From positions 699,648-763,647 of the forward strand of contig CAVRVS010000002.1 in the NCBI GenBank assembly GCA_963724705.1: a DNA stretch of 64,000 bases, in the 5' to 3' direction. The DNA is from an uncultured Actinomycetota bacterium (GTDB taxonomy: Bacteria; Actinomycetota; Actinomycetes; Mycobacteriales; Micromonosporaceae). This document shows, one piece after another, positions 1 to 64,000 of this stretch (within the stretch, counting starts at the first letter, position 1; each line of letters begins with the position of its first letter). The notes under the pieces are model-generated. The model searched no databases and was not told the origin of the DNA. It worked only from the letters and a program-made list of their open reading frames with translations. A program made the position numbers and the translations under genes.

Positions 1-279
1 GGCAGCACCAACTATTTCGCGTTCCTGCAGCGCTTCATCGTCATCCCGATGTCGCTGTTCGCCGGCGTGTTTTACCCGGTGTCCTCGCTGCCGATCGGCA
101 TCCGGCCGCTGGCCTGGATCTCGCCGTTGTGGCACGGCGTCGAGATCTGCCGGGCCGCCACGCACGCCGACCACGGCTCCCTCTGGGCGCTGCTTGGACA
201 TGTTGCGTATCTCGCGCTGTGGGCGGTCGTCGGCTTGTGGCTGGCGCTGCGGCAATTCCGTCGTCGGCTCTCGGATTAG
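1..279 (+). CDS. ABC-2 type transporter permease, C-terminal fragment (gene begins left of window)
   Basis: Frame is open from base 1 (GSTNYFAFLQRFIVIPMSLFAGVFYPVSSLP...LALRQFRRRLSD*). Hydrophobic ABC-2/DrrB-NodJ-like tail, GC3-rich, stop at 277-279. Confidence 0.7.
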   Translation, partial: GSTNYFAFLQRFIVIPMSLFAGVFYPVSSLPIGIRPLAWISPLWHGVEICRAATHADHGSLWALLGHVAYLALWAVVGLWLALRQFRRRLSD

Positions 280-289
280 GGGACCGAAC

Positions 290-1108
290 GTGGTCGTTAC
301 CGCATTTTCGCCCGGCGTGTACGTCCGGCTGGACGCCGCGATGCGCCGATCGGGCGCCGTCACCGCTCGCAACGTCACCGCGCTGCGGTCGGCGTACTGG
401 CTGCTGCTGCTCTCCGGCTTCTTCGAGCCGCTGCTCTATCTGCTGTCGATCGGCGTCGGGCTGGGCAAGCTCGTCGGCCGGATCCCGGTCGGCGGGGGCG
501 AGACCGTGAGCTACCGGACGTTTGTGGCGCCGGCGATGCTGGCGGCGTCGGCGATGACCGGTGCGCTGGCCGAGTCGACGTTCAACTTCTTCGGCAAGAT
601 GAAATATCAGAAGACGTTCGACGCGGTGCTCTCGACGCCGGTGCGACCGATGGAAATCGCGTTCGGCGAGCTGTGGTGGGCCATGTTCCGTGGCGCGCTC
701 TACTCCGGTGCGTTCCTCGTGATCATGGTGTTCATGAACTTGACCAGCGCCGCGTGGGCCGCCCTGGCGTTCCCGGCGACACTGCTCGTCGGGTTCGCTT
801 TCGGCAGCGTCGGCATGATGCTGTCCACCTTCATGCGCAGCTGGCAGGACTTCGACATCGTCGCGACCGTACAGATCGCGCTGTTCCTGTTCTCCGGCAC
901 GTTCGTCCCGTTGTCGGTCTACCACCAGGGATGGCTCCGGGCGCTCATCCAAGTGTCGCCGCTCTACCAGTCGGTCGCCCTGCTGCGCGGCATCACGCTC
1001 GGCCATCTCGAGCTGGGCATGCTCGTCCATGTGGCCTACTTGGCCGTCCTGGTCGCGGTCGGTCTCGTCGTCGCGTCCCGGCGGATGAGCACGCAGCTGC
1101 TCAAATAG
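290..1108 (+). CDS. ABC-2 type transporter permease (DrrB/NodJ-like), paralog of the upstream fragment
   Basis: Track ORF 194..1108. Probable GTG start at 290 (alt ATG 341), just after the upstream stop. Multiple hydrophobic helices and ABC-2 permease-like sequence (FFGKMKYQKTFDAVLSTPVRP...SPLYQSVALLRG). Confidence 0.8.
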   Translation: MVVTAFSPGVYVRLDAAMRRSGAVTARNVTALRSAYWLLLLSGFFEPLLYLLSIGVGLGKLVGRIPVGGGETVSYRTFVAPAMLAASAMTGALAESTFNFFGKMKYQKTFDAVLSTPVRPMEIAFGELWWAMFRGALYSGAFLVIMVFMNLTSAAWAALAFPATLLVGFAFGSVGMMLSTFMRSWQDFDIVATVQIALFLFSGTFVPLSVYHQGWLRALIQVSPLYQSVALLRGITLGHLELGMLVHVAYLAVLVAVGLVVASRRMSTQLLK

Positions 1109-1163
1109 GGCATCGCCCGGACTTGCCGAAACATCCCGGGTCCGGATCGACTGGCAAAGCAAA

Positions 1164-1199
1164 CGGCCGGCGTACGGGCATGAGCCCGTACGCCGGCCG
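1164..1199. terminator. Perfect 16-bp stem / 4-nt loop hairpin between convergent genes
   Basis: CGGCCGGCGTACGGGC-atga-GCCCGTACGCCGGCCG, read directly. Lies 56 nt after the permease stop. Confidence 0.6.
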
Positions 1200-1330
1200 A
1201 GTCAGTCCAGGTCAACCCGCAGCCGCTCGGCGGGAAGTGGCGGCGGCCAGGTGCTGCTCCGGCGCGGCCACGATGCTCGCGGCCGACGTCGATCGTGGAT
1301 AGCCAGAGGCGCGTTCGAGCGGCGGTCGGA

Positions 1331-1627
1331 TCAGAAGCTGTTGGCCGACATCTTCTGGTCGTGCAGCTCATCGTCGAGTGCGACGTCGCCTTTGCCGTCG
1401 CGGTGGCGGACCTTGTCGGCGATCTTGCTGTTTGAGATCGTCTCTTTGCCCTGGTCCAGTAGTTTGGTGGCCTGCGCCTGGATCTGACCCGTCGTCTCGT
1501 GCACGGTCGGGTTGTCCATTGCCTTGCGGGCCGCCGTCATCATCTGGTCGTACTTCTCGCGGCCGGCTCGCGTTCCGAACACGAAGCCCGCCGCCGCACC
1601 GGCCAGAAACATCATCTTGCCGCGCAT
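1331..1627 (-). CDS. YtxH-like small membrane-anchored protein
   Basis: MRGKMMFLAGAAAGFVFGTRAGREKYDQMM... has an N-terminal Gly/Ala-rich helix then a charged tail, typical of the YtxH family. AGGAG lies 7 nt upstream of ATG 1627. The track ORF extends to 1684. Confidence 0.65.
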   Translation of the reverse strand: MRGKMMFLAGAAAGFVFGTRAGREKYDQMMTAARKAMDNPTVHETTGQIQAQATKLLDQGKETISNSKIADKVRHRDGKGDVALDDELHDQKMSANSF

Positions 1628-1984
1628 GTCGATCTCCTTTCGCGGTGACCGGTTATGTCCTGCGTTCACCATTAGTGGGGCCATTGGTGTCGTGCCGTGT
1701 CATACATCCTCCTCCGCTGCCGCCGGCGGCGCATGTCGACTACCCCATTTCGGGCACGATCGCTTCTGCTCGTGTTGTTACCCGCTTTGGCCGATTCCGA
1801 ACCGGACGTCGCAGCGTTCGATTCAAAGCAGCCGTGAGCTGTCCGCACGAGTTGATCTTGGCTGCCCCGGCGTGGCCGTCATCGAACAAGGACCACTATC
1901 CGGTGGCGAACCCACCGACCATGTCATGTACTCTTGTCCGGTCGCACCGCGCGGCCTGTCTCGGCATGGCCCGCGCCGGCACGA

Positions 1985-2057
1985 TCCCCTGTAGCTCAAT
2001 TGGCAGAGCAGCCGGCTGTTAACCGGCAGGTTCTTGGTTCGAGTCCAAGTGGGGGAG
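1985..2057 (+). tRNA. tRNA-Asn (anticodon GTT); CCA encoded at 2058-2060
   Basis: Manual cloverleaf of 73 nt total. Acceptor tcccctg/tggggga, D arm gctc/gagc, anticodon stem gccgg/ccggc with loop ctGTTaa, T arm cttgg-ttcgagt-ccaag, discriminator G. Confidence 0.9.
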
Positions 2058-2318
2058 CCAACAATTCATTTCGATCGATCGGGTTCGGTGTGCGAGCCTG
2101 GCGATCGTGTCAGCTGAGGCCCGATCACAGATCAATCCGTACCGGCTCTATGTGTTCGGTCTGGGCTTTGGCGGTTCGCTGCTTATGGGCGCTGTGGCGC
2201 CGCCACCATTCGTGTCCGGGCCACCCAGCCCGGCCGTGGCCGCGCCGGAGACCTTCGGCTCGTAACACGGGGATCGAGTCATCTAAGCCGGGTAGTCCCG
2301 AAGCCCCGTGGTGACCGT

Positions 2319-5105
2319 CTATGCGGCGTGCAGCACGTCGGCGACGGCCGTACGCGACGTCACGTCGAGCTTGCGGAGGATGTTCGAGACGTGCACGGCC
2401 GCGGTCTTCGGCGAGATGTAGAGACGGCGCGCGAGTTCCGCATTCGTCAAGCCAGCGGCGACGAGTTGTGCGACCTCGCGTTCGCGCGGGGTGAGTGCCG
2501 CCGGACCGCTGACGGCGTCCTCATCCGGCGCGGGCATGCCCGCTCGTTCCCGCAGCTCGGTCAGCTGTGTGACGCGCCAACCGCCCCACTTCGCGAGCAG
2601 CGGTCCGGCCACGGCGAGCGCCTGCGTCGCTTCGTCCGGCCGGTCAAGCGCGAGCAAACAGGACGCCACGCCTGCGTATGCCGTGCCACGGATCCAGCCC
2701 GGCAGCGCCTCGTGAATGGCAGCGGCCCGATATCCGTCGAGCGCTTTCGAGTGCGCGCCGGCCGCCTCGTCCAACTGGGCGTGCACGAGTTCGTTCCACC
2801 CCGGGTCGGGTGTCTCGCCGAGGCCGGCTTCGGTCAGGGTCCGTACGTCGTCGAGGGGCAGGCCACCGGCCAGTGCCGCCGAGACCACGTCGTGTGTGTA
2901 GTCACCGCCACCTGGGCCGCGCATGGCCATGCCGTCGAGCATGTCCCGCAGCGCCGCCGTCGCCCGTTCGCGGTCGCCGCGACGGCAGGCAACGTGGAAG
3001 ACCAGGCCGGCGATCTGTGAATTGGATGGCAGCGGGATCCCGGAGAGCATCGTCACGATCTCCTCGGCCAGATCCAGGTCACCGTCCTCCAGCGCAAGGC
3101 CGGCCTGGAGGACGGTGTGGTAGTCGGCCTGGCGGCCAGCCTGCCGGAAGCGGTATTCGCGCTTGCGGCCCTCGGCGACCATCGCTCGGGCCGCGGCGAG
3201 ATCACCCTCGCCGACGGCCACCACGGCGAGGCCCTGGTAATAGGCGGCCACCGCGAAATGGTGGAAGCCGGCCTGCTCGGCGTCGGCGCGCATGCGTTCC
3301 AGCAGCTCGGCCTGCTCCCTGATTGACGACGCGGGCAGGTTGAACGCGATGTTGTGCACGGCCCGCGCGGCGAGCACCCAAGCGCCGGCCTTCTCCGCGT
3401 CCGTCGCCGCGCTCAGCAGCATCTCCTGGCCGTCATGGCGACGGGACGTGTGCGAGACGAGCGCGGAGCCCATCTCGGTCAGTGCGGCCAGCCGGGTGAG
3501 CGGCAGCTCGTGCGCGGCGGCCAGATCGAGCGCACGGGCCGACCAGTCCAACGACTTGTCCACCTCGTCCGCGAGCATGTACGACTGAGCCACGGTCGCC
3601 ATCGCCTGACCCATTTGCTCGCCGATCGGCAGCGTGTCGATCATCTGCTCGATCTCCGTGGTGGCGGCACGCATTCCGGCCAGGTCGTCGAGCTCGTACG
3701 TCAGGCGTACCAACAGGACGAGCGCGTCTACCTCGTCGCCCGCGCTCATGGAACGGTCGCGCCATCGTTGCGCATAGCTCAGCGCGTCGCTCAGCAAACC
3801 GGCCAACCAGGCGGCTCGGGCGGCGGCGCTGAGCAGGACCGTATCGTGCGCGGACTGTTCGAGACCGAGTTCGGCCAGCTGTAGCGCCTGATAGACCGAA
3901 CCGATCTGGAGATAGGCGACGCTGCCCGCGCGCGCGGCCGCGACCATGTCGTCATAGCGCCGGGCGCCGTTGGCGTGATAGGCCACGAGAGCCGGTTCGC
4001 CGCCGTCGACCGGGCTGGGCCGCCGGCCACCGCGTTGGGTCGCGCGTCCCGCCACCGCGTCCGCGGCTGCGACGTCTTCGTACCCCTGGAAGCCCAGCGC
4101 GAGCAGTGCGTCGAGTGCGGCCTCGTGCAACCGCCGGCGCTCGCGCCCGAGGAGCGAACCGGTGATCGCCTCGCGAACCAATGCATGCCGGAACACGAAT
4201 TCGTCCTCGCCGGATTCGACGAGAACCCCACGGTCGACGAACTCGCGGAGCGCCCAGATGAGTTCCGACTCGCCCACGCCGGTCACTGTGGCCAAAAGGT
4301 CGAAGGGAATGCGCTGGCCGAGCACGGCAGCGGCCTCGAGGAGTCGCAATTGGGCCGGCTCAAGGTCGTCACTCTGCCGGCGCAGCACCTCGGCGAGGCT
4401 CCACGGCAGCGGCTGGTCGCAGAGCTTCTCCAGGTCATTCGAATCTTGCGCGCGCAGCAGCTCTTCCAGGTAGAACGGGTTGCCGCCGGTGCGCTGGTGC
4501 AGGGCCATCACCGTGCGGTAGGGGGCCGGTCGACCGGTCGCCTGCGACAGTAGTTGCGACGTCTCGTCCGCGGTGAGTCGATCGAGCAAGAGATGGGTGA
4601 CCTCGTGTCGTCGCTCCAGGCGAGCGAGCAGCGCATCGACCGGCTGCCGCCGGGTGACTTCGGCCGGACGGTAGGTGCCGATGAGCAGGCGCGTGCCGTT
4701 CAAGTCGGCGAGATGCTCGAACAACGCGGTGCTCTCCGCATCGGCCCAATGCAGGTCCTCGAACACGATGACGGCCGGGCCGTCGCCAATCAGACCGGCG
4801 ACCAGCGTGAGCGCCGCCCGCTGGCGATCCGCCGGGCTGCGCGATGTGTCACACACCTCGTCGACCAGCGAGCCGTCGGCGGGCAGGTTTGCGATGGCAT
4901 CCAACAACAACTCATATGGCCGGCCGAGTGAGCCCGGTTGCGCGTCGCCCGCAATCACCAGCGCCTGGTCGCCGACCGCGGCGACGAGCTCGTTGATGAG
5001 TCGCGTCTTGCCGATGCCCGGCTCGCCGGCCACGATCGCGACTTGCGGGCGCGACGACGACACGAGCCGCATCAATCGATGCAGCTCGTGGTCGCGCCCG
5101 ATCAT
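2319..5105 (-). CDS. LAL-type (large ATP-binding LuxR family) transcriptional regulator
   Basis: N-terminal Walker [11 protein letters not shown], long helical/TPR-like middle, C-terminal LuxR/GerE HTH ([43 protein letters not shown]). ATG 5105 overlaps the upstream small-ORF stop as TGATG. Alternative start at 5138. Confidence 0.85.
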
Positions 5106-5320
5106 CACCGGGCTGGCTCCGCCGCGCGTGGCCCGCACGCAGCAAGGGTACCGGCGCCGTAGGACACCGGCCGACTGTCAGGGTCCGGCGAACGTGCCGC
5201 GCGGCGTGCGCGCCGTCCGCGCTTGGCCTCCTGGAGGAGGCTCCACCGCTGCGCGTCTTCCATCAACTCGTCGCGGTGCTGGCGGCTGATGATCAACATG
5301 CCTTCTGGGTACGCGAACAT
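5105..5320 (-). CDS. Small hypothetical protein (71 aa) translationally coupled to the LAL regulator
   Basis: [40 protein letters not shown]... GGAG lies 6 nt upstream of ATG 5320. Most codons end in G/C. The stop overlaps the LAL ATG (TGATG). No family recognised. Confidence 0.5.
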
Positions 5321-5420
5321 TTCTGTCTCCCGGTGCTCTCGCTCGTTCTTGATGTCTCTATCCTTCGATTTCGGACGGCGTGGCACATCGGCACCGATGA
5401 CGTATTCCGGCGGCGCGCAC

Positions 5421-5447
5421 ATACCTAGTCCCGTGGGCACTAGGTAT
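5421..5447. promoter_or_regulatory. Operator-like palindrome ATACCTAGT-N9-ACTAGGTAT in a divergent promoter region
   Basis: Perfect 9-bp arms read directly. AT-rich relative to its surroundings. Lies between the small-ORF/LAL operon (minus) and the glycosyltransferase gene (plus). Confidence 0.45.
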
Positions 5448-5618
5448 AGGTATGCCTAGAGGGTGGCTGGCCTCGTACGATGGCGCGGACTGACCCGCGT
5501 AGCAGCGACCCCGATCAGCCTGAACTGAACCTGAACGGGCATGATGTTCGGGCAGCGTGGCGTGCGGCATTCGTGGCACGCTTGACCGGTTTGTACTTCT
5601 CCACGTTGGGACTGTCGG

Positions 5619-7067
5619 GTGAATGAGGAACCGATCGGCTCGCCCTCGGGCAATGCACCGAACGAGGCGGAGCCGACCCGTCGAGCGACCACGCCGGGCA
5701 TCATGATCGCTCCGGGCGACGGCTCGGATGGCAACGGCGACGCTCCCAACACGGACCACGCTCTTGCCGACCGCGGCGCTGTTGCCGGCGGCGGCGCCCT
5801 TGCGGACGGTGCCGCCCTTGCGGACGGCGCCGCTCGTGCCGACGGCGCCGTTCTTGCCGACGGCGCCGCTCGTGCCGACGGTGGAAATCAGGCGCCGGCC
5901 GTCGCGACGCCGGCTACCGGGGATGGTGGCACCGACCGCAGGGACGCGCGTCTCGGCTACGCAAAGACCGTCGCCGGGGTGCTGATCGCCTATGCCGCGC
6001 TACGTGGCCTGTGTCTGGCGTTCGTGTTGACCTGGGGATATCACGCCGGCGTCACCCCGGTCCACTTGTTCGACCGGTTCGACATGTCCGGTTACATCCA
6101 CATCGCCATGTTCGGCTACGACAAGGCGCTGACGTACGGCCCGGACGGCATCCCCAAAACCACGAACCTGGCGTTCTTCCCGCTCTACCCGGGCATGATC
6201 CGGGCGGTCGTCGCCGTATCGCCGCTGTCGTACGTCTCGGCCGGTCTCCTCGTGGCTTGGCTGTCCTCGCTCGCGGCCGCGTGGGGCTTGTTCGCGGTTG
6301 GTAGCCAGCTCTACAACCGGCGAGTCGGCGTACTGCTGGTCGTGCTGTGGGCGGTGCTGCCGTACGCCATCGACGAGTCGCTGGGGCTGACCGAGTCTCT
6401 ATTTACGGCACTCGCGGCCTGGTGTTTCTATGCCCTGCTGAAACGACGCTGGCTCACCGCCGGCGTGCTGTGCATGATCTCCGGACTGAGCCGACCGACC
6501 GCGGTGGCCCTCATGGCCGCGGTCGGAGTGGCCGCCCTGATCGCGCTGTTCCAGCGGGAAAAGCCGTGGTGGCGACCCATCGTCGCGACCGCGATAACGC
6601 CACTCGGCTGGCTCGCCTACCTCGTGTGGGTGGCTCGCCGGCTCCATCGCTCCGATGGCTGGTTCTATGTGCAGGACAAGGCGTGGCGTTCATCGTTTGA
6701 TGGCGGCCGGTATTCGTTCCACATGGCGCTCGACACCCTGCGGGGACATCAGAAGACGATCGAGCCGTACGTCGTCACTCTCACACTTGTGATCATCGTC
6801 GTGCTCTTCGTCCTCAGCATCATCGAACGCCAACCAACATCGATGATCGTCTACTCGGCCGTGCTTTTCATCACGACCGTAGGCGGCACGAACTACTACC
6901 ACACCGACCCTCGCCATCTGCTTCCCGCGTTCCCACTCCTTCTGCCACTCGCGGTCGGCGCCTCTCGTATGCGCGTGCGAAACCTCGCCGCGGTCCTGGC
7001 CGTGATGACCGCCGTGAGTGTGTGGTACGGCGGCTGGCTGGCGATAGTCTGGGGATTCTCGTACTGA
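5619..7067 (+). CDS. Integral-membrane mannosyltransferase-like protein (PIG-V/GT-C-like)
   Basis: Many TM helices. The motif YIHIAMFGYDKALTYGPDGIPKTTNLAFFPLYPGMIRAV resembles the PIG-V family (IAxxGY...AFFPLYP). The N-terminal tail is repetitive. Start uncertain (GTG 5619 or ATG 5703). Confidence 0.65.
   Translation: MNEEPIGSPSGNAPNEAEPTRRATTPGIMIAPGDGSDGNGDAPNTDHALADRGAVAGGGALADGAALADGAARADGAVLADGAARADGGNQAPAVATPATGDGGTDRRDARLGYAKTVAGVLIAYAALRGLCLAFVLTWGYHAGVTPVHLFDRFDMSGYIHIAMFGYDKALTYGPDGIPKTTNLAFFPLYPGMIRAVVAVSPLSYVSAGLLVAWLSSLAAAWGLFAVGSQLYNRRVGVLLVVLWAVLPYAIDESLGLTESLFTALAAWCFYALLKRRWLTAGVLCMISGLSRPTAVALMAAVGVAALIALFQREKPWWRPIVATAITPLGWLAYLVWVARRLHRSDGWFYVQDKAWRSSFDGGRYSFHMALDTLRGHQKTIEPYVVTLTLVIIVVLFVLSIIERQPTSMIVYSAVLFITTVGGTNYYHTDPRHLLPAFPLLLPLAVGASRMRVRNLAAVLAVMTAVSVWYGGWLAIVWGFSY
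5763..5888 (+). repeat. 18-nt tandem repeat, about 7 copies, in-frame (hexapeptide L/R-A-D-G-A-A)
   Basis: ctt gcg gac ggt gcc gcc / ctt gcg gac ggc gcc gct / cgt gcc gac ggc gcc gtt ... read directly inside the N-terminal tail of CDS 5619..7067. Confidence 0.85.
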
Positions 7068-7188
7068 CGCGTGAGGCATGTGCGCCACATACCGTGCCCA
7101 TTGTGGATAGCCGGTGTGTCCGGCGGACTCGGGTCCGCATCGCTTGCTAGCCTCCTCGCTAGCGTTTCGGCTAGCAGAGGTGGGATGG

Positions 7189-7548
7189 ATGGCGGACACG
7201 ACTGATCGGCTGCGTGCGATCGCCCCCGACGCGGCGCTCGTGCCGATGGCGTCGCTGGCAGCGGGTGAATTCACGCTAGCGATGCCGGCGCGGCGTCCGC
7301 GGTGGGAACGCGTGCAGGTCAATGCGCGGGTACGAGTAGAGGTCGAGCACGTCCTGCAGCAGTTCGTCCGTGACCACGACACCACTGTCCAGAGCTGTGT
7401 CGACCTGGCGCTGGCGGAGTTCCTGACGGCGCGGGGCTACCCGCCCGGGGCGGCGCAGGACCACGACGGAGCCCGGAGCTATCCGGACGACGACCCCCAC
7501 GATCAGCGCGCGGACGACCCGCAGCACTTCATAGTCGGCACGCCGTGA
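7189..7548 (+). CDS. Ribbon-helix-helix-like small protein
   Basis: MADTTDRLRAIAP...RVQVNARVRVEVEHVLQQFVRDHDTTVQSCVDLALAEFL has a beta-strand plus two-helix pattern typical of CopG/Arc-like RHH. Its stop overlaps the next gene's GTG (GTGA). Confidence 0.5.
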   Translation: MADTTDRLRAIAPDAALVPMASLAAGEFTLAMPARRPRWERVQVNARVRVEVEHVLQQFVRDHDTTVQSCVDLALAEFLTARGYPPGAAQDHDGARSYPDDDPHDQRADDPQHFIVGTP

Positions 7549-9035
7549 CCGCGGTCCGGGAACCGATCACGCCCATCGGACGGCGGTCGGATCTGCCGAT
7601 CGGCGAGATGGAGCTGGACGCACATCTCGCGCGGCTGGTCCGCCGGACGTCGATCGTGCGCCAGGGCTTCTACGTCGTTGTGCTCCTCGTCGCCTTGGCC
7701 GGACAGGTGTCCGGCGCGGTCGAGGCGCTGCATATCCCGCTGGCGGCCGCCGTGCCGGCGGTCGCCGCGCTCGAACTCGGCGGCATCGTCGTGCTCGCGA
7801 ACGCCGACGTCCGGCGCCGGCTCGGGGAGCGGGCGATCGCCTCGCGCATCCTGTCGGTCGCGATCGCCGCGTCGGCAGTCGCGTTCAACTGGCTCGCGCA
7901 CAAGAATCATCTGCTCGGCGCGTTCTTCGCCGGCATGTCGGCGCTCGGCTATCTGGTGTGGTTGATGCACACCGAGAATCAGCGGCGCGACCGGCTGCGG
8001 GTCAAGGGCGACCTGCCGCCGACCACGCCGGCGTACGAGATGATCGGCCATTGGCTGCGCCACCCGATGCTGACCGTACGGGCGCGCGCGATGGCCAAGG
8101 CCGACCCCCGACTCGGGCTCTACGACTCGCTGGCCGAAGCACGGGCCGAGATCCGGCGGGAACGTCGCCAGGCTGCGATCGCGAAGGTGTTGCACCGCAA
8201 GATCCGTGCCGCGGTCGATCCGAAGACGGCCGACATCGCGATCGCGGTGTACGACCTCGACGAAATCGCCGCGCGGCTCGCCGATCGGGCCGACTACGAC
8301 GGACTGACCACGCTCATCGCGGCCGACCTCGCGCCCGAGCGGCTCGCGCCCGATGGGTTGCGCGACCGGCACTCGTCCGGCCGGCCCGGCGACGCGGCCG
8401 CCGGACCCAATGCCGGTCAGTCGAAATCGGAACGGATCGCGGGCGCACGACGGGTCGCCGACCGAGCGGTCATCGCCGCAGCGGGCGAGATCGGCGAATC
8501 GCTGGCCGCCGCCGGCACAACCGAGCCGGTGGCCGATCACGTGAATGGCTCGCAGGTGTCCGGCGATGCCATTGGGACCGAGCGCGGCGACGCCACTCCG
8601 TCGCATGAAAGGACCGATTCGCGAGGCATCCAGCCACGTCGTCCGGCCGAGGATGGCGCGCCGACGCCGGTCGTCGCCGCCGCTTCACCCCGACCGCCGG
8701 TCCGAGCCGCGCTCTCACCGGCGCTCCGGCAGGATGTCGAACGCCGACTGAACCGGTCACGCACACCGGCGCGCCGCTCCGGCGCCGAGACACGGGCGTC
8801 TTTCAGCGACGAGCCGCCACCGGAGCCGGTTGTGACCGATGTCTCGCTGCGCCGACGGGTCCATGCGGCTCTCGACGCGAACGTCCTGCCGGGCGATCAG
8901 CGCGACGATTCGGAACTGATCGGGCTCGTGTTCGACGAACTCAACCTGAATGAACTCGAACGACTGACCGCGGCGACCTACGTGCGCAGTTGGCGGCTGG
9001 AAAACGAGTCGGGGCAACGCATCCGGCTGACCTGA
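7545..9035 (+). CDS. DUF2637-like membrane protein with long disordered C-terminal region
   Basis: The N-terminal four hydrophobic helices (VVVLLVALAGQVSGAVEAL...ALELGGIVVLANA...ILSVAIAASAVAFNWLAH...LGAFFAGMSALGYLVWLMH) resemble DUF2637/Spd-like proteins of actinomycete conjugative elements. GC3-rich. Confidence 0.55.
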   Translation: MTAVREPITPIGRRSDLPIGEMELDAHLARLVRRTSIVRQGFYVVVLLVALAGQVSGAVEALHIPLAAAVPAVAALELGGIVVLANADVRRRLGERAIASRILSVAIAASAVAFNWLAHKNHLLGAFFAGMSALGYLVWLMHTENQRRDRLRVKGDLPPTTPAYEMIGHWLRHPMLTVRARAMAKADPRLGLYDSLAEARAEIRRERRQAAIAKVLHRKIRAAVDPKTADIAIAVYDLDEIAARLADRADYDGLTTLIAADLAPERLAPDGLRDRHSSGRPGDAAAGPNAGQSKSERIAGARRVADRAVIAAAGEIGESLAAAGTTEPVADHVNGSQVSGDAIGTERGDATPSHERTDSRGIQPRRPAEDGAPTPVVAAASPRPPVRAALSPALRQDVERRLNRSRTPARRSGAETRASFSDEPPPEPVVTDVSLRRRVHAALDANVLPGDQRDDSELIGLVFDELNLNELERLTAATYVRSWRLENESGQRIRLT

Positions 9036-9066
9036 CCGGCCGGCGGCTGGGTCGCTTGGCAACGCG

Positions 9067-10221
9067 TCAACGTTCGTCGACCGCCGGTGTTCTCGCGGCC
9101 ACGGCCGGCGCAAGGTCCGTCTCGGCCGCGGCCGGCGCGAGGGCCGTCTCGGCGGCGGCCGGCGTGAGGGCCGTCTCGGCGGCGCCCTTGGCGAGCCAGC
9201 GATCGGGCATTGTCGACACGCGACTGAGCACGCCGCGATGTTCCAACAGCACAAGGTGCGCCAGCGTCTCGCCGATCGCTGAGCGCCGCACGAAGCCGCG
9301 GTTCTCCGACCAGTCCCGTGACCAGGTCAGCCGAGCGGCCGCGGCGAAGGTGGTCAGGCCCGGATCGCTCCGTACGACGTCGAGAACCTCGGCCAGCCGA
9401 GCGTCATGGTGGCGCCGCAGATCTTCGGAGCGGTCGGCGAGGCCTCGGAACCGATATTCGTGTGCCGGCAGCACCTCTGCCGACGTGAATCCGGCAACCG
9501 CGGACAGCGAGTCGAGGAACGCGGCCAGGGGATTGGCGAGACCACTGACGAATGCGGAGATGTTCGGGCTGATCCGGGGCAGCACGTGATCGCCGGAGAA
9601 GAACACGTCGTTGGTCGTGTCGTGAAAGCACAGATGGCCGGGCGTGTGCCCGGGTGTCCACACCGGATACAGGTCCCAGCCGCGTACATCGACCCGTTCG
9701 CCGTGACGCAGGAGTACGTCTGGTTCCGGCAGCGATAGCAACGTCTGAACCCGTTCGGGTGCACCGGCGAGTTCGTCGACCTCGTCCGCGGGCACGCCGC
9801 AGGCGACGAGCCACCGCCGGATGCCGGCCACGATCGAATCGGCGTCGCCCCGCCGCCGTGGCAGGTGAGCGGCCTCCTGCTCGTGCATGCCGATCCAGGC
9901 GCCGGATTCCTCCCGTACGCGTCCGGCCAGACCGTAGTGATCCATGTGCGCGTGGGTGATGAGGATCGCCCCGACGTCGCCGACGGAATGACCGATCTGG
10001 GCGAGCCCGGCCCGGAACGCCTGCCATGCCTCATCGGTGCCCCAACCGGCGTCGATGACAGCGATGCCGTCGGGCGTTTCGAGGACGTACACAAGGACAT
10101 AGCGCAGGACGCTCGGCAGCGGTACGGGCACCGACCACAATCCCTCGCGCACCTTTTCCACCGGCGGCATGACGTGATCGCGCCACGCGTCGAGTTGTGC
10201 TCGACCAGTCACATCGATCAT
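9067..10221 (-). CDS. MBL-fold metallo-hydrolase with C-terminal repeat tail
   Basis: HxHxDH motif (ILITHAHMDHYG) plus downstream His/Asp ligands (TPGHTPGH). GAGGA lies 8 nt upstream of ATG 10221. The track ORF extends to 10305. Confidence 0.8.
   Translation of the reverse strand: MIDVTGRAQLDAWRDHVMPPVEKVREGLWSVPVPLPSVLRYVLVYVLETPDGIAVIDAGWGTDEAWQAFRAGLAQIGHSVGDVGAILITHAHMDHYGLAGRVREESGAWIGMHEQEAAHLPRRRGDADSIVAGIRRWLVACGVPADEVDELAGAPERVQTLLSLPEPDVLLRHGERVDVRGWDLYPVWTPGHTPGHLCFHDTTNDVFFSGDHVLPRISPNISAFVSGLANPLAAFLDSLSAVAGFTSAEVLPAHEYRFRGLADRSEDLRRHHDARLAEVLDVVRSDPGLTTFAAAARLTWSRDWSENRGFVRRSAIGETLAHLVLLEHRGVLSRVSTMPDRWLAKGAAETALTPAAAETALAPAAAETDLAPAVAARTPAVDER
9103..9183 (-). repeat. 27-nt tandem repeat x3, in-frame (AAETAL-x-PA nonapeptide) at the C-terminus of the MBL hydrolase
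   Basis: ggccggcgcaaggtccgtctcggccgc / ggccggcgcgagggccgtctcggcggc / ggccggcgtgagggccgtctcggcggc, read directly. Confidence 0.85.
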
Positions 10222-10308
10222 CGGCAAATCCTCGCTGTCCCCGGCCGATCCGGTCGCTGCATACACAGCGCGGCCACGCGATCGCACCGTGCCGGGGCGA
10301 TCCACGCC

Positions 10309-10380
10309 ATGCGCCTCGCGGCTGCGCTACGCATCGGCGGTGTCATGCGCCTCGCGGCTGCGCTACGCATCGGCGGTGTC
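10309..10380. repeat. Perfect 36-bp tandem duplication in an intergenic region
   Basis: atgcgcctcgcggctgcgctacgcatcggcggtgtc occurs twice back to back (10309-10344 and 10345-10380). Each unit has ATGCG...CGCAT inverted ends. Confidence 0.9.
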
Positions 10381-10524
10381 GCCGATGGCCGAGTTCATCG
10401 TCTACCCGCGACGGTCTGCATACATCCGGCGAGTGGCGAATCGCACAGCTGCGCGATCGCACGACGGACCCTGGAAGGAGTCCTGAGGGAACCCGGAAGG
10501 AACGGCGACCGAACCGCGAAAAAC

Positions 10525-12096
10525 TCAATCGAGCCAGGCGCGGACGCGGCGCCGCCGCGATCGGCGTCGCGCTCGAGCGAGATCGGCAAGCTCGCGGTCT
10601 CCGGCGGAGGTTTGCCGGGCGTAGAGCAACCCGTAGCTGAAGGCGTTATCGCCGTCGAGGTGTGCGCGCATCCCGAAGTCGCGCAGAAGCTGGCCGGTCA
10701 CGACGGTGTCCTGGTACTCGCCGAGGACGTCCTGCAGGATCTGTAGACGTTTCGCCAGCCGGCGCGCCGGCGCGCCCGCGTCCGGGGCGAGCGCTTCGGC
10801 GGCGTACCGTGCCCGCTTGTACGCCTTGCGAGCATCATGGAGCGCGACATCGCGGCTCCGTGGCACCGACGACGGGACGGCGATACCGGTCGGCTCGTCC
10901 GGCAATTCGAGGGCGGCGTCTAGCCGTACGTCTGCTCGCCGCACCGCCTTGCGTGCCGCCCGGCGCAGCCCGTCGCCCGTCGGGGGCCGGAGATCGCCGT
11001 CAACGACCGCGTCCAGCTCATCGAGGATGTGCGCGTAGCGCGGGCTTGTCATGGCGGCGGCGAGCGCGTCGCGCGCCGCTGCGGTCGACGTACCGAGACG
11101 TTCATGGATGCGTGTCGCGACCGGACCGACAATCGTGTCGGGCGGCTCGGCCGCGAGTGCCTTGTCCAAGCGGGTCCGCATGACGTCGCCGTCCCGTACG
11201 GCACCGAGCAGACCGCCGAGCCACTGGAGTTCGGCGCGCAGCGGTTCGGTCCGGCTCCGGTCGAGCATCGATCGGAACGTACGCAACGTCGCCCGCAGCC
11301 GCCGGATCGCGACGCGCATGTCGTGAACGCCGTCGGGATCTCCGGCACGGACGAGGGGATCGTTGCCGATCAGTTCGTCGCGGTGTTGACGCAGATAGGC
11401 GGCGACTGTCCGCTCGCTCCAACCGTTGATCGGGCCAGGCACCGCGGCCCGACTCGTGTCACCGCGCGCCAGACCGCCGCCCGCGCCCGGATAGAGATCG
11501 CCCAGAGCCTGCGCCAGTTTGGACGGGCTTTCGGCCACCCGCGCGCCCGCCGCGACGAGGGCGTCGCTCAACGTTGCGAGGAACTCACGCGAGCCATCGA
11601 CGAGTTCAGCCTCGAGTTCGTGCCACTGGCGGGTCGTCGGCTCGCCGCCGGCGGCCTCGTACGACTCGCTGGTGACGGAGTCGTCCGACATGAGGGCGAG
11701 CACGGCACCCTCGCTGTCGCGGACGGCCCGCTCCATCCGACGGTTGCGGATCCGCGCGATCGGCACGAACGCATCACCCCGCGACACCGCCCAGACCTCG
11801 GCGATCAGCTCGTCCGGCACCTTCCGGCTCCGCGTGGTCGCCGGCAGCTGCAGCTCCGTACGGTCGCCGCCGGCCGGGCGCTTGAGGTGCCAGCCGGCAT
11901 CGTGGCCGCCGCGCCGCCGGCGCAGTGTCATGCGATGGCGGGCGAGCGCCAGGCTGATCGTGTCGTAGTAGGTCGCGTCCAGATTGAGTTCGACCGGATC
12001 GTCGACCGACGCCACGCCCGGGACCGCGGTGAGATCTGGCAAGGCGAATCCGTCCGGTGCGACGAACTTTTGTTCGATTTCGGTCGTTGTCGCCAT
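10525..12096 (-). CDS. CYTH and CHAD domain-containing protein
   Basis: N-terminal ExExK signature (TEIEQKF) of CYTH triphosphate-tunnel enzymes. The C-terminal helical, His/Arg-rich region is typical of CHAD (HDMRVAIRRLRATLRTF...HDARKAYKRARYAAE). Confidence 0.8.
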   Translation of the reverse strand: MATTTEIEQKFVAPDGFALPDLTAVPGVASVDDPVELNLDATYYDTISLALARHRMTLRRRRGGHDAGWHLKRPAGGDRTELQLPATTRSRKVPDELIAEVWAVSRGDAFVPIARIRNRRMERAVRDSEGAVLALMSDDSVTSESYEAAGGEPTTRQWHELEAELVDGSREFLATLSDALVAAGARVAESPSKLAQALGDLYPGAGGGLARGDTSRAAVPGPINGWSERTVAAYLRQHRDELIGNDPLVRAGDPDGVHDMRVAIRRLRATLRTFRSMLDRSRTEPLRAELQWLGGLLGAVRDGDVMRTRLDKALAAEPPDTIVGPVATRIHERLGTSTAAARDALAAAMTSPRYAHILDELDAVVDGDLRPPTGDGLRRAARKAVRRADVRLDAALELPDEPTGIAVPSSVPRSRDVALHDARKAYKRARYAAEALAPDAGAPARRLAKRLQILQDVLGEYQDTVVTGQLLRDFGMRAHLDGDNAFSYGLLYARQTSAGDRELADLARARRRSRRRRVRAWLD

Positions 12097-12187
12097 CGTG
12101 AGTGCCTACCCGTCGGTTGCCCGATGAAACGGGGGACCAGCTCCCTTCCTACCACCTACCGGCGGTGTCTGGGTCCGGTCACGAGGC

Positions 12188-13285
12188 TCACTGCGCGGCT
12201 TCGAACGCCTTGCCGACGTCGGTGACCTTGGGGCCACTGGTAAACAGTCCGGTGCTCGGGCCGTCGTCGGCGGCCGGCAGCGCAAACCACGCATAACGCT
12301 GCAGGAATGACAGATTGTCGAGCATCTTGGTGGAGGCGGTCACGAATGATGCTTGCTCGGATTCGCTCGGATAGTGGGTGCCATTCGAGAAGTTGATCAG
12401 GGCATACTCGGTCAGCCAGATCGGCTTGTGGTAGCGGTTCCAGACCGCTTGGAGATAGGACTTCAGCTGGCTGACCGCGGCACTCGTGCTGAAGTCCCCG
12501 CCGTACCAGTGCAGCGCTATGAAATCGACCCGGTAGCCGCGCGATCTGACGCCACTCATGAACTGGTCGAGCCACCCGCCCGGCGTCGCACCACCGGTGG
12601 CCACGGCGGGGGAGCCCAGCGTCTGGCCGGTCGCCTGGAGCTTCGGCCACAGATCGAGTGCCTGCGTGACGGACATATTCGATTGGCTTGACATGTCGGG
12701 CTCGTTGAATCCGAGCAGGTAGTGCCCGCCCGACTTGGCCTGGGCGATCGACTGGGTGGTGACGCTGCCGCTGCCCCAGATCATCGGCACGAAGTCGACG
12801 CCGTGCGGGGTCGTGATCCCTGCGTGCCCGGCCGCCCACGTGTAATACCACCCGGCGCCAGATTGCCTGAGTGCGGTATCGACGCCATTGAACGACCAGA
12901 CCGACACGCCCTTGCGCGAGCTCGCGGAGGGCGTGCCCGGTTTCTGCGTCGACGCGCGAGCGGGCGTCGATCGGCCCGAGCTGGGCGTCGCTGTGCCCGA
13001 AGCGGAAGCGTGACTGCCAGTCGCGGTGGGCGAGGCGTCGTGCGCTCCGGCGCTTCCGGTCGACCCGGTCCGCGGGTACGGCGAGGCCGATGCCGCCGCG
13101 GCGGCATCGGACCCATCGCGGTGAGCGAACTGGACGATGAGAACCGCGGCCGCGGCGACGACGAGAATCGCGAGCGCCGCAGTGAGACCCCGCCACCGTG
13201 CCGAAGCCGGTCGCGCGGCCCGGTGTGCGCCCATCGATCTACGCGGTTGCGGGTCGTCGTTCGCGCCGGTCCCGGGCGTCTCCAT
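12188..13285 (-). CDS. Secreted glycoside hydrolase, Glyco_hydro_cc (PF11790/GH128-like)
   Basis: N-terminal signal/anchor (LTAALAILVVAAAAVLIV) and a Ser/Thr/Ala-rich linker. Clan GH-A hallmarks LLGFNEPD and IWLTEYA. Alternative start at 13234. Confidence 0.75.
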   Translation of the reverse strand: METPGTGANDDPQPRRSMGAHRAARPASARWRGLTAALAILVVAAAAVLIVQFAHRDGSDAAAAASASPYPRTGSTGSAGAHDASPTATGSHASASGTATPSSGRSTPARASTQKPGTPSASSRKGVSVWSFNGVDTALRQSGAGWYYTWAAGHAGITTPHGVDFVPMIWGSGSVTTQSIAQAKSGGHYLLGFNEPDMSSQSNMSVTQALDLWPKLQATGQTLGSPAVATGGATPGGWLDQFMSGVRSRGYRVDFIALHWYGGDFSTSAAVSQLKSYLQAVWNRYHKPIWLTEYALINFSNGTHYPSESEQASFVTASTKMLDNLSFLQRYAWFALPAADDGPSTGLFTSGPKVTDVGKAFEAAQ

Positions 13286-13368
13286 CCAGCGGGCATCCTT
13301 CCCTCAGCGCCCGTACGCTACCGCGCGGTCGCGACCACCGCGATGCCGCCGAGGGGTCAAACCACCCG

Positions 13369-14442
13369 TCAAACCGGCGGTGGCACGGTGAGGTCCGGCG
13401 CGGTTTCCGGCACGCCGCCGCCGACCTCGGTGAGCTGCGGTACGGCCTTGTGCTGGGTGATCCACCCGTCGATGCGCGCCCACCAGGAGTAGAGCCACTC
13501 GACCCGGCCGTCGATATCGCTCGGGATGTCGGCCGGGTTCTCCAGCCACCACTGCATGATGATGGCCTTGTCCATCGGCAGTTCGCGCCATACGTCGGCG
13601 ACCGTACGCAGATGGTCGACGCCGGTGTGCCCGACCAGGACGACGGTGGCGCGCGGGCTTGCCTCCAGCGCCGCGAGTACGCCGCCGGGGCGCGGCGGAA
13701 GCACGTTGTGCATGCGCTCCGCCCGCCGGGCCATGGCCTGCAAGCCCAGGCGCCGTAGTCGCATGATGCCTCGCGTCCAACGTTCCGGAGTGAAGTTGCC
13801 ACCCTCCGGGAAGATCAGCAACGCGTCGTCGTTGTCCAGGTCCTTGGCCAGATCGGCGATCTGCTGCTCGGCCTGTTCACCGCCGCCTGGCGCGATGAAG
13901 CGGTTCGGCAGCCGGTTGAGGAGCACGTCGATCACCGGATCCCACTGCAAGCTGTCCTTGACGACGATGCGCGGCTCCCGGGCGTACCAGTTGATGAGGG
14001 CGTGGGCCAGCAGGAACGAGTCGCCCGGGCCGGCGTGCCGGGATAAGACCAGCAGCGGTCGCGGCCGCTGCAACGAGTCCGGAGTCACCCCATCGATCTG
14101 TACGGTCAGCCGCAGGACCCACTTCGCCTGCCGGTAGAGGATCGCAAGCGCCTGTCCGCAGAGCCGATAGTGCGCGCGCTGGAACGCGGGCGACCGCACC
14201 CGCCAGCCAAAGCCGGAGGCGATCCACATCGCGAACATCGCGATGAGCGCACCGGACTCGACGAGTGAGTATGTCGTCGCGAGCCACAGCACGCGAACTG
14301 GGCGGAGCCGACCGGCGACAAACGGCGACAGCGCCGCCGAGACCAACAGCCATAGTGGCGATGTGCCCAGCAGCGCCAGCGACAGCGCGACGGCGAGCGG
14401 CGCCAGCGCAAGCCGGCGCACCCAGCGTGGTGGTGGCCTCAC
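13369..14442 (-). CDS. Lysophospholipid (PlsC-type) acyltransferase family membrane protein
   Basis: N-terminal TM helices, then acyltransferase blocks LSRHAGPGDSF (HX4D-like) and LIFPEGGNFT. Its GTG start overlaps the patatin stop (GTGA). Confidence 0.7.
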   Translation of the reverse strand: MRPPPRWVRRLALAPLAVALSLALLGTSPLWLLVSAALSPFVAGRLRPVRVLWLATTYSLVESGALIAMFAMWIASGFGWRVRSPAFQRAHYRLCGQALAILYRQAKWVLRLTVQIDGVTPDSLQRPRPLLVLSRHAGPGDSFLLAHALINWYAREPRIVVKDSLQWDPVIDVLLNRLPNRFIAPGGGEQAEQQIADLAKDLDNDDALLIFPEGGNFTPERWTRGIMRLRRLGLQAMARRAERMHNVLPPRPGGVLAALEASPRATVVLVGHTGVDHLRTVADVWRELPMDKAIIMQWWLENPADIPSDIDGRVEWLYSWWARIDGWITQHKAVPQLTEVGGGVPETAPDLTVPPPV

Positions 14443-15269
14443 GTGTGCTCCTTGAGGAACGCCGCCGACGCTTCGTACGCCCGGTCGATGCGTCGCTGTG
14501 CGGCCCGCAGGTCACGGTACGCCAGTGGCGAGTCGTCGCGCTTCGAACCGGCTCCGGGCGGCAGTACGTGCACGGTGACGTCCGGCGGCACGGCGGCCAT
14601 CTCGCGGGCGAACCGGTGACGACGGGAGATCTCGAAGGCCACCCGGGCGACCTCGACCACGTTTCGGGGCGCGATCAGCGGTCGATCGATCCGGCCGACC
14701 TGCAGGACGTACACGGTGGCGGCGCCCAACTCGACGGCTCGGCCGACCGGGATCGAGTTGACGATGCCGCCGTCGATGTAGTGCTGGCCGTCGATCGCGA
14801 TCGGCGGAAGGAGCCCCGGCACGGCGGCCGAGGCGAGGACGGCGTCGACCAAGGGACCACGGCTGAACCAATGCTCGGCCGCGCGCTCGATGCTCGCGGC
14901 GCAGCACTCGAACCGTACCGGCAGATCCTCGAAGCGATGCGCGTCGCGTAACTCGCGGTCGAGCATCGCGCGCAGCGGTGCCGTTGAGTGCAGGTGCGTG
15001 CCGCCCCGCGCGAGCCGGGCGAGCTGGCGGGGCGCGGAGTCGCCGAACACGTCGCGGGCCTGTTTGGACGCCCATAGGTCGACAAGACGCCCGATGACCG
15101 AGATCGTCGGGTCGGCCGCGACGAGGGCACCATTGATCGCGCCGATCGATGTCCCGACGATGATTTCCGGGCGGATCTCCGCCTCGAGCAGGGCACGGAC
15201 CATGCCGACCTCGACGGCGCCGAGCACACCGCCGCCGCCGAGCACGAATGCGATCGGGCCGTCCGTCAC
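14439..15269 (-). CDS. Patatin-like phospholipase
   Basis: Oxyanion GGGxxG (VLGGGGVLGA), nucleophile GTSIG (GxSxG), and a DGG motif near the C-terminal part. Start assigned to GTG 15269 (AGGA upstream), downstream of the MerR stop. The longer track ORF overlaps the MerR gene. Confidence 0.8.
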   Translation of the reverse strand: MTDGPIAFVLGGGGVLGAVEVGMVRALLEAEIRPEIIVGTSIGAINGALVAADPTISVIGRLVDLWASKQARDVFGDSAPRQLARLARGGTHLHSTAPLRAMLDRELRDAHRFEDLPVRFECCAASIERAAEHWFSRGPLVDAVLASAAVPGLLPPIAIDGQHYIDGGIVNSIPVGRAVELGAATVYVLQVGRIDRPLIAPRNVVEVARVAFEISRRHRFAREMAAVPPDVTVHVLPPGAGSKRDDSPLAYRDLRAAQRRIDRAYEASAAFLKEHT

Positions 15270-15300
15270 CGGATCATCCTTGCATCGGTACGGAGCGAGA

Positions 15301-15990
15301 TCATGTGGAAGCCGGGCCGGACGCTCTCTGTGGCGTCCCCGACGGCAGCGGAAGCTCCTGTGCCGCGCCCAGCCGTACCATGCTCGCGTGTTCGTGGGCG
15401 AGCAGGCGCAACGCTGCGAACAACGCCTCGCCCAGGACGGTGCCGAGCACGACGAGTTCGAGCATGCGCACCGCTTCGCCGCGCGCGACCACATTGTCGA
15501 CCTCGACCTCGGCCAGGGATAGCGCGCTCGCGGCGTACGTGTCCAGATTGTCCAGCACCTCTGGCGCGTTGACCGTACGGAGCGCGGCAATCACGTCGGC
15601 CAGCTGATCGCGAGCCGGCGCCATCGGCTCGACGAACCAACCGCGCTCGGCCACGTAACGGTCGGCGGCCGCGCGGGCATCCCGCCAGGCGTCGGTGTCG
15701 CGATCGGGGTGCCGGGTCGGCAATACGGCATGGTGAGCGACACCGAGCAGATCATGGGGCTGTAGATCGGTCCGGCTGAGAGCGGCTATCACGTCACGCG
15801 CGGCCGAGATCGATACGCCGCCGACATCCAGCAGCGCACGGATGAGTCGCAGCCGCTGGAGGTGGGCGTCGCCGTAATCAGCCTGATTGGCGGCCCGAGT
15901 CTCGCCCGGTTCGAGTAGACCCTCGCGCAGGTAGTACTTGATCGTCGGTACGGCGACGCCGCTGCGCCTGCTGAGTTCGCCGATGCGCAT
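15301..15990 (-). CDS. MerR family transcriptional regulator
   Basis: MRIGELSRRSGVAVPTIKYYLREGLL is a canonical MerR N-terminal HTH. GGAGG lies 5 nt upstream of ATG 15990. Confidence 0.85.
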   Translation of the reverse strand: MRIGELSRRSGVAVPTIKYYLREGLLEPGETRAANQADYGDAHLQRLRLIRALLDVGGVSISAARDVIAALSRTDLQPHDLLGVAHHAVLPTRHPDRDTDAWRDARAAADRYVAERGWFVEPMAPARDQLADVIAALRTVNAPEVLDNLDTYAASALSLAEVEVDNVVARGEAVRMLELVVLGTVLGEALFAALRLLAHEHASMVRLGAAQELPLPSGTPQRASGPAST

Positions 15991-16133
15991 CCGTGCCTCC
16001 ATCGTCCGGCCGCCGTCGTCCCGCCTCGGCTTGTGCCGCTGCCGCTCATGTCACCGCCGCTGTGCCGCCGCCGCTCGCGCCGTCGTCGCAGCGCCCGATT
16101 CGGCGAATCCCTTGCGCGGATCGCCGACTCGAT

Positions 16134-16173
16134 GGATAGTGTACCTATCCGTTTATGGATAGCGATGCTATCC
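16134..16173. promoter_or_regulatory. Two tandem 17-bp palindromic operator-like sites (GGATAG-N5-CTATCC), 23 bp apart
   Basis: GGATAGtgtacCTATCC (16134-16150) and GGATAGCgatGCTATCC (16157-16173). Both are preceded by AT and followed by GT. They lie 47-86 nt upstream of the DUF4188 ATG. Confidence 0.55.
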
Positions 16174-16219
16174 GTGCAGTCGGGCAAGGTGGAACCGATC
16201 GCGACGTGGGGAGGCCGAG

Positions 16220-16741
16220 ATGGCCAAGGTGACGGCGGGACGCATGACTGCGCAGGTGGAGGGCGACTTCGTGGTGTTCCTTATCGGCATGCGCGTCAAC
16301 AAGCCGTGGAAGCTGCACAAGTGGATCCCGGTCGCAACCGCCATGGGACCGATGCTTCGGTTGCTGTCCAAAGAACGTGACCGCGGCCTGATGAGCTTCA
16401 CGTCGTGGGTCGGCCCGAGCGGTCCACTGATCGTCCAATATTGGCGCAGCGTCGAGCAGTTGGAGGCCTTCGCGCGCGATCAGAGCCTGTCGCACCGCAA
16501 GGCGTGGCAGCGATTCAACAAGGCCGTCGGCGACAACGGAGACGTCGGGATCTGGCACGAGACGTTCGAGGTCCGCGACGGCAACTACGAAGTTTTGTAC
16601 GGCAATATGCCGCGCGTCGGATTCGCGGCGGCCGGCGACTTCATCCCGGTCAAAAACTCGATGCGTTCCTCTAGCCAGCGGAGGGCACAGAATGCCGGCA
16701 CGGTCGAACCGGAGATCGAGCAAAACGCGGTCACGTCGTAG
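16220..16741 (+). CDS. DUF4188 domain-containing protein
   Basis: GDFVVFLIGMRVNKPWKLHKWIPVATAMGPMLRLL...VQYWRSVEQLEAFARD...GIWHETFEV matches my memory of the DUF4188 family. GGAGG lies 6 nt upstream of the ATG. Confidence 0.75.
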   Translation: MAKVTAGRMTAQVEGDFVVFLIGMRVNKPWKLHKWIPVATAMGPMLRLLSKERDRGLMSFTSWVGPSGPLIVQYWRSVEQLEAFARDQSLSHRKAWQRFNKAVGDNGDVGIWHETFEVRDGNYEVLYGNMPRVGFAAAGDFIPVKNSMRSSSQRRAQNAGTVEPEIEQNAVTS

Positions 16742-16783
16742 CCGTGTAGGGCGGCTTAGCCGTGGCGAGATCCGCCGTCGCGC

Positions 16784-17185
16784 CTAGGCGCTGGTCGCGG
16801 GTGGGCGGCCGATGGACTTTCCGGCCGGGTCCGCCGTCGATCCCGGGCAGGCCGGAAGATTCTCCGCTGCCCACGTGGTGAGCTCCTGGAGTGCCGGCAG
16901 CAAGGCCTTGCCGGCGGGAGTCAACGCATAGTCCACGGCCACCGGCGGACCGTCGTCGACCGTACGGCTGACCAGGCCGGCGCGGGACAATTCGCCCAAC
17001 CGGTCGGACAGCATCGAGTCACTGATGCCGTGGACCGAGCGGCGAAGCTCAGAAAACGTGGCCGGCCCGTTCAGTAGGGTGCCGAGCAAAACGCCGTTCC
17101 AGCGCTTGCCGAGGAACTCGAACGCATGGGCGAGCGCCGCGTCACATGCCTGTGGCTCGTGGTGCACCTCACTCGCTCGCGTCAC
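16784..17185 (-). CDS. HxlR family transcriptional regulator
   Basis: FLGKRWNGVLLGTLLNGPATFSELRRSVHGISDSMLSDRLGELSRAGLVSRTV is an HxlR-type winged helix. Divergent from a nitroreductase gene. Confidence 0.85.
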   Translation of the reverse strand: MTRASEVHHEPQACDAALAHAFEFLGKRWNGVLLGTLLNGPATFSELRRSVHGISDSMLSDRLGELSRAGLVSRTVDDGPPVAVDYALTPAGKALLPALQELTTWAAENLPACPGSTADPAGKSIGRPPATSA

Positions 17186-17260
17186 TGCTCCATCATACCA
17201 ACGTGCTAACGTCTGCCTCGTTACTAGTTTTTCCGAAGTAGCCAGGGAGATGAGAGCTTC

Positions 17261-17902
17261 ATGACGCAGGTCGTCGACGAAGAGCGGGCCATCGACGGGT
17301 CGACGGTGACCCTGAGCCGGCTCGATGATGAGGCACGCGCACTACTGTTCACCGAGGCACGCACGGCCAACAGCTTTGCGCCGACGCCGGTCACCGACGA
17401 AGAGCTGACCTCGATCTGGGAGCTCGCGAAGTGGGCGCCGACGGCGGCGAACGTACAGCCGCTCCGGGTTCTCTACGTTCGCCCGGGTGAGGGTCGTGAG
17501 CGCCTGGTCGCCCACATGAGCGAGGGCAATCAGGCGAAGACAGCCAGCGCGCCGGCGGTGGCCGTACTCGCCATGGATACGTCGTTCCACGAGCACATCC
17601 CCACGGTGTTTCCGTTCCGGCCCGAGCTCAAGGACTACTACGCCGCGGACGACGAGTTGCGCGCCGGCTCCGCCCGGACCAACGCGACGTTGCAGGCGGC
17701 GTACTTCATCCTGGCCGTGCGCGCCAACGGGCTGGCGGCGGGACCGATGGGCGGATTCGACCCGGCCGGCATCGACGCCGAGTTCTTCCCGGACGGCCGG
17801 TTCAAGACGATCCTCGTGGTCAACATCGGACATCCAGGCGAGAACCCGTGGTTCGACCGGCTGCCGCGCCTGCCGCACGATGAGGTCGTGTCCTGGGCGT
17901 GA
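17261..17902 (+). CDS. Nitroreductase family protein (RutE / malonic semialdehyde reductase-like)
   Basis: LLFTEARTANSFAPTPVTDEELTSIWELAKWAPTAANVQPLRVLYV is a RutE-like N-terminus. AGGGAGA lies upstream of the ATG. Confidence 0.8.
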   Translation: MTQVVDEERAIDGSTVTLSRLDDEARALLFTEARTANSFAPTPVTDEELTSIWELAKWAPTAANVQPLRVLYVRPGEGRERLVAHMSEGNQAKTASAPAVAVLAMDTSFHEHIPTVFPFRPELKDYYAADDELRAGSARTNATLQAAYFILAVRANGLAAGPMGGFDPAGIDAEFFPDGRFKTILVVNIGHPGENPWFDRLPRLPHDEVVSWA

Positions 17903-17977
17903 CGGTGTAGGCCATCGATCCGGCGGGCATTCGTCGGATCCGGGCGTCGGTCAGCGCATCGTTGACATGTCGGAGGA

Positions 17978-18004
17978 GTGGACGCTGGCGCGCACAGCGT
18001 CCAC
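17978..18004. terminator. 10-bp stem hairpin between convergent genes
   Basis: GTGGACGCTG-gcgcgca-CAGCGTCCAC. Lies 20 nt downstream of the Cys-rich ORF stop (minus) and 76 nt after the nitroreductase stop (plus). Confidence 0.55.
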
Positions 18005-18023
18005 ACCGGTGGTGCGCCAGACG

Positions 18024-18110
18024 TCAGCAGCCGCAGGCGCAGGTGTCGCCGTCGCAGCACTCGTCGCAGCAGCATTCTGGCTGCCATCCTGCCTTCGCGA
18101 TATCGGACAT
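18024..18110 (-). CDS. Cys-rich 28-aa peptide, candidate metallothionein-like metal-binding peptide
   Basis: atg tcc gat atc gcg aag gca gga tgg cag cca gaa tgc tgc tgc gac gag tgc tgc gac ggc gac acc tgc gcc tgc ggc tgc tga = MSDIAKAGWQPECCCDECCDGDTCACGC. SD GGAAAGGAGG lies 8 nt upstream, and a hairpin follows the stop. Same strand as, and downstream of, the metal-type MerR. Confidence 0.6.
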   Translation of the reverse strand: MSDIAKAGWQPECCCDECCDGDTCACGC

Positions 18111-18223
18111 GGTCGTCACCTCCTTTCCGGGCCGGGTTCTCGGGTCGGGTCGGTTCTCGGTCCGGTTCTCCGGCCCGCGGACCCGGGTTCTCGGGTTTTC
18201 GGCTTGGGGTCTCGGCTCCGGCC
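18111..18223 (-). repeat. Array of CCGAGAACC-like 9-mers in the merR-peptide spacer
   Basis: Plus-strand GGTTCTCGG at 18135, 18152 and 18186. Variants at 18164 (GGTTCTCCGG), 18194 (GGTTTTCGG) and 18208 (GGTCTCGG). A 13-nt exact repeat ccgggttctcggg occurs at 18132 and 18183. Confidence 0.6.
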
Positions 18224-18655
18224 TCAGTTGCCGGGCGGACACCACGTGCCAGGCGCCGGCGGTGGACATTCGGCCGACGGCAGTCGCTCGGCCATCCGGA
18301 GCATGTCCGCCCGCAAGGCGGTCAGCCGCACGAGCTCTACGTCGAGTTCGTCCAGCCGCCGCCGGAGCAGGTGCTCGGCCGGCTCGCATGGACAGGTGCC
18401 GGCGTCGCGTACGGCGAGCAGATCCCGTACGTCGCTCAGCGTGAGTCCCAGCCGCTGTGCCCCTTGAATGAACCGCATCCGGTCGATCGCCTCGACGCCG
18501 TACGCCCGGTAGCCCGACGACGTACGCCGCGGCGGCGGCAGGAGCCCGACTCGCTCGTAGTAGCGAATGGTGTCCGGCGCCACGCCGACCTCGTGCGCGA
18601 GTTCGCCGACGCGAAGGGCCGGCCGATTCTGGACTTCCCGAACCGCTAGCGTCAT
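18224..18655 (-). CDS. MerR family heavy-metal-responsive regulator (MerR/ZntR/CadR-like Cys pattern)
   Basis: HTH LRVGELAHEVGVAPDTIRYYERVGLL. Cys88/Cys90 sit at the start of the dimerisation helix, with Cys130-x8-Cys139 in the C-terminal loop. This parallels Tn501 MerR C82...C117-x8-C126. Confidence 0.8.
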   Translation of the reverse strand: MTLAVREVQNRPALRVGELAHEVGVAPDTIRYYERVGLLPPPRRTSSGYRAYGVEAIDRMRFIQGAQRLGLTLSDVRDLLAVRDAGTCPCEPAEHLLRRRLDELDVELVRLTALRADMLRMAERLPSAECPPPAPGTWCPPGN

Positions 18656-18662
18656 GGGGCTG

Positions 18663-18694
18663 ACGCTAAACCTTGGACCCGACTCCAGGGTCAA
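18663..18694 (-). promoter_or_regulatory. MerR-type promoter: TTGACC - 20-bp spacer with dyad - TAGCGT, leaderless start
   Basis: Minus strand reads TTGACC ctggagtcgggtccaaggtt TAGCGT cagcccc ATG. The spacer contains the dyad ACCTTGGA-N6-TCCAGGGT (7/8). The -10 lies 7 nt before the merR ATG. Confidence 0.5.
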
Positions 18695-18851
18695 GCCCGG
18701 CACGTGCGAGCGTGACGAAACATCGACGATCATGTTTCGAGTTGACCAAAAGTGGCGGGCGTGTGACCGTGCGCTGACGGTCGCTCCGGTTTGTACGGAA
18801 CTTTGTCTGAACCCCTTTTCTGCCTGGTCGGATACCGTTAGGTTGCACGTC

Positions 18852-19394
18852 ATGCAGGTGATGAGCGCCACTTTCATGCCTGTGGTGGTCTCTGTCCGCG
18901 ACCCGGCATACGACGACCGCTACGTGTTCGATGTGCTCCTCGACGATCTCGTCGTTGGGTATTCGCTGGGCTATCCGTACGGCGACCGGTTGATGACGTG
19001 GCCCGACTTCGGGCGACTGCGGATGTCACGCCGCGAGTTGCGCCATCGCGCCGCCGGTCAACTCGACGCGTCGATCGGCCAGATGTCGATCCATGGGCAA
19101 CCACCCGCATTGATGCTTTCGTTCGAGGGCATCGAATCCAGCGTGCTGCTCTGCGACGAGTTCTGGGACGGATTGGAGGGGCGCGTCCCGGGGTCGATCG
19201 TCGTTGGCGTCCCGGCGCGCGACGTCGTCGTCATCACCGGATCGCGTTCGGTCGCGGGCGTAGCGAAGGCACGCCGAACAGTCGACCGGATGTTCTACGC
19301 GGGCGCCCGGCATCCGTTGCGGCAGGGCCTGCTCGTGCGCCAACAGGGCCGCTGGCAGCCGATGCGCTTGCCAGCGCTGACGCGGGAAACCTAA
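18852..19394 (+). CDS. Hypothetical protein (possibly DUF1444-like)
   Basis: GC3-rich ORF. MQVMSATFMPVVVSVRDPAYDDRYVFDV...SFEGIESSVLLCDEFWDGLEGRVPGSIVVGVPARDVVVITG. TAGGTT lies 7 nt upstream of ATG 18852, suggesting a leaderless start. Family assignment is tentative. Confidence 0.5.
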   Translation: MQVMSATFMPVVVSVRDPAYDDRYVFDVLLDDLVVGYSLGYPYGDRLMTWPDFGRLRMSRRELRHRAAGQLDASIGQMSIHGQPPALMLSFEGIESSVLLCDEFWDGLEGRVPGSIVVGVPARDVVVITGSRSVAGVAKARRTVDRMFYAGARHPLRQGLLVRQQGRWQPMRLPALTRET

Positions 19395-19407
19395 CGCGCG
19401 GAGAAAC

Positions 19408-20355
19408 CTAACGCGGGAAATAGGCGCCGATCCACGCGCCGAGTTCGGTGAAAACCGTGTCGCGTACCGGTTTGCGGGATAGTGCGAGGTCGTGGCGCGC
19501 ACCGGCGAAGCGCACCAGTGTCACGTGCCGGCCGAGCCCCGGTCCCCATCGCCACATGTCGGCCGGATCCAGGACGGCGTCGGCGCTGTGCGCCTCGTCG
19601 CTCCAGGCGGTCGACCGATACGTCGCATTCGACGTCCCGATCAACACCGGCACCTCGATGTCCAGGCCACGATGGAGTCGCGCCTGCGCCGAGCGGATGG
19701 CCGCGAGCCAGCCGGCCCGAACGGCGAAGCCGCCGAGCGGTTTCCAGGCCAGATCGTATGTCCACTCACCCTCGTGGTCGGCGTGCAGGCTGCGGCCGTA
19801 CACCTGGTTGAGGCCGGCCGGAAGAAGTGCGTACGGCCGCGTGCGCGCGAGCGCCGAGAACGTCGGACCGATCGCGGCGCGGACCGCCGCGGACACGTTG
19901 AACTCGAAGAACGGGCTGTTGAGGAAGAGTCCGTCGATGACGCCGTCGGTGCGACGGCGATGCGCCCACAGCGATGCCGTGAGCCCCCCGGTGGAGTGGC
20001 CGCTCACCAACACCCGGGTGTGCCCGTCGACCTCGCGGATGATCCGCAGTGCCTCGTCCAACTCGGTGAAGTAGGACGCGACGTCGCGGGTGAAGTTGGC
20101 CGTCTGATGCGCGGCCAGACTGCGACCATGCTTACGCAGATCGATTGCGTAGAAGTCGATGCCCGCGTCGACGAAGAAATCCGCCAGATGTGTCTGGAAG
20201 AAATAGTCGGTATAGCCGTGGATATAGAGCACGGCGCGCGTGGTCGGTGCGTCGCATCGCCGGCGGACGAGGGTCGCCACCACCTTGCCCTCGTCGTCCT
20301 CGCCGAGGTCGATCGTCATCCGCTCGTACGGCGCGCCGAGCACGTCTTCATCCAC
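19408..20355 (-). CDS. Alpha/beta hydrolase (lysophospholipase/monoacylglycerol lipase-like)
   Basis: YIHGYTDYFF (HG oxyanion region), nucleophile elbow GHSTGG, and a C-terminal His region (GARHDL). Confidence 0.8.
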   Translation of the reverse strand: MDEDVLGAPYERMTIDLGEDDEGKVVATLVRRRCDAPTTRAVLYIHGYTDYFFQTHLADFFVDAGIDFYAIDLRKHGRSLAAHQTANFTRDVASYFTELDEALRIIREVDGHTRVLVSGHSTGGLTASLWAHRRRTDGVIDGLFLNSPFFEFNVSAAVRAAIGPTFSALARTRPYALLPAGLNQVYGRSLHADHEGEWTYDLAWKPLGGFAVRAGWLAAIRSAQARLHRGLDIEVPVLIGTSNATYRSTAWSDEAHSADAVLDPADMWRWGPGLGRHVTLVRFAGARHDLALSRKPVRDTVFTELGAWIGAYFPR

Positions 20356-20539
20356 GGCGGTAGGTTACCCCGCTGGTGGCCCGGGCGGCGTGCATGGAGC
20401 GTCGCTGTCCACAGGCACCCTCCCTGTCCACAGTTTCGCCGACACTCGCTCGCCTCACCGCGTCCGTACGACGAGTCTCGACCGGAATACATCGGCGCGT
20501 AGCGTTCCGCGCCGTCGATTCTCACGTAAGGGAGATGTC

Positions 20540-21205
20540 ATGTTCGACACCGCGGTGACCTTGATCGGCAATGTGATGACGGCCCCGGAATGGCGGCGTA
20601 CGTCGCAGACCGGGACGTACGTCGTCACCTTCCGCTTCGCATCCACCTCGCGCCGATACGACCGGGCAACCAGCCGATGGGTCGACGGCGACAGTCTGCG
20701 GATCAAGGTTGCGTGCTGGCGCAAGCTCGGCGAAAACGTCTTCGAGTCCGTCCAGCTCGGCGATCCGCTCGTCATCCACGGTCGGATGTACAGCCGGGAC
20801 TGGACCGACACCGAAGAGCGCCGGCACACGTCCTATGAGCTCGACGCCGTCGCCGTCGGCCACGACATGTCGCGTGGCGTGGCGAAGTTCGCCCGCCGGC
20901 GTGCCGTCGGTGCGACCGACGCGATCAACGATGCGGCGACCGAAGGCTCGATCGGCGGTGAGGCCGCCGAGGCGGTCGAGTCGCCCGGTCGCCCGGCCGA
21001 CCTGCCGCCGGACAATGAATTGTTCACCGATTTCGATCACGACCGCTTCGACACGTCACCGGTGCCGCCGCCGGCCGATCCGATCTTCGAAACCGGATCG
21101 CGGCGATCTCGAAGCGACGACACCGACGACGACACGAACGACGATGACGCAACCGACGACGATGTCGACGACGTGCTGGATGAGGAGATGTCCGTCGCGG
21201 CGTGA
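20540..21205 (+). CDS. ssb: Single-stranded DNA-binding protein paralog (SsbB-like)
   Basis: OB fold MFDTAVTLIGNVMTAPEWRRTSQTGTYVVTFRFASTSRRYD...LRIKVACWRKLGENV...GDPLVIHGRMYSRDW. AAGGGAGA lies upstream. The acidic tail ends DVLDEEMSVAA rather than the canonical DDDIPF. Confidence 0.75.
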   Translation: MFDTAVTLIGNVMTAPEWRRTSQTGTYVVTFRFASTSRRYDRATSRWVDGDSLRIKVACWRKLGENVFESVQLGDPLVIHGRMYSRDWTDTEERRHTSYELDAVAVGHDMSRGVAKFARRRAVGATDAINDAATEGSIGGEAAEAVESPGRPADLPPDNELFTDFDHDRFDTSPVPPPADPIFETGSRRSRSDDTDDDTNDDDATDDDVDDVLDEEMSVAA

Positions 21206-21499
21206 CCGACGCGTGGGGACGTGGGTCGGCCACGGTGGCCCGGGCCGGGCCGGATCGCTGAGGCGAGTCGTCAACGATCCGGCTCGAGTCCCGTGCCGCT
21301 GCCGCTGCCGCTGCCGCTGGCCCGCTGGTTTCAGCGTTCCGGGTTCGGGTTCGTGAGCCGCTAGGAAGTCGTTGTCGTCGCATGTGGACGGAGATCCTTG
21401 TCACCATCTGCCGGAACATGAGTCTCGATTACGCCTCCCGACCAGAACTGGTCATTCTCCAGTCATCCGCCGTTCGTCTGTCGCCGCTTGGCTGCGGTC

Positions 21500-23371
21500 A
21501 TGCGCCTCAATCTCCTCGCCCGCAAGCGGGCGGCAGTCATCGGCGGCACCGCGGTCGCCATCGTCCTGGCCTCCGTCGGCGTGGCCTCGGCCGACCCGTT
21601 CGGGTGGTGGCCGACGGCGCCTCACCCGTTCGCGGTGAACGCCGACCAAGGCGTGGCCCGCCCGGGTGGCGGCGGCATCGTCACGGGCAACGTGCTCACG
21701 AATGACTTCGGCGCGACCGCGGTCGTGCGCAACAGCGGCCTGGACAACCCGGCCGCGGGCACCCTGACGGTGGACGCCGACGGGTCCTACAGCTTCACGC
21801 CGGCCGTGAAGGGAAGCCACGGCACCGTGCAGTTCACCTACACCGCGACCGACGCCGTCACGCTGTACAAGGACGCGGTGCCCGGTGCGGACAAGATCCC
21901 GCCGCTCGGCGCGCTCGAAGGTCCGAACGGCACGACCGTGCTGATCTCCGGGGGCGGCTACGGCTCGTCGTTCGTGCCAGTGCCGCACAAGTCGGGCTGG
22001 TTCTACGGAATCACCGACCGCGGCCCGAATGCCGACGACGACGGCCCGCTAGGCGAGAAGGTCTTCACCGACCCGACCTTCAACCCGCAGATCGGCCTGT
22101 TCCAACTCGTCGGCGGCAAGGCAGTGCTGCAGAAGACGATCGTCCTCAAGGCGCCGGACGGCACGGCGTACAACGGCCTGCCGAACCCGGTGACCAAGAA
22201 CGCCGCGAGCGCGGAGAAGACCGAGGACCTCTTCGGCACCCAGATCGACCCGACCCAGCTCTACACCGTGCCCGGCACCCAGCCGGCCGTCAAGCTCAAC
22301 CCCGACAACGGTTACGACTCCGAGGGACTGGTCGCCCTGCCGGACGGCAGCTTCTGGATCTCCGACGAATACGGCCCCTTCATCACGCACTTTGACAAGA
22401 ACGGCAAGGAGATCGAGCGGCTCTCGCCATGGGGCGCCGACACCGGTTTCGGCCTCGGCAACGGCCACAATGTCGACACCAAGCACCCGCTGCCGATCGA
22501 GCTGCAGTTGCGCACCAAGAACAAGGGCATGGAGGGCCTCACCGTCACGCCCGACGGCAGGACGCTGGTCGGAATCATGCAGTCGGCACTTACCGTGCCC
22601 GACTACGGTCCGGGTTCGAACGGCAAGACCGTCAAGCCGGCCAACGTCGCGCCGGTGCGGATCGTGACGGTCGATCTCAAGACGAAGGCGATCCACGAGT
22701 ACCTGTACCTACTCACCAACCCGGCCACGACCGTCAGCGCCGTCAGCGAGATCACCGCGTTGTCCGACACGAAGTTCCTCGTCGACGAGCGTGACGGTAA
22801 CCAGGGCGAGCCCGGCCAGGCGGCGTTCAAGGACCTCTACGAGATCGACCTGACCGGCGCGACCGACGTCAAGGGCAACGGCGTGAACCCGCTGGGCTAC
22901 ACGGTCACGACTCCTTCGGGCCCGAAGTCGATCGACGCGTACGTCGGGGACGCGGTGACCTCCAAGGCCGAGTTGCTGTTGGCGCAGGCGGGCATTACGC
23001 CGGTGAGCAAGACGCCGTACCTCGAGATCGGCAACGTGCTGAACCAGCTCGACCCGTCGGGCGCCTTCTTCAGCCACGACAAGATCGAGGGTGTCGCAAC
23101 CGCCGATGGCGGCCGGACCCTCTACCTTGCCAATGACAGCGACTTCGGCATGGACCACCTGCTCGGGCAGGACGAGGCGGCCTGTGAGGCGTCGGGACTC
23201 TCCGACACGACGGCGTGCGCGCCGGTGAAGTCGGCCACGACGGGCAAGTACCTTGTCCACCAGAAGACGCTGGACGCCAGTGGCGTGGTGGACGACGGTG
23301 AGGTCCTCAAGGTGGACGTGTCGAAACTACCGCCGGTGCTGGGCACGGCGACGGTCACGATCAAATACTGA
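21500..23371 (+). CDS. Secreted esterase-like activity of phytase family protein with N-terminal Ig/cadherin-like domain
   Basis: Signal peptide MRLNLLARKRAAVIGGTAVAIVLASVGVASA. The GNVLTNDFG...TLTVDADGSYSFTP module. Phytase-like beta-propeller motifs (YDSEGLVALPDGSFWISDEYGPFITHFDKNGKE). Confidence 0.7.
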   Translation: MRLNLLARKRAAVIGGTAVAIVLASVGVASADPFGWWPTAPHPFAVNADQGVARPGGGGIVTGNVLTNDFGATAVVRNSGLDNPAAGTLTVDADGSYSFTPAVKGSHGTVQFTYTATDAVTLYKDAVPGADKIPPLGALEGPNGTTVLISGGGYGSSFVPVPHKSGWFYGITDRGPNADDDGPLGEKVFTDPTFNPQIGLFQLVGGKAVLQKTIVLKAPDGTAYNGLPNPVTKNAASAEKTEDLFGTQIDPTQLYTVPGTQPAVKLNPDNGYDSEGLVALPDGSFWISDEYGPFITHFDKNGKEIERLSPWGADTGFGLGNGHNVDTKHPLPIELQLRTKNKGMEGLTVTPDGRTLVGIMQSALTVPDYGPGSNGKTVKPANVAPVRIVTVDLKTKAIHEYLYLLTNPATTVSAVSEITALSDTKFLVDERDGNQGEPGQAAFKDLYEIDLTGATDVKGNGVNPLGYTVTTPSGPKSIDAYVGDAVTSKAELLLAQAGITPVSKTPYLEIGNVLNQLDPSGAFFSHDKIEGVATADGGRTLYLANDSDFGMDHLLGQDEAACEASGLSDTTACAPVKSATTGKYLVHQKTLDASGVVDDGEVLKVDVSKLPPVLGTATVTIKY

Positions 23372-23384
23372 CCGACCGATTGCG

Positions 23385-23422
23385 GAACGGCCCGCTTCCC
23401 GGTGACCGGGGGCGGGCCGTTC
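23385..23422. terminator. 11-bp stem hairpin after the phytase-like gene
   Basis: GAACGGCCCGC-(16 nt, itself CCCGGtgaCCGGG)-GCGGGCCGTTC. Lies 14 nt after the stop at 23371. Confidence 0.6.
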
Positions 23423-23571
23423 GCTTGCTGGCGTGACTCATCAGCAAGGCGATTGACCGACTCCCGCCTGTACATAAGTGTGGCCCGTACATAAGCGGTG
23501 GCCGGCCCGAGGAATCGAGCCGGCCACCGCTGCTGGCGCGGAGACCCGAGGGTCGAACGCGGCTTGAGACG

Positions 23572-24150
23572 TCAGCCGGTGACGCAGCCCGGCAGCTTCT
23601 TGGCCTCGGCCGCGGTCACGAAAGCGCTGCAATCGACGGCTGTGCCGCCGGCCACGGGTTTCCATGTTTTCGTCGACGCCGTGTACTTGAAGAGGATTTC
23701 CGCGCGGTCCGCATTCGGCGTCGAGGCCGTTGCGCGGGCCATGGCGTAACCCGGCACGCAGACCGGCGAACCGATACCGGGCGGTGCGCCGAGTGCCTGA
23801 TACATCGCTCCGTCGTCGGTGAGCGCGTGGAAGAGTTCCAGGCGGGACACCGTACATTTCGTCGTGCCGTTGGTCGACGAACCGGATGACACGGATCCAC
23901 TCGACGGCTTGCTCGTGGGCTGTGCGGTCCCCGTCTTCGTGCCGGTCGCTTGAGCGCCGGGAGAGGCGGCGCCGGCCGATGCCGTGCCACCCAGGCTCGC
24001 CGCGGTAGACCCGGGGGAGGCCCCCGTCGATGGGGCGGACGAGCCGCGCGCCACGAACTTCGCACCGCCGCCACATCCGCCGAGCGCGGCCGCCAGCGTA
24101 AGCCCGAGGCCGGCGACGGAGGCGGCGACGATCAGGTGTCTTTGCGGCAT
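23572..24150 (-). CDS. Lipoprotein of unknown function
   Basis: MPQRHLIVAASVAGLGLTLAAALGGCGGG carries a lipobox (LGGC). Ser/Thr/Gly/Ala-rich linker, then a Cys-containing globular C-terminal domain. Confidence 0.65.
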   Translation of the reverse strand: MPQRHLIVAASVAGLGLTLAAALGGCGGGAKFVARGSSAPSTGASPGSTAASLGGTASAGAASPGAQATGTKTGTAQPTSKPSSGSVSSGSSTNGTTKCTVSRLELFHALTDDGAMYQALGAPPGIGSPVCVPGYAMARATASTPNADRAEILFKYTASTKTWKPVAGGTAVDCSAFVTAAEAKKLPGCVTG

Positions 24151-24261
24151 GGGATGGGAGCATACGGCCATCTCGACCGGCTCGCGACGGGGCGTACATG
24201 AGGCCTGCGGCGGCGTCGCGTCGACGCTGTCCGGACGCCTGGTCAGGCGTACCGCGTCGAA

Positions 24262-24585
24262 TCAAATCGGCGACCCGCCGACCAGCCGGCGTGCCTCGTC
24301 CTTCTCCGAGTCGAACACGAGAACGTTCATCCGGCCGTCGCCGGAGGGCGCGACGGTGGCGCGGATGCCGGCGTCGCTCAGTCGGACCTGCATGGCACGC
24401 GCTTCGGGTGCCGTTTGGACGACCGCGACCACGCTCAAGAGGCCATAGTCGGCCGGGCCGGCGAAGATCTCGGCCTGTTTGCGCTTCAGCTCCGGGTCCG
24501 CCGACCAGCGCAAGATCGCCGCGAGCGCGCCGATCACCAGGAACGCCACGAGCGGGCCCAGGACGTAGACGGTGGATTCCGGCAC
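24262..24585 (-). CDS. Small membrane-anchored hypothetical protein (start uncertain)
   Basis: One TM helix (VYVLGPLVAFLVIGALAAILRW), then a small alpha/beta-looking domain. GC3-rich. Lies directly downstream of the ABC operon. The track ORF starts with TTG at 24669. Confidence 0.45.
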   Translation of the reverse strand: MPESTVYVLGPLVAFLVIGALAAILRWSADPELKRKQAEIFAGPADYGLLSVVAVVQTAPEARAMQVRLSDAGIRATVAPSGDGRMNVLVFDSEKDEARRLVGGSPI

Positions 24586-24675
24586 ACCCTCAGTTTGGCA
24601 CCGCGCGGACCGTGATCGCACGCCAACCTGGCGCGTCGCGTCGAACGTACGACCAGCGGCGGGAATCAATCCGCC

Positions 24676-25524
24676 TCAGGAATCGGTACGACTCCGCCAC
24701 CGGAACGTACGCAACGCCAGCACCAGGGCACCGACCGACCACAGGCCGAGAATGAGTGCGGTCCGGCCGGGCTCCCACGAATGCGCCGGTTCGAGCGACT
24801 GCAGCCGGTCGGGCAGCAACACCGAGCGGTAACCCTGCGCGATCCACTTGAGTGGGAACAGCGCGCCGAGGTGCTGGATCGTCTGCGGGACCTGGGTGAA
24901 CACGAAATACACGCCGGAGAGGAATTGCAACACGAGCGCCACGCTGGTGACGACGGCGGGGGCCGCCTTGCCCGTACGCGGGACCGACGAGTACGCGATG
25001 CCGAACAGCGACCCGGCCGTCACGCCGAGCACGGTGACCCACAGGAAAGTGACCCACCGGTGCCAGTCGGTGGGCAGTGACACCTTGCCGAGCAGTTCGG
25101 CGATCACCAGCAGCAGGACGGACTCCAGGATGACCAGCGCAAGCACCATGACGATCTTGCCGACGAAGTACGCCGCCGGCGGCATCGGTGTGCCCTGCAG
25201 GCGCTTGAGCACGCCCTTGTCGCGTTCGACCGCGATCTGGATCGCGAGCGTCTGGAATGCGACGCCGAACAGGCCGGTCGCGAGAATTCCGGGCACGAAA
25301 TACCGGGCGAAAGCCACCCCGCCCGATCCGTCGATCTTGTAGCTGAAGATCGAGCCGAAGATCAGCAATAGCATCACCGGAAACGCGAGCGTGAAGAACA
25401 CCTGCTCGCGCTGACGGAAGAACTCTTTGAGCTCGAGCCGGCCGCGTAGCCAGCCGATGCGTAGCGTCGAGACGGCCGTACTCTCCAGGGCCGGGGCGGC
25501 GGGCGCGATCGTTTCGGCGGCCAT
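24676..25524 (-). CDS. ABC-2 type transporter permease
   Basis: Six hydrophobic helices in an ABC-2 family layout. Its ATG overlaps the ATPase stop (TGATG). Confidence 0.8.
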   Translation of the reverse strand: MAAETIAPAAPALESTAVSTLRIGWLRGRLELKEFFRQREQVFFTLAFPVMLLLIFGSIFSYKIDGSGGVAFARYFVPGILATGLFGVAFQTLAIQIAVERDKGVLKRLQGTPMPPAAYFVGKIVMVLALVILESVLLLVIAELLGKVSLPTDWHRWVTFLWVTVLGVTAGSLFGIAYSSVPRTGKAAPAVVTSVALVLQFLSGVYFVFTQVPQTIQHLGALFPLKWIAQGYRSVLLPDRLQSLEPAHSWEPGRTALILGLWSVGALVLALRTFRWRSRTDS

Positions 25525-26384
25525 CAGTCGGTGCCCTTTCCTTTGTTGATCATGGCGAGGTAAATGTCCTCCAGCGTCGGTCGCGCCACCGTGAGGCCGG
25601 GAATCTCGCCGCCGAGCTCGCCGGCCAGCTTCTGGACGAACGCGGTCGGAGTATCGGTCTCGCGCGATTGCCGTCCGGTGGCACCGTCCCAGGTGACGAC
25701 CGTGGCGGCACGGTCACGGCCGCCCAGCACCGACGGCGGGTTCACCTCCAGCAACCGGCCGTCGGCGATCACGCCGACGCGGTCCGCGAGCTCCTCGGCC
25801 TCTTCGAGGTAGTGCGTGGTGAGCAAGATCGTGGCGCCCTCGCCCCGCAGCGATTTGATCAACTCCCAGAACTCGATCCGGGCCTCCGGGTCGAAACCGG
25901 TCGTCGGCTCGTCCAGGAAGAGCAGTTCGGGGCGGCCGATGACGCCGAGTGCCACGTCCAGCCGCCGCCGCTGACCTCCGGACAGGGTGCTCGACCGGGC
26001 GTTCGTCTTGTCACGCAGACCGACCGCGGCGATGACTTCGTCCGAATCCCGTGGCGCCGGATAGTACGCAGCGAAGTGCCGAACGACCTCGCCGACGGTC
26101 AACGCGTCGAATTCGGTGCTGGTGGACTGCAACACGATGCCGACTCGGGCCCGCCAGGCGCGCGTCGGATGGGCCGGATCCGTGCCGAGGACGGACACCT
26201 CGCCGGCCGTACGGGGTCGGAAGCCCTCGAGGATCTCGACCGTCGACGTCTTGCCGGCGCCGTTCGGGCCGAGGAGCGCGAAGCACTCGCCGCGGCGCAC
26301 GTCCAGGTCGATTCCGGCCACGGCGACGGCCTCGCCGTACGTCTTGCGCAGCCCCCGTACCCGGATCGCAGTCTGCTCTTCCAT
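25524..26384 (-). CDS. ABC transporter ATP-binding protein (DrrA-like)
   Basis: Walker A GPNGAGKTS, signature LSGGQRRRL, Walker B LLFLDEPTTGFD, H-loop TTHYLEEAE. Confidence 0.9.
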   Translation of the reverse strand: MEEQTAIRVRGLRKTYGEAVAVAGIDLDVRRGECFALLGPNGAGKTSTVEILEGFRPRTAGEVSVLGTDPAHPTRAWRARVGIVLQSTSTEFDALTVGEVVRHFAAYYPAPRDSDEVIAAVGLRDKTNARSSTLSGGQRRRLDVALGVIGRPELLFLDEPTTGFDPEARIEFWELIKSLRGEGATILLTTHYLEEAEELADRVGVIADGRLLEVNPPSVLGGRDRAATVVTWDGATGRQSRETDTPTAFVQKLAGELGGEIPGLTVARPTLEDIYLAMINKGKGTD

Positions 26385-26495
26385 GCCGACAAGAGTGCCT
26401 TACCTGTCTGAGTCGGCACGAAGCAGGACGGGCGGAACGTGCCTGAGAGTAATTTCACCCGATACGTTAAGGCTACTCGTCAGTAGAATCCGACC

Positions 26496-28477
26496 ATGTC
26501 GTACCGGCTGGATCGGCCCGACCGGCCCTGGGTGATGCGCACCTACGCCGGGCACTCGTCCGCCGCGGCGAGTAACGCGCTGTTCCGGCGCAACCTGGCC
26601 AAGGGCCAGACCGGCCTCTCCGTCGCGTTCGACCTGCCCACCCAGACCGGGTACGACCCGGACAGCGAGCTCGCCGCGGGCGAGGTCGGGCGGGTCGGTG
26701 TGCCGATCGCCCACCTCGGCGATATGCGGGCGCTCTTCGACGGCATACCGCTGGCGGACGCTAATACGTCGATGACCATCAACGCTCCCGCGATGTGGCT
26801 ACTCGCGCTCTACGTCACGGTGGCCGAGGAGCACGGCGCCGACCTCGCCACGATTGCCGGGACCACGCAGAACGACATCATCAAGGAGTACCTATCCCGC
26901 GGCACGCACATCTTCCCGCCGGCCGAGTCGTTGCGGCTCACGACCGACACGATCGCCTGGACGGTCGCCCACACGCCACTGTGGAACCCGGTCAACATCT
27001 GCTCCTACCACCTCCAGGAGGCGGGTGCCACGCCGGTGCAGGAGGTCGGGTTTGCGCTCGCCACGGCTGTCGCGGTGCTCGATGCCGTACGCGACTCAGG
27101 TCAGGTGCCACCCGAGCGGTTCGGCGCCGTCGTCGGTCGCATCTCGTTCTTTGTCAACGCCGGCGTGCGCTTCATCGAGGAGATGGCGAAGATGCGCGCG
27201 CTGACCAGGCTCTGGGACGAGATCACGTTCGATCGCTACGGCGTGACCGATCCGAAGGCACGGCGCCTTCGCTACGGCGTACAGGTGAATTCGCTTGGCC
27301 TCACCGAGGCGCAACCGGAGAACAACATCCAACGCATCGTCCTGGAGATGCTCGGCGTGACGCTGTCCCGCGACGCACGCGCGCGGGCGATCCAGCTGCC
27401 GGCCTGGAACGAGGCGTTGGGACTGCCCCGACCATGGGATCAGCAATGGTCGCTGCGGATGCAGCAGGTTCTCGCGTACGAGTCGGACCTGCTCGAATAC
27501 CCGGACATCTTCGAGGGGTCGGTGGTCGTCGACGGCCTCGTCGAGGCGATCGCGACGGGCGCGAAGGCGGAACTCGCGACGATCCTCGACGCCGGTGGTG
27601 CCGTCGCCGCGGTCGAAAGCGGCTACCTCAAGAGCGCGCTCGTCGGCTCACTGGCCGCTCGTCGTGCGCGGATGGAATCCGGCGCCGACACGGTCGTCGG
27701 CGTCAATCGTTTCGTGGAGACCGAGAGCTCGCCGCTGACCAAATCCGGTGCCGACGCGATAGAACAGGTGAACCCGACCGCCGAGGCGGCCGCGATCTCC
27801 TCGCTGAAGCCTGGCGCGCGAATCGTGACTCCGCGGACGTCGTGGCCGCGCTGGAGCGCCTAACGGCTGTCGCCCGTACCAGCGAAAACCTGATGGACGC
27901 GACCTTGGCGTGCGCGCGAGCCGGTGTGACGACGGGGGAGTGGGCCGGCGCGTTGCGCGCCGTGTTCGGGGAATACCGGGCACCAACGGGGCTGGCCGGC
28001 GCGGCCAGCGCCGACTCCGATGTGGCAACGGCGCGTTCACGGGTACGGGCGACCGCCGCCGACCTGGGCACCGGGCGGTTGCGGATGCTCGTCGGCAAGC
28101 CGGGGCTCGACGGTCACTCCAACGGCGCGGAACAGATTGCCGTGCGCGCGCGTGATGCCGGCTTCGAGGTCGTCTACCAGGGCATCCGGCTCACGCCGGC
28201 CCAGATTGTGGCGGCCGCAGTCGAGGAAGACGTCGATATCGTCGGCCTCTCGGTGCTGTCCGGATCGCATCTGAGCGCGGTCGCGGCGGTCCTCGATGGG
28301 CTGCGCGAGGCCGGCGTGAGCGTGCCGGTCGTGGTTGGCGGGATCATCCCGGCCGATGACGCCGAGACCCTCCGCACGGCCGGCGTCGCGCGCGTCTTCA
28401 CGCCGAAGGACTTCGCTCTGACCGAGATCGTCGACGAACTCGTCACCGTCGTCCGTGAGGCCAACGGCCTCGACTGA
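26496..28477 (+). pseudogene. meaA: Ethylmalonyl-CoA mutase (MeaA/Ecm-type B12 acyl-CoA mutase) interrupted by a 1-nt frameshift near 27807-27811
   Basis: RTYAGHSSAAASNALFRRNLAKGQTGLSVAFDLPTQTGYD...GEVGRVGVPIAHLGDM is MeaA-like. The C-terminal B12 domain (GKPGLDGHSNGAEQIA...) sits in a different frame (track ORFs 26496..27863 and 26795..28477). The junction ctgaag|cctggcgc lacks one base (expected ...SSLK-AWRANRD...). Confidence 0.8.
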
Positions 28478-28510
28478 GCCGCTACCGATGTCGCCGCCGG
28501 CGCGTCAGCG

Positions 28511-28564
28511 ATCATGGGGTTGATGCGGTTACCGGTCGATGGGAAGCAGCATTAACCCCATGAT
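28511..28564. terminator. 16-bp stem hairpin between convergent meaA and DUF4126 genes
   Basis: atcatggggttgatgc-(22 nt)-gcattaaccccatgat, with one G-T wobble. Noticeably less GC-rich than its surroundings. Confidence 0.55.
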
Positions 28565-28578
28565 CCCGAGAGGTTGCA

Positions 28579-29184
28579 TCACGACGCCGGCGTGGCCGCC
28601 GCACGCGCTTGACGTCGGCGCTTGAGTCGCGCACGGAGGCGCCACAACCCAAAGACGACGAGTACGAGCGCGACGATCACCAGGATGGGCAGCACGATGG
28701 CGATCAGGGACATGCCGATGCTGGCACCATCCTCGATCGTGCTCACGACCGGCGCACCGACTCCCAACGTCGCGACGTTGATGACCGGACGCGCGCCGGC
28801 CTTCATCGTGTGCAGGATCAGTGCGATGACGGCGCCGCTGACCACGGCGAGCCACTGGTGGCCATGGAAGAACGTGCCGGGGTCGCTGACCGTCACCGTC
28901 GACGACTGGGAGGACGCGCCGAACGCCAGCCCGCCGGCGGTCGGCCGGATGCCGGTCTGCACGACATCGTTCACGCTGTCCAGCGCGGGCACCTTGTCCG
29001 CGACGACCTCGACCGCGAGCAGCGCGGTGAGCAGCGCCAGCATCCAGCCGTTGGACAGCCAATCCCATCCACGCGGCAGCGTAATGAGGTTGGTGAAGCG
29101 GTTGAGCAGGCCGAGGATCAGCAACGGAATGTATGCGTTGAGACCGGCCGAAGCCGATAGCCCGATCCCGGTCAGCGCCTCCAT
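28579..29184 (-). CDS. DUF4126 domain-containing membrane protein
   Basis: MEALTGIGLSASAGLNAYIPLLILGLLNR...EVVADKVPALDSVNDVVQTGIRPTAGGLAFG is a typical DUF4126 N-terminus. Confidence 0.75.
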   Translation of the reverse strand: MEALTGIGLSASAGLNAYIPLLILGLLNRFTNLITLPRGWDWLSNGWMLALLTALLAVEVVADKVPALDSVNDVVQTGIRPTAGGLAFGASSQSSTVTVSDPGTFFHGHQWLAVVSGAVIALILHTMKAGARPVINVATLGVGAPVVSTIEDGASIGMSLIAIVLPILVIVALVLVVFGLWRLRARLKRRRQARAAATPAS

Positions 29185-29261
29185 GCATCTCATTCAACCG
29201 CGTACGCGCAAGAGCGGCTCGACAGCGAACGCAGCCGAAGTCGGACCGAGGGTTCCCCGGA

Positions 29262-30917
29262 CTATCTGGCCGCGGCTACCTGAGTGCGAATCTGGTAGAC
29301 GGAGTAATCAATGTTCGAGTAGATCATCTGGTAGCTGGCCAGTGCAGGCTTGCCATGCAGCGTTAAGTAGGTCTCGTCCGCGCCGTGCTGCGGCGAGTTG
29401 CGCATCACGATGACGTCCGCGCCGACTGCATGCGGGTCCCGTAACGCCGCCGTCCAAATGTTGGTCTGTCCAGATTTGGAACCTTCATAGATGACGCGGT
29501 CGAGAATCGGGAACGCGACGCGTTCGTTGCCGACGAGGTTGATCAGGACCGGCCCCGTCGTGTGTGCTTTCAGGAAGTCGCCAGTCCGGGCCTGCATGCT
29601 CTGGGCGTTGAAGTCTTCGGCCGCCTCTTGCACGGTGGCCAGTCGGTGGTGCGCGAAGGCATTGGCCGAGATCGCCGTCACACCGATGATCGCAACCAGC
29701 GACGCCGCGACCGCGAACCGCTTCGGTAACCGAGTGAACAGGTAGCCGATGAGTAGCGCCGCAGGCAGCGCGGCGACCAGACCAAAGCGCAGATTCAACA
29801 GGTACGGGTTGACTGGTGGGATGCCGATCGGTTCCTGCCCACGCTCGATGGTGAGGATGAAGAACGGGATGAGCGACGTCAGCGCCAGGATCGGTACCGA
29901 ACGCGCGGAGAAGCGGTCGACCGTCACGAGGACGACAAGGCCGAGGGCGGCGACGGCCAGAATCAAGATTCCGTGATCGGAAACCAGGACGCCGGCATAG
30001 GCCCGGACCGTCCTGGACCAGCTGCCGATCTCGACATCGGTGGTCCGCTTGGCCATCTGATCGGAACTCGAGTTCGCGCCGAACAGAAAGTTGACCGGCG
30101 AGCCGGTGATCGCCCAGTTGTACAGCAGCCAACCGCCAGCCGCCGTGACCACGCCGAACGTGGCAAACAGGCCGGTTAGACCGCGGACGTCGCGCCACGA
30201 GTGACCCATGCGTCGGGCCATGATCAGGACGGCGATCGTGAAAATGCCGCCGAGGAACCAGGCCTCATAGCGACAGAGCATCGCAAGCATGCATGCGACC
30301 GCGGCCCGAAGCAGGTGGCTGGCGCGTTTGGTATCGGCCCAGCGAACCAACCCGTCGGTGGTGAGCAATGCGAACGCGTAGAACGGCAACTCGTCCATTG
30401 CGGTGGTCTGCTGGTAGAGCATGTTGGCGTCGGTCATGAATACGGCGGCGGCGGCGACCGCGGGCCAGGCCAGCAGCGGGCTGAAGACCCTCACAATCCG
30501 ATAGATCAGGGTCGCGCACGTGACGTAAGAGATCATCGACACGAACGCGCCAGCAAGGCCGGTCGCGTACAGGGTCGGATTCCATGCGAACGCCGCCTGG
30601 AGGATATGCGGCGCCGGCAGCCAGATTGCCCCGAGCTGCGCGATGCCGGTTGTACGCCCGACCAGGAACCGCCGACTGATTTCCAGATGCGAATAGGCGT
30701 CCTGATAACCGAGCAGTTGGTGCGCTCGATAAAAGTACACACAAGCCGCCACCGACAGCACAGTCGCCACGATCGCGACGCCGATGGCCACCGGATCACG
30801 ACGTGTCTTCTCCGCGGTGACGCGGCGCCATTGCGATGTCGGCCGCGGCACGCGGATTTCCATCGTCTGGTCCGCCACCGGTAGCCGGGGCCGATCGGCT
30901 GCGTACGGGTGGGACAT
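29262..30917 (-). CDS. GT-C fold (GT39/ArnT-like) integral-membrane glycosyltransferase
   Basis: At least 10 hydrophobic helices. First-loop acidic motif LGYQDAYSHLEISRRF (DEAY-like). C-terminal soluble domain. Start chosen at ATG 30917, 18 nt after the upstream stop. The track ORF extends to 31259 and overlaps the previous gene. Confidence 0.6.
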   Translation of the reverse strand: MSHPYAADRPRLPVADQTMEIRVPRPTSQWRRVTAEKTRRDPVAIGVAIVATVLSVAACVYFYRAHQLLGYQDAYSHLEISRRFLVGRTTGIAQLGAIWLPAPHILQAAFAWNPTLYATGLAGAFVSMISYVTCATLIYRIVRVFSPLLAWPAVAAAAVFMTDANMLYQQTTAMDELPFYAFALLTTDGLVRWADTKRASHLLRAAVACMLAMLCRYEAWFLGGIFTIAVLIMARRMGHSWRDVRGLTGLFATFGVVTAAGGWLLYNWAITGSPVNFLFGANSSSDQMAKRTTDVEIGSWSRTVRAYAGVLVSDHGILILAVAALGLVVLVTVDRFSARSVPILALTSLIPFFILTIERGQEPIGIPPVNPYLLNLRFGLVAALPAALLIGYLFTRLPKRFAVAASLVAIIGVTAISANAFAHHRLATVQEAAEDFNAQSMQARTGDFLKAHTTGPVLINLVGNERVAFPILDRVIYEGSKSGQTNIWTAALRDPHAVGADVIVMRNSPQHGADETYLTLHGKPALASYQMIYSNIDYSVYQIRTQVAAAR

Positions 30918-30934
30918 ACCGGTTGGTGCGCTGG

Positions 30935-32074
30935 TCACTGACCCGGCCATCCCTTTGCGAAACAGTCTTTGATCGCCGAGTCGCCGCGACCGATGAACGA
31001 GGTGCTCGTGTAGGAAGACGCTTTGGCTGGGTCGGCCCACGCATCGAGGTTCCAGAAGTAGATGCCGGACATGTGCAGCGTACGGGCGGCGTCGCAGGCT
31101 CCGGCGAACCACTTTGACTGGATCTTCGGTGCCAGTCGATCGCTCGTACTGCCCCAGGCGACCGGGTCCTTGTAGGCACCCGCAGTCGCGGCGATTCCGA
31201 CCTCTTGAATGACGGTGCTGGTCAGATTGGTCGGGTTCTCCTGCAACCATCCGGTCCACGCGTCGGCGATCTGCGCTGTCGTGGCGGAGTCCGACAGTTT
31301 CAGTTGTGGGTAGGCATCCACCCCGAGCTCCGGGCCGCTGACTCCGGGACGGCCGGTCGCCCAGCGGCCCCAGTTGTCCGCGTACGCCAGGCGGCCGCGG
31401 AACACCGACGATGCCGCTGCCTGCAGCGTCTTCCAGGACGTCGACTGACTAACCAGCGAGTCCAGTTCGGACCCGATCACGAAGGTATCCGCGTGCCCGG
31501 CCTGAGCCACGGTGAGGAACGGCGTCAGTGTCCGCCGATACGACGCAAACCAGGCCGTCATGCTCACCGGTTTGATCGAGCCGCGCCAGGCGCCCGCACT
31601 ATTCTTGATGTTGGTCTCGTCGATGATCGGGCGGATCATCACCCGCAGTCCGCGTGCCCTTGCCTCGCCGATCACCACTCGCAGCGAGGCCGGCGTCGGC
31701 GTCACGCCGGTCTTCGTGTAGACCTTCGTCGGCCGCGCACCGTCGGTGAAGATCGGAAACGAGATGCCGACGCTGTTGGCTCCGAGGCCGACGACATAGT
31801 CGAAGAGGCGATCGGCATTGCCCTTCACCGCGTACGGGTCGTTCACGTCGTGCCAGTAAATCTGGATGCCCAGCTGCGCTTTGGTCGCCTTGCTGGCCGC
31901 CGAGACCTGCCGTACGGCGGCCGATGGCGACGCCGCCGAACCGCTTGCCGCCGCCCCGGCCGGCGCGCCCGGGGCGGCCGGTTGCTCACTGGGAATGCTT
32001 GGCCCAAGCTGCGAACAGGCGGACAGTAGCCCGGCCAGAGCCACCAGCGCGCACGCGGCCGCTCGCCGCTTCAT
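30935..32074 (-). CDS. Lipoprotein, TIM-barrel glycoside-hydrolase-like
   Basis: Lipobox LLSAC. Candidate clan GH-A glutamates in VIGSELDSL and VIQEVGIAA. Its ATG overlaps the GT2 stop (ATGA). Confidence 0.55.
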   Translation of the reverse strand: MKRRAAACALVALAGLLSACSQLGPSIPSEQPAAPGAPAGAAASGSAASPSAAVRQVSAASKATKAQLGIQIYWHDVNDPYAVKGNADRLFDYVVGLGANSVGISFPIFTDGARPTKVYTKTGVTPTPASLRVVIGEARARGLRVMIRPIIDETNIKNSAGAWRGSIKPVSMTAWFASYRRTLTPFLTVAQAGHADTFVIGSELDSLVSQSTSWKTLQAAASSVFRGRLAYADNWGRWATGRPGVSGPELGVDAYPQLKLSDSATTAQIADAWTGWLQENPTNLTSTVIQEVGIAATAGAYKDPVAWGSTSDRLAPKIQSKWFAGACDAARTLHMSGIYFWNLDAWADPAKASSYTSTSFIGRGDSAIKDCFAKGWPGQ

Positions 32075-33759
32075 CGGGAGTCCGGCGCCGTGCGCGAGAA
32101 CACAACCGTGGCCGCGTCCTCATGCCGAGGGGCCGGGCCAGGTGGGGCCGGGCGATGTGGGCCCGGACGGAGTGGGGCCGGACGATGTGGCGCCGGACGA
32201 TCGGGGGCGGCACGATGTGCCGTCGCCGGGCGCTGTAGCGGCGGGTGAACCGGCGGCTGCCATACCGGAACGTGTGGCAGTTCGATGTCGTCGTCGGATT
32301 CTTCGTGCCCATGCGGCGTCTTGTGCCAGGTGCGCTTCCCGATGATCAGCTCGAACGTGGCGATGTAGGTCGAGCGGCTCATCCACAACCACATGAGCTG
32401 GGCGGCGAACATGTACTTGACCAGGCCAAACCGGCCGCGTGTGTGGTGCGCCTCGTCAAGGCATGTCTGCATCAGTTCGTGCAGGAGGCCGAAGTTGCCG
32501 ATGATCATCAACGCCGTCGCGGTGTAATAAATCGGCGTGGGGAACAGACCCTGGATAACCGGTGATTTGGTAGCGAAGTCAGCGATCGTGATGGCGATGA
32601 AGATCGGGTTCAGGACGAACGTCAACGGCGTGCCCAGTGTGAGCAGGATGAAACACAGCCAGCGATGTGGGCCCATCCGCCGCGCCGACCGCAGCGGGTG
32701 TCGGGTGTGCACTAGCCCGGTCTGCAGATAGCCGCCCTTCCACCGACGTTGCTGCTTGTCGACGACTCGACTGGAGACCGGTGCCTCCTCCAACGTCACC
32801 GACGGAAGCAGGTCCACCCGATAGCCCGATTCAACGAGGCGCGCACCGAGGTCGGCATCCTCGGTGAGGTTGTGCGGGTCCCACACGAGTCCACTGGGCA
32901 GGGCCGCGGCGAGTAGGGCCTCGACCTTGAAATGGTTTGACGTGCCGCCGAGCGGCACCGGCAGACCCAGCCGGACCAGACCAGGCAGGAACCGCCGGAA
33001 GTGGACCTTGTAGCCGATCCAGTACAGCGCTGACACCCAGTTGCTGTCGTCGTTCCAGAACACCAACTCGGCCTGTAGGCAGGCGATGTCACGACGGGCG
33101 GTCCGGAAGGTGGCGACCGCCTTCAGCAACTGGTCTGGATCCGGACGGTCCTCGGCGTCGTAGATCGTGACCAAGCTGCAGCGATCGGCGACGACGAGCG
33201 GGAATGCCACGTTCATCGCGTTCGGTTTGGTCTTCGGGCCACCAGCGGGGATCACTACGACCACGATGTGCCCGAGGGGCCCGTACGGCGGTCGACCGTC
33301 GCCGTGGAACCGGAGGCCGATCGCGGCAGCCGCGGTCAAGGTTTCCTTGTCATCGTGTTCGATGAGGATGTACACGTGCAGCCGGCTCTGCGGATAGTCC
33401 AGCTGACTGATCCGGGCCACCAGGCGGCGCAGCATGTTGGCTTCCTTGTGCACCGGCAACAAGACGCCGTAGTGCGGAAGCTGGTCTGCTGGCGGAAGTA
33501 GCGCCTGCCGTAACGGTCGGTAACCCCGCCCAGCGATGGTCACCACCATCTTCAACAACGCGAAGATCAGGTAGAAGCCGACGAATATGCCGAAAACGAC
33601 AGTGACTGTCGCCTTCGGCTGGCGCACCAACCCATAGACCACCGCAACGGCAACGATGATGCCCAAGATCTTCTGGCCTGGGCTCAGGAGTCTGGCAGCG
33701 GGCGCGTCAGTCAGATTCGGGCGCGTGGCGGTGGTGCGAATCCCCGTGTTTCGCATCAA
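32071..33759 (-). CDS. Family 2 glycosyltransferase, processive synthase type, with Pro-rich repeat tail
   Basis: N-terminal TM helices, DxD region (TIYDAEDRPD), Q-x-x-RW motif (QQRRWKGG), C-terminal TM helices. The tail is PDRPAPHRPAPLRPGPHRPAPPGPAP. Confidence 0.8.
   Translation of the reverse strand: MMRNTGIRTTATRPNLTDAPAARLLSPGQKILGIIVAVAVVYGLVRQPKATVTVVFGIFVGFYLIFALLKMVVTIAGRGYRPLRQALLPPADQLPHYGVLLPVHKEANMLRRLVARISQLDYPQSRLHVYILIEHDDKETLTAAAAIGLRFHGDGRPPYGPLGHIVVVVIPAGGPKTKPNAMNVAFPLVVADRCSLVTIYDAEDRPDPDQLLKAVATFRTARRDIACLQAELVFWNDDSNWVSALYWIGYKVHFRRFLPGLVRLGLPVPLGGTSNHFKVEALLAAALPSGLVWDPHNLTEDADLGARLVESGYRVDLLPSVTLEEAPVSSRVVDKQQRRWKGGYLQTGLVHTRHPLRSARRMGPHRWLCFILLTLGTPLTFVLNPIFIAITIADFATKSPVIQGLFPTPIYYTATALMIIGNFGLLHELMQTCLDEAHHTRGRFGLVKYMFAAQLMWLWMSRSTYIATFELIIGKRTWHKTPHGHEESDDDIELPHVPVWQPPVHPPLQRPATAHRAAPDRPAPHRPAPLRPGPHRPAPPGPAPRHEDAATVVFSRTAPDSR
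32129..32218 (-). repeat. 15-nt tandem repeat x6, in-frame (proline-rich pentapeptides) in the GT2 C-terminal tail
   Basis: Plus strand reads ggggccgggccaggt / ggggccgggcgatgt / gggcccggacggagt / ggggccggacgatgt / ggcgccggacgatcg / ggggcggcacgatgt. Confidence 0.8.
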
Positions 33760-34088
33760 ATGTCTGTGCTCCGGTAGTCACCAACTTGCGCGGCTGCGCA
33801 TCTTCCGCCAGGTCACGATAGCCGGGCGTAGGGCGATGGCTGAACGATAGAGACCCAGCAGTGAAGCGGACAACCCTTGATCGGGCTAACTTTTCAGTGA
33901 GCGATATGGTTACTGTCACTTCCCGCACTCCACGGGATTCCTGCGACGACACTGCGTGACGTTCGATGCCGGACAGTCCTGGGTGGAACGCTTGACCGGC
34001 TGCCCGCCGTACTGAATAGGCATCGTGCTGTCGGAGCGCCAGTTGACATCATTCGTGCCGTATCGGCGGCGTCGCATACGCTGGCGCG

Positions 34089-34748
34089 GTGCGTCTGGTC
34101 ATAGCGCGGTGCTCGGTGGACTACGTCGGTCGCCTGTCGGCTCATCTGCCACTGGCAACGCGGCTCGTGATGGTCAAGGCCGACGGTTCGGTGTCGATTC
34201 ACGCGGACGACCGGGCGTACAAGCCGCTGAACTGGATGAGCCCGCCGTGCCGGATCGAGGAGGCGCCCGGCGTGTGGCGCGTGGTCAACAAGGCGGGCGA
34301 AGAGTTGCGGATTACGCTCGACGAGATCTTCCACGACACCGCATACGAGTTGGGTCCCGACCCTGGCCTGCGCAAAGACGGTGTGGAAGCTCACCTGCAA
34401 GAACTGCTGGCTGCGTCGCCCGCCGCGTTGGGTGACGGCTTTACGTTGGTACGTCGAGAGTTTCCCACCGCGATCGGTCCGGTCGACCTGCTGTGCCGGG
34501 ACACCAACGGCGCCACGGTCGCCGTTGAGGTCAAACGACGTGGCGAGATCGATGGTGTAGAACAACTGACCCGCTATCTGGAGCTGCTGAACCGCGATCC
34601 ATTGCTGGCGCCCGTGTCCGGCGTCTTCGCGGCGCAGGAAATCAAGCCGCAGGCGCGTGTTCTTGCCGCCGACCGCGGCATCCGTTGTGTCGTCGTCGAC
34701 TACGACGCCTTACGTGGCACCGATAGCAAAGACGACCGACTTTTCTAG
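34089..34748 (+). CDS. nucS: Endonuclease NucS (EndoMS)
   Basis: [50 protein letters not shown]...[24 protein letters not shown] is a full-length NucS-like sequence with a GTG start. Confidence 0.9.
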
Positions 34749-34901
34749 TCCGCTCGGGTCGGCGGGTGTCCGTCTGCGACGGTGGCGGCGAGTTATGAGT
34801 CGAAGAAATCTCAGCGGAGCGTGTCGGATCGAGGCGGCGGCGTTCGTAGCACGGGCGAAAGGCGGCCCGAGAGGCGGCCACGACGACAGGAGATGATCCC
34901 G

Positions 34902-35234
34902 ATGGTGCAATATCTGATGTCCGTACTCACCGAAACGCCCGATTTGGCTACCGCGGAGGAGATGGCCGCGATCGACGCCTTCAACGAGCAGCTCAAGACC
35001 GACGGCTACTGGGTCTTCGCCAACGGCCTCGCATCGCCCAGCACGGCCACGGTCGTCGACGGCCGGGATGGGGAGCCCGTGTTCACCGACGGCCCGTACG
35101 TGGAGTCGAAGGAGTACATCATCGGCTTCTGGATCGTTAACGCGCCCGATCTCGACGTGGCGCTTCGGCTAGCTGCCGCGGGATCGAAGAGCTGCAATCG
35201 GCGGGTCGAGCTGCGGCCGTTCCTGGGCGAATGA
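34902..35234 (+). CDS. YciI family protein
   Basis: MVQYLMSVLTE...DGPYVESKEYIIGFWIVNAPDLDVALRLA is the YCII/DGPF fold signature. AGGAG lies upstream. Its stop overlaps the sigma-factor ATG (ATGA). Confidence 0.8.
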   Translation: MVQYLMSVLTETPDLATAEEMAAIDAFNEQLKTDGYWVFANGLASPSTATVVDGRDGEPVFTDGPYVESKEYIIGFWIVNAPDLDVALRLAAAGSKSCNRRVELRPFLGE

Positions 35235-36460
35235 CCGACATCGGCGAGGTGATCGCCCGAGCCCACCGCGAGGAGTGGGCCCGGGTGGTCGCGACCCTGG
35301 CCCGGCGCCTCGGGGACCTTGACATCGCTGAGGAGATGGCCGCCGAGGCGTTCGCGACCGCAGTCGAGCGCTGGCCGATCGATGGGGTGCCTCCGAATCC
35401 CGGTGCGTGGCTGACCACCACCGGCTACCGCAAAGCAATCGACCGGCTCCGGCGCGAGGTCAAGCGCGAGGAAAAGCACAGGGAGGCGCTGATGCTGTCC
35501 GATCCCTCCGACACCTCCGAGCCGCTCGGCGCCATCGACGACGACCGGCTCCGCCTCGTGTTCACGTGCTGCCACCCCGCTCTGGCGATGGAGTCTCGGG
35601 TCGGGCTGACCCTGCGGATGGTCGGCGGGCTCACAGTCCCCGAAATCGCCCACGCGTTCCTGGTCGAGGAGTCGGCCATGGGCCAGCGGATCACCCGCGC
35701 GAAGGCGAAGATCAAGGCAGCGAAGATTCCCTATCGCGTGCCGTCACGTGAGGACCTCCCGACCCGGGTCACCGGGGTGCTCGCCGTCCTTTACCTGATC
35801 TTCAACGAGGGCTACCTGGCCTCTGACCCCGAGAAGGAGGCGGTCCGCAGCGACCTGACCACCGAGGCGATCCGGCTGACCCGGCTGGTCCGTGCGCTGA
35901 TGCCGGCGGACGGCGAGGTCGCCGGACTTTTGGCGCTGATGCTCCTGACCGAGGCCCGCCGGCTGGCGCGCATATCGGCGAGCGGTGAGCTCGTCACTCT
36001 CGACGAGCAGGACCGCGGCGCCTGGGATCGAGAGCTGATCGCCGAGGGCCACGCCCTGGTCCGCGCGCGCCTCGCGTCCGGCCAGGCGCCGGGGCGTTAC
36101 CAGATCCTCGCCGCGATCAACGCCGTCCACACCGACGCCCGCGACGTGCGTGACACCGACTGGTCGCAGATCGTCGCCCTCTACCACCAGCTAGTCCAGC
36201 TCGACCCCTCACCCATCGTGCGGCTCAACCGAGCGATCGCGATCGCCGAACTCGACGGACCGGAGGTCGCCCTGGCGGAGGTGAGCGGCCTGCCGCTGGA
36301 GGGCTACCACGCCTTCCACGCGACTCGCGCCGATCTGCTGCGCCGGCTGGGCCGGAGCGAGGAGTCGCGGGCGGCGTACGACCGCGCCATCGCGTTGGCC
36401 GGCAACACCGCCGAGACCGCGTACCTCATCCGTCGCCGCGACCAGTTGGCCGGCCCGTGA
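35231..36460 (+). CDS. ECF-type RNA polymerase sigma factor with long C-terminal (TPR-like) extension
   Basis: Sigma-2/-4-like regions (EEWARVVATLARRLGDLDIAEEMAAEAFATAV...; LTLRMVGGLTVPEIAHAFLVEESAMGQRITRAKAKI), about 410 aa. This is the classic YciI-adjacent sigma. Confidence 0.8.
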   Translation: MTDIGEVIARAHREEWARVVATLARRLGDLDIAEEMAAEAFATAVERWPIDGVPPNPGAWLTTTGYRKAIDRLRREVKREEKHREALMLSDPSDTSEPLGAIDDDRLRLVFTCCHPALAMESRVGLTLRMVGGLTVPEIAHAFLVEESAMGQRITRAKAKIKAAKIPYRVPSREDLPTRVTGVLAVLYLIFNEGYLASDPEKEAVRSDLTTEAIRLTRLVRALMPADGEVAGLLALMLLTEARRLARISASGELVTLDEQDRGAWDRELIAEGHALVRARLASGQAPGRYQILAAINAVHTDARDVRDTDWSQIVALYHQLVQLDPSPIVRLNRAIAIAELDGPEVALAEVSGLPLEGYHAFHATRADLLRRLGRSEESRAAYDRAIALAGNTAETAYLIRRRDQLAGP

Positions 36461-36618
36461 ACCGCGCCACCCGGCCGCCGTCAGCCACCGGAGCCCCGGC
36501 GCGCCGGTGCGACACCCTGCGTGGCTTCGAGCGCGGCCAGCCCGACTGTGTTCTAGAGTCCGTTTCGAACGTGTATGCCCGCTAAGTGGCGCGGCAGCGG
36601 CGCAGACGGGAGGTGGAC

Positions 36619-36933
36619 GTGGCCGCGGCGACGACGACCGAGATCGGGTTGGTCGTCGTCGGGCGCCCGTCCAGCCGGTGGTGGCAACGGCCGATCCCGT
36701 GCCGGGTCGAACTCGATGGTGATCCGGTCGGGTCGGTGGCCCACCACGGCGAACTCGCGGTCATGGTCCGGCCGGGACACCACATCGTCAGCGCCGGGAT
36801 CTGGCGCGCCCGTACCACCGGCCATCCGTTCGAGGTCGCGCAGGACGCAACCGTGTACGTCGACGTCGTGCCGAACCGATATCCGGCGATCCGGCGCGGT
36901 GCCGAGCCGATCTGCCTGCGATTCGGTCTGTGA
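36619..36933 (+). CDS. Hypothetical small protein
   Basis: GC3-rich ORF. GGGAGG lies upstream of GTG 36619. VAAATTTEIGLVVVGRPSSRWWQRPIPCRVELDGDPVGSV... looks beta-rich. No family recognised. Confidence 0.45.
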   Translation: MAAATTTEIGLVVVGRPSSRWWQRPIPCRVELDGDPVGSVAHHGELAVMVRPGHHIVSAGIWRARTTGHPFEVAQDATVYVDVVPNRYPAIRRGAEPICLRFGL

Positions 36934-36958
36934 CGCTAGCCCGTCGGACCGACAGAGC

Positions 36959-38131
36959 TCACGCGCGTGAGTATGCCGGCGCGCGCGGGATCAGCCTCAC
37001 GTCCTGGTACCCCCGGACGAGCATGGTGACCCAGTCGTAGATCGCGCTCTCGTTGGGCGCCAAGGGTCCGGGCCGGTGATGGGGCGAGGCGAGACCGCGC
37101 TGGACCGACTCGACCGCCGACCAGTCCTGCTCGTTCGTACGGTCCCAGAACTCGACGGCGTACCCCGGATCGACATCGGGCGCCGTGAACAGCCACTGGC
37201 ACTCGACGAACGTACGACCCGGTGACAACGGCACCAGGCGGTGCGTCATCACGTAGTCCGGATGCAACGACAGCAGCAGGTGCGGGAAGACGCCGATGTA
37301 CGTGACCGTGCGCGGGTTCACGCCGGGGAGCGTCGCCGCGTGCGACGAGCCATCGAACGACATCGTCTGCGCGTGCGGCAGGAGATCCATGGTGCCGCCG
37401 ACCCAGGCGCCGGGCCCGGTGCCGTTGTCCCCCGAGGCGGGCGCCGTCACCGTACACAGCTCCGGATGGATCATCGGGCAGTGGTAGCACTCGTGGTAGT
37501 TCTCCACGATTAGCTTCCAGTTGGCCGCGACCTCATAGCGGTGGGTCGCCGCGACGTGCAGCCGCTCGGGGGCGTAGGGCGCGACCCAGTCGTCCAACTC
37601 GCCGATGAATTCCGCGAACGGTGTGGCCCCGCCGGCCGCGTTCACGAACACCCAGCCGTGCCAGTCGACGGCCGGTAGTTCGACGAGGCCCCACGGCGCT
37701 CGATCGAAGTCGGCCGGCATGTCCGGAGCGGCCTGCAGCGATCCGTCCAGTCGGTAGGCCCACCCGTGGTACGGGCAGACGATCGCTCGCTTGGCGGCGT
37801 CCGTACCAACGGGAAGCAGTTCATGACCGCGATGCCGGCACACGTTCGCGAAGGCCCGCACCGTGTCATCGCCGGCCACCGTGACGAGCACACCGAGATC
37901 GCCCACTGCGTAGGCCCGCTGACCGATGGCCGGACGGCGCCCGAGGCACGTCCAGGTGCCCGCGAAGAAGTGCGCACGCTCCCAGCCGAGCACGCCCGGC
38001 GAGGTGTACGCCGCGGACGGCAGCATCCGGGACTGGCCGAACGGGCGGGCGACAGCGGCGAGATCGGCGGGATCGAGCAGGTCAGCGGGGATCACCGCGC
38101 CATCTTCACCCATCGGTGGCCGTTTACCCAA
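36959..38131 (-). CDS. Rieske (2Fe-2S) aromatic-ring-hydroxylating oxygenase alpha subunit-like protein
   Basis: Rieske motif CRHRGHELLP...CPYHGWAY. The downstream catalytic-domain His/Asp region (NYHECYHCPMIHPEL) is typical of Rieske non-haem iron oxygenases. Confidence 0.8.
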   Translation of the reverse strand: MGKRPPMGEDGAVIPADLLDPADLAAVARPFGQSRMLPSAAYTSPGVLGWERAHFFAGTWTCLGRRPAIGQRAYAVGDLGVLVTVAGDDTVRAFANVCRHRGHELLPVGTDAAKRAIVCPYHGWAYRLDGSLQAAPDMPADFDRAPWGLVELPAVDWHGWVFVNAAGGATPFAEFIGELDDWVAPYAPERLHVAATHRYEVAANWKLIVENYHECYHCPMIHPELCTVTAPASGDNGTGPGAWVGGTMDLLPHAQTMSFDGSSHAATLPGVNPRTVTYIGVFPHLLLSLHPDYVMTHRLVPLSPGRTFVECQWLFTAPDVDPGYAVEFWDRTNEQDWSAVESVQRGLASPHHRPGPLAPNESAIYDWVTMLVRGYQDVRLIPRAPAYSRA

Positions 38132-38254
38132 GGGCGTTTCGCGCGGGTGTCGGAGGCTTTACATCGACGTCCGTCGTCGGCATCGTTGAGCAGGCGCACG
38201 GATGGCGCGACGAGCCCGCCGGCGCGTTCACAGACGGCTCACAAGGGGGAGTTC

Positions 38255-39931
38255 ATGACGCAGGCGTATCCAGCCGTGCCGTTGCCCGGCAGTCGGCGGG
38301 ATCCCGTCCCCGGCGCCGTGCGAGTGGCCGACGCGGCGCCCGATGAGACGGTGTTCGCGACGGTCGTCCTGCGCCGCCAGGCGGACCAACCGGGCGTGTC
38401 GGGGGACGCCGGCGCGGCCGCCGACCCGGATGACATCCAGGACGTGCGTACGTTTGCTACGGCGGCCGGTCTCGACGTTGCCGCCGTCAATCTGGCCGCC
38501 CGTTCGATCCGCTTGCGCGGCACGGCGGCCGCCATGTCGGCGGCGTTCGGTGTGGACCTCGGGGCGTACGAAACGGTTGGTCTGCGCTACCGGGGGCGGG
38601 AGGGTTCGATCTACCTGCCGGAGGAGCTCGACGGCGTGGTCGTCGCCGTGCTGGGTCTGGACAATCGACCGGCGGCGCGGGCGCACTTCCGGATCGCGGG
38701 CTCGCCCGGCCACCTGACCGCCGCCGCGCGTTCGGGGACCGAGTCGGCCGCACCCGCGTTGGTACCGACGGGATACTCGCCCCCGGCGATCGCGGCGGCG
38801 TACGGGTTTCCGACCAACGTCGACGGCAGCGGTCAGACCGTCGCGATCATCGAGCTCGGTGGCGGCTTCCGTACCACCGATCTCGACGCCTACTTCAGCG
38901 GACTCGGTCTCCGTACGCCTACGGTCGAGGCGGTCGACGTCGACGGCGCCACGAATTCTCCCGGGGCCGACGCCGACGGAGAGGTCATGCTCGACATCGA
39001 GGTCGTCGGAGCCGTCGCTCCCGGCGCCACGATGGCCGTCTACTTCGGGCCGAACACCACCGACGGCTTCTACGACGCGATCGCCGCCGCGGTCCACGAC
39101 AACGCCCGCCGGCCGTCGGTCATCTCGATCAGCTGGGGCCAGGCGGAAGCGGGTTGGACCGCGTCGCAGCTCGACGCGTACGAGGCGTTGTTCGCCGACG
39201 CGGCCGCGGCCGGCATCAGTGTCTACGTCGCGGCCGGCGATAATGGCGCGACCGACGGCGACAACGACGGTGGGCTGCACGTCGACTTCCCGGCGTCCAG
39301 CCCCTCCGCCGTCGGATGCGGTGGCACGACGCTGACCTTGAGCGGGACCACGATCACCGACGAAATCGTCTGGAACGAGCTCAGATCCAATGACGGGGCG
39401 ACCGGTGGCGGGATCTCGAGCCACTTCTCGACCCCGGCGTACCAGACCGGCGCCGGCCTCGCCGACGAAGGGCGCGGCGTGCCCGACATCGCCGGCAACG
39501 CCGACCCGTTCACCGGCTACATCGTTCGGGTCAACGGTCAGAACCAGGTCATTGGCGGTACGAGTGCGGTCGCGCCGCTGTGGGCCGCGCTGACCGCGCT
39601 CGCCAACCAGCGAAACGGATCGCCGGTCGGCCCGCCGCACATGCGCCTCTATGCGACGCCGACCGCGCTGCGTGACATCACTGTCGGAGACAACGGTGGA
39701 TACACGGCCACGGCCGGCTGGGACGCCTGCACCGGGCTCGGAACGCCACACGGCGACCTCGTGGTCGCCGCCTTCGCGTCGGTGGCCCGCGCCGCCAGCG
39801 ACGACATCCGATCCGGTCGCGTCCGGCCCGTCAGCACCTGCGCCCGCTCAGCCAACGCGCGTACCGCCCGGCGGCGCGGACGGCGCCGACTCCGGTACGT
39901 CATCGAACGAATTCTCGTGGTAGTGCGGTAG
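38255..39931 (+). CDS. S53 (sedolisin/kumamolisin-like) serine peptidase with pro-domain
   Basis: Pro-kumamolisin-like N-terminal domain, GEVMLDIEVV (Glu/Asp), and GGTSAVAPLWAAL (nucleophile Ser). AAGGGGGAG lies upstream of ATG 38255. The track ORF extends upstream, antisense to the Rieske gene. Confidence 0.8.
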   Translation: MTQAYPAVPLPGSRRDPVPGAVRVADAAPDETVFATVVLRRQADQPGVSGDAGAAADPDDIQDVRTFATAAGLDVAAVNLAARSIRLRGTAAAMSAAFGVDLGAYETVGLRYRGREGSIYLPEELDGVVVAVLGLDNRPAARAHFRIAGSPGHLTAAARSGTESAAPALVPTGYSPPAIAAAYGFPTNVDGSGQTVAIIELGGGFRTTDLDAYFSGLGLRTPTVEAVDVDGATNSPGADADGEVMLDIEVVGAVAPGATMAVYFGPNTTDGFYDAIAAAVHDNARRPSVISISWGQAEAGWTASQLDAYEALFADAAAAGISVYVAAGDNGATDGDNDGGLHVDFPASSPSAVGCGGTTLTLSGTTITDEIVWNELRSNDGATGGGISSHFSTPAYQTGAGLADEGRGVPDIAGNADPFTGYIVRVNGQNQVIGGTSAVAPLWAALTALANQRNGSPVGPPHMRLYATPTALRDITVGDNGGYTATAGWDACTGLGTPHGDLVVAAFASVARAASDDIRSGRVRPVSTCARSANARTARRRGRRRLRYVIERILVVVR

Positions 39932-39995
39932 CCCGCCGATGTGAGCGAGGGGACCCGGGGTCGCCGCGGCCGGCCCGGCGCGGCAGGATCGGACC

Positions 39996-42158
39996 ATGCC
40001 TACGTCTCACACCGCCCGGCCCACGTATCCGCCGGCGACCCGTCTCGATCTCGTCGAACAGTTGCATGGTCGAGACGTCGCCGACCCGTACCGGTGGCTC
40101 GAAGATGTTGACGATCCGCAGACGAAGGCCTGGTCGACGGCCGAGGATGACTTGTACGCGTCGGTTCGCGCCACGTGGCCCGGTCGAGAGACGTTTTACG
40201 CGCGCCTGACCGAGTTGCACGCCGTCGGCGAGGTGCACGCGCCGACATGGCGGAAGGATCTCGCGTTCGGCCTGCATCGCGATCCGGACCAGGATCACGC
40301 CGTCCTGACCGTCGTCGGTCCCGACGGAGCGGTCCGTACGCTCGTCGATCCGATCGCGATCGACCCGTCCGGGAGCACGACACTGGACTTCTGGGTGCCC
40401 TCGCCGGACGGCTCGCGGCTCGCGTACGGCTTGTCCGAGGGCGGCACGGAGCAGGCGCTGGTCCGTGTCATGGACGTCAGCACCGGCATGGTGATCGACG
40501 GACCGATCGACCGCGTCCGGCACACCCCGATCGCGTGGTTGCCGGACGGCGATGCCTACTACTACGTACGCAACCTGACCGACGAAGACGCGCCGGACGG
40601 CGACGGCTACCTCTTCCGCCGGGTCTATCTGCACACGGTCGGTACCGACCCGGAAACCGATCCGCTGGTATTCGGCGCCGACGCGCCCAAGACGGCGTTC
40701 TTCTGGGTCGACGTGTCCGATGACGGCCAGTGGGTGATGGTGAGTCAGCAGCGTGGCACGGACGCTCGCAACGACCTCTGGATCGCCAATCGGGACAGCG
40801 TCGCCAATCGGGACGGCATCGACAATCGGGACGGTGACGGCGCGGGAGGCGCTACGTTCGTTCCGGTCCAGGTGGGCATCGATGCGCTCACGTCGACTCA
40901 CTTCGGCCGCGACGGTTCGGTCTACCTGCTGACCAAGCAAGGGGCGCCACGGTGGCGGCTGTGCGTCGCCGAACCCGGCGACCTGTACGAAGCTGGCGTG
41001 ACGGCCGGCACCACCGATCCGGGCACCGGGACGTGGCGCGAACTCATCCCGGAGGACCCGACGGCGGTCATCTCCGACTACGCCATCCTCGATGGTCCCG
41101 CACTGGCCGAGCCGCAGGTCGCCCTCGTGCGCACCCGGCACGCGATCGCCGAGGTCACGCTGCACGACCTGGCCAGCGGCCGGCAGACGGCATCCGTGCA
41201 ACTGCCCGGCGTCGGTACGGTCGACGAGCTGACGGCGCGGCACGACGGCGGCCACGAGGCGTGGCTCACGTACACCGACTTCACGACGCCGGCTCAGGTG
41301 CTGCGGGTCGACGCGGTCACCGGGGCGTTGGACATCTGGGCGCAGCCGCCCGGCACCGCGACCGCGAACGTCGAGGTCGTCACGCGCCACGTACGGTATC
41401 CGTCCTACGACGGCACCGAGATCGGCATGTTCGTCGCCGGTTCGACGACACCGGGCAGCGGTCCGGTGCCGACCATCTTGTACGGCTACGGCGGCTTCAA
41501 CATCTCCCGGCCGCCGACGTACGACCCGTGGATCCTGGCCTGGATCGAAGCCGGCGGTGTGTTCGCACTCGCGAGTCTCCGTGGCGGCGGCGAAGAGGGC
41601 GAAGCCTGGCACCGGGACGGGATGCGGGCCAAGAAGCAGAACGTCTTCGATGACTTCCACGCCGCCGGCGACTGGCTCGTCGGTCAGGGCATCACCACGC
41701 ACGACAAGCTCGGCATCTTCGGCGGCTCGAACGGCGGCCTGCTCGTCGGCGCGGCGCTGACGCAGCATCCGGAGAAGTACGCCGCCGTCGTCTGCTCCGC
41801 GCCGCTGCTGGACATGGTCCGCTACGAGAACTTCGGCCTCGGCTCGTTGTGGCACGGTGAATACGGCACGGCCGCCGATCCGGAGCAGTTCGGCTGGCTG
41901 TACGCCTACTCGCCGTACCACCACGTGACCGAGGGCGTCGAATATCCGGCCGTGGCGTTCACTGTGTTCGAGGGCGACAGCCGGGTCGATCCGCTGCACG
42001 CCCGCAAGTTGTGCGCGGCGCTGCAGCACGCGACGGCGAGTGCCCGGCCGGTGGTGATCCGCCGCGAGCAAAACGTCGGCCACGCGAGCCGGGCTGTGTC
42101 CCGTACCGTCGATCTGGCCGCCGACCGATTGGCGTTCTTCACCGCCGAACTGTTCTGA
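39996..42158 (+). CDS. Prolyl oligopeptidase family (S9A) serine peptidase
   Basis: N-terminal DPYRWLED motif, beta-propeller region, and a C-terminal catalytic domain (GGSNGGLLVGA nucleophile elbow; ...NVGH). Confidence 0.85.
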   Translation: MPTSHTARPTYPPATRLDLVEQLHGRDVADPYRWLEDVDDPQTKAWSTAEDDLYASVRATWPGRETFYARLTELHAVGEVHAPTWRKDLAFGLHRDPDQDHAVLTVVGPDGAVRTLVDPIAIDPSGSTTLDFWVPSPDGSRLAYGLSEGGTEQALVRVMDVSTGMVIDGPIDRVRHTPIAWLPDGDAYYYVRNLTDEDAPDGDGYLFRRVYLHTVGTDPETDPLVFGADAPKTAFFWVDVSDDGQWVMVSQQRGTDARNDLWIANRDSVANRDGIDNRDGDGAGGATFVPVQVGIDALTSTHFGRDGSVYLLTKQGAPRWRLCVAEPGDLYEAGVTAGTTDPGTGTWRELIPEDPTAVISDYAILDGPALAEPQVALVRTRHAIAEVTLHDLASGRQTASVQLPGVGTVDELTARHDGGHEAWLTYTDFTTPAQVLRVDAVTGALDIWAQPPGTATANVEVVTRHVRYPSYDGTEIGMFVAGSTTPGSGPVPTILYGYGGFNISRPPTYDPWILAWIEAGGVFALASLRGGGEEGEAWHRDGMRAKKQNVFDDFHAAGDWLVGQGITTHDKLGIFGGSNGGLLVGAALTQHPEKYAAVVCSAPLLDMVRYENFGLGSLWHGEYGTAADPEQFGWLYAYSPYHHVTEGVEYPAVAFTVFEGDSRVDPLHARKLCAALQHATASARPVVIRREQNVGHASRAVSRTVDLAADRLAFFTAELF
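40784..40837 (+). repeat. 18-nt tandem repeat x3, in-frame (ANRDSV/ANRDGI/DNRDGD) inside the S9 peptidase propeller region
   Basis: gccaatcgggacagcgtc / gccaatcgggacggcatc / gacaatcgggacggtgac, read directly. Confidence 0.85.
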
Positions 42159-42199
42159 CGACGGCCCCGATCTTGCCGGCGGCGGCGGGCGGTCGCCGC

Positions 42200-42223
42200 G
42201 CCGGCGGGTGGCCACCCGCCGGC
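42200..42223. terminator. 24-nt perfect palindrome between convergent genes
   Basis: GCCGGCGGGTGG/CCACCCGCCGGC. Lies between the S9 peptidase stop (42158) and the ALDH stop (42232). Confidence 0.55.
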
Positions 42224-42231
42224 GCCGAGGT

Positions 42232-43737
42232 TCAGCGCTTGCGGCCGTGGATGGTCTTGATGACGCGCTTGATCATCTCGACCTGCTTCGGTGTGCGCTC
42301 GAACGACGTGGCTGGGAGCAGTGAGCGCGCGCGTCGCTTGGTGATGGCCTTCGGCCGGGCGAACTCGCGCAGCCCGTCCGCGCCGTGAATGCGGCCGAAA
42401 CCGGAGTCGCCGACACCGCCGAACGGAAGGCTCGGCATGCCGGCAAAGGTGAGCGTCGAGTTGATTGACGTCATGCCCGAGCGGAGCCGGCGGGCGATGC
42501 GCATCGCGTCGCGCTTGCCGAAGACTGAACCGCCGAGGCCGTAGCGCAACCCGTTGGCCAGCCGGATGGCTTCGTCCGCGTCGGCGACCCGCTTGACGGT
42601 CAGGGTCGGCCCGAACGTCTCTTCGCGCACGGCCGGAGAATCTTCCGGCACGTCGACGAGGATCGTCGGGCGCACGTACGGTGCCGCGACGGCGTCGAGG
42701 CCGCCCATCGCCGCCGTACCGCCGCGTTCCAGGGCGTCGCCGATGTGCCGTCGGATCGTCTCGATCTGGGCCGGCATGGTGATCGGACCGATGTCCGCGC
42801 CATCGCCGGCGCCGAGCGTCAACGTGCCGGCCTTCGCGACGAGTTTGTCGACAAAGGCGTCGTGGACCGCGTCGACCACGTAGATGCGCTCGATGCCGAT
42901 GCAGGTCTGGCCGGCGTTGGTGAGCCCGCCCCAGGCCGCCGCGGATGCGGCGGCGTCCAGGTCGGCATCTACGTCAACGATCATCGCGTCCTTGCCGCCG
43001 CACTCCAGCAGCACCGGAGTCAATGACTCGGCGCACGCGGCCATGATCTTCTTGCCGGTCGCGGTCGACCCGGTAAACGCGATCTTGTCGGTCCCGGCCT
43101 GCGTCAGCGCGGCGCCGACGTCACCCATCCCATGGACAATCTGGAGTACGGGATGGTCCGGCACGATCTCGGCGAACGTGTCGATGATGAGCTGGCCGAC
43201 AGCCGGCGTATATTCGCTCGGCTTGAAGACGACAGCATTGCCGGCCGCGAGCGCGTAGGCGATCGAGCCCATCGGCGTGAAGATCGGATAGTTCCACGGG
43301 CCGATGACGCCGATCACGCCGTACGGCTGGTATTCGAGAAAGGCCGAGTGCTCGACGAGCGTCAGCGAACTGCGCATGCGGCGGAGCTTCAGCACACGTT
43401 GCGCGTTCTTGGCCGCCCAGGCTAGATGGTCGAGCGCGGCGAAACACTCGACGATCGCCTCCGCGTGCGGCTTGCCGCCCTCCCGGTTGATCAGCTCGGC
43501 AATGTCCTGGACCCGGTTGGCGAGCAGCGAGGTCCAGCGCAGCATCGCAGTGCGGCGGCCGGCGAAGCCGAGACCGGCCCACCAGGCGCCGGCTTCCCGA
43601 CCTCGTTCGACGGCAGCGCGTACGTCCGCGTCCGTGGCGACCGGAAATCGACCGACCTCGGCGCCCGAGGCGGGATTGGTTGAGATCAGCTCGCCGTCCT
43701 CGACGACGGGCACACCGGGCGTACGGGTGGCGGTCAT
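42232..43737 (-). CDS. NAD(P)-dependent aldehyde dehydrogenase
   Basis: FTGSTATGKKIM, the catalytic LECGGKDAMIV, and EETFGP motifs. Start is ATG 43737 (MTATRTPGVPVVEDGELISTNPASG). The track ORF extends to 44031. Confidence 0.85.
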   Translation of the reverse strand: MTATRTPGVPVVEDGELISTNPASGAEVGRFPVATDADVRAAVERGREAGAWWAGLGFAGRRTAMLRWTSLLANRVQDIAELINREGGKPHAEAIVECFAALDHLAWAAKNAQRVLKLRRMRSSLTLVEHSAFLEYQPYGVIGVIGPWNYPIFTPMGSIAYALAAGNAVVFKPSEYTPAVGQLIIDTFAEIVPDHPVLQIVHGMGDVGAALTQAGTDKIAFTGSTATGKKIMAACAESLTPVLLECGGKDAMIVDVDADLDAAASAAAWGGLTNAGQTCIGIERIYVVDAVHDAFVDKLVAKAGTLTLGAGDGADIGPITMPAQIETIRRHIGDALERGGTAAMGGLDAVAAPYVRPTILVDVPEDSPAVREETFGPTLTVKRVADADEAIRLANGLRYGLGGSVFGKRDAMRIARRLRSGMTSINSTLTFAGMPSLPFGGVGDSGFGRIHGADGLREFARPKAITKRRARSLLPATSFERTPKQVEMIKRVIKTIHGRKR

Positions 43738-44269
43738 GGCGCGAATTCTAAACCGCTGACTTACTCGCCAGTAGCCCTTGATGTCGCGATCGGACGGCCG
43801 ACCGGATCCGGCTCGATCGGCGGCTCGGCTGGATCGGGCAGCCATTGCATGCACCAAGGATGCAGATTCTGTCGTCGATCCTTCGACAAGCCCGTGTTCA
43901 GCTGCGTCGCCCGGACGGTTGCGGCAACCTTGACGGTCGCGGGCAGGAGGAAATATTGTGTGCACAGCACATACAATCGGCACCGGATCATCGAGACGCG
44001 GTTCGCAGCCACGGACGGCCGATCTCGACACAGGATCACCACCGGTTTGTCGCGGACGCGACGACCGCGGGTGCTCCGACCCGGCGCCGGACGAGCACTA
44101 TCACCGCTCGGTCTCACTCATGGGTGGGGAGGGACGTGAGCGAAGCACGGGACCGGCACGCGTGTCGCGCCGGTCCCGCGCCGCGTGCGAGCACGGCCAG
44201 CTACGACCGACCCTGACGGCCTATGAGCACCGCCTGCGGCCACCGCCTGCGGAGCGAACCGGAGGAACC

Positions 44270-45073
44270 ATGACGAACGACCAGCTGAGCGTCCAACCCG
44301 ACGAGGCCGGTGCGGCCCAGATCATGTACGACATCTCCCGTGGCCATCTCGTGGATGGGCCGCTCCCCGAAGCGCTGCGCTCCTACGAGGGCGCGCCCGT
44401 TGAGAGCGGCCTGTCGTTGCAGTTGGCCGTTCTGGACCGGTGGATCGCGGCCGGTGAGACGATCGGCGGCTACAAGATTGGTTGGACGTCGCGTAGCGCG
44501 CGGGATCGCGGCGGCGTGGGTTTCCGACCGTTCGGCTACATCCTTGCGAGCCGCATGCTGGCGTCGGGGTCGGTGGTTCACCGCGCCGCCGTACCGAACT
44601 GTGTCATCGAGCCGGAGATCTGCGTGACCATGGGCCGGCGCCTCGGCGCCGAGAAGGTGAGCGTCGAGGAGGCTCGGGATGCTGTCGCCAGCGTGTCCGC
44701 GTCGTTCGAGGTGATCTCCGCCCGGACGCCCGAGGGCGTCGCCATGCCGTGCCGGATCGGCAACGGCCTCAACAACTGGGGCCTCGTGTACGGGCCGGAG
44801 CACACGCCGGATGTCGCGCTCGACGCGATCACCGTCGACCTGCTGCGTGACGGCGAGCCGGCCGGCTCCAGCGGTTCCGGGCCGGACGTCGTGGACGATC
44901 CTTACCTGTCGCTGGCCCGCGTCGCGGTACTGCTGCACAGCTACGGACGGGCGCTCGAGCCCGGACAACGCATCCTCACCGGGTCGATCCTGCCCGGAGC
45001 CAAGACCGAAGGCGCTTCGCGCTATGAGGCCAGTTTCGGCCCGCTCGGCAGCGTGGCCGTCGAATTCGACTAG
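44270..45073 (+). CDS. 2-keto-4-pentenoate hydratase / FAH-fold hydratase-decarboxylase family protein
   Basis: GGYKIGWTS motif (MhpD-like GxKxGxT). About 267 aa. GGAGGA lies upstream of ATG 44270. Confidence 0.7.
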   Translation: MTNDQLSVQPDEAGAAQIMYDISRGHLVDGPLPEALRSYEGAPVESGLSLQLAVLDRWIAAGETIGGYKIGWTSRSARDRGGVGFRPFGYILASRMLASGSVVHRAAVPNCVIEPEICVTMGRRLGAEKVSVEEARDAVASVSASFEVISARTPEGVAMPCRIGNGLNNWGLVYGPEHTPDVALDAITVDLLRDGEPAGSSGSGPDVVDDPYLSLARVAVLLHSYGRALEPGQRILTGSILPGAKTEGASRYEASFGPLGSVAVEFD

Positions 45074-45210
45074 CCGATCGCGCCGGCGACCGCCGGCTTG
45101 TCCCCGGGTCCGGCCGCGTGTGGGTAAGTCCACCAGGTGCGGCCGGTCCCGCCTGTCGTCCCACATGGCAGACTCGCGCGAGACGGGTTTCTCGGTGGGA
45201 GGAGTGCGCG

Positions 45211-47019
45211 GTGGCCAGAGATGTCCGCAGCGTCGGTGTGGTCGGACTCGGCACGATGGGCGCCGGCATCGTCGAGGTTTTCGCTCGAAGCGGCGTGGAC
45301 GTGGTCGCGGTCGAAGTCTCCGAGCCGGCGCTGGACCGTGGTCGCGAGCATCTGACCGGGTCCACCGATCGAGCGGTCGCCCGCGGCAAGCTTTCCGAGG
45401 CCGATCGCGACGCGCTGGTCGGCCGCATCCGCTTCGCGGTCGGCCTCAATGCGTTGAGCGACGTCGACCTCGTCATCGAGGCCGTACCCGAGCATCTCGA
45501 TTTGAAGCAGAAGATCTTCGCGGAGCTGGACCGGGTCTGCAAGCCGGACGCGATCTTGGCTACGAACACGTCGTCGCTGTCGGTCACCGAGATCTCGGTG
45601 GCGACCAGCCGCCCGAACCAGGTCATCGGCACGCACTTCTTCAACCCCGCGCCGGTCATGAAGCTCGTGGAGGTCATCAAGACCGTCGTGACCGCGCCCG
45701 AGGTCGTCGTCGACGTCGAGGCGCTGTGCGAGCGGCTGGGCAAGGTCGACGTGACGATCAACGACCGGGCCGGTTTCATCGCGAACGCGCTGCTGTTCGG
45801 CTACCTGAACCACGCCGTCACGATGTACGAGGGTCGCTACTCGAGCCGGGAGGACATCGACGCGGCCATGAAACTCGGCTGCGGCTTGCCAATGGGGCCG
45901 CTGGCGTTGATGGACCTCATCGGGCTCGACACCGCGTACGAGATCCTGGACACGATGTATCGCCGCGGCGGCCGTGATCGACGGCACGCGCCGGCGCCCC
46001 TGCTCAAGCAGATGGTGACCGCCGGTCTCCTGGGCCGCAAGAGCGGTCGGGGCTTCTACACATACGAGAAGCCAGGCTCGCCGGTGGTCATCGCGGACGA
46101 GTCGACCCCGGTGGCCGCCGACGACGCGGGATCGGCCGACGACGCGGGCTCGGCCGGCGACATCCACCAGAAGATTCGCAAGGTCGGGGTAATCGGCTCC
46201 GGCACCATGGCCACCGGCATCATCGAAGTCTTCGCCCGCAACGGGTACGAGGTCGTGTCCGTGACCCGCGGTGCCGAGCGGTCGGCCACCCTGGCCGAGG
46301 CGTTCACGAAGTCGCTGACCAAGGGCGTCATCCGCGGCAAGCTGTCCGAAGAGGACCGGGACGCGGCGGCCGCACGGGTGACCTGGTCGGCGACGCTCGA
46401 CCACCTCGCTGACGTCGACCTCGTCGTCGAAGCCGTGGTCGAGGAGTTGTCGGTCAAGACCGCCCTGTTCTCGTCACTCGACGACATCTGCAAGCCGGGC
46501 ACGATCCTCGCCACCACGACGTCGAGTCTTCCGGTGATCGAGTGCGCGATGGCCACGTCCCGGCCGGCCGAGGTCATCGGGCTGCACTTCTTCAATCCGG
46601 CGCCGGTGATGGGTCTGATCGAGGTCGTGCACACGATCCGTACCGCGCCGGAGACGGTCGAGACGGCTCGCGCGCTGGTCGAAAGCCTCGGCAAGCACCC
46701 GGTGGTCTGTGCCGACCGGGCCGGATTCGTGGTCAACGCGCTGCTGTTCCCGTACCTGAACGACGCCGTACGGATGGTCGAGGCGAGCTACGCGACCGCC
46801 GACGACATCGACTACGCCATGAAGCTCGGCTGCGGCTATCCGATGGGCCCGTTCGAGCTGCTCGATGTGATCGGCCTCGATGTCTCGCTGGCCATCCAGC
46901 GGGAGCTGTATCTCGAGATGCGAGAGCCGGGCTTCGCCCCCGCGCCGCTGCTCGAACAGCTCGTCACGGCCGGCTACCTGGGCAAAAAGGTCGGTCGGGG
47001 CTTCCGCGACTATCGCTGA
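45211..47019 (+). CDS. Tandem-duplicated 3-hydroxyacyl-CoA (3-hydroxybutyryl-CoA) dehydrogenase
   Basis: Two complete HCDH modules, each with a Rossmann GxGxMGxGI (VGVVGLGTMGAGIVEV; VGVIGSGTMATGIIEV) and a C-terminal dimerisation domain. GGAGGAG lies upstream of GTG 45211. Confidence 0.8.
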   Translation: MARDVRSVGVVGLGTMGAGIVEVFARSGVDVVAVEVSEPALDRGREHLTGSTDRAVARGKLSEADRDALVGRIRFAVGLNALSDVDLVIEAVPEHLDLKQKIFAELDRVCKPDAILATNTSSLSVTEISVATSRPNQVIGTHFFNPAPVMKLVEVIKTVVTAPEVVVDVEALCERLGKVDVTINDRAGFIANALLFGYLNHAVTMYEGRYSSREDIDAAMKLGCGLPMGPLALMDLIGLDTAYEILDTMYRRGGRDRRHAPAPLLKQMVTAGLLGRKSGRGFYTYEKPGSPVVIADESTPVAADDAGSADDAGSAGDIHQKIRKVGVIGSGTMATGIIEVFARNGYEVVSVTRGAERSATLAEAFTKSLTKGVIRGKLSEEDRDAAAARVTWSATLDHLADVDLVVEAVVEELSVKTALFSSLDDICKPGTILATTTSSLPVIECAMATSRPAEVIGLHFFNPAPVMGLIEVVHTIRTAPETVETARALVESLGKHPVVCADRAGFVVNALLFPYLNDAVRMVEASYATADDIDYAMKLGCGYPMGPFELLDVIGLDVSLAIQRELYLEMREPGFAPAPLLEQLVTAGYLGKKVGRGFRDYR

Positions 47020-47122
47020 CCGGTCGTGCGGTGGATCACGCGGCCGGGCCCGGCCGGGTGCGCGCAGCCGACCGTACTCTTGCATCGTGAGCCCGCGCCG
47101 ACACCACCGTGCCGCCGCCGAC

Positions 47123-47395
47123 GTGGCGCCGCTGGACGAAGGCCGCGCCCGCCGCGGTGTGGAGCGGGTGCACGAGGCGCGTGACGGAGAGTGGCTGGTG
47201 CGATCGATTCCCGGCGACGCGTCCACCAAGACCTACCGCTGTCCCGGGTGCGACCAGGAGATCCCGCCCGGGGTCGCGCACGTCGTGGCATGGCCGGCCG
47301 ACGGGCGCGGCGACCTGGCCGATCGGCGGCATTGGCACACCGCGTGCTGGCGGGCGCGGGACAACCGTGCGCCGCGGATCATCCGCCGACGATGA
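47123..47395 (+). CDS. Small conserved zinc-ribbon-like protein
   Basis: ...WLVRSIPGDASTKTYRCPGCDQEIPPGVAHVVAWPADGRGDLADRRHWHTACW has a CPGC...HWHTAC metal-binding-like arrangement. GC3-rich. Start uncertain (GTG 47123 or 47159). Confidence 0.5.
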   Translation: MAPLDEGRARRGVERVHEARDGEWLVRSIPGDASTKTYRCPGCDQEIPPGVAHVVAWPADGRGDLADRRHWHTACWRARDNRAPRIIRRR

Positions 47396-47425
47396 ACGCG
47401 TACCACCACGACTGGAGTTGACCAC

Positions 47426-48220
47426 GTGACCGCCATCCGGGCGAATTCGATCCTGCCGGCCCGCCGCACCGACATCGAGTTGGAGACCGCGGACGGTGTC
47501 ACGCTCGTCGGCGAGGTAGCGCTGCCCGCGGATCGCGATCCGGTGGCGACCATCGTGTGCCTGCATCCGCTGCCCACGCACGGCGGCATGATGGACAGCC
47601 ACGTGTTCCGCAAGGCCGCGTGGCGGCTGCCGGCATTGGCCGGGGTTGCGGTGGTGCGGTTCAACAGCCGGGGTACGGCCAGTGTCCGCGGCACGAGTAG
47701 CGGCGAATTCGACGGCGGCGTGGCGGAACGATTCGATGTGGCGGCCGCGATCGAGTACGCCGAATTCGCCGGCCTCCCGTCGATCTGGCTCGTGGGCTGG
47801 TCGTTCGGGACCGATCTCGCACTCAAGTACGGCTGCGACCCGAGCATCGTCGGCGCGATCCTGCTGTCGCCGCCGCTACGCTTCTCGACACCGCAGGATC
47901 TCGCCGTCTGGGACGCGGCCGGCAAGCCGCTGGTCGCTCTCGTTCCGGAGTTCGACGACTACCTCCGGCCGGCCGAGGCACGCGAGAAGTTCGGTGCCGT
48001 CCGGCAGGCCGAGGTGATCGGCGTACCCGGTGCGAAGCATCTGTGGGTCGGCCACGCCGAGACGGTGCTTGATGAGATCGTGCGTCGGGTCGCGCCGGCC
48101 GCCTACCCGTTGCCGACCGAATGGAGCGGGCCGATGGAGTTCGGGGACGCGAGCGCGTACGCCAACCGGACGACGGCCGCATTCGCCGACGTACCAATGC
48201 CGGATTCGCCGATCCAGTAG
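47426..48220 (+). CDS. Alpha/beta hydrolase
   Basis: CLHPLPTHGG and the nucleophile-elbow-like VGWSFG. About 264 aa with a GTG start. Confidence 0.7.
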   Translation: MTAIRANSILPARRTDIELETADGVTLVGEVALPADRDPVATIVCLHPLPTHGGMMDSHVFRKAAWRLPALAGVAVVRFNSRGTASVRGTSSGEFDGGVAERFDVAAAIEYAEFAGLPSIWLVGWSFGTDLALKYGCDPSIVGAILLSPPLRFSTPQDLAVWDAAGKPLVALVPEFDDYLRPAEAREKFGAVRQAEVIGVPGAKHLWVGHAETVLDEIVRRVAPAAYPLPTEWSGPMEFGDASAYANRTTAAFADVPMPDSPIQ

Positions 48221-48286
48221 CCGCGTGCCGGCCCGCGATGACGCGTGGCCGACGACGGCGCTCGCCGTCGGCCGCGTTGGCAGTGA

Positions 48287-50143
48287 CTACTTTCGATCTC
48301 GCCCGGCGCTGACCGGTTCGCTCTTCTTGATCGCGACGGTCGGAGCATCGACGCCGTCCGTGGCGTCGTCGGTGTCACCGCCGGATTCTCCGTCGGTGCG
48401 CGCCGAGGCATCCGCGTCGGCGGCTGTGGCGTCGGCGGCCTTGGCTCCGTTGGTTTTCGCCCCGTTGGCCTTGTTGCCGGTGGCCTTGGTGTCGGTGACC
48501 TTTGCGCCCGCCGTCGGCTGGTCGTCGCCGGACTGTGGGTCGGCCGCCTTCGCGCCGGCGCTCTTGGTCTCACCGACCGTTGCATCGGCGGCTTTCGCAT
48601 CGCCGGTCTTCACATCGCCCTTGGCCTCGTCTCCGTTGGCCTCGACTGACCTCGCGGTGGCGTTCGCGCCATCGGTCATCTTCGCCGTGCTGGAGACGCC
48701 ACCGGACGGCTTCGTGAGCGTGATCGTCTTGTCGTCGCCGTTGTCGGCGGCAACCGGATCGACCCGGACCGTCGGTTCGTCGATGTCCGGCTGCCCGCCG
48801 TGCGAGCCAACGGGGATCACGATGGTCGGTGAATCGTCGGTCAGCGCAGCTTGCTGCAGCGTGGTCGAATTCGAGCGCTCGACCTCGGCGCGAACCGCGA
48901 GGGCCGCCTGTGCCGCGGCGGCCGCCTCCTGTCGCGCGGCGGCCGACTGCTCCCGTGCCGCCACAGCCCGCTGCTCCGCGGCGGTGGTGTCGGCGCGGGC
49001 GGCCTGGGCCCGCTTGAGCGCGCCGGCCGCTTCGTCCTTGGCCGCGGTGAGATCGGCGCGGGCGGCTTCGAGTTGCCGCGCGGCGTCTTGGGCCTGCTCA
49101 TAGCTCGCTGCGGCCTGCTCGCGATACGCGTGTGCCTTCTGCTCCGCCGCGCTTGCCTGCTGTTGACTGGCTGCCGCGGCCCGGTTTGCCTCGGCGATGA
49201 TCCGTTCCGCCTGGGCCCGGGCCGCACCGAGCACGGCCTCACCCTCGGCGCGAACGGCGTCGCTAGCCTTGCGAGCGGCATCTTCGGCCTGCTCACGAGT
49301 GGTGACGGCGTAGCGCTCGGTTTCCGTACGCAAGGTGGCGAGCTCGGCCTCGGTCGCCGCCCGGTGCTCGGCCGACTCCTGATCGACGGCACGGCGTTGC
49401 TGCTGTACGTATGTATCGGCCTCGGACCGCGCCGACTGTGCGTACGTTGCCGCCTCGTTCTTCACCCGTTCCGCGTACGCGGCGGCTTCGGTCGTGACCT
49501 GCTGCGCCTTGCGCTGTGCCTCGTCCAAAAGCAGCGCGCCGGCCGCGGTCGCCTCAGCAGTGGTCGCCGCAGCTTGCTGTCGGGCGGCCTGCGCCTCGGT
49601 GTCGATCTCCTTGCGCGACTGGGCCACGTACGCCTCGGCTGCGGCGATCTCGGCGTGCAGCGCATCCCGGCGAGCGGCCGATGCTTCGTCCTCCTCGGAC
49701 CGTCGCGCGGCGAGGGCCACTTCGAAGTCGTGGATCGCGTTCGACCGTTCGGCCTGTGCCTCGGCCAGGAGACGCTCAGCCTCGCCCCGGATGTCGCGGA
49801 CGCTTTGGTGCGCGCCGCGCACGATGGCGGCGGCCTGGTCCTCCGCGAGTCCCAGGATCTGTTCCACGCGGTGGCCGAGATGGCGGAAGGAGGTCGCCTC
49901 GGTGACGGGACTGCGGCCGCGAGCCTCGGCGGCCTCGGCTCGAAGAATTTCGGTTTCGTTGGCCAGCGCCTGCGCTTGGCGTAACGCTTCGTCCCGCTCG
50001 GCGGCGAGTGCGGTGATCTCCGCTTCCGCCTGCTCGACGTACGCACCGACCTGGCGCCTGTCGTAACCGCGCATGACCAGCTCAAAACCGAGGTTCATCG
50101 GCGCAGCTTCCCCCATTGCGAACAAATCCCCGCCATGTGCCAT
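48287..50143 (-). CDS. DivIVA-domain coiled-coil protein (FilP/Scy-like), with Lys/Ala/Asp/Thr-rich C-terminal tail
   Basis: GFELVMRGYDRRQVGAYV is a DivIVA motif. FRHLGHRVEQILGLAEDQA is a FilP-like block. Hundreds of residues of Ala/Glu/Arg/Gln heptad-like coil follow. Start is ambiguous (50143, 50116 or 50098). Confidence 0.7.
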   Translation of the reverse strand: MAHGGDLFAMGEAAPMNLGFELVMRGYDRRQVGAYVEQAEAEITALAAERDEALRQAQALANETEILRAEAAEARGRSPVTEATSFRHLGHRVEQILGLAEDQAAAIVRGAHQSVRDIRGEAERLLAEAQAERSNAIHDFEVALAARRSEEDEASAARRDALHAEIAAAEAYVAQSRKEIDTEAQAARQQAAATTAEATAAGALLLDEAQRKAQQVTTEAAAYAERVKNEAATYAQSARSEADTYVQQQRRAVDQESAEHRAATEAELATLRTETERYAVTTREQAEDAARKASDAVRAEGEAVLGAARAQAERIIAEANRAAAASQQQASAAEQKAHAYREQAAASYEQAQDAARQLEAARADLTAAKDEAAGALKRAQAARADTTAAEQRAVAAREQSAAARQEAAAAAQAALAVRAEVERSNSTTLQQAALTDDSPTIVIPVGSHGGQPDIDEPTVRVDPVAADNGDDKTITLTKPSGGVSSTAKMTDGANATARSVEANGDEAKGDVKTGDAKAADATVGETKSAGAKAADPQSGDDQPTAGAKVTDTKATGNKANGAKTNGAKAADATAADADASARTDGESGGDTDDATDGVDAPTVAIKKSEPVSAGRDRK

Positions 50144-50264
50144 GCGCTCCATCCTCACACGGTTTGTCCCGTCGCGCTGGGATACACACCGGCACAACGG
50201 GACAAACGCGACTGAGTCTTAGCTGGGAATATGGCTCTAGCGGCCGCGCCGGAGTGTGCTCCGG

Positions 50265-51488
50265 TCAGGCCTCCGCGGCGACCTTTTCCGACTCCTTCTT
50301 GTCTTCCTTCGGCGCCATCATCTGCTGCGGCACGATGCCGGCCAGACCGGAGAGCATCTGACCCAACTGCGTCGTGACGGCGTCCTTCTGGCGGGTCAGC
50401 TCGTCGACCTCGCGACGCGCGGCGGTCGTCGCGGCGTCGGCCTCGGCCTTGGCCTCCTTGACCATGCGAGCGGCTTCGCTGCGGGCCTCGCCCACCGTCT
50501 TGTCGGCCAGCGCCTTCGCCTTGTCGATCGTGTCGGTGGCGGTGCGCTCGGATTCGACCCGACGCGCCTCGGCCCGCAACTCGATCTCCTTGGCTCGCTC
50601 CTCGGCCGTACGGGCCCGGAGGTCCGCCTCGCTGACGAGCTTCTGAGTCGCGGCCACCGCAGCGGTGTGACGCTGCGACTCCTCGCGCTCGGCCTTCTCC
50701 TGCCGTTCGGCGATTTCGAGCTGCAATGCCTGCAGATCCTTGTCGCGCTTCTCCCGAGCGTCGGACAGCATCTTGGTCGCTTCGGCGCGCTTCTCCTCGG
50801 CCTCGCGCGCGGCCTTCGCCCGGAGTTGCGTGATTTCGCGCTCGGCGGTGGCTCGCAGCGTCGCGACCTCGCGCTCGGCCGTGGCCTTCTGCTCGGCGAC
50901 CTCGTGCTGGGTCGCGGCGCGCAGCTGCTTGGTGTCCCGCTCCGCGTCCGAACGCAGTGTGTCGGCCTCGCGGCGGGCCTGCACCCGGGTCTCGGCGGCC
51001 TCCCGTTCGGCGATGTTGCGGGCGTTGCCTGCTTCGCGCTCGGCGGTCGCCTTCATCGCGGCGGCCTCGGCGCGTGCCTTATCGGTGATCTCGCGCGCCT
51101 CGAGCTTCGAGGCGGACACGATGCCTTCGGCTTCCCGCTTCGATTCGCCCCGATGATCGTTGGCCTGTTCCTCGGCGAGCCGGAGAATCTGCTCGACGCG
51201 GGTGCCCAGTCCGGACAGCGTCGGCCGGCTGCTCTCTTCGAGCTGCTTGTTGCTGTCGGTGAGCTTCTGCTCGGTCGTGTTCAACCGCTGCTCGGCCTGG
51301 CGGAGCCGGCGCTGCGCCTCGACGGCGCGCTGCTCGGCCTCGGTACGTGCCTGCTCGGCCTGCGAGAGAGCGGCGTTGACCCGCTGAACGTACGAATCAA
51401 CCTGCGCCGGGTCATACCCACGAATCTTTACGCTGAACTCGCCCTCTTGGGCGTTGTCGAAGAAGGCTGTCGACGATTGCTGGGCCAT
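50265..51488 (-). CDS. FilP-like intermediate-filament-type coiled-coil protein (DivIVA domain)
   Basis: FSVKIRGYDPAQVDSYV, LGTRVEQILRLAEEQA (compare the FilP block GLGARVEKILRLAEEEA, quoted from memory), a long charged coil, and the C-terminal LTRQKDAVTTQLGQM block. Confidence 0.75.
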   Translation of the reverse strand: MAQQSSTAFFDNAQEGEFSVKIRGYDPAQVDSYVQRVNAALSQAEQARTEAEQRAVEAQRRLRQAEQRLNTTEQKLTDSNKQLEESSRPTLSGLGTRVEQILRLAEEQANDHRGESKREAEGIVSASKLEAREITDKARAEAAAMKATAEREAGNARNIAEREAAETRVQARREADTLRSDAERDTKQLRAATQHEVAEQKATAEREVATLRATAEREITQLRAKAAREAEEKRAEATKMLSDAREKRDKDLQALQLEIAERQEKAEREESQRHTAAVAATQKLVSEADLRARTAEERAKEIELRAEARRVESERTATDTIDKAKALADKTVGEARSEAARMVKEAKAEADAATTAARREVDELTRQKDAVTTQLGQMLSGLAGIVPQQMMAPKEDKKESEKVAAEA

Positions 51489-51764
51489 GGAGGAATACTC
51501 GCAGACGTTCGAGGGCGGATTGCAAGCCAGGGGCAGAGCACGGCACAAGTTCCGGGGGCGAGCGTATCGCCAGCTTCAGGTCAGCGGAAGACCCGTCCCC
51601 CCGCGATTGGCTCACTGTTGACCCGACCTGGTGATAGGTCGACGTCGTCGGCGCGTCCGTTGCGGAGCGTATGGATTCGGCCGCCAAACGCCCAGGAGCA
51701 CGCTCATTGGCGATCACCGACGGTGTCCGAGGCGCGTCGGATGGGCCGCGGTCGACGCCCTCGA

Positions 51765-53126
51765 TCAACGGCCGCGGAATGTGTTGATCGCGTCGAGATG
51801 CTTGGCACGCAAGGCTTCGTCGCGTACGCCCAGTCCCCCGGTAGGGGCGAGGCACAGCACGCCCACCTTGCCCTGATGCGCGTTGCGATGGACTTCGTAC
51901 GCCGCCTGTCCGGTCTGCTCCAGTGGGTACGTCTTCGACAACGTCGGGTGGATGGCGCCCCGGGAGATCAGCCGATTTGCCTCCCACGCCTCCCGATAGT
52001 TCGCGAAATGCGAGCCGATGATCCGTTTCAGATTCATCCAGAGGTACCGGTTGTCGTACTGATGGAGGTAGCCGGACGTCGACGCGCAGGTCACGATCGT
52101 GCCGCCGCGCTTGGCGATGTAGACACTCACGCCGAACGTCTCGCGGCCCGGGTGTTCGAACACGATGTCCGGGTCCTCGCCACCGGTCAGTTCGCGTACG
52201 CGTTCGCCGAAGCGCCGCCACTCGTCAGTGTCCTGTGTGTTCTCGTCCTTCCAGAACGTGAAGCCCTCCGCGTTGCGGTCGATGACCAGCGTCGCGCCCA
52301 TCCGCCGGCACAGCTCCGCCTTCTCGGGACTGGACACGACGCAGACCGGTGTCGCTCCGCCGTTGAGGGCGAGTTGCGTGGCGTACGACCCGAGTCCGCC
52401 GGACGCGCCCCAGATGAGGACGGTGTCGCCCTGCTTCATCTGGGCGCCGTGATGCGACACCAGCTGGCGGTAGGCCGTCGAGTTCACCAGGCCCGGCGCG
52501 GCCGCCTCCTCCCACGTCAGATGGGCCGGCTTCGGCATGAGTTGATTCGACTTGACGATCGCCATCTCGGCCAGACCGCCGAAGTTCGTCTCGAACCCCC
52601 AGATGCGTTGCTCAGGATCGAGCATCGTGTCGTCATGCCCGGCGGCGTCTTCCAACTCCACCGACAGGCAGTGCGCCACGACCTGATCGCCGGGCCGCCA
52701 TTTCGTGACACCCGGGCCGGTGCGCAGCACGACGCCGGCGGCGTCCGAGCCGACGACGTGATACGGCAGGTCGTGCTTGCGGGCGAGATCCGAGCTCTTC
52801 GCGTACTTCTTGAGGAACTTGAACGTGGAGACCGGTTCGAAAATCGACGTCCAGACGGTGTTGTAGTTGACCGCGCTCGCCATCACGACGATGAGTGCCT
52901 CGCCCGGCCCGAGCGGCGGCGTCGGCACGTCGATGACCTGCAGCGACTTGCGCGGATCCTTGTCACGGCTGTCCAGCCCGTCGAACATCGCCGCGTCTTC
53001 GGCGCGAACGACGACGCCGCGGTAGGTCGACGGGATATCGACCTCGGCGAGCGCGCGCAGGACCTCGCCCGCTTTGACCGCGTCGGTGCCCTCGGTCGCC
53101 AGAACGATGTTCAGGATCTCCTGCAT
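51765..53126 (-). CDS. ccr: Crotonyl-CoA carboxylase/reductase
   Basis: About 453 aa MDR-family enzyme with Ccr-typical sequence (VNYNTVWTSIFEPVSTFKFLKKY...HDLPYHVVGSDAAGVV...IWGFETNFGGLAE...IWGASGGLGSYATQLA). Confidence 0.85.
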   Translation of the reverse strand: MQEILNIVLATEGTDAVKAGEVLRALAEVDIPSTYRGVVVRAEDAAMFDGLDSRDKDPRKSLQVIDVPTPPLGPGEALIVVMASAVNYNTVWTSIFEPVSTFKFLKKYAKSSDLARKHDLPYHVVGSDAAGVVLRTGPGVTKWRPGDQVVAHCLSVELEDAAGHDDTMLDPEQRIWGFETNFGGLAEMAIVKSNQLMPKPAHLTWEEAAAPGLVNSTAYRQLVSHHGAQMKQGDTVLIWGASGGLGSYATQLALNGGATPVCVVSSPEKAELCRRMGATLVIDRNAEGFTFWKDENTQDTDEWRRFGERVRELTGGEDPDIVFEHPGRETFGVSVYIAKRGGTIVTCASTSGYLHQYDNRYLWMNLKRIIGSHFANYREAWEANRLISRGAIHPTLSKTYPLEQTGQAAYEVHRNAHQGKVGVLCLAPTGGLGVRDEALRAKHLDAINTFRGR

Positions 53127-53450
53127 GCCGGGCCGCCTTCGGAAGTTGCGGGTACGCCAGATGACATGTCGGTCGTCATGTGCGAGCACGCGCCGCGCGC
53201 ATAGCCCTGTGGCGGTGGAGGTTACTGGTTGGTAGCTACGCGCGGAACCGAAATGTGAGTAAGTCCATCGACGTCGGCCCAATCACGCTCAAAGATGCAT
53301 TCAACCCCGTGGGTACGAGCGTAAACGCGCGGCGGCGACGCAATCGCGACAAGATGTCCCGCTCGTCCGGCAACCTCGCCGCCACGGCATGGCGTCTCGG
53401 ATGACACAGCGCTTCGACATCTCGTCGGAGCGGGACAACGGGGGGTTTTG

Positions 53451-54170
53451 ATGTTGCCAGAGTTATTCGGGCGGTGCCGTGATCGCCGACCGACGGCGGC
53501 GACGCCGTCGGTCCTCGGCCGAGGCCGCATCGCCGCTGTTCTCGTCGGCGCGGCCGGGCTGGCATGTGCGGCTGTCCTCGGCGGGTGCGGGACCCGTCCG
53601 GCAGCCGCCGCCGCGGCGATCCCGGGTGCACCGAACGCTTCGACCAGCGCGATACCGGCGCCGTCAGCGCCGCCCTCGTCGCCGGCGCAGTCCGGGCAGC
53701 CGAGCGCCGCGCCATCGCCGTCGGCCACCAGCACGTCGCGCAGTTCGAGCGGAGGCACCCCGGTCGCCTGCCGGCGTGAGCACCTGACCGCTGGCAAGGT
53801 GCAGTCCGGCGGGGCCGCAGGCACGGCCGGTTACACGATCGACTTGACGAACCACGGCAGCACGAAGTGCACGCTGCCGGCCATTCCGAAGCTGTACTAC
53901 ACGACGACAGGTGGCTCGATCCGCGCGATTCCGGTGACGTCAGTGCCGGGAAGCACATCGCTCGCGCTCCCGCCGGGCCGGACCGCCGAGACCAACGTCC
54001 TCACCGTCGACGGCTACGGGGGATACGCCACCGACTCGCCGCACTGCGCACACCCGGTCGTCTATCGCGGCATCTCACTGGCGGTCGCTGACGGCCGCAT
54101 CGCGCTGCCCCACTTCGAACTCGATGTCACGTGCGATGGCGTCCGGGTCGCGGGCTGGAACTTCGCATAG
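53451..54170 (+). CDS. DUF4232-like secreted lipoprotein
   Basis: Lipobox LGGCG and a Pro/Ala/Ser linker. The Cys-containing beta domain (CRREHLTAGKVQSGGAAGTAGYTIDLTNHGSTKCTLPAIPKLYY...) is typical of DUF4232. Confidence 0.65.
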   Translation: MLPELFGRCRDRRPTAATPSVLGRGRIAAVLVGAAGLACAAVLGGCGTRPAAAAAAIPGAPNASTSAIPAPSAPPSSPAQSGQPSAAPSPSATSTSRSSSGGTPVACRREHLTAGKVQSGGAAGTAGYTIDLTNHGSTKCTLPAIPKLYYTTTGGSIRAIPVTSVPGSTSLALPPGRTAETNVLTVDGYGGYATDSPHCAHPVVYRGISLAVADGRIALPHFELDVTCDGVRVAGWNFA

Positions 54171-54180
54171 GAGGCCCGGT

Positions 54181-54657
54181 TCAGCCGACAGCCGGCTCGA
54201 CGAGCTCAACTAGGACACCGCCGGCGTCTTTCGGGTGGACGAAATTGACCCGGGAGCCGGCGGTGCCGCGCCGCGGCTCGTCGTAGAGCAGTCGGACGCC
54301 CCGGGCACGAAGCGCGTCGCAGGTCGCGTCGATGTCCGCCACCGTGTACGCGAGCTGCTGCATTCCCGGTCCGTTGCGATCGAGGAACTTCGCGATCGTC
54401 GAGGTGGGGGTAAGCGGCGCGAGGAGCTGGAGGCAACCGCCGTCGGTCGTCGGGCCGACGGCGAGCATCGCCTCCCGTACCCCCTGTTCCTGGTTTTCCT
54501 CGATGTGGACGCAGGCCATGCCGAACACGCGACCGTAGAAGTCGATGGCCTCGTCGAGATCGGCGACGGCGATCCCGACATGATCGATGCGCAGGATCCC
54601 GATCGATTCGACCGGAAGCGCGGGTGACGAGGGTGACACGGGGTCGACGGATGCCAT
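54181..54657 (-). CDS. mce: Methylmalonyl-CoA epimerase (VOC family)
   Basis: LRIDHVGIAVADLDEAIDFYGRVFG...GPGMQQLAYTVADIDATCDALRARGVRLLYDEPRRGTAGSRVNFVHPKDAGGVLVELVE. Only the last 158 codons of track ORF 54181..55542 are used. Confidence 0.85.
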   Translation of the reverse strand: MASVDPVSPSSPALPVESIGILRIDHVGIAVADLDEAIDFYGRVFGMACVHIEENQEQGVREAMLAVGPTTDGGCLQLLAPLTPTSTIAKFLDRNGPGMQQLAYTVADIDATCDALRARGVRLLYDEPRRGTAGSRVNFVHPKDAGGVLVELVEPAVG

Positions 54658-54759
54658 CGGGTTAGTCTGACGCACCATAGAGGTAAAGCATCGTTCAGGC
54701 GGTGCTCTTCGAGTCCGGTCGATCAACGATGACGGCCGGCGACCGGCGGAGGCGTACGC

Positions 54760-55930
54760 ATGAGTTCCGTGATCGTCAGTGGCGCTCGCACGCCGATGGG
54801 CAAGCTGCTCGGCAACCTCAAGGACTTTCCCGCGACCAAGCTCGGCGGCGTGGCGATCAAGGCCGCGCTGGAGCGCGCCGGCGTCGCGCCGGACCAGGTC
54901 GAGTACGTGATCATGGGTCAGGTGCTGCAGGCCGGCGCCGGCCAGATCCCGGCCCGCCAGGCCGCCGTCAACGCCGGCATCCCGATGACGACGCCGGCGC
55001 TCACGATCAACAAGGTGTGCCTGTCCGGCCTCGACGCGATCGCGCTGGCCGACCAGCTGATCCGCGCCGGCGAGTTCGACATCGTCGTCGCCGGCGGCAT
55101 GGAGTCGATGACGAACGCGCCGCACCTGCTGATGAACCAGCGGCAGGGCTACAAGTACGGCGACGTGGTCGTCAAGGACCACATGGCGCTCGACGGCCTC
55201 ACCGACGTCTACGACGTGTGCTCGATGGGCGAGTCCACCGAGCGCCACAACGGCCGCTACAACGTCACCCGCGAGCGAGCAGGACGCGTTCGGCGCCGCG
55301 AGCCACCAGCGCGCCGCGACCGCGCAGAAGAACGGCGTCTTCGCCGAGGAGATCACGCCGATCGAGATCCCGCAGCGCAAGGGCGACCCGCTCCTGATCC
55401 TCGAGGACGAGGGCATCCGCCCGGAGACCACGGCCGAGTCGCTCGGCAAGCTGCGGCCGGCGTTCACCAAGGACGGCACGATCACGGCCGGCACGTCGTC
55501 GCCGATCTCCGACGGCGCGTGCGCGGTCGTCGTGATGAGCAAGGCGAAGGCCGAGGAGTTGGGCCTGGACCTGGCTGGCCGAGATCGGCGCGCACGGCAA
55601 CGTCGCCGGTCCGGACAACTCGCTGCACGCGCAGCCGGCCAACGCGATCGAGCACGCGCTCCGCAAGGGCGGCCAGAACGTCGCCGACCTCGACCTGATC
55701 GAGATCAACGAGGCGTTCGCGGCGGTCGGCATCGCGTCGACGCGTCAGCTCGGCGTCGATCCGTCGATCGTCAACGTCAACGGCGGCGCGATCGCGCTCG
55801 GCCACCCGATCGGCATGTCCGGCGCGCGGCTCGTGCTGTCAGCCTCGCGATGGAGCTCAAGCGCCGCGGCGGCGGGACCGGCGCGGCCGCGCTGTGCGGC
55901 GGCGGCGGCCAGGGCGACGCCTTGATCGTG
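54760..55930 (+). pseudogene. Acetyl-CoA C-acetyltransferase (thiolase) with three frame disruptions and no in-frame stop
   Basis: The thiolase sequence is readable only by switching frames. Frame 1 runs to ...NVTRE (about 55275). Frame 2 gives [11 protein letters not shown]...[12 protein letters not shown] (to about 55570). Frame 0 gives [15 protein letters not shown]...[10 protein letters not shown] (to about 55842). Frame 2 then gives [29 protein letters not shown]. Confidence 0.8.
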
Positions 55931-56029
55931 AGTCGTGCCCGGCGTCTCCGTAGCGAAGTCGTGAGCGGAGCCGCCATCTCGAGCGGTCCACCGGCGGCCC
56001 AACGAGCGAATCTCCGGCGCAGCAACGAC

Positions 56030-56971
56030 ATGCCGGCGCTGGTCGCCGGCGCGCGCGACGGCGATCCCCGGGCGGTCGCCCGGCTGATCAGCCTGATCGA
56101 GAACGACGACCCGAAGCTGCGGGAGGTCGCGGCCGCGCTCGCGCCCCACACCGGCAAGGCTCAGGTCATCGGCCTGACCGGCTCGCCCGGGGTCGGCAAG
56201 TCGACCACGACCAACGAGCTGGTACGGGCGCTGCGCGCGGCCGGCAAACGGGTCGGCGTGCTCGCCGTCGACCCGTCCAGCCCGTTCACCGGTGGCGCGA
56301 TCCTCGGCGACCGGGTCCGTATGCAGGACCACGCGACCGACTCCGGCGTCTACATCCGCTCGATGTCGTCACGCGGTCACCTCGGCGGTCTGTCGGCGGC
56401 GACACCGCAGGCCGTACGGGTGCTGGACGGTGCCGGTTGCGACGTCGTCCTCGTCGAGACGGTCGGCGTCGGGCAGGCCGAGGTCGAGGTCGCGAGCCTG
56501 GCCGACACGGTGATGGTGCTGCTCGCACCGGGCATGGGCGACGCGATCCAGGCGGTCAAGGCCGGCATCCTCGAGATCGCCGACGTCTTCGTGGTGAACA
56601 AGGCCGACCGGGACGGCGCCGACGCGACGTACACCGACATCCAGGGCATGATCGCGCTCGGCGATCGGGCGGCGGGCGAGTGGCGACCCCAGGTCGTCAA
56701 GGCGTCCGCGGCCCGGGGCGAGGGCATCGACGACGTGGTGGCCGCGATCGGCAAACACGAGTCGTGGCTGGTCGAGCACGACCAGCTGCGGACGCGGCGC
56801 GAGGCGCGGGCCGCCGCCGAGGTCGAGGCGATCGCGCTCGGGGTCCTGCGTGGGCGGATCGGATCGCTACGCGACGGCGAGGCCCTGCCGGCGCTGGCCG
56901 CCCGGGTCGCGGCCGGCGATATCGATCCGTACGCCGCCGCGGACAATCTGCTCGCCGGCCTGGAGCCGTAG
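56030..56971 (+). CDS. meaB: Methylmalonyl-CoA mutase-associated G3E GTPase MeaB/ArgK
   Basis: [25 protein letters not shown]..., P-loop [17 protein letters not shown], and NKAD. In the track it appears fused (55532..56971) to thiolase-derived sequence. Confidence 0.85.
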
Positions 56972-57101
56972 GCGCGGGCGGTCGACCACGGGCGGGTCCG
57001 GCCCGCCTGGTCACCGCTTCGATGCGGTACCGCAAGCTACGTCACGCAACCATCGGCGCCAGCTGAGGGTCGGACAGAGTGTGACCATCACTGAGCGCCC
57101 C

Positions 57102-57770
57102 ATGACGACCGCGATGGCGAGCCTGCTCGTCGCCGATCGAGTGACCGTCACCTACGGGGGAACCCGACCGGTCTTGCAGGAGGTCTCTGCGGTCGCCGAA
57201 CCGGGTCGCGTTCTTGCCGTCACCGGGCCGCCCGGCGCCGGCAAAACCACCTTGTTGCGGGCACTCGCCGGTTTGATCCGCCCGGCCGGGGGCGCGGTGA
57301 CCGTCGAGGGTGCGCCGTTACGCGACCGGGATCACGCGATGGCCCGCCGGATCGTGCTGATTCCGCAGGACAACGGCCTCGCCTCGATCCTCACCGCGGC
57401 CGAGAACATCACTATCGCGTTGCTCGCCGACGGGGCCGCACCGGCCGAAGCGCGCCGGGGGACCGCCGAGGCGCTCGCCCGGTTGGGGCTCACCGGACAC
57501 GCGGACCAACTTGTCGAGGATCTGCTGGCCGGGCAGCAACAACGTACGGCGATCGCCCGAGGGGTCGCACTGGGCGGCGACGTTGTGCTGGCTGACGAGG
57601 TCACGAGCGAACTGGATGGGCGCAACCGGCAACTCGTGCTCGACGTCTTGCTTGCCGAGGCCGAGCGCGGCGCCGCGGTGATTTTTGCCACCCGGGACTC
57701 GGAAGCGGCCGCCGCCTGCGACGCGGAACTGCGCTTGATCGACGGCCGCGGCGAGAGGATACGCCTCTAA
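57102..57770 (+). CDS. Orphan ABC-type ATPase domain protein with degenerate motifs
   Basis: Walker A GPPGAGKTT. The signature reads LLAGQQQRTAIARG rather than LSGGQ. Walker B is VVLADEVTSELD. The H-loop position reads ATRD. No adjacent permease. Alternative GTG start at 57081. Confidence 0.65.
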   Translation: MTTAMASLLVADRVTVTYGGTRPVLQEVSAVAEPGRVLAVTGPPGAGKTTLLRALAGLIRPAGGAVTVEGAPLRDRDHAMARRIVLIPQDNGLASILTAAENITIALLADGAAPAEARRGTAEALARLGLTGHADQLVEDLLAGQQQRTAIARGVALGGDVVLADEVTSELDGRNRQLVLDVLLAEAERGAAVIFATRDSEAAAACDAELRLIDGRGERIRL

Positions 57771-57908
57771 CGAGCGTTTGCGAGCTATTTTCTTCTTGCT
57801 CCCTTTGATAGCGCACTGCGTGGCATGTGTACTACGCTCCCACACGTTGTGCCGCGCATTCGCGGCCACACCCGCAGTACGCGGGGTTTTTGCAGAGGAT
57901 TGGCAGAC

Positions 57909-58112
57909 ATGGCAGTAGGCACGGTTAAGTGGTTCAACGCTGAGAAGGGTTTCGGCTTCATCACGCCGGACGACGGCGGAGCCGACGTATTCGCACATTT
58001 CTCGGCGATCGCGACGAGCGGCTACCGCTCCCTCGACGAGAACCAGCGCGTGGAGTTCGAGATCGCGCAGGGGCAGAAGGGACCGCAGGCGGCCAACATC
58101 CGTCCGGTCTGA
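57909..58112 (+). CDS. cspA: Cold-shock protein (CspA family)
   Basis: [34 protein letters not shown] carries RNP1/RNP2 motifs. 67 aa. Long upstream untranslated region. Confidence 0.95.
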
Positions 58113-58135
58113 TCCACGATTTAACGAGCCATCAG

Positions 58136-58165
58136 GCGGCCCGCACCACGATTGGTGCGGGCCGC
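58136..58165 (+). terminator. 13-bp stem / 4-nt loop terminator after csp
   Basis: GCGGCCCGCACCA-cgat-TGGTGCGGGCCGC, 24 nt after the stop, followed by a T-rich repeat (gctgtgtttcggtttgc...). Confidence 0.75.
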
Positions 58166-58497
58166 GCTGTGTTTCGGTTTGCGCTGCTGTTTCGGTTTGC
58201 GCTGTGTCTCGGCCTGGGACCTCACCGCCCCGCCCGGGACTGGCGACGTCCATCGCCTGCTCGATCGGCCGGGGCGGCTTCAAAGAGATCCAGTGGGATG
58301 CTGGTGGAAATCGGACATTGACGCCCGGCGGTCTTCTGCTCGCGCACCTAACGCTCTGCTGGCGGTGATGCGTGCAGAGTGTTAGGCAGTCGAACGACGG
58401 CCCACCGCTCTAGCCGGTTTTCCACAGGCTGGCTGGTTATCCCCAGCTCGGCGCATGGGTGGTTGCCGACAGTCGATCGGCCGCGTTGGCTCCGCGT

Positions 58498-59004
58498 ATG
58501 TCATCTACGCGTATGTCATCAACGACGGGGGTATGGCCGCCCGAACTCGCCGAGCGCCTGGCCGATTACGTCACTGCATTACGGCGTCGCGCCGACCTCA
58601 GCCAACGGGAGTTGGCCACGCTCGCCGGCGTACCGGCATCGACCGTCGCCCGGCTCGAGTCGGGCGTGACGCGCGATCCGCGGGTGTCCACGATGGCCAA
58701 GCTGGCCGCGGCCGCAGGTCACCGGCTGGTGATGGCGGCCGACGACGATGAGCTGTTGACGCCCGAGCCCGAACTGCGCCGCCGCTGTCGCGACCTGCGT
58801 GGCCGGCGCCTACCAGCGCACCTCGATGTCGCGCCCGCGATGGAGGACTGGTTGCGGCCATGGTGGCTGCCGAAGCGCGGAGAGTTCACGTTCATTCGCA
58901 ACCGGCGCCGTCGCGACGAGGTGAGGGCGGAGCACCGCCAGATGGTCGAGCGGTACTTGACCGATCGCGAGCGGGTTGATCGCGACCGCAGCGATCGGGA
59001 ATGA
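58498..59004 (+). CDS. XRE family helix-turn-helix protein with basic C-terminal extension
   Basis: LRRRADLSQRELATLAGVPASTVARLESGVTRDPRVSTMAKLAAAAG is an XRE HTH. Start is ambiguous (GTG 58459, ATG 58498 or 58513) because of a 15-nt duplication. Confidence 0.7.
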   Translation: MSSTRMSSTTGVWPPELAERLADYVTALRRRADLSQRELATLAGVPASTVARLESGVTRDPRVSTMAKLAAAAGHRLVMAADDDELLTPEPELRRRCRDLRGRRLPAHLDVAPAMEDWLRPWWLPKRGEFTFIRNRRRRDEVRAEHRQMVERYLTDRERVDRDRSDRE

Positions 59005-59086
59005 ACGAGGTCTGTTTCGGCGAGCGCGGCTTGGATAGGCTCCCCTCGGATAGCTGGCGGACCTTGTGCACCCCCGAGGAGATTCC

Positions 59087-59932
59087 ATGGACGACTTTCC
59101 GGCGCAGACCGCTCCGACGACGGCAGCCGACTCCACCGAGGTGCCGGCCGCCGACGACCAATCGGTTGAGGGCGACGTCCACGCCGATGCCTATGTCGAC
59201 GGCGACGCGATGCCATCCGACGCCGTCGAGGCCGACCGTGAGGCCGACGCGGTCGAGGCCACCGCGGTCGAGGCCACGGCAGCAGCGGATAACGCGGGAG
59301 ATGGCTATGCCCACGTCGGCAACGGCGTCTACCAGTCGGCCGGCACCGGCTTCAGCGGCGCCGCGGATCGGGTGAACGAACGCCTGCACGAGATGGCTGG
59401 CCGCGCCGGCGAGGCGATCGCGCAGGCAACGGACGAAGCCGGCGAGCGCATCTCCGGTGCGACGCAGGCCGCGGTGACCCGGATCCGCAACAACGCCGCG
59501 CTGCCGGCCAATCGGGGCACGACCACGATCGCGAACGAGGTGGTCGAGAAGATCGCCGGTATTGCCGCGCGCGACGTGCCCGGCGTCTACGACCTCGGCG
59601 GCGACACCGTCCGCCTGCTTTCGTCCGTACGCGAGAAGTTGCACCTGGGCGACGAGAGCAAAGCGCAAGGCATTGCCGTCAGGCTGAACGGCAAAGAGGC
59701 GGATCTGTCGATCACGATCGTGCTCGAGTACGGCTTCGTCGTGGCGTCGGTGACCGACGCCGTCCGCGAGAAGACGATCAGCGCGGTCGAAACGCTCCTC
59801 GGCCTGGACGTCACGAACGTCGACATTCTGGTTGACGACATCCACGTGGACCAGGACGGCCCGGTCGGCGACGATGCGACCCGGGCCGCCGGGTATTCGA
59901 GCGGTACGCAAGGGATCACGGTCGGCGGCTGA
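59087..59932 (+). CDS. Asp23/Gls24 family envelope-stress protein with acidic repetitive N-terminal region
   Basis: GTTTIANEVVEKIAGIAARDVPGVYDLGG...VRLNGKEADLSITIVLEYG...VREKTISAVETLLGLDVTNVDILVDDI is the Asp23 core. GAGGAG lies upstream of ATG 59087. Confidence 0.8.
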   Translation: MDDFPAQTAPTTAADSTEVPAADDQSVEGDVHADAYVDGDAMPSDAVEADREADAVEATAVEATAAADNAGDGYAHVGNGVYQSAGTGFSGAADRVNERLHEMAGRAGEAIAQATDEAGERISGATQAAVTRIRNNAALPANRGTTTIANEVVEKIAGIAARDVPGVYDLGGDTVRLLSSVREKLHLGDESKAQGIAVRLNGKEADLSITIVLEYGFVVASVTDAVREKTISAVETLLGLDVTNVDILVDDIHVDQDGPVGDDATRAAGYSSGTQGITVGG

Positions 59933-59935
59933 GCG

Positions 59936-60793
59936 ATGGCGTTCACGGTCGCGATTACGGGGGGAGCACGCGGCATCGGGCTCGCGACCGCCCGCGCGTT
60001 CGCTGGCGCCGGCGCGAAGGTGGCGATCGGTGACGTGGACGAGGAGGCCGCCGCCGCCGCGGCCGCGCAGACCGGTGCGACCGCGCACGTACTCGATGTG
60101 CGCGACCCGGCGTCGTTCGCGACGTTCTTCGGCACCATCGGCGTGCCCGATGTGCTGGTGAACAACGCGGGCGTCGCGCACGGTGCCTCGTTTCTGGACA
60201 CGTCGGACGAGCTGCGCGACCTGCAGATCGATGTCAACCTGCGCGGCGTCGTCAACGGTCTTGCGGCGGCCCTGCCGGGCATGGTTGCTCGCGGCCGCGG
60301 ACACGTGATCAACGTTGCGTCGATCGCCGGACGGATCGCGCTGCCCAACGCGGCGATGTACACGGCCACGAAGTTCGCGGTGGTCGGGCTCACCGAGGCG
60401 GTCGCGGCCGAACTGCACGGTTCGGGGGTACGGATATCCGCCGTCCTACCGACGTTCGTACACACTCAGATGACCGACGGACTGCCGCTTCGCGGTGTGC
60501 CGACGGTCGACCCGCCCGACGTGGCGCGGGCGATCCTGCGCCTGGTCCGGCGGGGCGGTCCGGCGGTGGTCACCGTGCCCCGGTGGATGGGTGGCCTGCC
60601 TCGCCTTGCCACCTTCACACCGCAGATGATCATCGACGCGATCCGGCACAGTTCGACCCGACCGTACGAGGATCGTGACCAGCGTCGGGCCGCGTACGAG
60701 GCCCGGGTCCGCGGTCTGCTGCCGCCGGCCACCCCGCCGCGATCAGAGTCCGGGCCGACGCCCGACGAGCCCGACGAGCCGACCGCGCACTGA
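59936..60793 (+). CDS. SDR family oxidoreductase
   Basis: TGGARGIG cofactor motif, NNAG, and the catalytic YTATK. Confidence 0.85.
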   Translation: MAFTVAITGGARGIGLATARAFAGAGAKVAIGDVDEEAAAAAAAQTGATAHVLDVRDPASFATFFGTIGVPDVLVNNAGVAHGASFLDTSDELRDLQIDVNLRGVVNGLAAALPGMVARGRGHVINVASIAGRIALPNAAMYTATKFAVVGLTEAVAAELHGSGVRISAVLPTFVHTQMTDGLPLRGVPTVDPPDVARAILRLVRRGGPAVVTVPRWMGGLPRLATFTPQMIIDAIRHSSTRPYEDRDQRRAAYEARVRGLLPPATPPRSESGPTPDEPDEPTAH

Positions 60794-60896
60794 ACTTTGC
60801 GTGACATGTGCCGCGTGCCTTAGCGATCGTTCAGGACTGCCCATACACTCGACGGGTAGACAACGCTGTCGAATATGAGCTGTCCCGGAGGGCCGC

Positions 60897-62600
60897 ATGG
60901 ACGCACGCGACATCGCCGCTGGCCGCGAGCGCTGGCAGGCCCGCTATGACGCGGCCCGCAAACGAAACGCCGACTTCACGACGTTGTCCGGCATGACGGT
61001 CGAGCCGGTGTACGGGCCGCCCGAGGGCGCGGTCGTGCCGGGATTCGAGCGGATCGGCTGGCCGGGCGAGTTCCCGTACACGCGCGGGCTCTATCCGACC
61101 GGCTACCGGGGCCGGACGTGGACGATCCGGCAGTTCGCCGGCTTCGGCAACGCGCAGCAGACCAACGAGCGCTACAAGATGATCCTCGGCGCCGGCGGCG
61201 GCGGTCTGTCCGTCGCGTTCGACATGCCGACGCTCATGGGTCGCGATTCGGATGAGCCGCAGTCGCTCGGCGAGGTCGGCCATTGCGGCGTTGCGATCGA
61301 CTCGGCCGCGGATATGGACGTGCTGTTCGGCGGCATCGACCTCGGCGCCGTCACCACGAGCATGACGATCAGCGGCCCGGCCGTACCCGTCTTCTGCATG
61401 TATCTCGTGGCGGCGGAGCGGCAAGGTGCCGATCTGTCGGCGCTCGACGGCACGCTGCAAACCGACATCTTCAAGGAGTACATCGCGCAGAAGGAGTGGC
61501 TCTTCGCGCCGGAGCCCCATCTGCGGCTCATCGGCGATCTGATGGAGTATTGCGCGCACAACATTCCGCGCTACAAGCCGCTATCGGTGTCCGGCTACCA
61601 CATCCGGGAAGCCGGCTCGACGGCCGCACAGGAACTCGCCTACACGCTCGCCGACGGGTTCGGCTATGTCGAGTTGGGTCTGTCCCGCGGTCTCGACGTG
61701 AACACGTTCGCACCCGGGCTGTCATTCTTCTTCGACTCGCACGTCGACTTCTTCGAAGAGATCGCGAAGTTCCGGGCCGCCCGCCGCATCTGGGCGCGCT
61801 GGCTCCGCGATGTCTATGGCGCGACCGACGAGAAGGCGCTCTGGTTGCGGTTCCACACCCAGACCGCTGGCGTTTCGCTCACTGCCCAGCAGCCGGTCAA
61901 CAACGTCGTCCGTACGGCGGTCGAAGCGTTGGCGGCGGTGCTCGGCGGTACGAATTCCCTGCACACCAACGCCCTCGACGAGACACTCGCACTGCCGACC
62001 GACGAGACGGCCGAAATTGCCCTGCGTACGCAGTCGGTGTTGATGGAGGAGACCGGCGTCACGAACGTGGCCGACCCGCTCGGCGGCTCCTGGTATGTCG
62101 AGGCGTTGACCGACAAGATCGAGGCCGAGGCGGAGCGGATCTTCGCGCGCATCCGGGACATGGGCCAGCGTGCCGGCGCCGAGCCGGACGAGGCCACCAA
62201 ACAGTTCATGACCCCCGGCATCCTGCGCGGCATCGAGGATGGCTGGTTCATGTCAGAGATCGCCGACTCGGCGTTCATCTACCAGAAGGCCTTGGAGACG
62301 GGCGATAAGAAGATCGTCGGGGTGAACGTGCAGACCGGTACGGTCGCCAAGGATCTCGAGATCCTCCGGATCTCGCACGAAGTCGAGACCGAGCAAAAGC
62401 GCGTCCTCTCCGCCCGTAAGGCCGGCCGTGATCAGGCCGCCGTCGACGCGGCGATCGCGCGCATGGTCGAAGCGGGCAAGACGGATGAGAACATGATCCC
62501 GGCGATGCTCGACGCGTGCCGAGTCGAAGCGACGCTCGGCGAGATCTGCGACGCGCTGCGCGCCGAATGGGGCGTCTACCGCGAGCCGGCCCGCTTCTGA
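60897..62600 (+). CDS. icmA: Isobutyryl-CoA mutase large subunit-like acyl-CoA mutase (no fused B12 domain)
   Basis: RWQARYDAARKRNADFTTLSG...RTWTIRQFAGFGNAQQTNERYKMIL...GLSVAFDMPTLMGRDSD...TDIFKEYIAQKEW closely matches my memory of Streptomyces IcmA. 567 aa. Confidence 0.8.
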   Translation: MDARDIAAGRERWQARYDAARKRNADFTTLSGMTVEPVYGPPEGAVVPGFERIGWPGEFPYTRGLYPTGYRGRTWTIRQFAGFGNAQQTNERYKMILGAGGGGLSVAFDMPTLMGRDSDEPQSLGEVGHCGVAIDSAADMDVLFGGIDLGAVTTSMTISGPAVPVFCMYLVAAERQGADLSALDGTLQTDIFKEYIAQKEWLFAPEPHLRLIGDLMEYCAHNIPRYKPLSVSGYHIREAGSTAAQELAYTLADGFGYVELGLSRGLDVNTFAPGLSFFFDSHVDFFEEIAKFRAARRIWARWLRDVYGATDEKALWLRFHTQTAGVSLTAQQPVNNVVRTAVEALAAVLGGTNSLHTNALDETLALPTDETAEIALRTQSVLMEETGVTNVADPLGGSWYVEALTDKIEAEAERIFARIRDMGQRAGAEPDEATKQFMTPGILRGIEDGWFMSEIADSAFIYQKALETGDKKIVGVNVQTGTVAKDLEILRISHEVETEQKRVLSARKAGRDQAAVDAAIARMVEAGKTDENMIPAMLDACRVEATLGEICDALRAEWGVYREPARF

Positions 62601-62735
62601 TCCGCTCCGGTCAGGCGTTCCGCGCCCGGGTCGCCTAACGCGGCACGGGCGCGACGCAACCCCGACGCCGCACCGCGCGTCATCTCATACATCGGGGGGC
62701 GCCCGACTCGTGGTCGCCCCGTCGGCGGAGGTAGC

Positions 62736-64000
62736 GTGCTCTCGATCGTCATGGCAGCGCTGCGGGCGCGACGATCGTCGGTGGTCGCGTCTCGCGGCGA
62801 TCGGCGCGCCGTGCCCGTCCCGTTAATGCGTGTTGGCGCGGTCGATGCCATCGCCGCACTAGCGATCGGATTCGCGGCCGCCGGGCCGGCGTGTATGGCC
62901 GCGTTCGGGCGAGGCCACGCGGCGAACGGAGTCATTGTCGCCGCCGCGACGACCGTGGTCGTCATTTTCTTCGCATCATGGGCGATCTTCCTCGTCGGCG
63001 GCGTCCATCGATCCGCGCCTGATGCGCCCGATGCCAGGCCGCCGCGCTGGGGTCACGGATTCCCAGGCGGACTGGGTGCCGGCGCCGTTGGAGCGACGGG
63101 TGGTCTCATCATTGCCGCCGGCATCGCCTCGACCGCACCGATGGATCTTGCGCCGATCACAATCGGCCTCGGCATCACGGCGGCCGCGGTTGCCGTGGTC
63201 GCGTGTCGGGCCGGCAACACCCTTGGACATCGCCGCGCCACCCGGCTCCGTACGGCGACCGGCGTCGGCGAGGCGACCGATCGGCGCCAAGTCCCCCGCT
63301 GGCTCGTCGCCGCGGTCGTACTCACCGCGCTGGCCGCGGTCGCCCGTCACGCCGGTCCGGTCGGTGCCGATCTCGTGTCCTACATCGTCGGCGCCGCCGT
63401 TGCGTTCGTTGCCGCCGGAATCCTGCGACCCGTGGCTCGATGGATCGGCTGGCGGGCCGTACGTGTCACCGAGTCCGCCTCCGACGAGCGCCCGTACGTG
63501 ACGGTCGACGGCGGCGCGAGCATCGTCAGCGACGCCGCGGCATCCGAGAGTGCCGGAGCGAACGACGCCGTCGACACGTTACCGGCCGACGCTCCCAGGA
63601 CCGGGCGGTTCGTCCGCGGAACCATCGCCGCGACCGGCTACCTCGCCCGGCGACCCGGTCTCGATCAGGTCGTCGCGCTGGCCGTGGCCGGCATCGTGAT
63701 CGCTGGCGCGGCGACGCTTGCGTGGACGTCGGGCGTCACGGCCCGCCACGACCGCGCCGCGATCGAGCTTGGTGCGGATCGGGTGCTGACCGTGGCCCCC
63801 ATGCTGCCGGCGCGTCTTGTCGCCGACGTACGCGCGGCCGATCCAACCGGCCGACATGCAATGGCCGTCGTCGTTACGTCCGCCACCCCGGGAGGTGGCG
63901 CGGTCGTCGCCGTCGACGCTGAGCGGCTCGGCGCCGTCGTCTCGGGCGACGTACGGTCCGGCCCGACCGGCACGCACCTCGCCGCACTACTCCGGGACGG
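62736..64000 (+). CDS. Polytopic membrane protein, N-terminal part (possibly FtsX-like permease); continues right of window
   Basis: Not in the ORF track because it has no stop in the window. GGAGG lies 4 nt upstream of GTG 62736. My translation VLSIVMAALRARRSS...AIAALAIGFAAAGPACMAAF...VVVIFFASWAIFLVGG...LIIAAGIAS... stays open to base 64000 and is GC3-rich. Confidence 0.55.
   Translation, partial: MLSIVMAALRARRSSVVASRGDRRAVPVPLMRVGAVDAIAALAIGFAAAGPACMAAFGRGHAANGVIVAAATTVVVIFFASWAIFLVGGVHRSAPDAPDARPPRWGHGFPGGLGAGAVGATGGLIIAAGIASTAPMDLAPITIGLGITAAAVAVVACRAGNTLGHRRATRLRTATGVGEATDRRQVPRWLVAAVVLTALAAVARHAGPVGADLVSYIVGAAVAFVAAGILRPVARWIGWRAVRVTESASDERPYVTVDGGASIVSDAAASESAGANDAVDTLPADAPRTGRFVRGTIAATGYLARRPGLDQVVALAVAGIVIAGAATLAWTSGVTARHDRAAIELGADRVLTVAPMLPARLVADVRAADPTGRHAMAVVVTSATPGGGAVVAVDAERLGAVVSGDVRSGPTGTHLAALLRD

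Follow-up and report, generated by a model that had tools for sequence, protein, structure and literature searches.

On the minus strand of the window, by which we mean the whole 64-kb stretch of DNA that was analysed, a gene for a MerR-family regulator is followed by a short open reading frame (ORF) for an acidic, Cys-rich peptide. A MerR-type promoter with its operator lies upstream of the regulator gene and an RNA hairpin lies downstream of the peptide ORF (Table 1). The same two-gene unit of a ZntR/MerR-type sensor and a Cys-rich peptide is found at no fewer than 90 soil actinobacterial loci.

Table 1. Features of the regulator-peptide locus in the window, in the direction of transcription.
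Feature	Position	Strand	Details
MerR-type promoter/operator	18663..18694	-	-35 TTGACC (18694-18689); -10 TAGCGT (18668-18663); 20-bp spacer
Operator palindrome	18691-18670	-	ACCCTGGAGT-CG-GGTCCAAGGT; inside the 20-bp spacer promoter
MerR-family heavy-metal-type sensor gene, called leaderless	18224..18655	-	143 aa; motifs CPCEPAE and CPxxxPGxWCPP
Spacer between regulator and peptide	18111..18223	-	113 nt; loose GAGAACC-type repeats; the 3' end is the extended Shine-Dalgarno GGAAAGGAGGTGA (18128-18116)
Shine-Dalgarno (SD) sequence of the peptide ORF	18128-18119	-	GGAAAGGAGG
Candidate gene for an acidic peptide	18024..18110	-	28 aa, 8 Cys; start ATG at 18110, stop TGA at 18026-18024; translation MSDIAKAGWQPECCCDECCDGDTCACGC; about 90 counterpart loci
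Hairpin	17978..18004	-	10-bp stem GTGGACGCTG/CAGCGTCCAC; 7-nt loop TGCGCGC (palindromic GC hexamer); MFE and centroid folds

The initial annotation had proposed a hidden gene at this place, and the anatomy that it described is borne out. The list of ORFs shows the peptide ORF solely as the tail of an ORF at 18024..18389, the SD lies 8 nt before the ATG, and the regulator stop codon lies 113 nt upstream of that ATG. The third codon positions of the Cys-rich part, described as mostly G or C, are G or C at 16 of 16. The 10-bp hairpin, expected about 20 nt past the peptide stop, starts 19 nt past it. C88/C90 and C130-x8-C139 of the regulator, which had been likened to metal ligands, are present, and so is the MerR-style promoter ascribed to the regulator's own gene. 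Furthermore, the six frames of the window hold no stretch richer in Cys than 8 in 16 residues, the runner-up being an Arg/Ser-rich stretch in a different frame with 6 Cys in 16 residues.

The regulator scores above the Pfam gathering cut-offs for MerR_1 (E = 4.6e-20), MerR and MerR-DNA-bind, and so has both the N-terminal HTH and the coiled-coil dimerisation helix. Against the NCBIfam models for MerR, ZntR, CadR and CueR it stays below the cut-offs (best scores 91, 89, 84, 82 and 69 versus 143-168 bits). Judged by these profiles, it is a distinct subfamily outside the named equivalogs, which has thousands of members and is labeled by NCBI only as "heavy metal-responsive transcriptional regulator". 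Its best solved relatives are Bacillus MerR, CadR, Tn501 MerR and PbrR, and TipA is also among them. C90 aligns with C79/C77/C82, the canonical ligand of divalent metals in the solved structures of MerR and CadR. A Cys at the C79 position at the start of the dimerisation helix marks sensors of +2 ions, and the metal-sensing group also has a Cys pair in the C-terminal loop. C88, C90 and W138 are invariant across the loci, and C130 and C139 are nearly so.

The promoter and operator are conserved with the regulator. The arrangement TTGAnn-N20-TAnnnT with the palindrome ACCTTGGAGT..ACTCCAAGGT recurs in 75 of the 78 loci having full upstream sequence, and the promoter of one of the loci (L005) agrees with the verified E. 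coli zntA promoter at 26 of 33 positions. The operator motif occurs once in the window against 0.07 expected, and a search of the 64 kb for a further copy found none. The gene is called leaderless because the regulator start codon lies only 6-8 nt past the -10 hexamer (75 of 80 loci). A scan for consensus promoters and terminators returned nothing, as is expected because the spacer is 20 bp long and the window hairpin has no U-tract.

The hairpin is presumed to be a terminator or a 3'-end structure of a bicistronic mRNA. In many loci it follows the peptide stop at a distance of 8-30 nt. Within 60 nt of the peptide stops there are 31 hairpins with GGCGCC or GCGCGC in the loop, versus 33 in 523 kb elsewhere in the same loci. 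Compensatory changes occur at 6 of the 10 stem pairs in the class with a 10-nt loop, to which the counting was confined, MAFFT having put the two types with a 7-nt loop out of structural register. An Rfam scan of 17850-18800 yielded chance-level matches only. The palindromic GC hexamer in the loop may provide an extra layer, e.g., loop-loop pairing between transcripts or a protein-binding site.

The association of peptide and regulator is close to invariable. All 15 actinobacterial genome loci with an orthologous regulator (48-94% identity) among the matches listed bear the peptide ORF, in a genome-collection scan that gives a lower bound for the taxonomic range of the pair. The ORF is also present in 72 of the 74 metagenome loci having enough downstream sequence, and both exceptions are decayed, one being a frameshifted remnant and the other having lost operator and ORF alike. 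One of the genome loci (L004) belongs to the isolate Haloechinothrix halophila YIM 93223, and two more cultured-strain records hold the pair, namely the plasmid pGA1 of Rhodococcus sp. GA1 and the chromosome of Geodermatophilus sp. URMC 65 (CP199954.1), where the module sits near 3,136,2xx-3,136,75x. Among the matches listed, none of the ZntR-like loci outside the clade (L018-L080) has, directly after the regulator, a 16-residue stretch with 6 or more Cys.

The spacing of the two genes is mostly tight. The peptide start overlaps the regulator stop in 47 loci and lies at most 30 nt from it in 37, and the long spacer is restricted to the window and two further loci (L001 and L002). GGAGG is found 3-11 nt before the peptide start in 87 of 88 loci, in the extended form GGAGG(TGA), as part of the near-perfect ribosome-binding site GGAGGTGA, whose TGA is often the regulator's stop codon. 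Apart from the regulator, no neighbouring gene is conserved in the approximately 90 loci, be it a maturase, a protease, a transporter or a gene of Cys metabolism. The downstream gene differs in kind from locus to locus and is often convergent, as it is in the window.

The peptides of the family are 11-31 aa long, with the 11-mer MTCCECGCCCG and the 20-mer MCPCCDDPSCDGSCCEEGCC as examples, and contain up to 55% Cys (mean 34% in 85 unique peptides). In the same 85 peptides the core consists of C (44%), D (16%), G (12%), P (7%) and E (6%). R, K and H each make up at most 0.3% of the core, compared with 12.9% R in the regulators; L and V are nearly missing as well, aromatic residues amount to about 0.6% in total, and the composition outside Cys is constrained in favour of D/E/G/P. 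Adjacent Cys are mostly separated by 0 or 1 residues and next most often by 3 or 4. In about half of the peptides the Cys-rich core is preceded by a short Cys-free N-terminal part, and many members begin with MC and comprise just 11-17 residues. In one member (L009), the stretch CECDCDCDCC alternates acidic residues and Cys.

Between the window and L001, the Cys-rich half of the peptide is the same at the protein level, the DNA changes being synonymous only. Over 38 close pairs, the Cys codons show 21 synonymous and 19 non-synonymous changes and the other codons 79 and 116, respectively. Since a single-base change in a Cys codon is silent in only one of nine cases, yet 21 versus 19 are seen, the comparison indicates that the Cys codons are under protective selection at the peptide level. 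Together with the retention of the ORF behind the orthologous regulator and the conserved start and strong SD, this makes the window ORF very probably a real, unannotated gene, in line with the initial annotation.

The description of the peptide as undescribed has likewise held. Searches of 42 members against Pfam and NCBIfam gave no meaningful match and no metallothionein family. An exact look-up in 15 billion predicted proteins points to an annotation blind spot: of the 11 peptides checked, 10 are absent (that of the window and 9 of the 10 from relatives), and the single member present, of 27 aa, carries no name. Gene callers almost never call the family ORFs. A padded peptide profile run against 5.8 billion proteins left none of 478 word-sharing candidates at E <= 1, although a search with so short and low-complexity a profile is insensitive. 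In the literature we found no description of a MerR-coupled Cys-rich mini-peptide, and the first 300,000 characters of a 2024 review of bacterial metal homeostasis hold nothing like it.

The proposed link to a metal-type MerR sensor is supported by the alignment of C90, by the 20-bp spacer with its ZntR-like palindrome and by sister regulators. The latter, from M. abscessus and Streptomyces plasmids, have the same palindrome and face a heavy-metal P1B ATPase, which among the specific P1B subfamily models scores highest on the Cd-family model. In some loci the module is adjacent to an ArsI/CadI enzyme, an ArsR/CmtR-like regulator or a weak CDF-like match below the model cut-off. The sensed metal is most likely of the Zn/Cd/Pb type, and the regulator may also respond to Hg. 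Cu is possible too, because a multicopper oxidase lies 1.9 kb downstream of the module in one cultured locus.

Given these features, the 28-aa peptide would most likely be a miniature metal-trapping peptide. We consider it rather probable that metal induces the unit as a "sense-and-sequester" operon and that its very small peptide product chelates soft divalent metals much as metallothioneins or phytochelatins do. The regulator would sit on the palindrome in the manner of ZntR, MerR and CadR, at a promoter whose -35 and -10 elements, 20 bp apart, are too far from each other for good transcription. A soft divalent metal bound at a thiolate site made up of C88/C90 of one subunit and C130/C139 of the other would reshape the promoter, which is the established mechanism of the MerR family. 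Transcription would then give a leaderless two-gene mRNA ending at the hairpin, with the regulator translated from a start codon at the 5' terminus. The peptide, encoded by the second cistron, would probably be made in excess over the regulator, since its SD can pair with 11-12 nt of the 16S rRNA tail and the cistron is in most relatives coupled to the regulator stop. Such an acidic poly-Cys peptide might wrap metal ions in thiolate clusters in the style of a miniature metallothionein or a gene-encoded phytochelatin, and chelation would lower the free metal and turn the sensor off again, closing a negative feedback loop. The 11-residue peptides may be unstable or in need of oligomerising.

Some features sit less easily with the sense-and-sequester model. 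A MerR that drives itself positively from its own MerR-type promoter is unusual, which counts against this reading, and the model leaves the conserved palindromic loop of the hairpin unaccounted for. Further points against it are the lack of a sequence match to any metallothionein family, the acidic make-up with hardly any Lys or His, and the shortness of the smallest peptides.

The peptide could instead act as a partner of the sensor, i.e., as a metallochaperone or reset factor that gives metal to the regulator or strips metal from it, or that passes metal to an exporter encoded elsewhere, and thereby tunes sensitivity or shut-off. Each sensor is strictly paired with one peptide, often with coupled translation, and no exporter is conserved in cis. 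Some MerR-family sensors have Cys/His-rich C-terminal tails, and the peptide might be seen as such a tail that has become separate; MerD, which tunes MerR, offers a loose parallel for a reset factor. However, the peptide, with its very strong SD next to a leaderless regulator gene, would seem to be made in large excess over the sensor, and this is more in keeping with a buffer than with a stoichiometric partner. Moreover, a specific protein-protein interface is unlikely because the peptides diverge greatly among loci although the regulators are 55-70% identical, and we regard the partner role as unlikely. It appears quite improbable that the peptide protects against electrophiles, oxidants or nitrosative stress as a sacrificial thiol sink or redox buffer, with the regulator's Cys sensing that stress and no metal involved. 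NmlR/AdhR and SoxR sense such stresses, the regulator has weak NCBIfam matches to NmlR and SoxR, and in three loci a gene for a flavoprotein disulfide reductase lies divergent to the module. Yet this neighbour is limited to 3 of about 90 loci, the Cys pattern is that of metal-binding MerRs and neither the single Cys of NmlR nor the CX2CXCX5C of SoxR, and the ZntR-like operator and the P1B ATPases controlled by the sister regulators point to metal.

Ribosomes pausing at the Cys codons when cysteine is low might alter the structure or stability of the mRNA, the peptide itself being functionless; polycysteine short ORFs acting in this way are documented in actinobacteria (10.1101/834739), and a peptide stop 8-30 nt ahead of a conserved hairpin, as seen in many loci, would suit such a device. 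The documented ORFs are leaderless and come first, whereas those described here are SD-led and second in the operon, ahead of genes that are unrelated between loci and often convergent. Furthermore, pausing alone would not need the constrained non-Cys composition (D/E/G/P, almost no R/K/L/V), so that we deem a sensory ORF very improbable. Much the same low probability attaches to the idea that the peptide is a precursor whose final form is modified or exported, such as a RiPP, a thiol-rich metallophore or a peptide signal to the regulator next to it. The RiPP-like precursor had been one option of the initial annotation. About half of the peptides have a loosely leader/core-like layout, and the best match in the family searches, very weak at E = 0.28 and seen for 1 of the 42 members, is to a radical-SAM-modified Cys-rich RiPP family, but a signal peptide is absent and members of 11-17 residues that begin with MC are common. 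Because maturases, transporters and Cys-metabolism genes are not conserved as neighbours, neither the RiPP nor the attenuator can serve as the leading reading; for the precursor, the same holds of proteases. Finally, the frame could be open by chance in DNA of high GC content, or could merely accompany a conserved nucleic-acid element, as TGC-rich stretches can occur in off-frames of GC-rich genomes and a longer spurious ORF of the window ends in the peptide ORF. Against this, frame, start, stop and SD are kept in about 90 loci despite differing nucleotides, some of the changes are synonymous, and 53 SD-led short ORFs taken as controls from these loci are nearly Cys-free (mean 1.9% Cys; none with 4 or more Cys). 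The comparative data thus bring the chance reading close to refutation, and we hold it to be exceedingly improbable.

If the peptides of the proposed sense-and-sequester operon do bind metal, they would represent a common, so far unseen route of metal handling in soil actinobacteria. A broader view, which we regard as evenly poised, is that ribosomal metal-chelating peptides of 11-31 aa are widespread, each with a dedicated sensor in a leaderless, autoactivated cassette that is mobile among soil Actinomycetota, conjugative plasmids included. The unit is minimal, with one promoter, one sensor and one peptide, and cultured hosts and a plasmid copy exist. The promoter-sensor pair could be used as a biosensor, and the peptides would be natural versions of the synthetic (Glu-Cys)n chelators of bioremediation.

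To our knowledge, few cytosolic metal-buffering proteins are known in bacteria (SmtA/BmtA, MymT and Csp), and none has been reported as MerR-coupled in Actinomycetota. Small, Cys-rich metallothioneins include bacterial SmtA/BmtA, mycobacterial MymT and the fungal Cu-metallothioneins of 25-26 aa, e.g., that of Neurospora crassa. The peptides resemble metallothioneins in being small and very rich in Cys, with CC, CxC and CxxC spacings and almost no aromatic residues, and in being tied to a metal sensor. They differ in being shorter, strongly acidic and without a sequence match to the family, and they lack the Lys of animal metallothioneins and the His of bacterial SmtA. Control differs as well, as the peptides are under a MerR-type activator of the same operon, SmtA under ArsR/SmtB and MymT under CsoR/RicR. 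Phytochelatins are made enzymatically from glutathione and have gamma-linkages; the affinity for Cd, Hg, Pb and Zn is what would be expected of such acidic/Cys peptides. Like phytochelatins and synthetic (Glu-Cys)n, the peptides alternate acidic residues and Cys over short stretches; unlike phytochelatins, they are ribosomally encoded.

The regulator shares with ZntR, CadR, PbrR and MerR the HTH, the dimerisation helix, the Cys at the canonical divalent-metal position and the C-x8-C loop, and its 20-bp spacer promoter resembles E. coli PzntA among promoters with spacers of 19-20 bp. It differs from these sensors in an extra invariant Cys (CPC motif) and a W-C-P-P motif and, unlike ZntR and MerR, drives its own leaderless gene and the peptide rather than an efflux pump or mer genes. 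A comparable logic is known from Streptomyces TipAL/TipAS, a MerR-type gene that activates itself and from which a ligand-binding protein is also made in excess, soaking up the inducer. There, too, a MerR-type promoter gives a sensor transcript and an abundant inducer-binding product, as is proposed for the peptide. TipAS, however, corresponds to the C-terminal domain of the sensor protein itself, is translated from an internal start and binds thiopeptide antibiotics, not metals.

In Pseudomonas aeruginosa, the MerR-family Zn/Cd sensor CadR activates the once-unannotated small Cys-rich protein Zrd, for which metal sequestration was proposed (PMC12301328). Zrd is much larger than the peptides and unrelated in sequence, has two zinc ribbons with mononuclear Cys4 sites and is encoded at a separate proteobacterial locus (PMC12301328). 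The polycysteine short ORFs of mycobacteria are, like the family ORFs, unannotated poly-Cys ORFs of actinobacterial operons; they are leaderless, come first in the operon upstream of cysteine-metabolism genes and act as Cys-responsive attenuators (10.1101/834739). The peptide ORFs, in contrast, are SD-led and second, behind a metal sensor, and are followed by the hairpin and unrelated genes.

The initial annotation, a reading of the sequence by itself, proposed a hidden mini-metallothionein gene behind a metal-type MerR regulator, and its factual statements about the ORF, the Shine-Dalgarno (SD) sequence, the MerR gene and the hairpin were all correct on re-checking. The 3' tail of 16S rRNA is complementary to a stretch, AAAGGAGGTGA, that is longer than the SD sequence in the window. 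With 8 Cys in 16 residues, the peptide has the highest Cys density of any frame in the 64-kb window.

Coordinates of the module components in the window
Feature	Position	Strand	Remark
Peptide ORF, product MSDIAKAGWQPECCCDECCDGDTCACGC	ATG 18110 to TGA 18026-18024	minus	translation of the window
Shine-Dalgarno GGAAAGGAGG	18128-18119	minus	8 nt 5' of the peptide ATG
MerR-family gene, 143 aa	18655-18224	minus	ends 113 nt upstream of the peptide ATG
Hairpin, 10-bp stem	18004-17978	minus	begins 19 nt past the peptide stop

At 15301-16002 (minus strand), 2.2 kb away from the module, a second and longer MerR-family ORF encodes 233 aa (N-terminal HTH MEARMRIGELSRRSGVAVPTIKYYLREGLL...). All-against-all BLAST placed it with the MerR cluster, and it is without a Cys-rich partner.

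The module was traced through a genome collection holding one genome per species, which was queried with the regulator, and through a metagenome collection, where a profile from 16 regulators retrieved at least 80 loci; in both, only the matches listed are considered and the taxonomic range of the module is a lower bound. The closest genome loci among these matches number 17 (L001-L017), of which 15 are actinobacterial with regulator identities of 48-94%. The initial annotation had tied its reading to conservation of the ORF in relatives that keep the MerR gene. Among the matches listed, a Cys-rich ORF of 11-31 aa directly follows the regulator in 15/15 actinobacterial genome loci, including that of the isolate Haloechinothrix halophila YIM 93223 (L004), and the peptide ORF is present in 72 of the 74 metagenome loci with enough downstream sequence. 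No such ORF is present in the two loci from Gemmatimonadota (L015, L017), and their regulator C-terminus and operator differ. The ZntR-like loci listed that are more distant (L018-L080) all lack a comparably Cys-dense stretch at the same position. The metagenome loci L117 and L118 are two decayed modules. In L117 (1439-2100), neither the operator palindrome nor the Cys ORF is left. L118 (265-1005) retains promoter and SD, and its peptide ORF reads as typical for 11 codons (MLELRCDCDPD) before a frameshift; this remnant may be a pseudogene or reflect faulty assembly. Furthermore, the module is carried by the conjugative plasmid pGA1 of Rhodococcus sp. GA1 (peptide MHDCCEDPMCPPELCGCGC) and by the completely sequenced genome of Geodermatophilus sp. 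URMC 65 (peptide LELTCTCDPDCCDETCDCDC, after a GTG start); the gene tables of both records list no gene at the peptide position.

Across 85 unique peptides (mean 21 aa, 34% Cys), the composition from the first Cys on is 44% C, 16% D, 12% G, 7% P and 6% E. R, K and H each contribute at most 0.3% of this part, compared with 12.9% Arg in the neighbouring regulators. Compared with L001, the window peptide has the same protein sequence in its Cys-rich half, where the DNA changes are synonymous; the N-terminal half has diverged. Of the nine possible single-base changes to a Cys codon, only one is synonymous. The protection of Cys codons that the initial annotation expected is seen in 38 close pairs (21 synonymous and 19 non-synonymous differences at Cys codons versus 79 and 116 at all others) as a trend without a test statistic, because the pairs are not independent. 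These patterns may be taken as evidence for selection at the peptide level.

The translation signals are recurrent. GGAGG, mostly as GGAGGTGA, precedes the start codon by 3-11 nt in 87/88 loci; for some peptides, the start (GTG or a nearby ATG) was picked by SD spacing. The peptide start and the regulator stop overlap in 47 loci and are at most 30 nt apart in 37 others, and the regulator stop is often the TGA within the extended SD GGAGGTGA. In L082, L083, L088, L098 and L105, among others, this stop lies 5 nt ahead of the peptide ATG. Spacers longer than 100 nt are confined to the sub-clade of the window, L001 and L002 (104-113 nt; 18111-18223, minus strand, in the window). They contain loosely repeated GAGAACC(G) units, for which TRF gives 2.4 copies with a period of 8 at 18184-18202. 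The peptide ORF is very probably a real gene that is co-expressed with the sensor.

Upstream of the regulator, TTGACC-N20-TAnnnT with a spacer palindrome, ACCTTGGAGT..ACTCCAAGGT, recurs in 75 of the 78 loci whose upstream sequence is complete, and this operator occurs once in the window. The regulator ATG or GTG lies 6-8 nt past the -10 hexamer in 75/80 loci and the mRNA is therefore predicted to be leaderless. The architecture is that of the E. coli zntA promoter, to which the L005 promoter is identical at 26/33 positions; the zntA promoter sequence was verified at 100% identity in 5414/5426 genomes of E. coli, where it lies 35 nt ahead of zntA. The regulator contains the Pfam MerR HTH and dimerisation domains, and forms a separate subfamily because the NCBIfam models MerR, ZntR, CadR/PbrR and CueR score well below their cut-offs. 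In the protein collection, no fewer than 3639 clusters, chiefly metagenomic, fall into this subfamily at E <= 1e-30. C88, C90 and W138 are invariant among aligned orthologous regulators, and C130 and C139 nearly so. C90 aligns with the metal-ligand Cys of the top solved-structure matches (Bacillus MerR, P. putida CadR, Tn501 MerR and PbrR), a position that marks +2 ion sensors in the MerR family. We infer that four thiolates per sensor site would suit Zn or Cd.

Comparison of neighbours revealed no common partner besides the regulator, and the identity and direction of the downstream gene differ by locus; the window has a convergent gene of the nitroreductase family at this place. An ArsR/SmtB (CmtR-like) regulator lies near the module in 6 loci, an ArsI/CadI enzyme adjoins it in L016 (3503-3898), and L009 (3574-4586) contains a weak CDF-like match below the model cut-off. 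Metal- or thiol-related neighbours recur without conservation (L009, L016, L091, L106, L130, L143, L155, L008, L116, L157). In 3 loci, the module has a divergent flavoprotein disulfide reductase gene beside it, whose product is lipoamide dehydrogenase/MerA-like but scores below the cut-offs. In URMC 65 (L165), the strand of the module carries a multicopper oxidase gene (4842-5441) 1.9 kb further downstream, which as a single case is only a weak hint of a copper link. Sister regulators of 57-59% identity are encoded on M. abscessus plasmid pGD22-1 (L163, 372-2935) and Streptomyces sp. F2 plasmid pFRL4 (L164, 308-2899). They carry a CPCEPAA motif, their second loop Cys is replaced by Arg and no Cys-rich ORF follows them. 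There, the palindrome of the module faces a divergent P1B ATPase, oriented as the ATPase promoter, and the Cd-family model scores highest among the specific P1B subfamily models. Thus, relatives of the sensor appear to control heavy-metal export, whereas this clade would control itself and the peptide.

In about one third of loci, the loop of the downstream hairpin is a palindromic GC hexamer (GGCGCC or GCGCGC) plus one to four bases. Such hairpins occur 31 times within 60 nt of the peptide stop versus 33 times in 523 kb elsewhere in the loci, an enrichment of about 90-fold; they lie 8-35 nt past the stop in the window, L007-L013, L082-L092, L140-L158 and others. Stems vary between loci and covary (6/10 pairs in one class). 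The hairpin has no U-tract and matched no Rfam family; it might serve in loop-loop pairing or as a protein-binding site. In L005, a Propionibacteriales MAG, the module from promoter to peptide stop lies between two direct copies of an 84-nt element (2861-2944 and 3452-3535; 83% identical), each with a hairpin of 23-25 bp arms. The element has the look of a repeated palindrome or a miniature mobile element.

How might these parts work together? Metal bound to the sensor would activate the over-spaced promoter by the MerR-family mechanism. The leaderless mRNA would yield some regulator, and the very strong, often stop-coupled SD far more peptide, whose thiolates would chelate the metal so that the signal falls. 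We consider this sensor-activated chelating-peptide mechanism, in which expression and metal binding are what we infer, reasonably probable. The peptide is unlikely to be a partner or reset factor of the sensor, since the diversity of its sequences and its expected excess both count against a specific interface. A role as a thiol sink against non-metal stress fits the regulator features poorly and is quite improbable. Documented Cys-codon attenuators are leaderless first ORFs with cysteine genes downstream (10.1101/834739). This ORF differs in its position, its SD, the absence of a conserved downstream gene and its constrained non-Cys composition, which makes attenuation very improbable; a RiPP or exported product has just as little in its favour, as no conserved maturase or transporter lies near the module. 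Control ORFs from the same DNA (53 SD-led short ORFs) average 1.9% Cys, and a chance ORF is hardly credible.

The peptides satisfy the compositional definition of metallothioneins. The initial annotation found the peptide of the window unlike the known bacterial ones, and the peptides matched no described metallothionein family in Pfam or NCBIfam. The smallest known metallothioneins are fungal, with 25-26 aa, and the peptides described here are equally short or shorter. Their make-up is phytochelatin-like in that they are acidic, not basic. In the literature covered, which includes a large 2024 review and few subscription papers, we found no description of the module. The module would be a further form of a familiar arrangement, in which a metal sensor is coupled to a Cys-rich metal-binding product. 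Its proposed logic resembles that of TipAL/TipAS in Streptomyces: there, a MerR-type gene activates itself and also yields inducer-binding protein in excess. Among published systems, the closest parallel is the unannotated zinc-ribbon protein Zrd, which is activated by P. aeruginosa CadR (PMC12301328); Zrd is unrelated to the peptides, larger and encoded at a separate locus.
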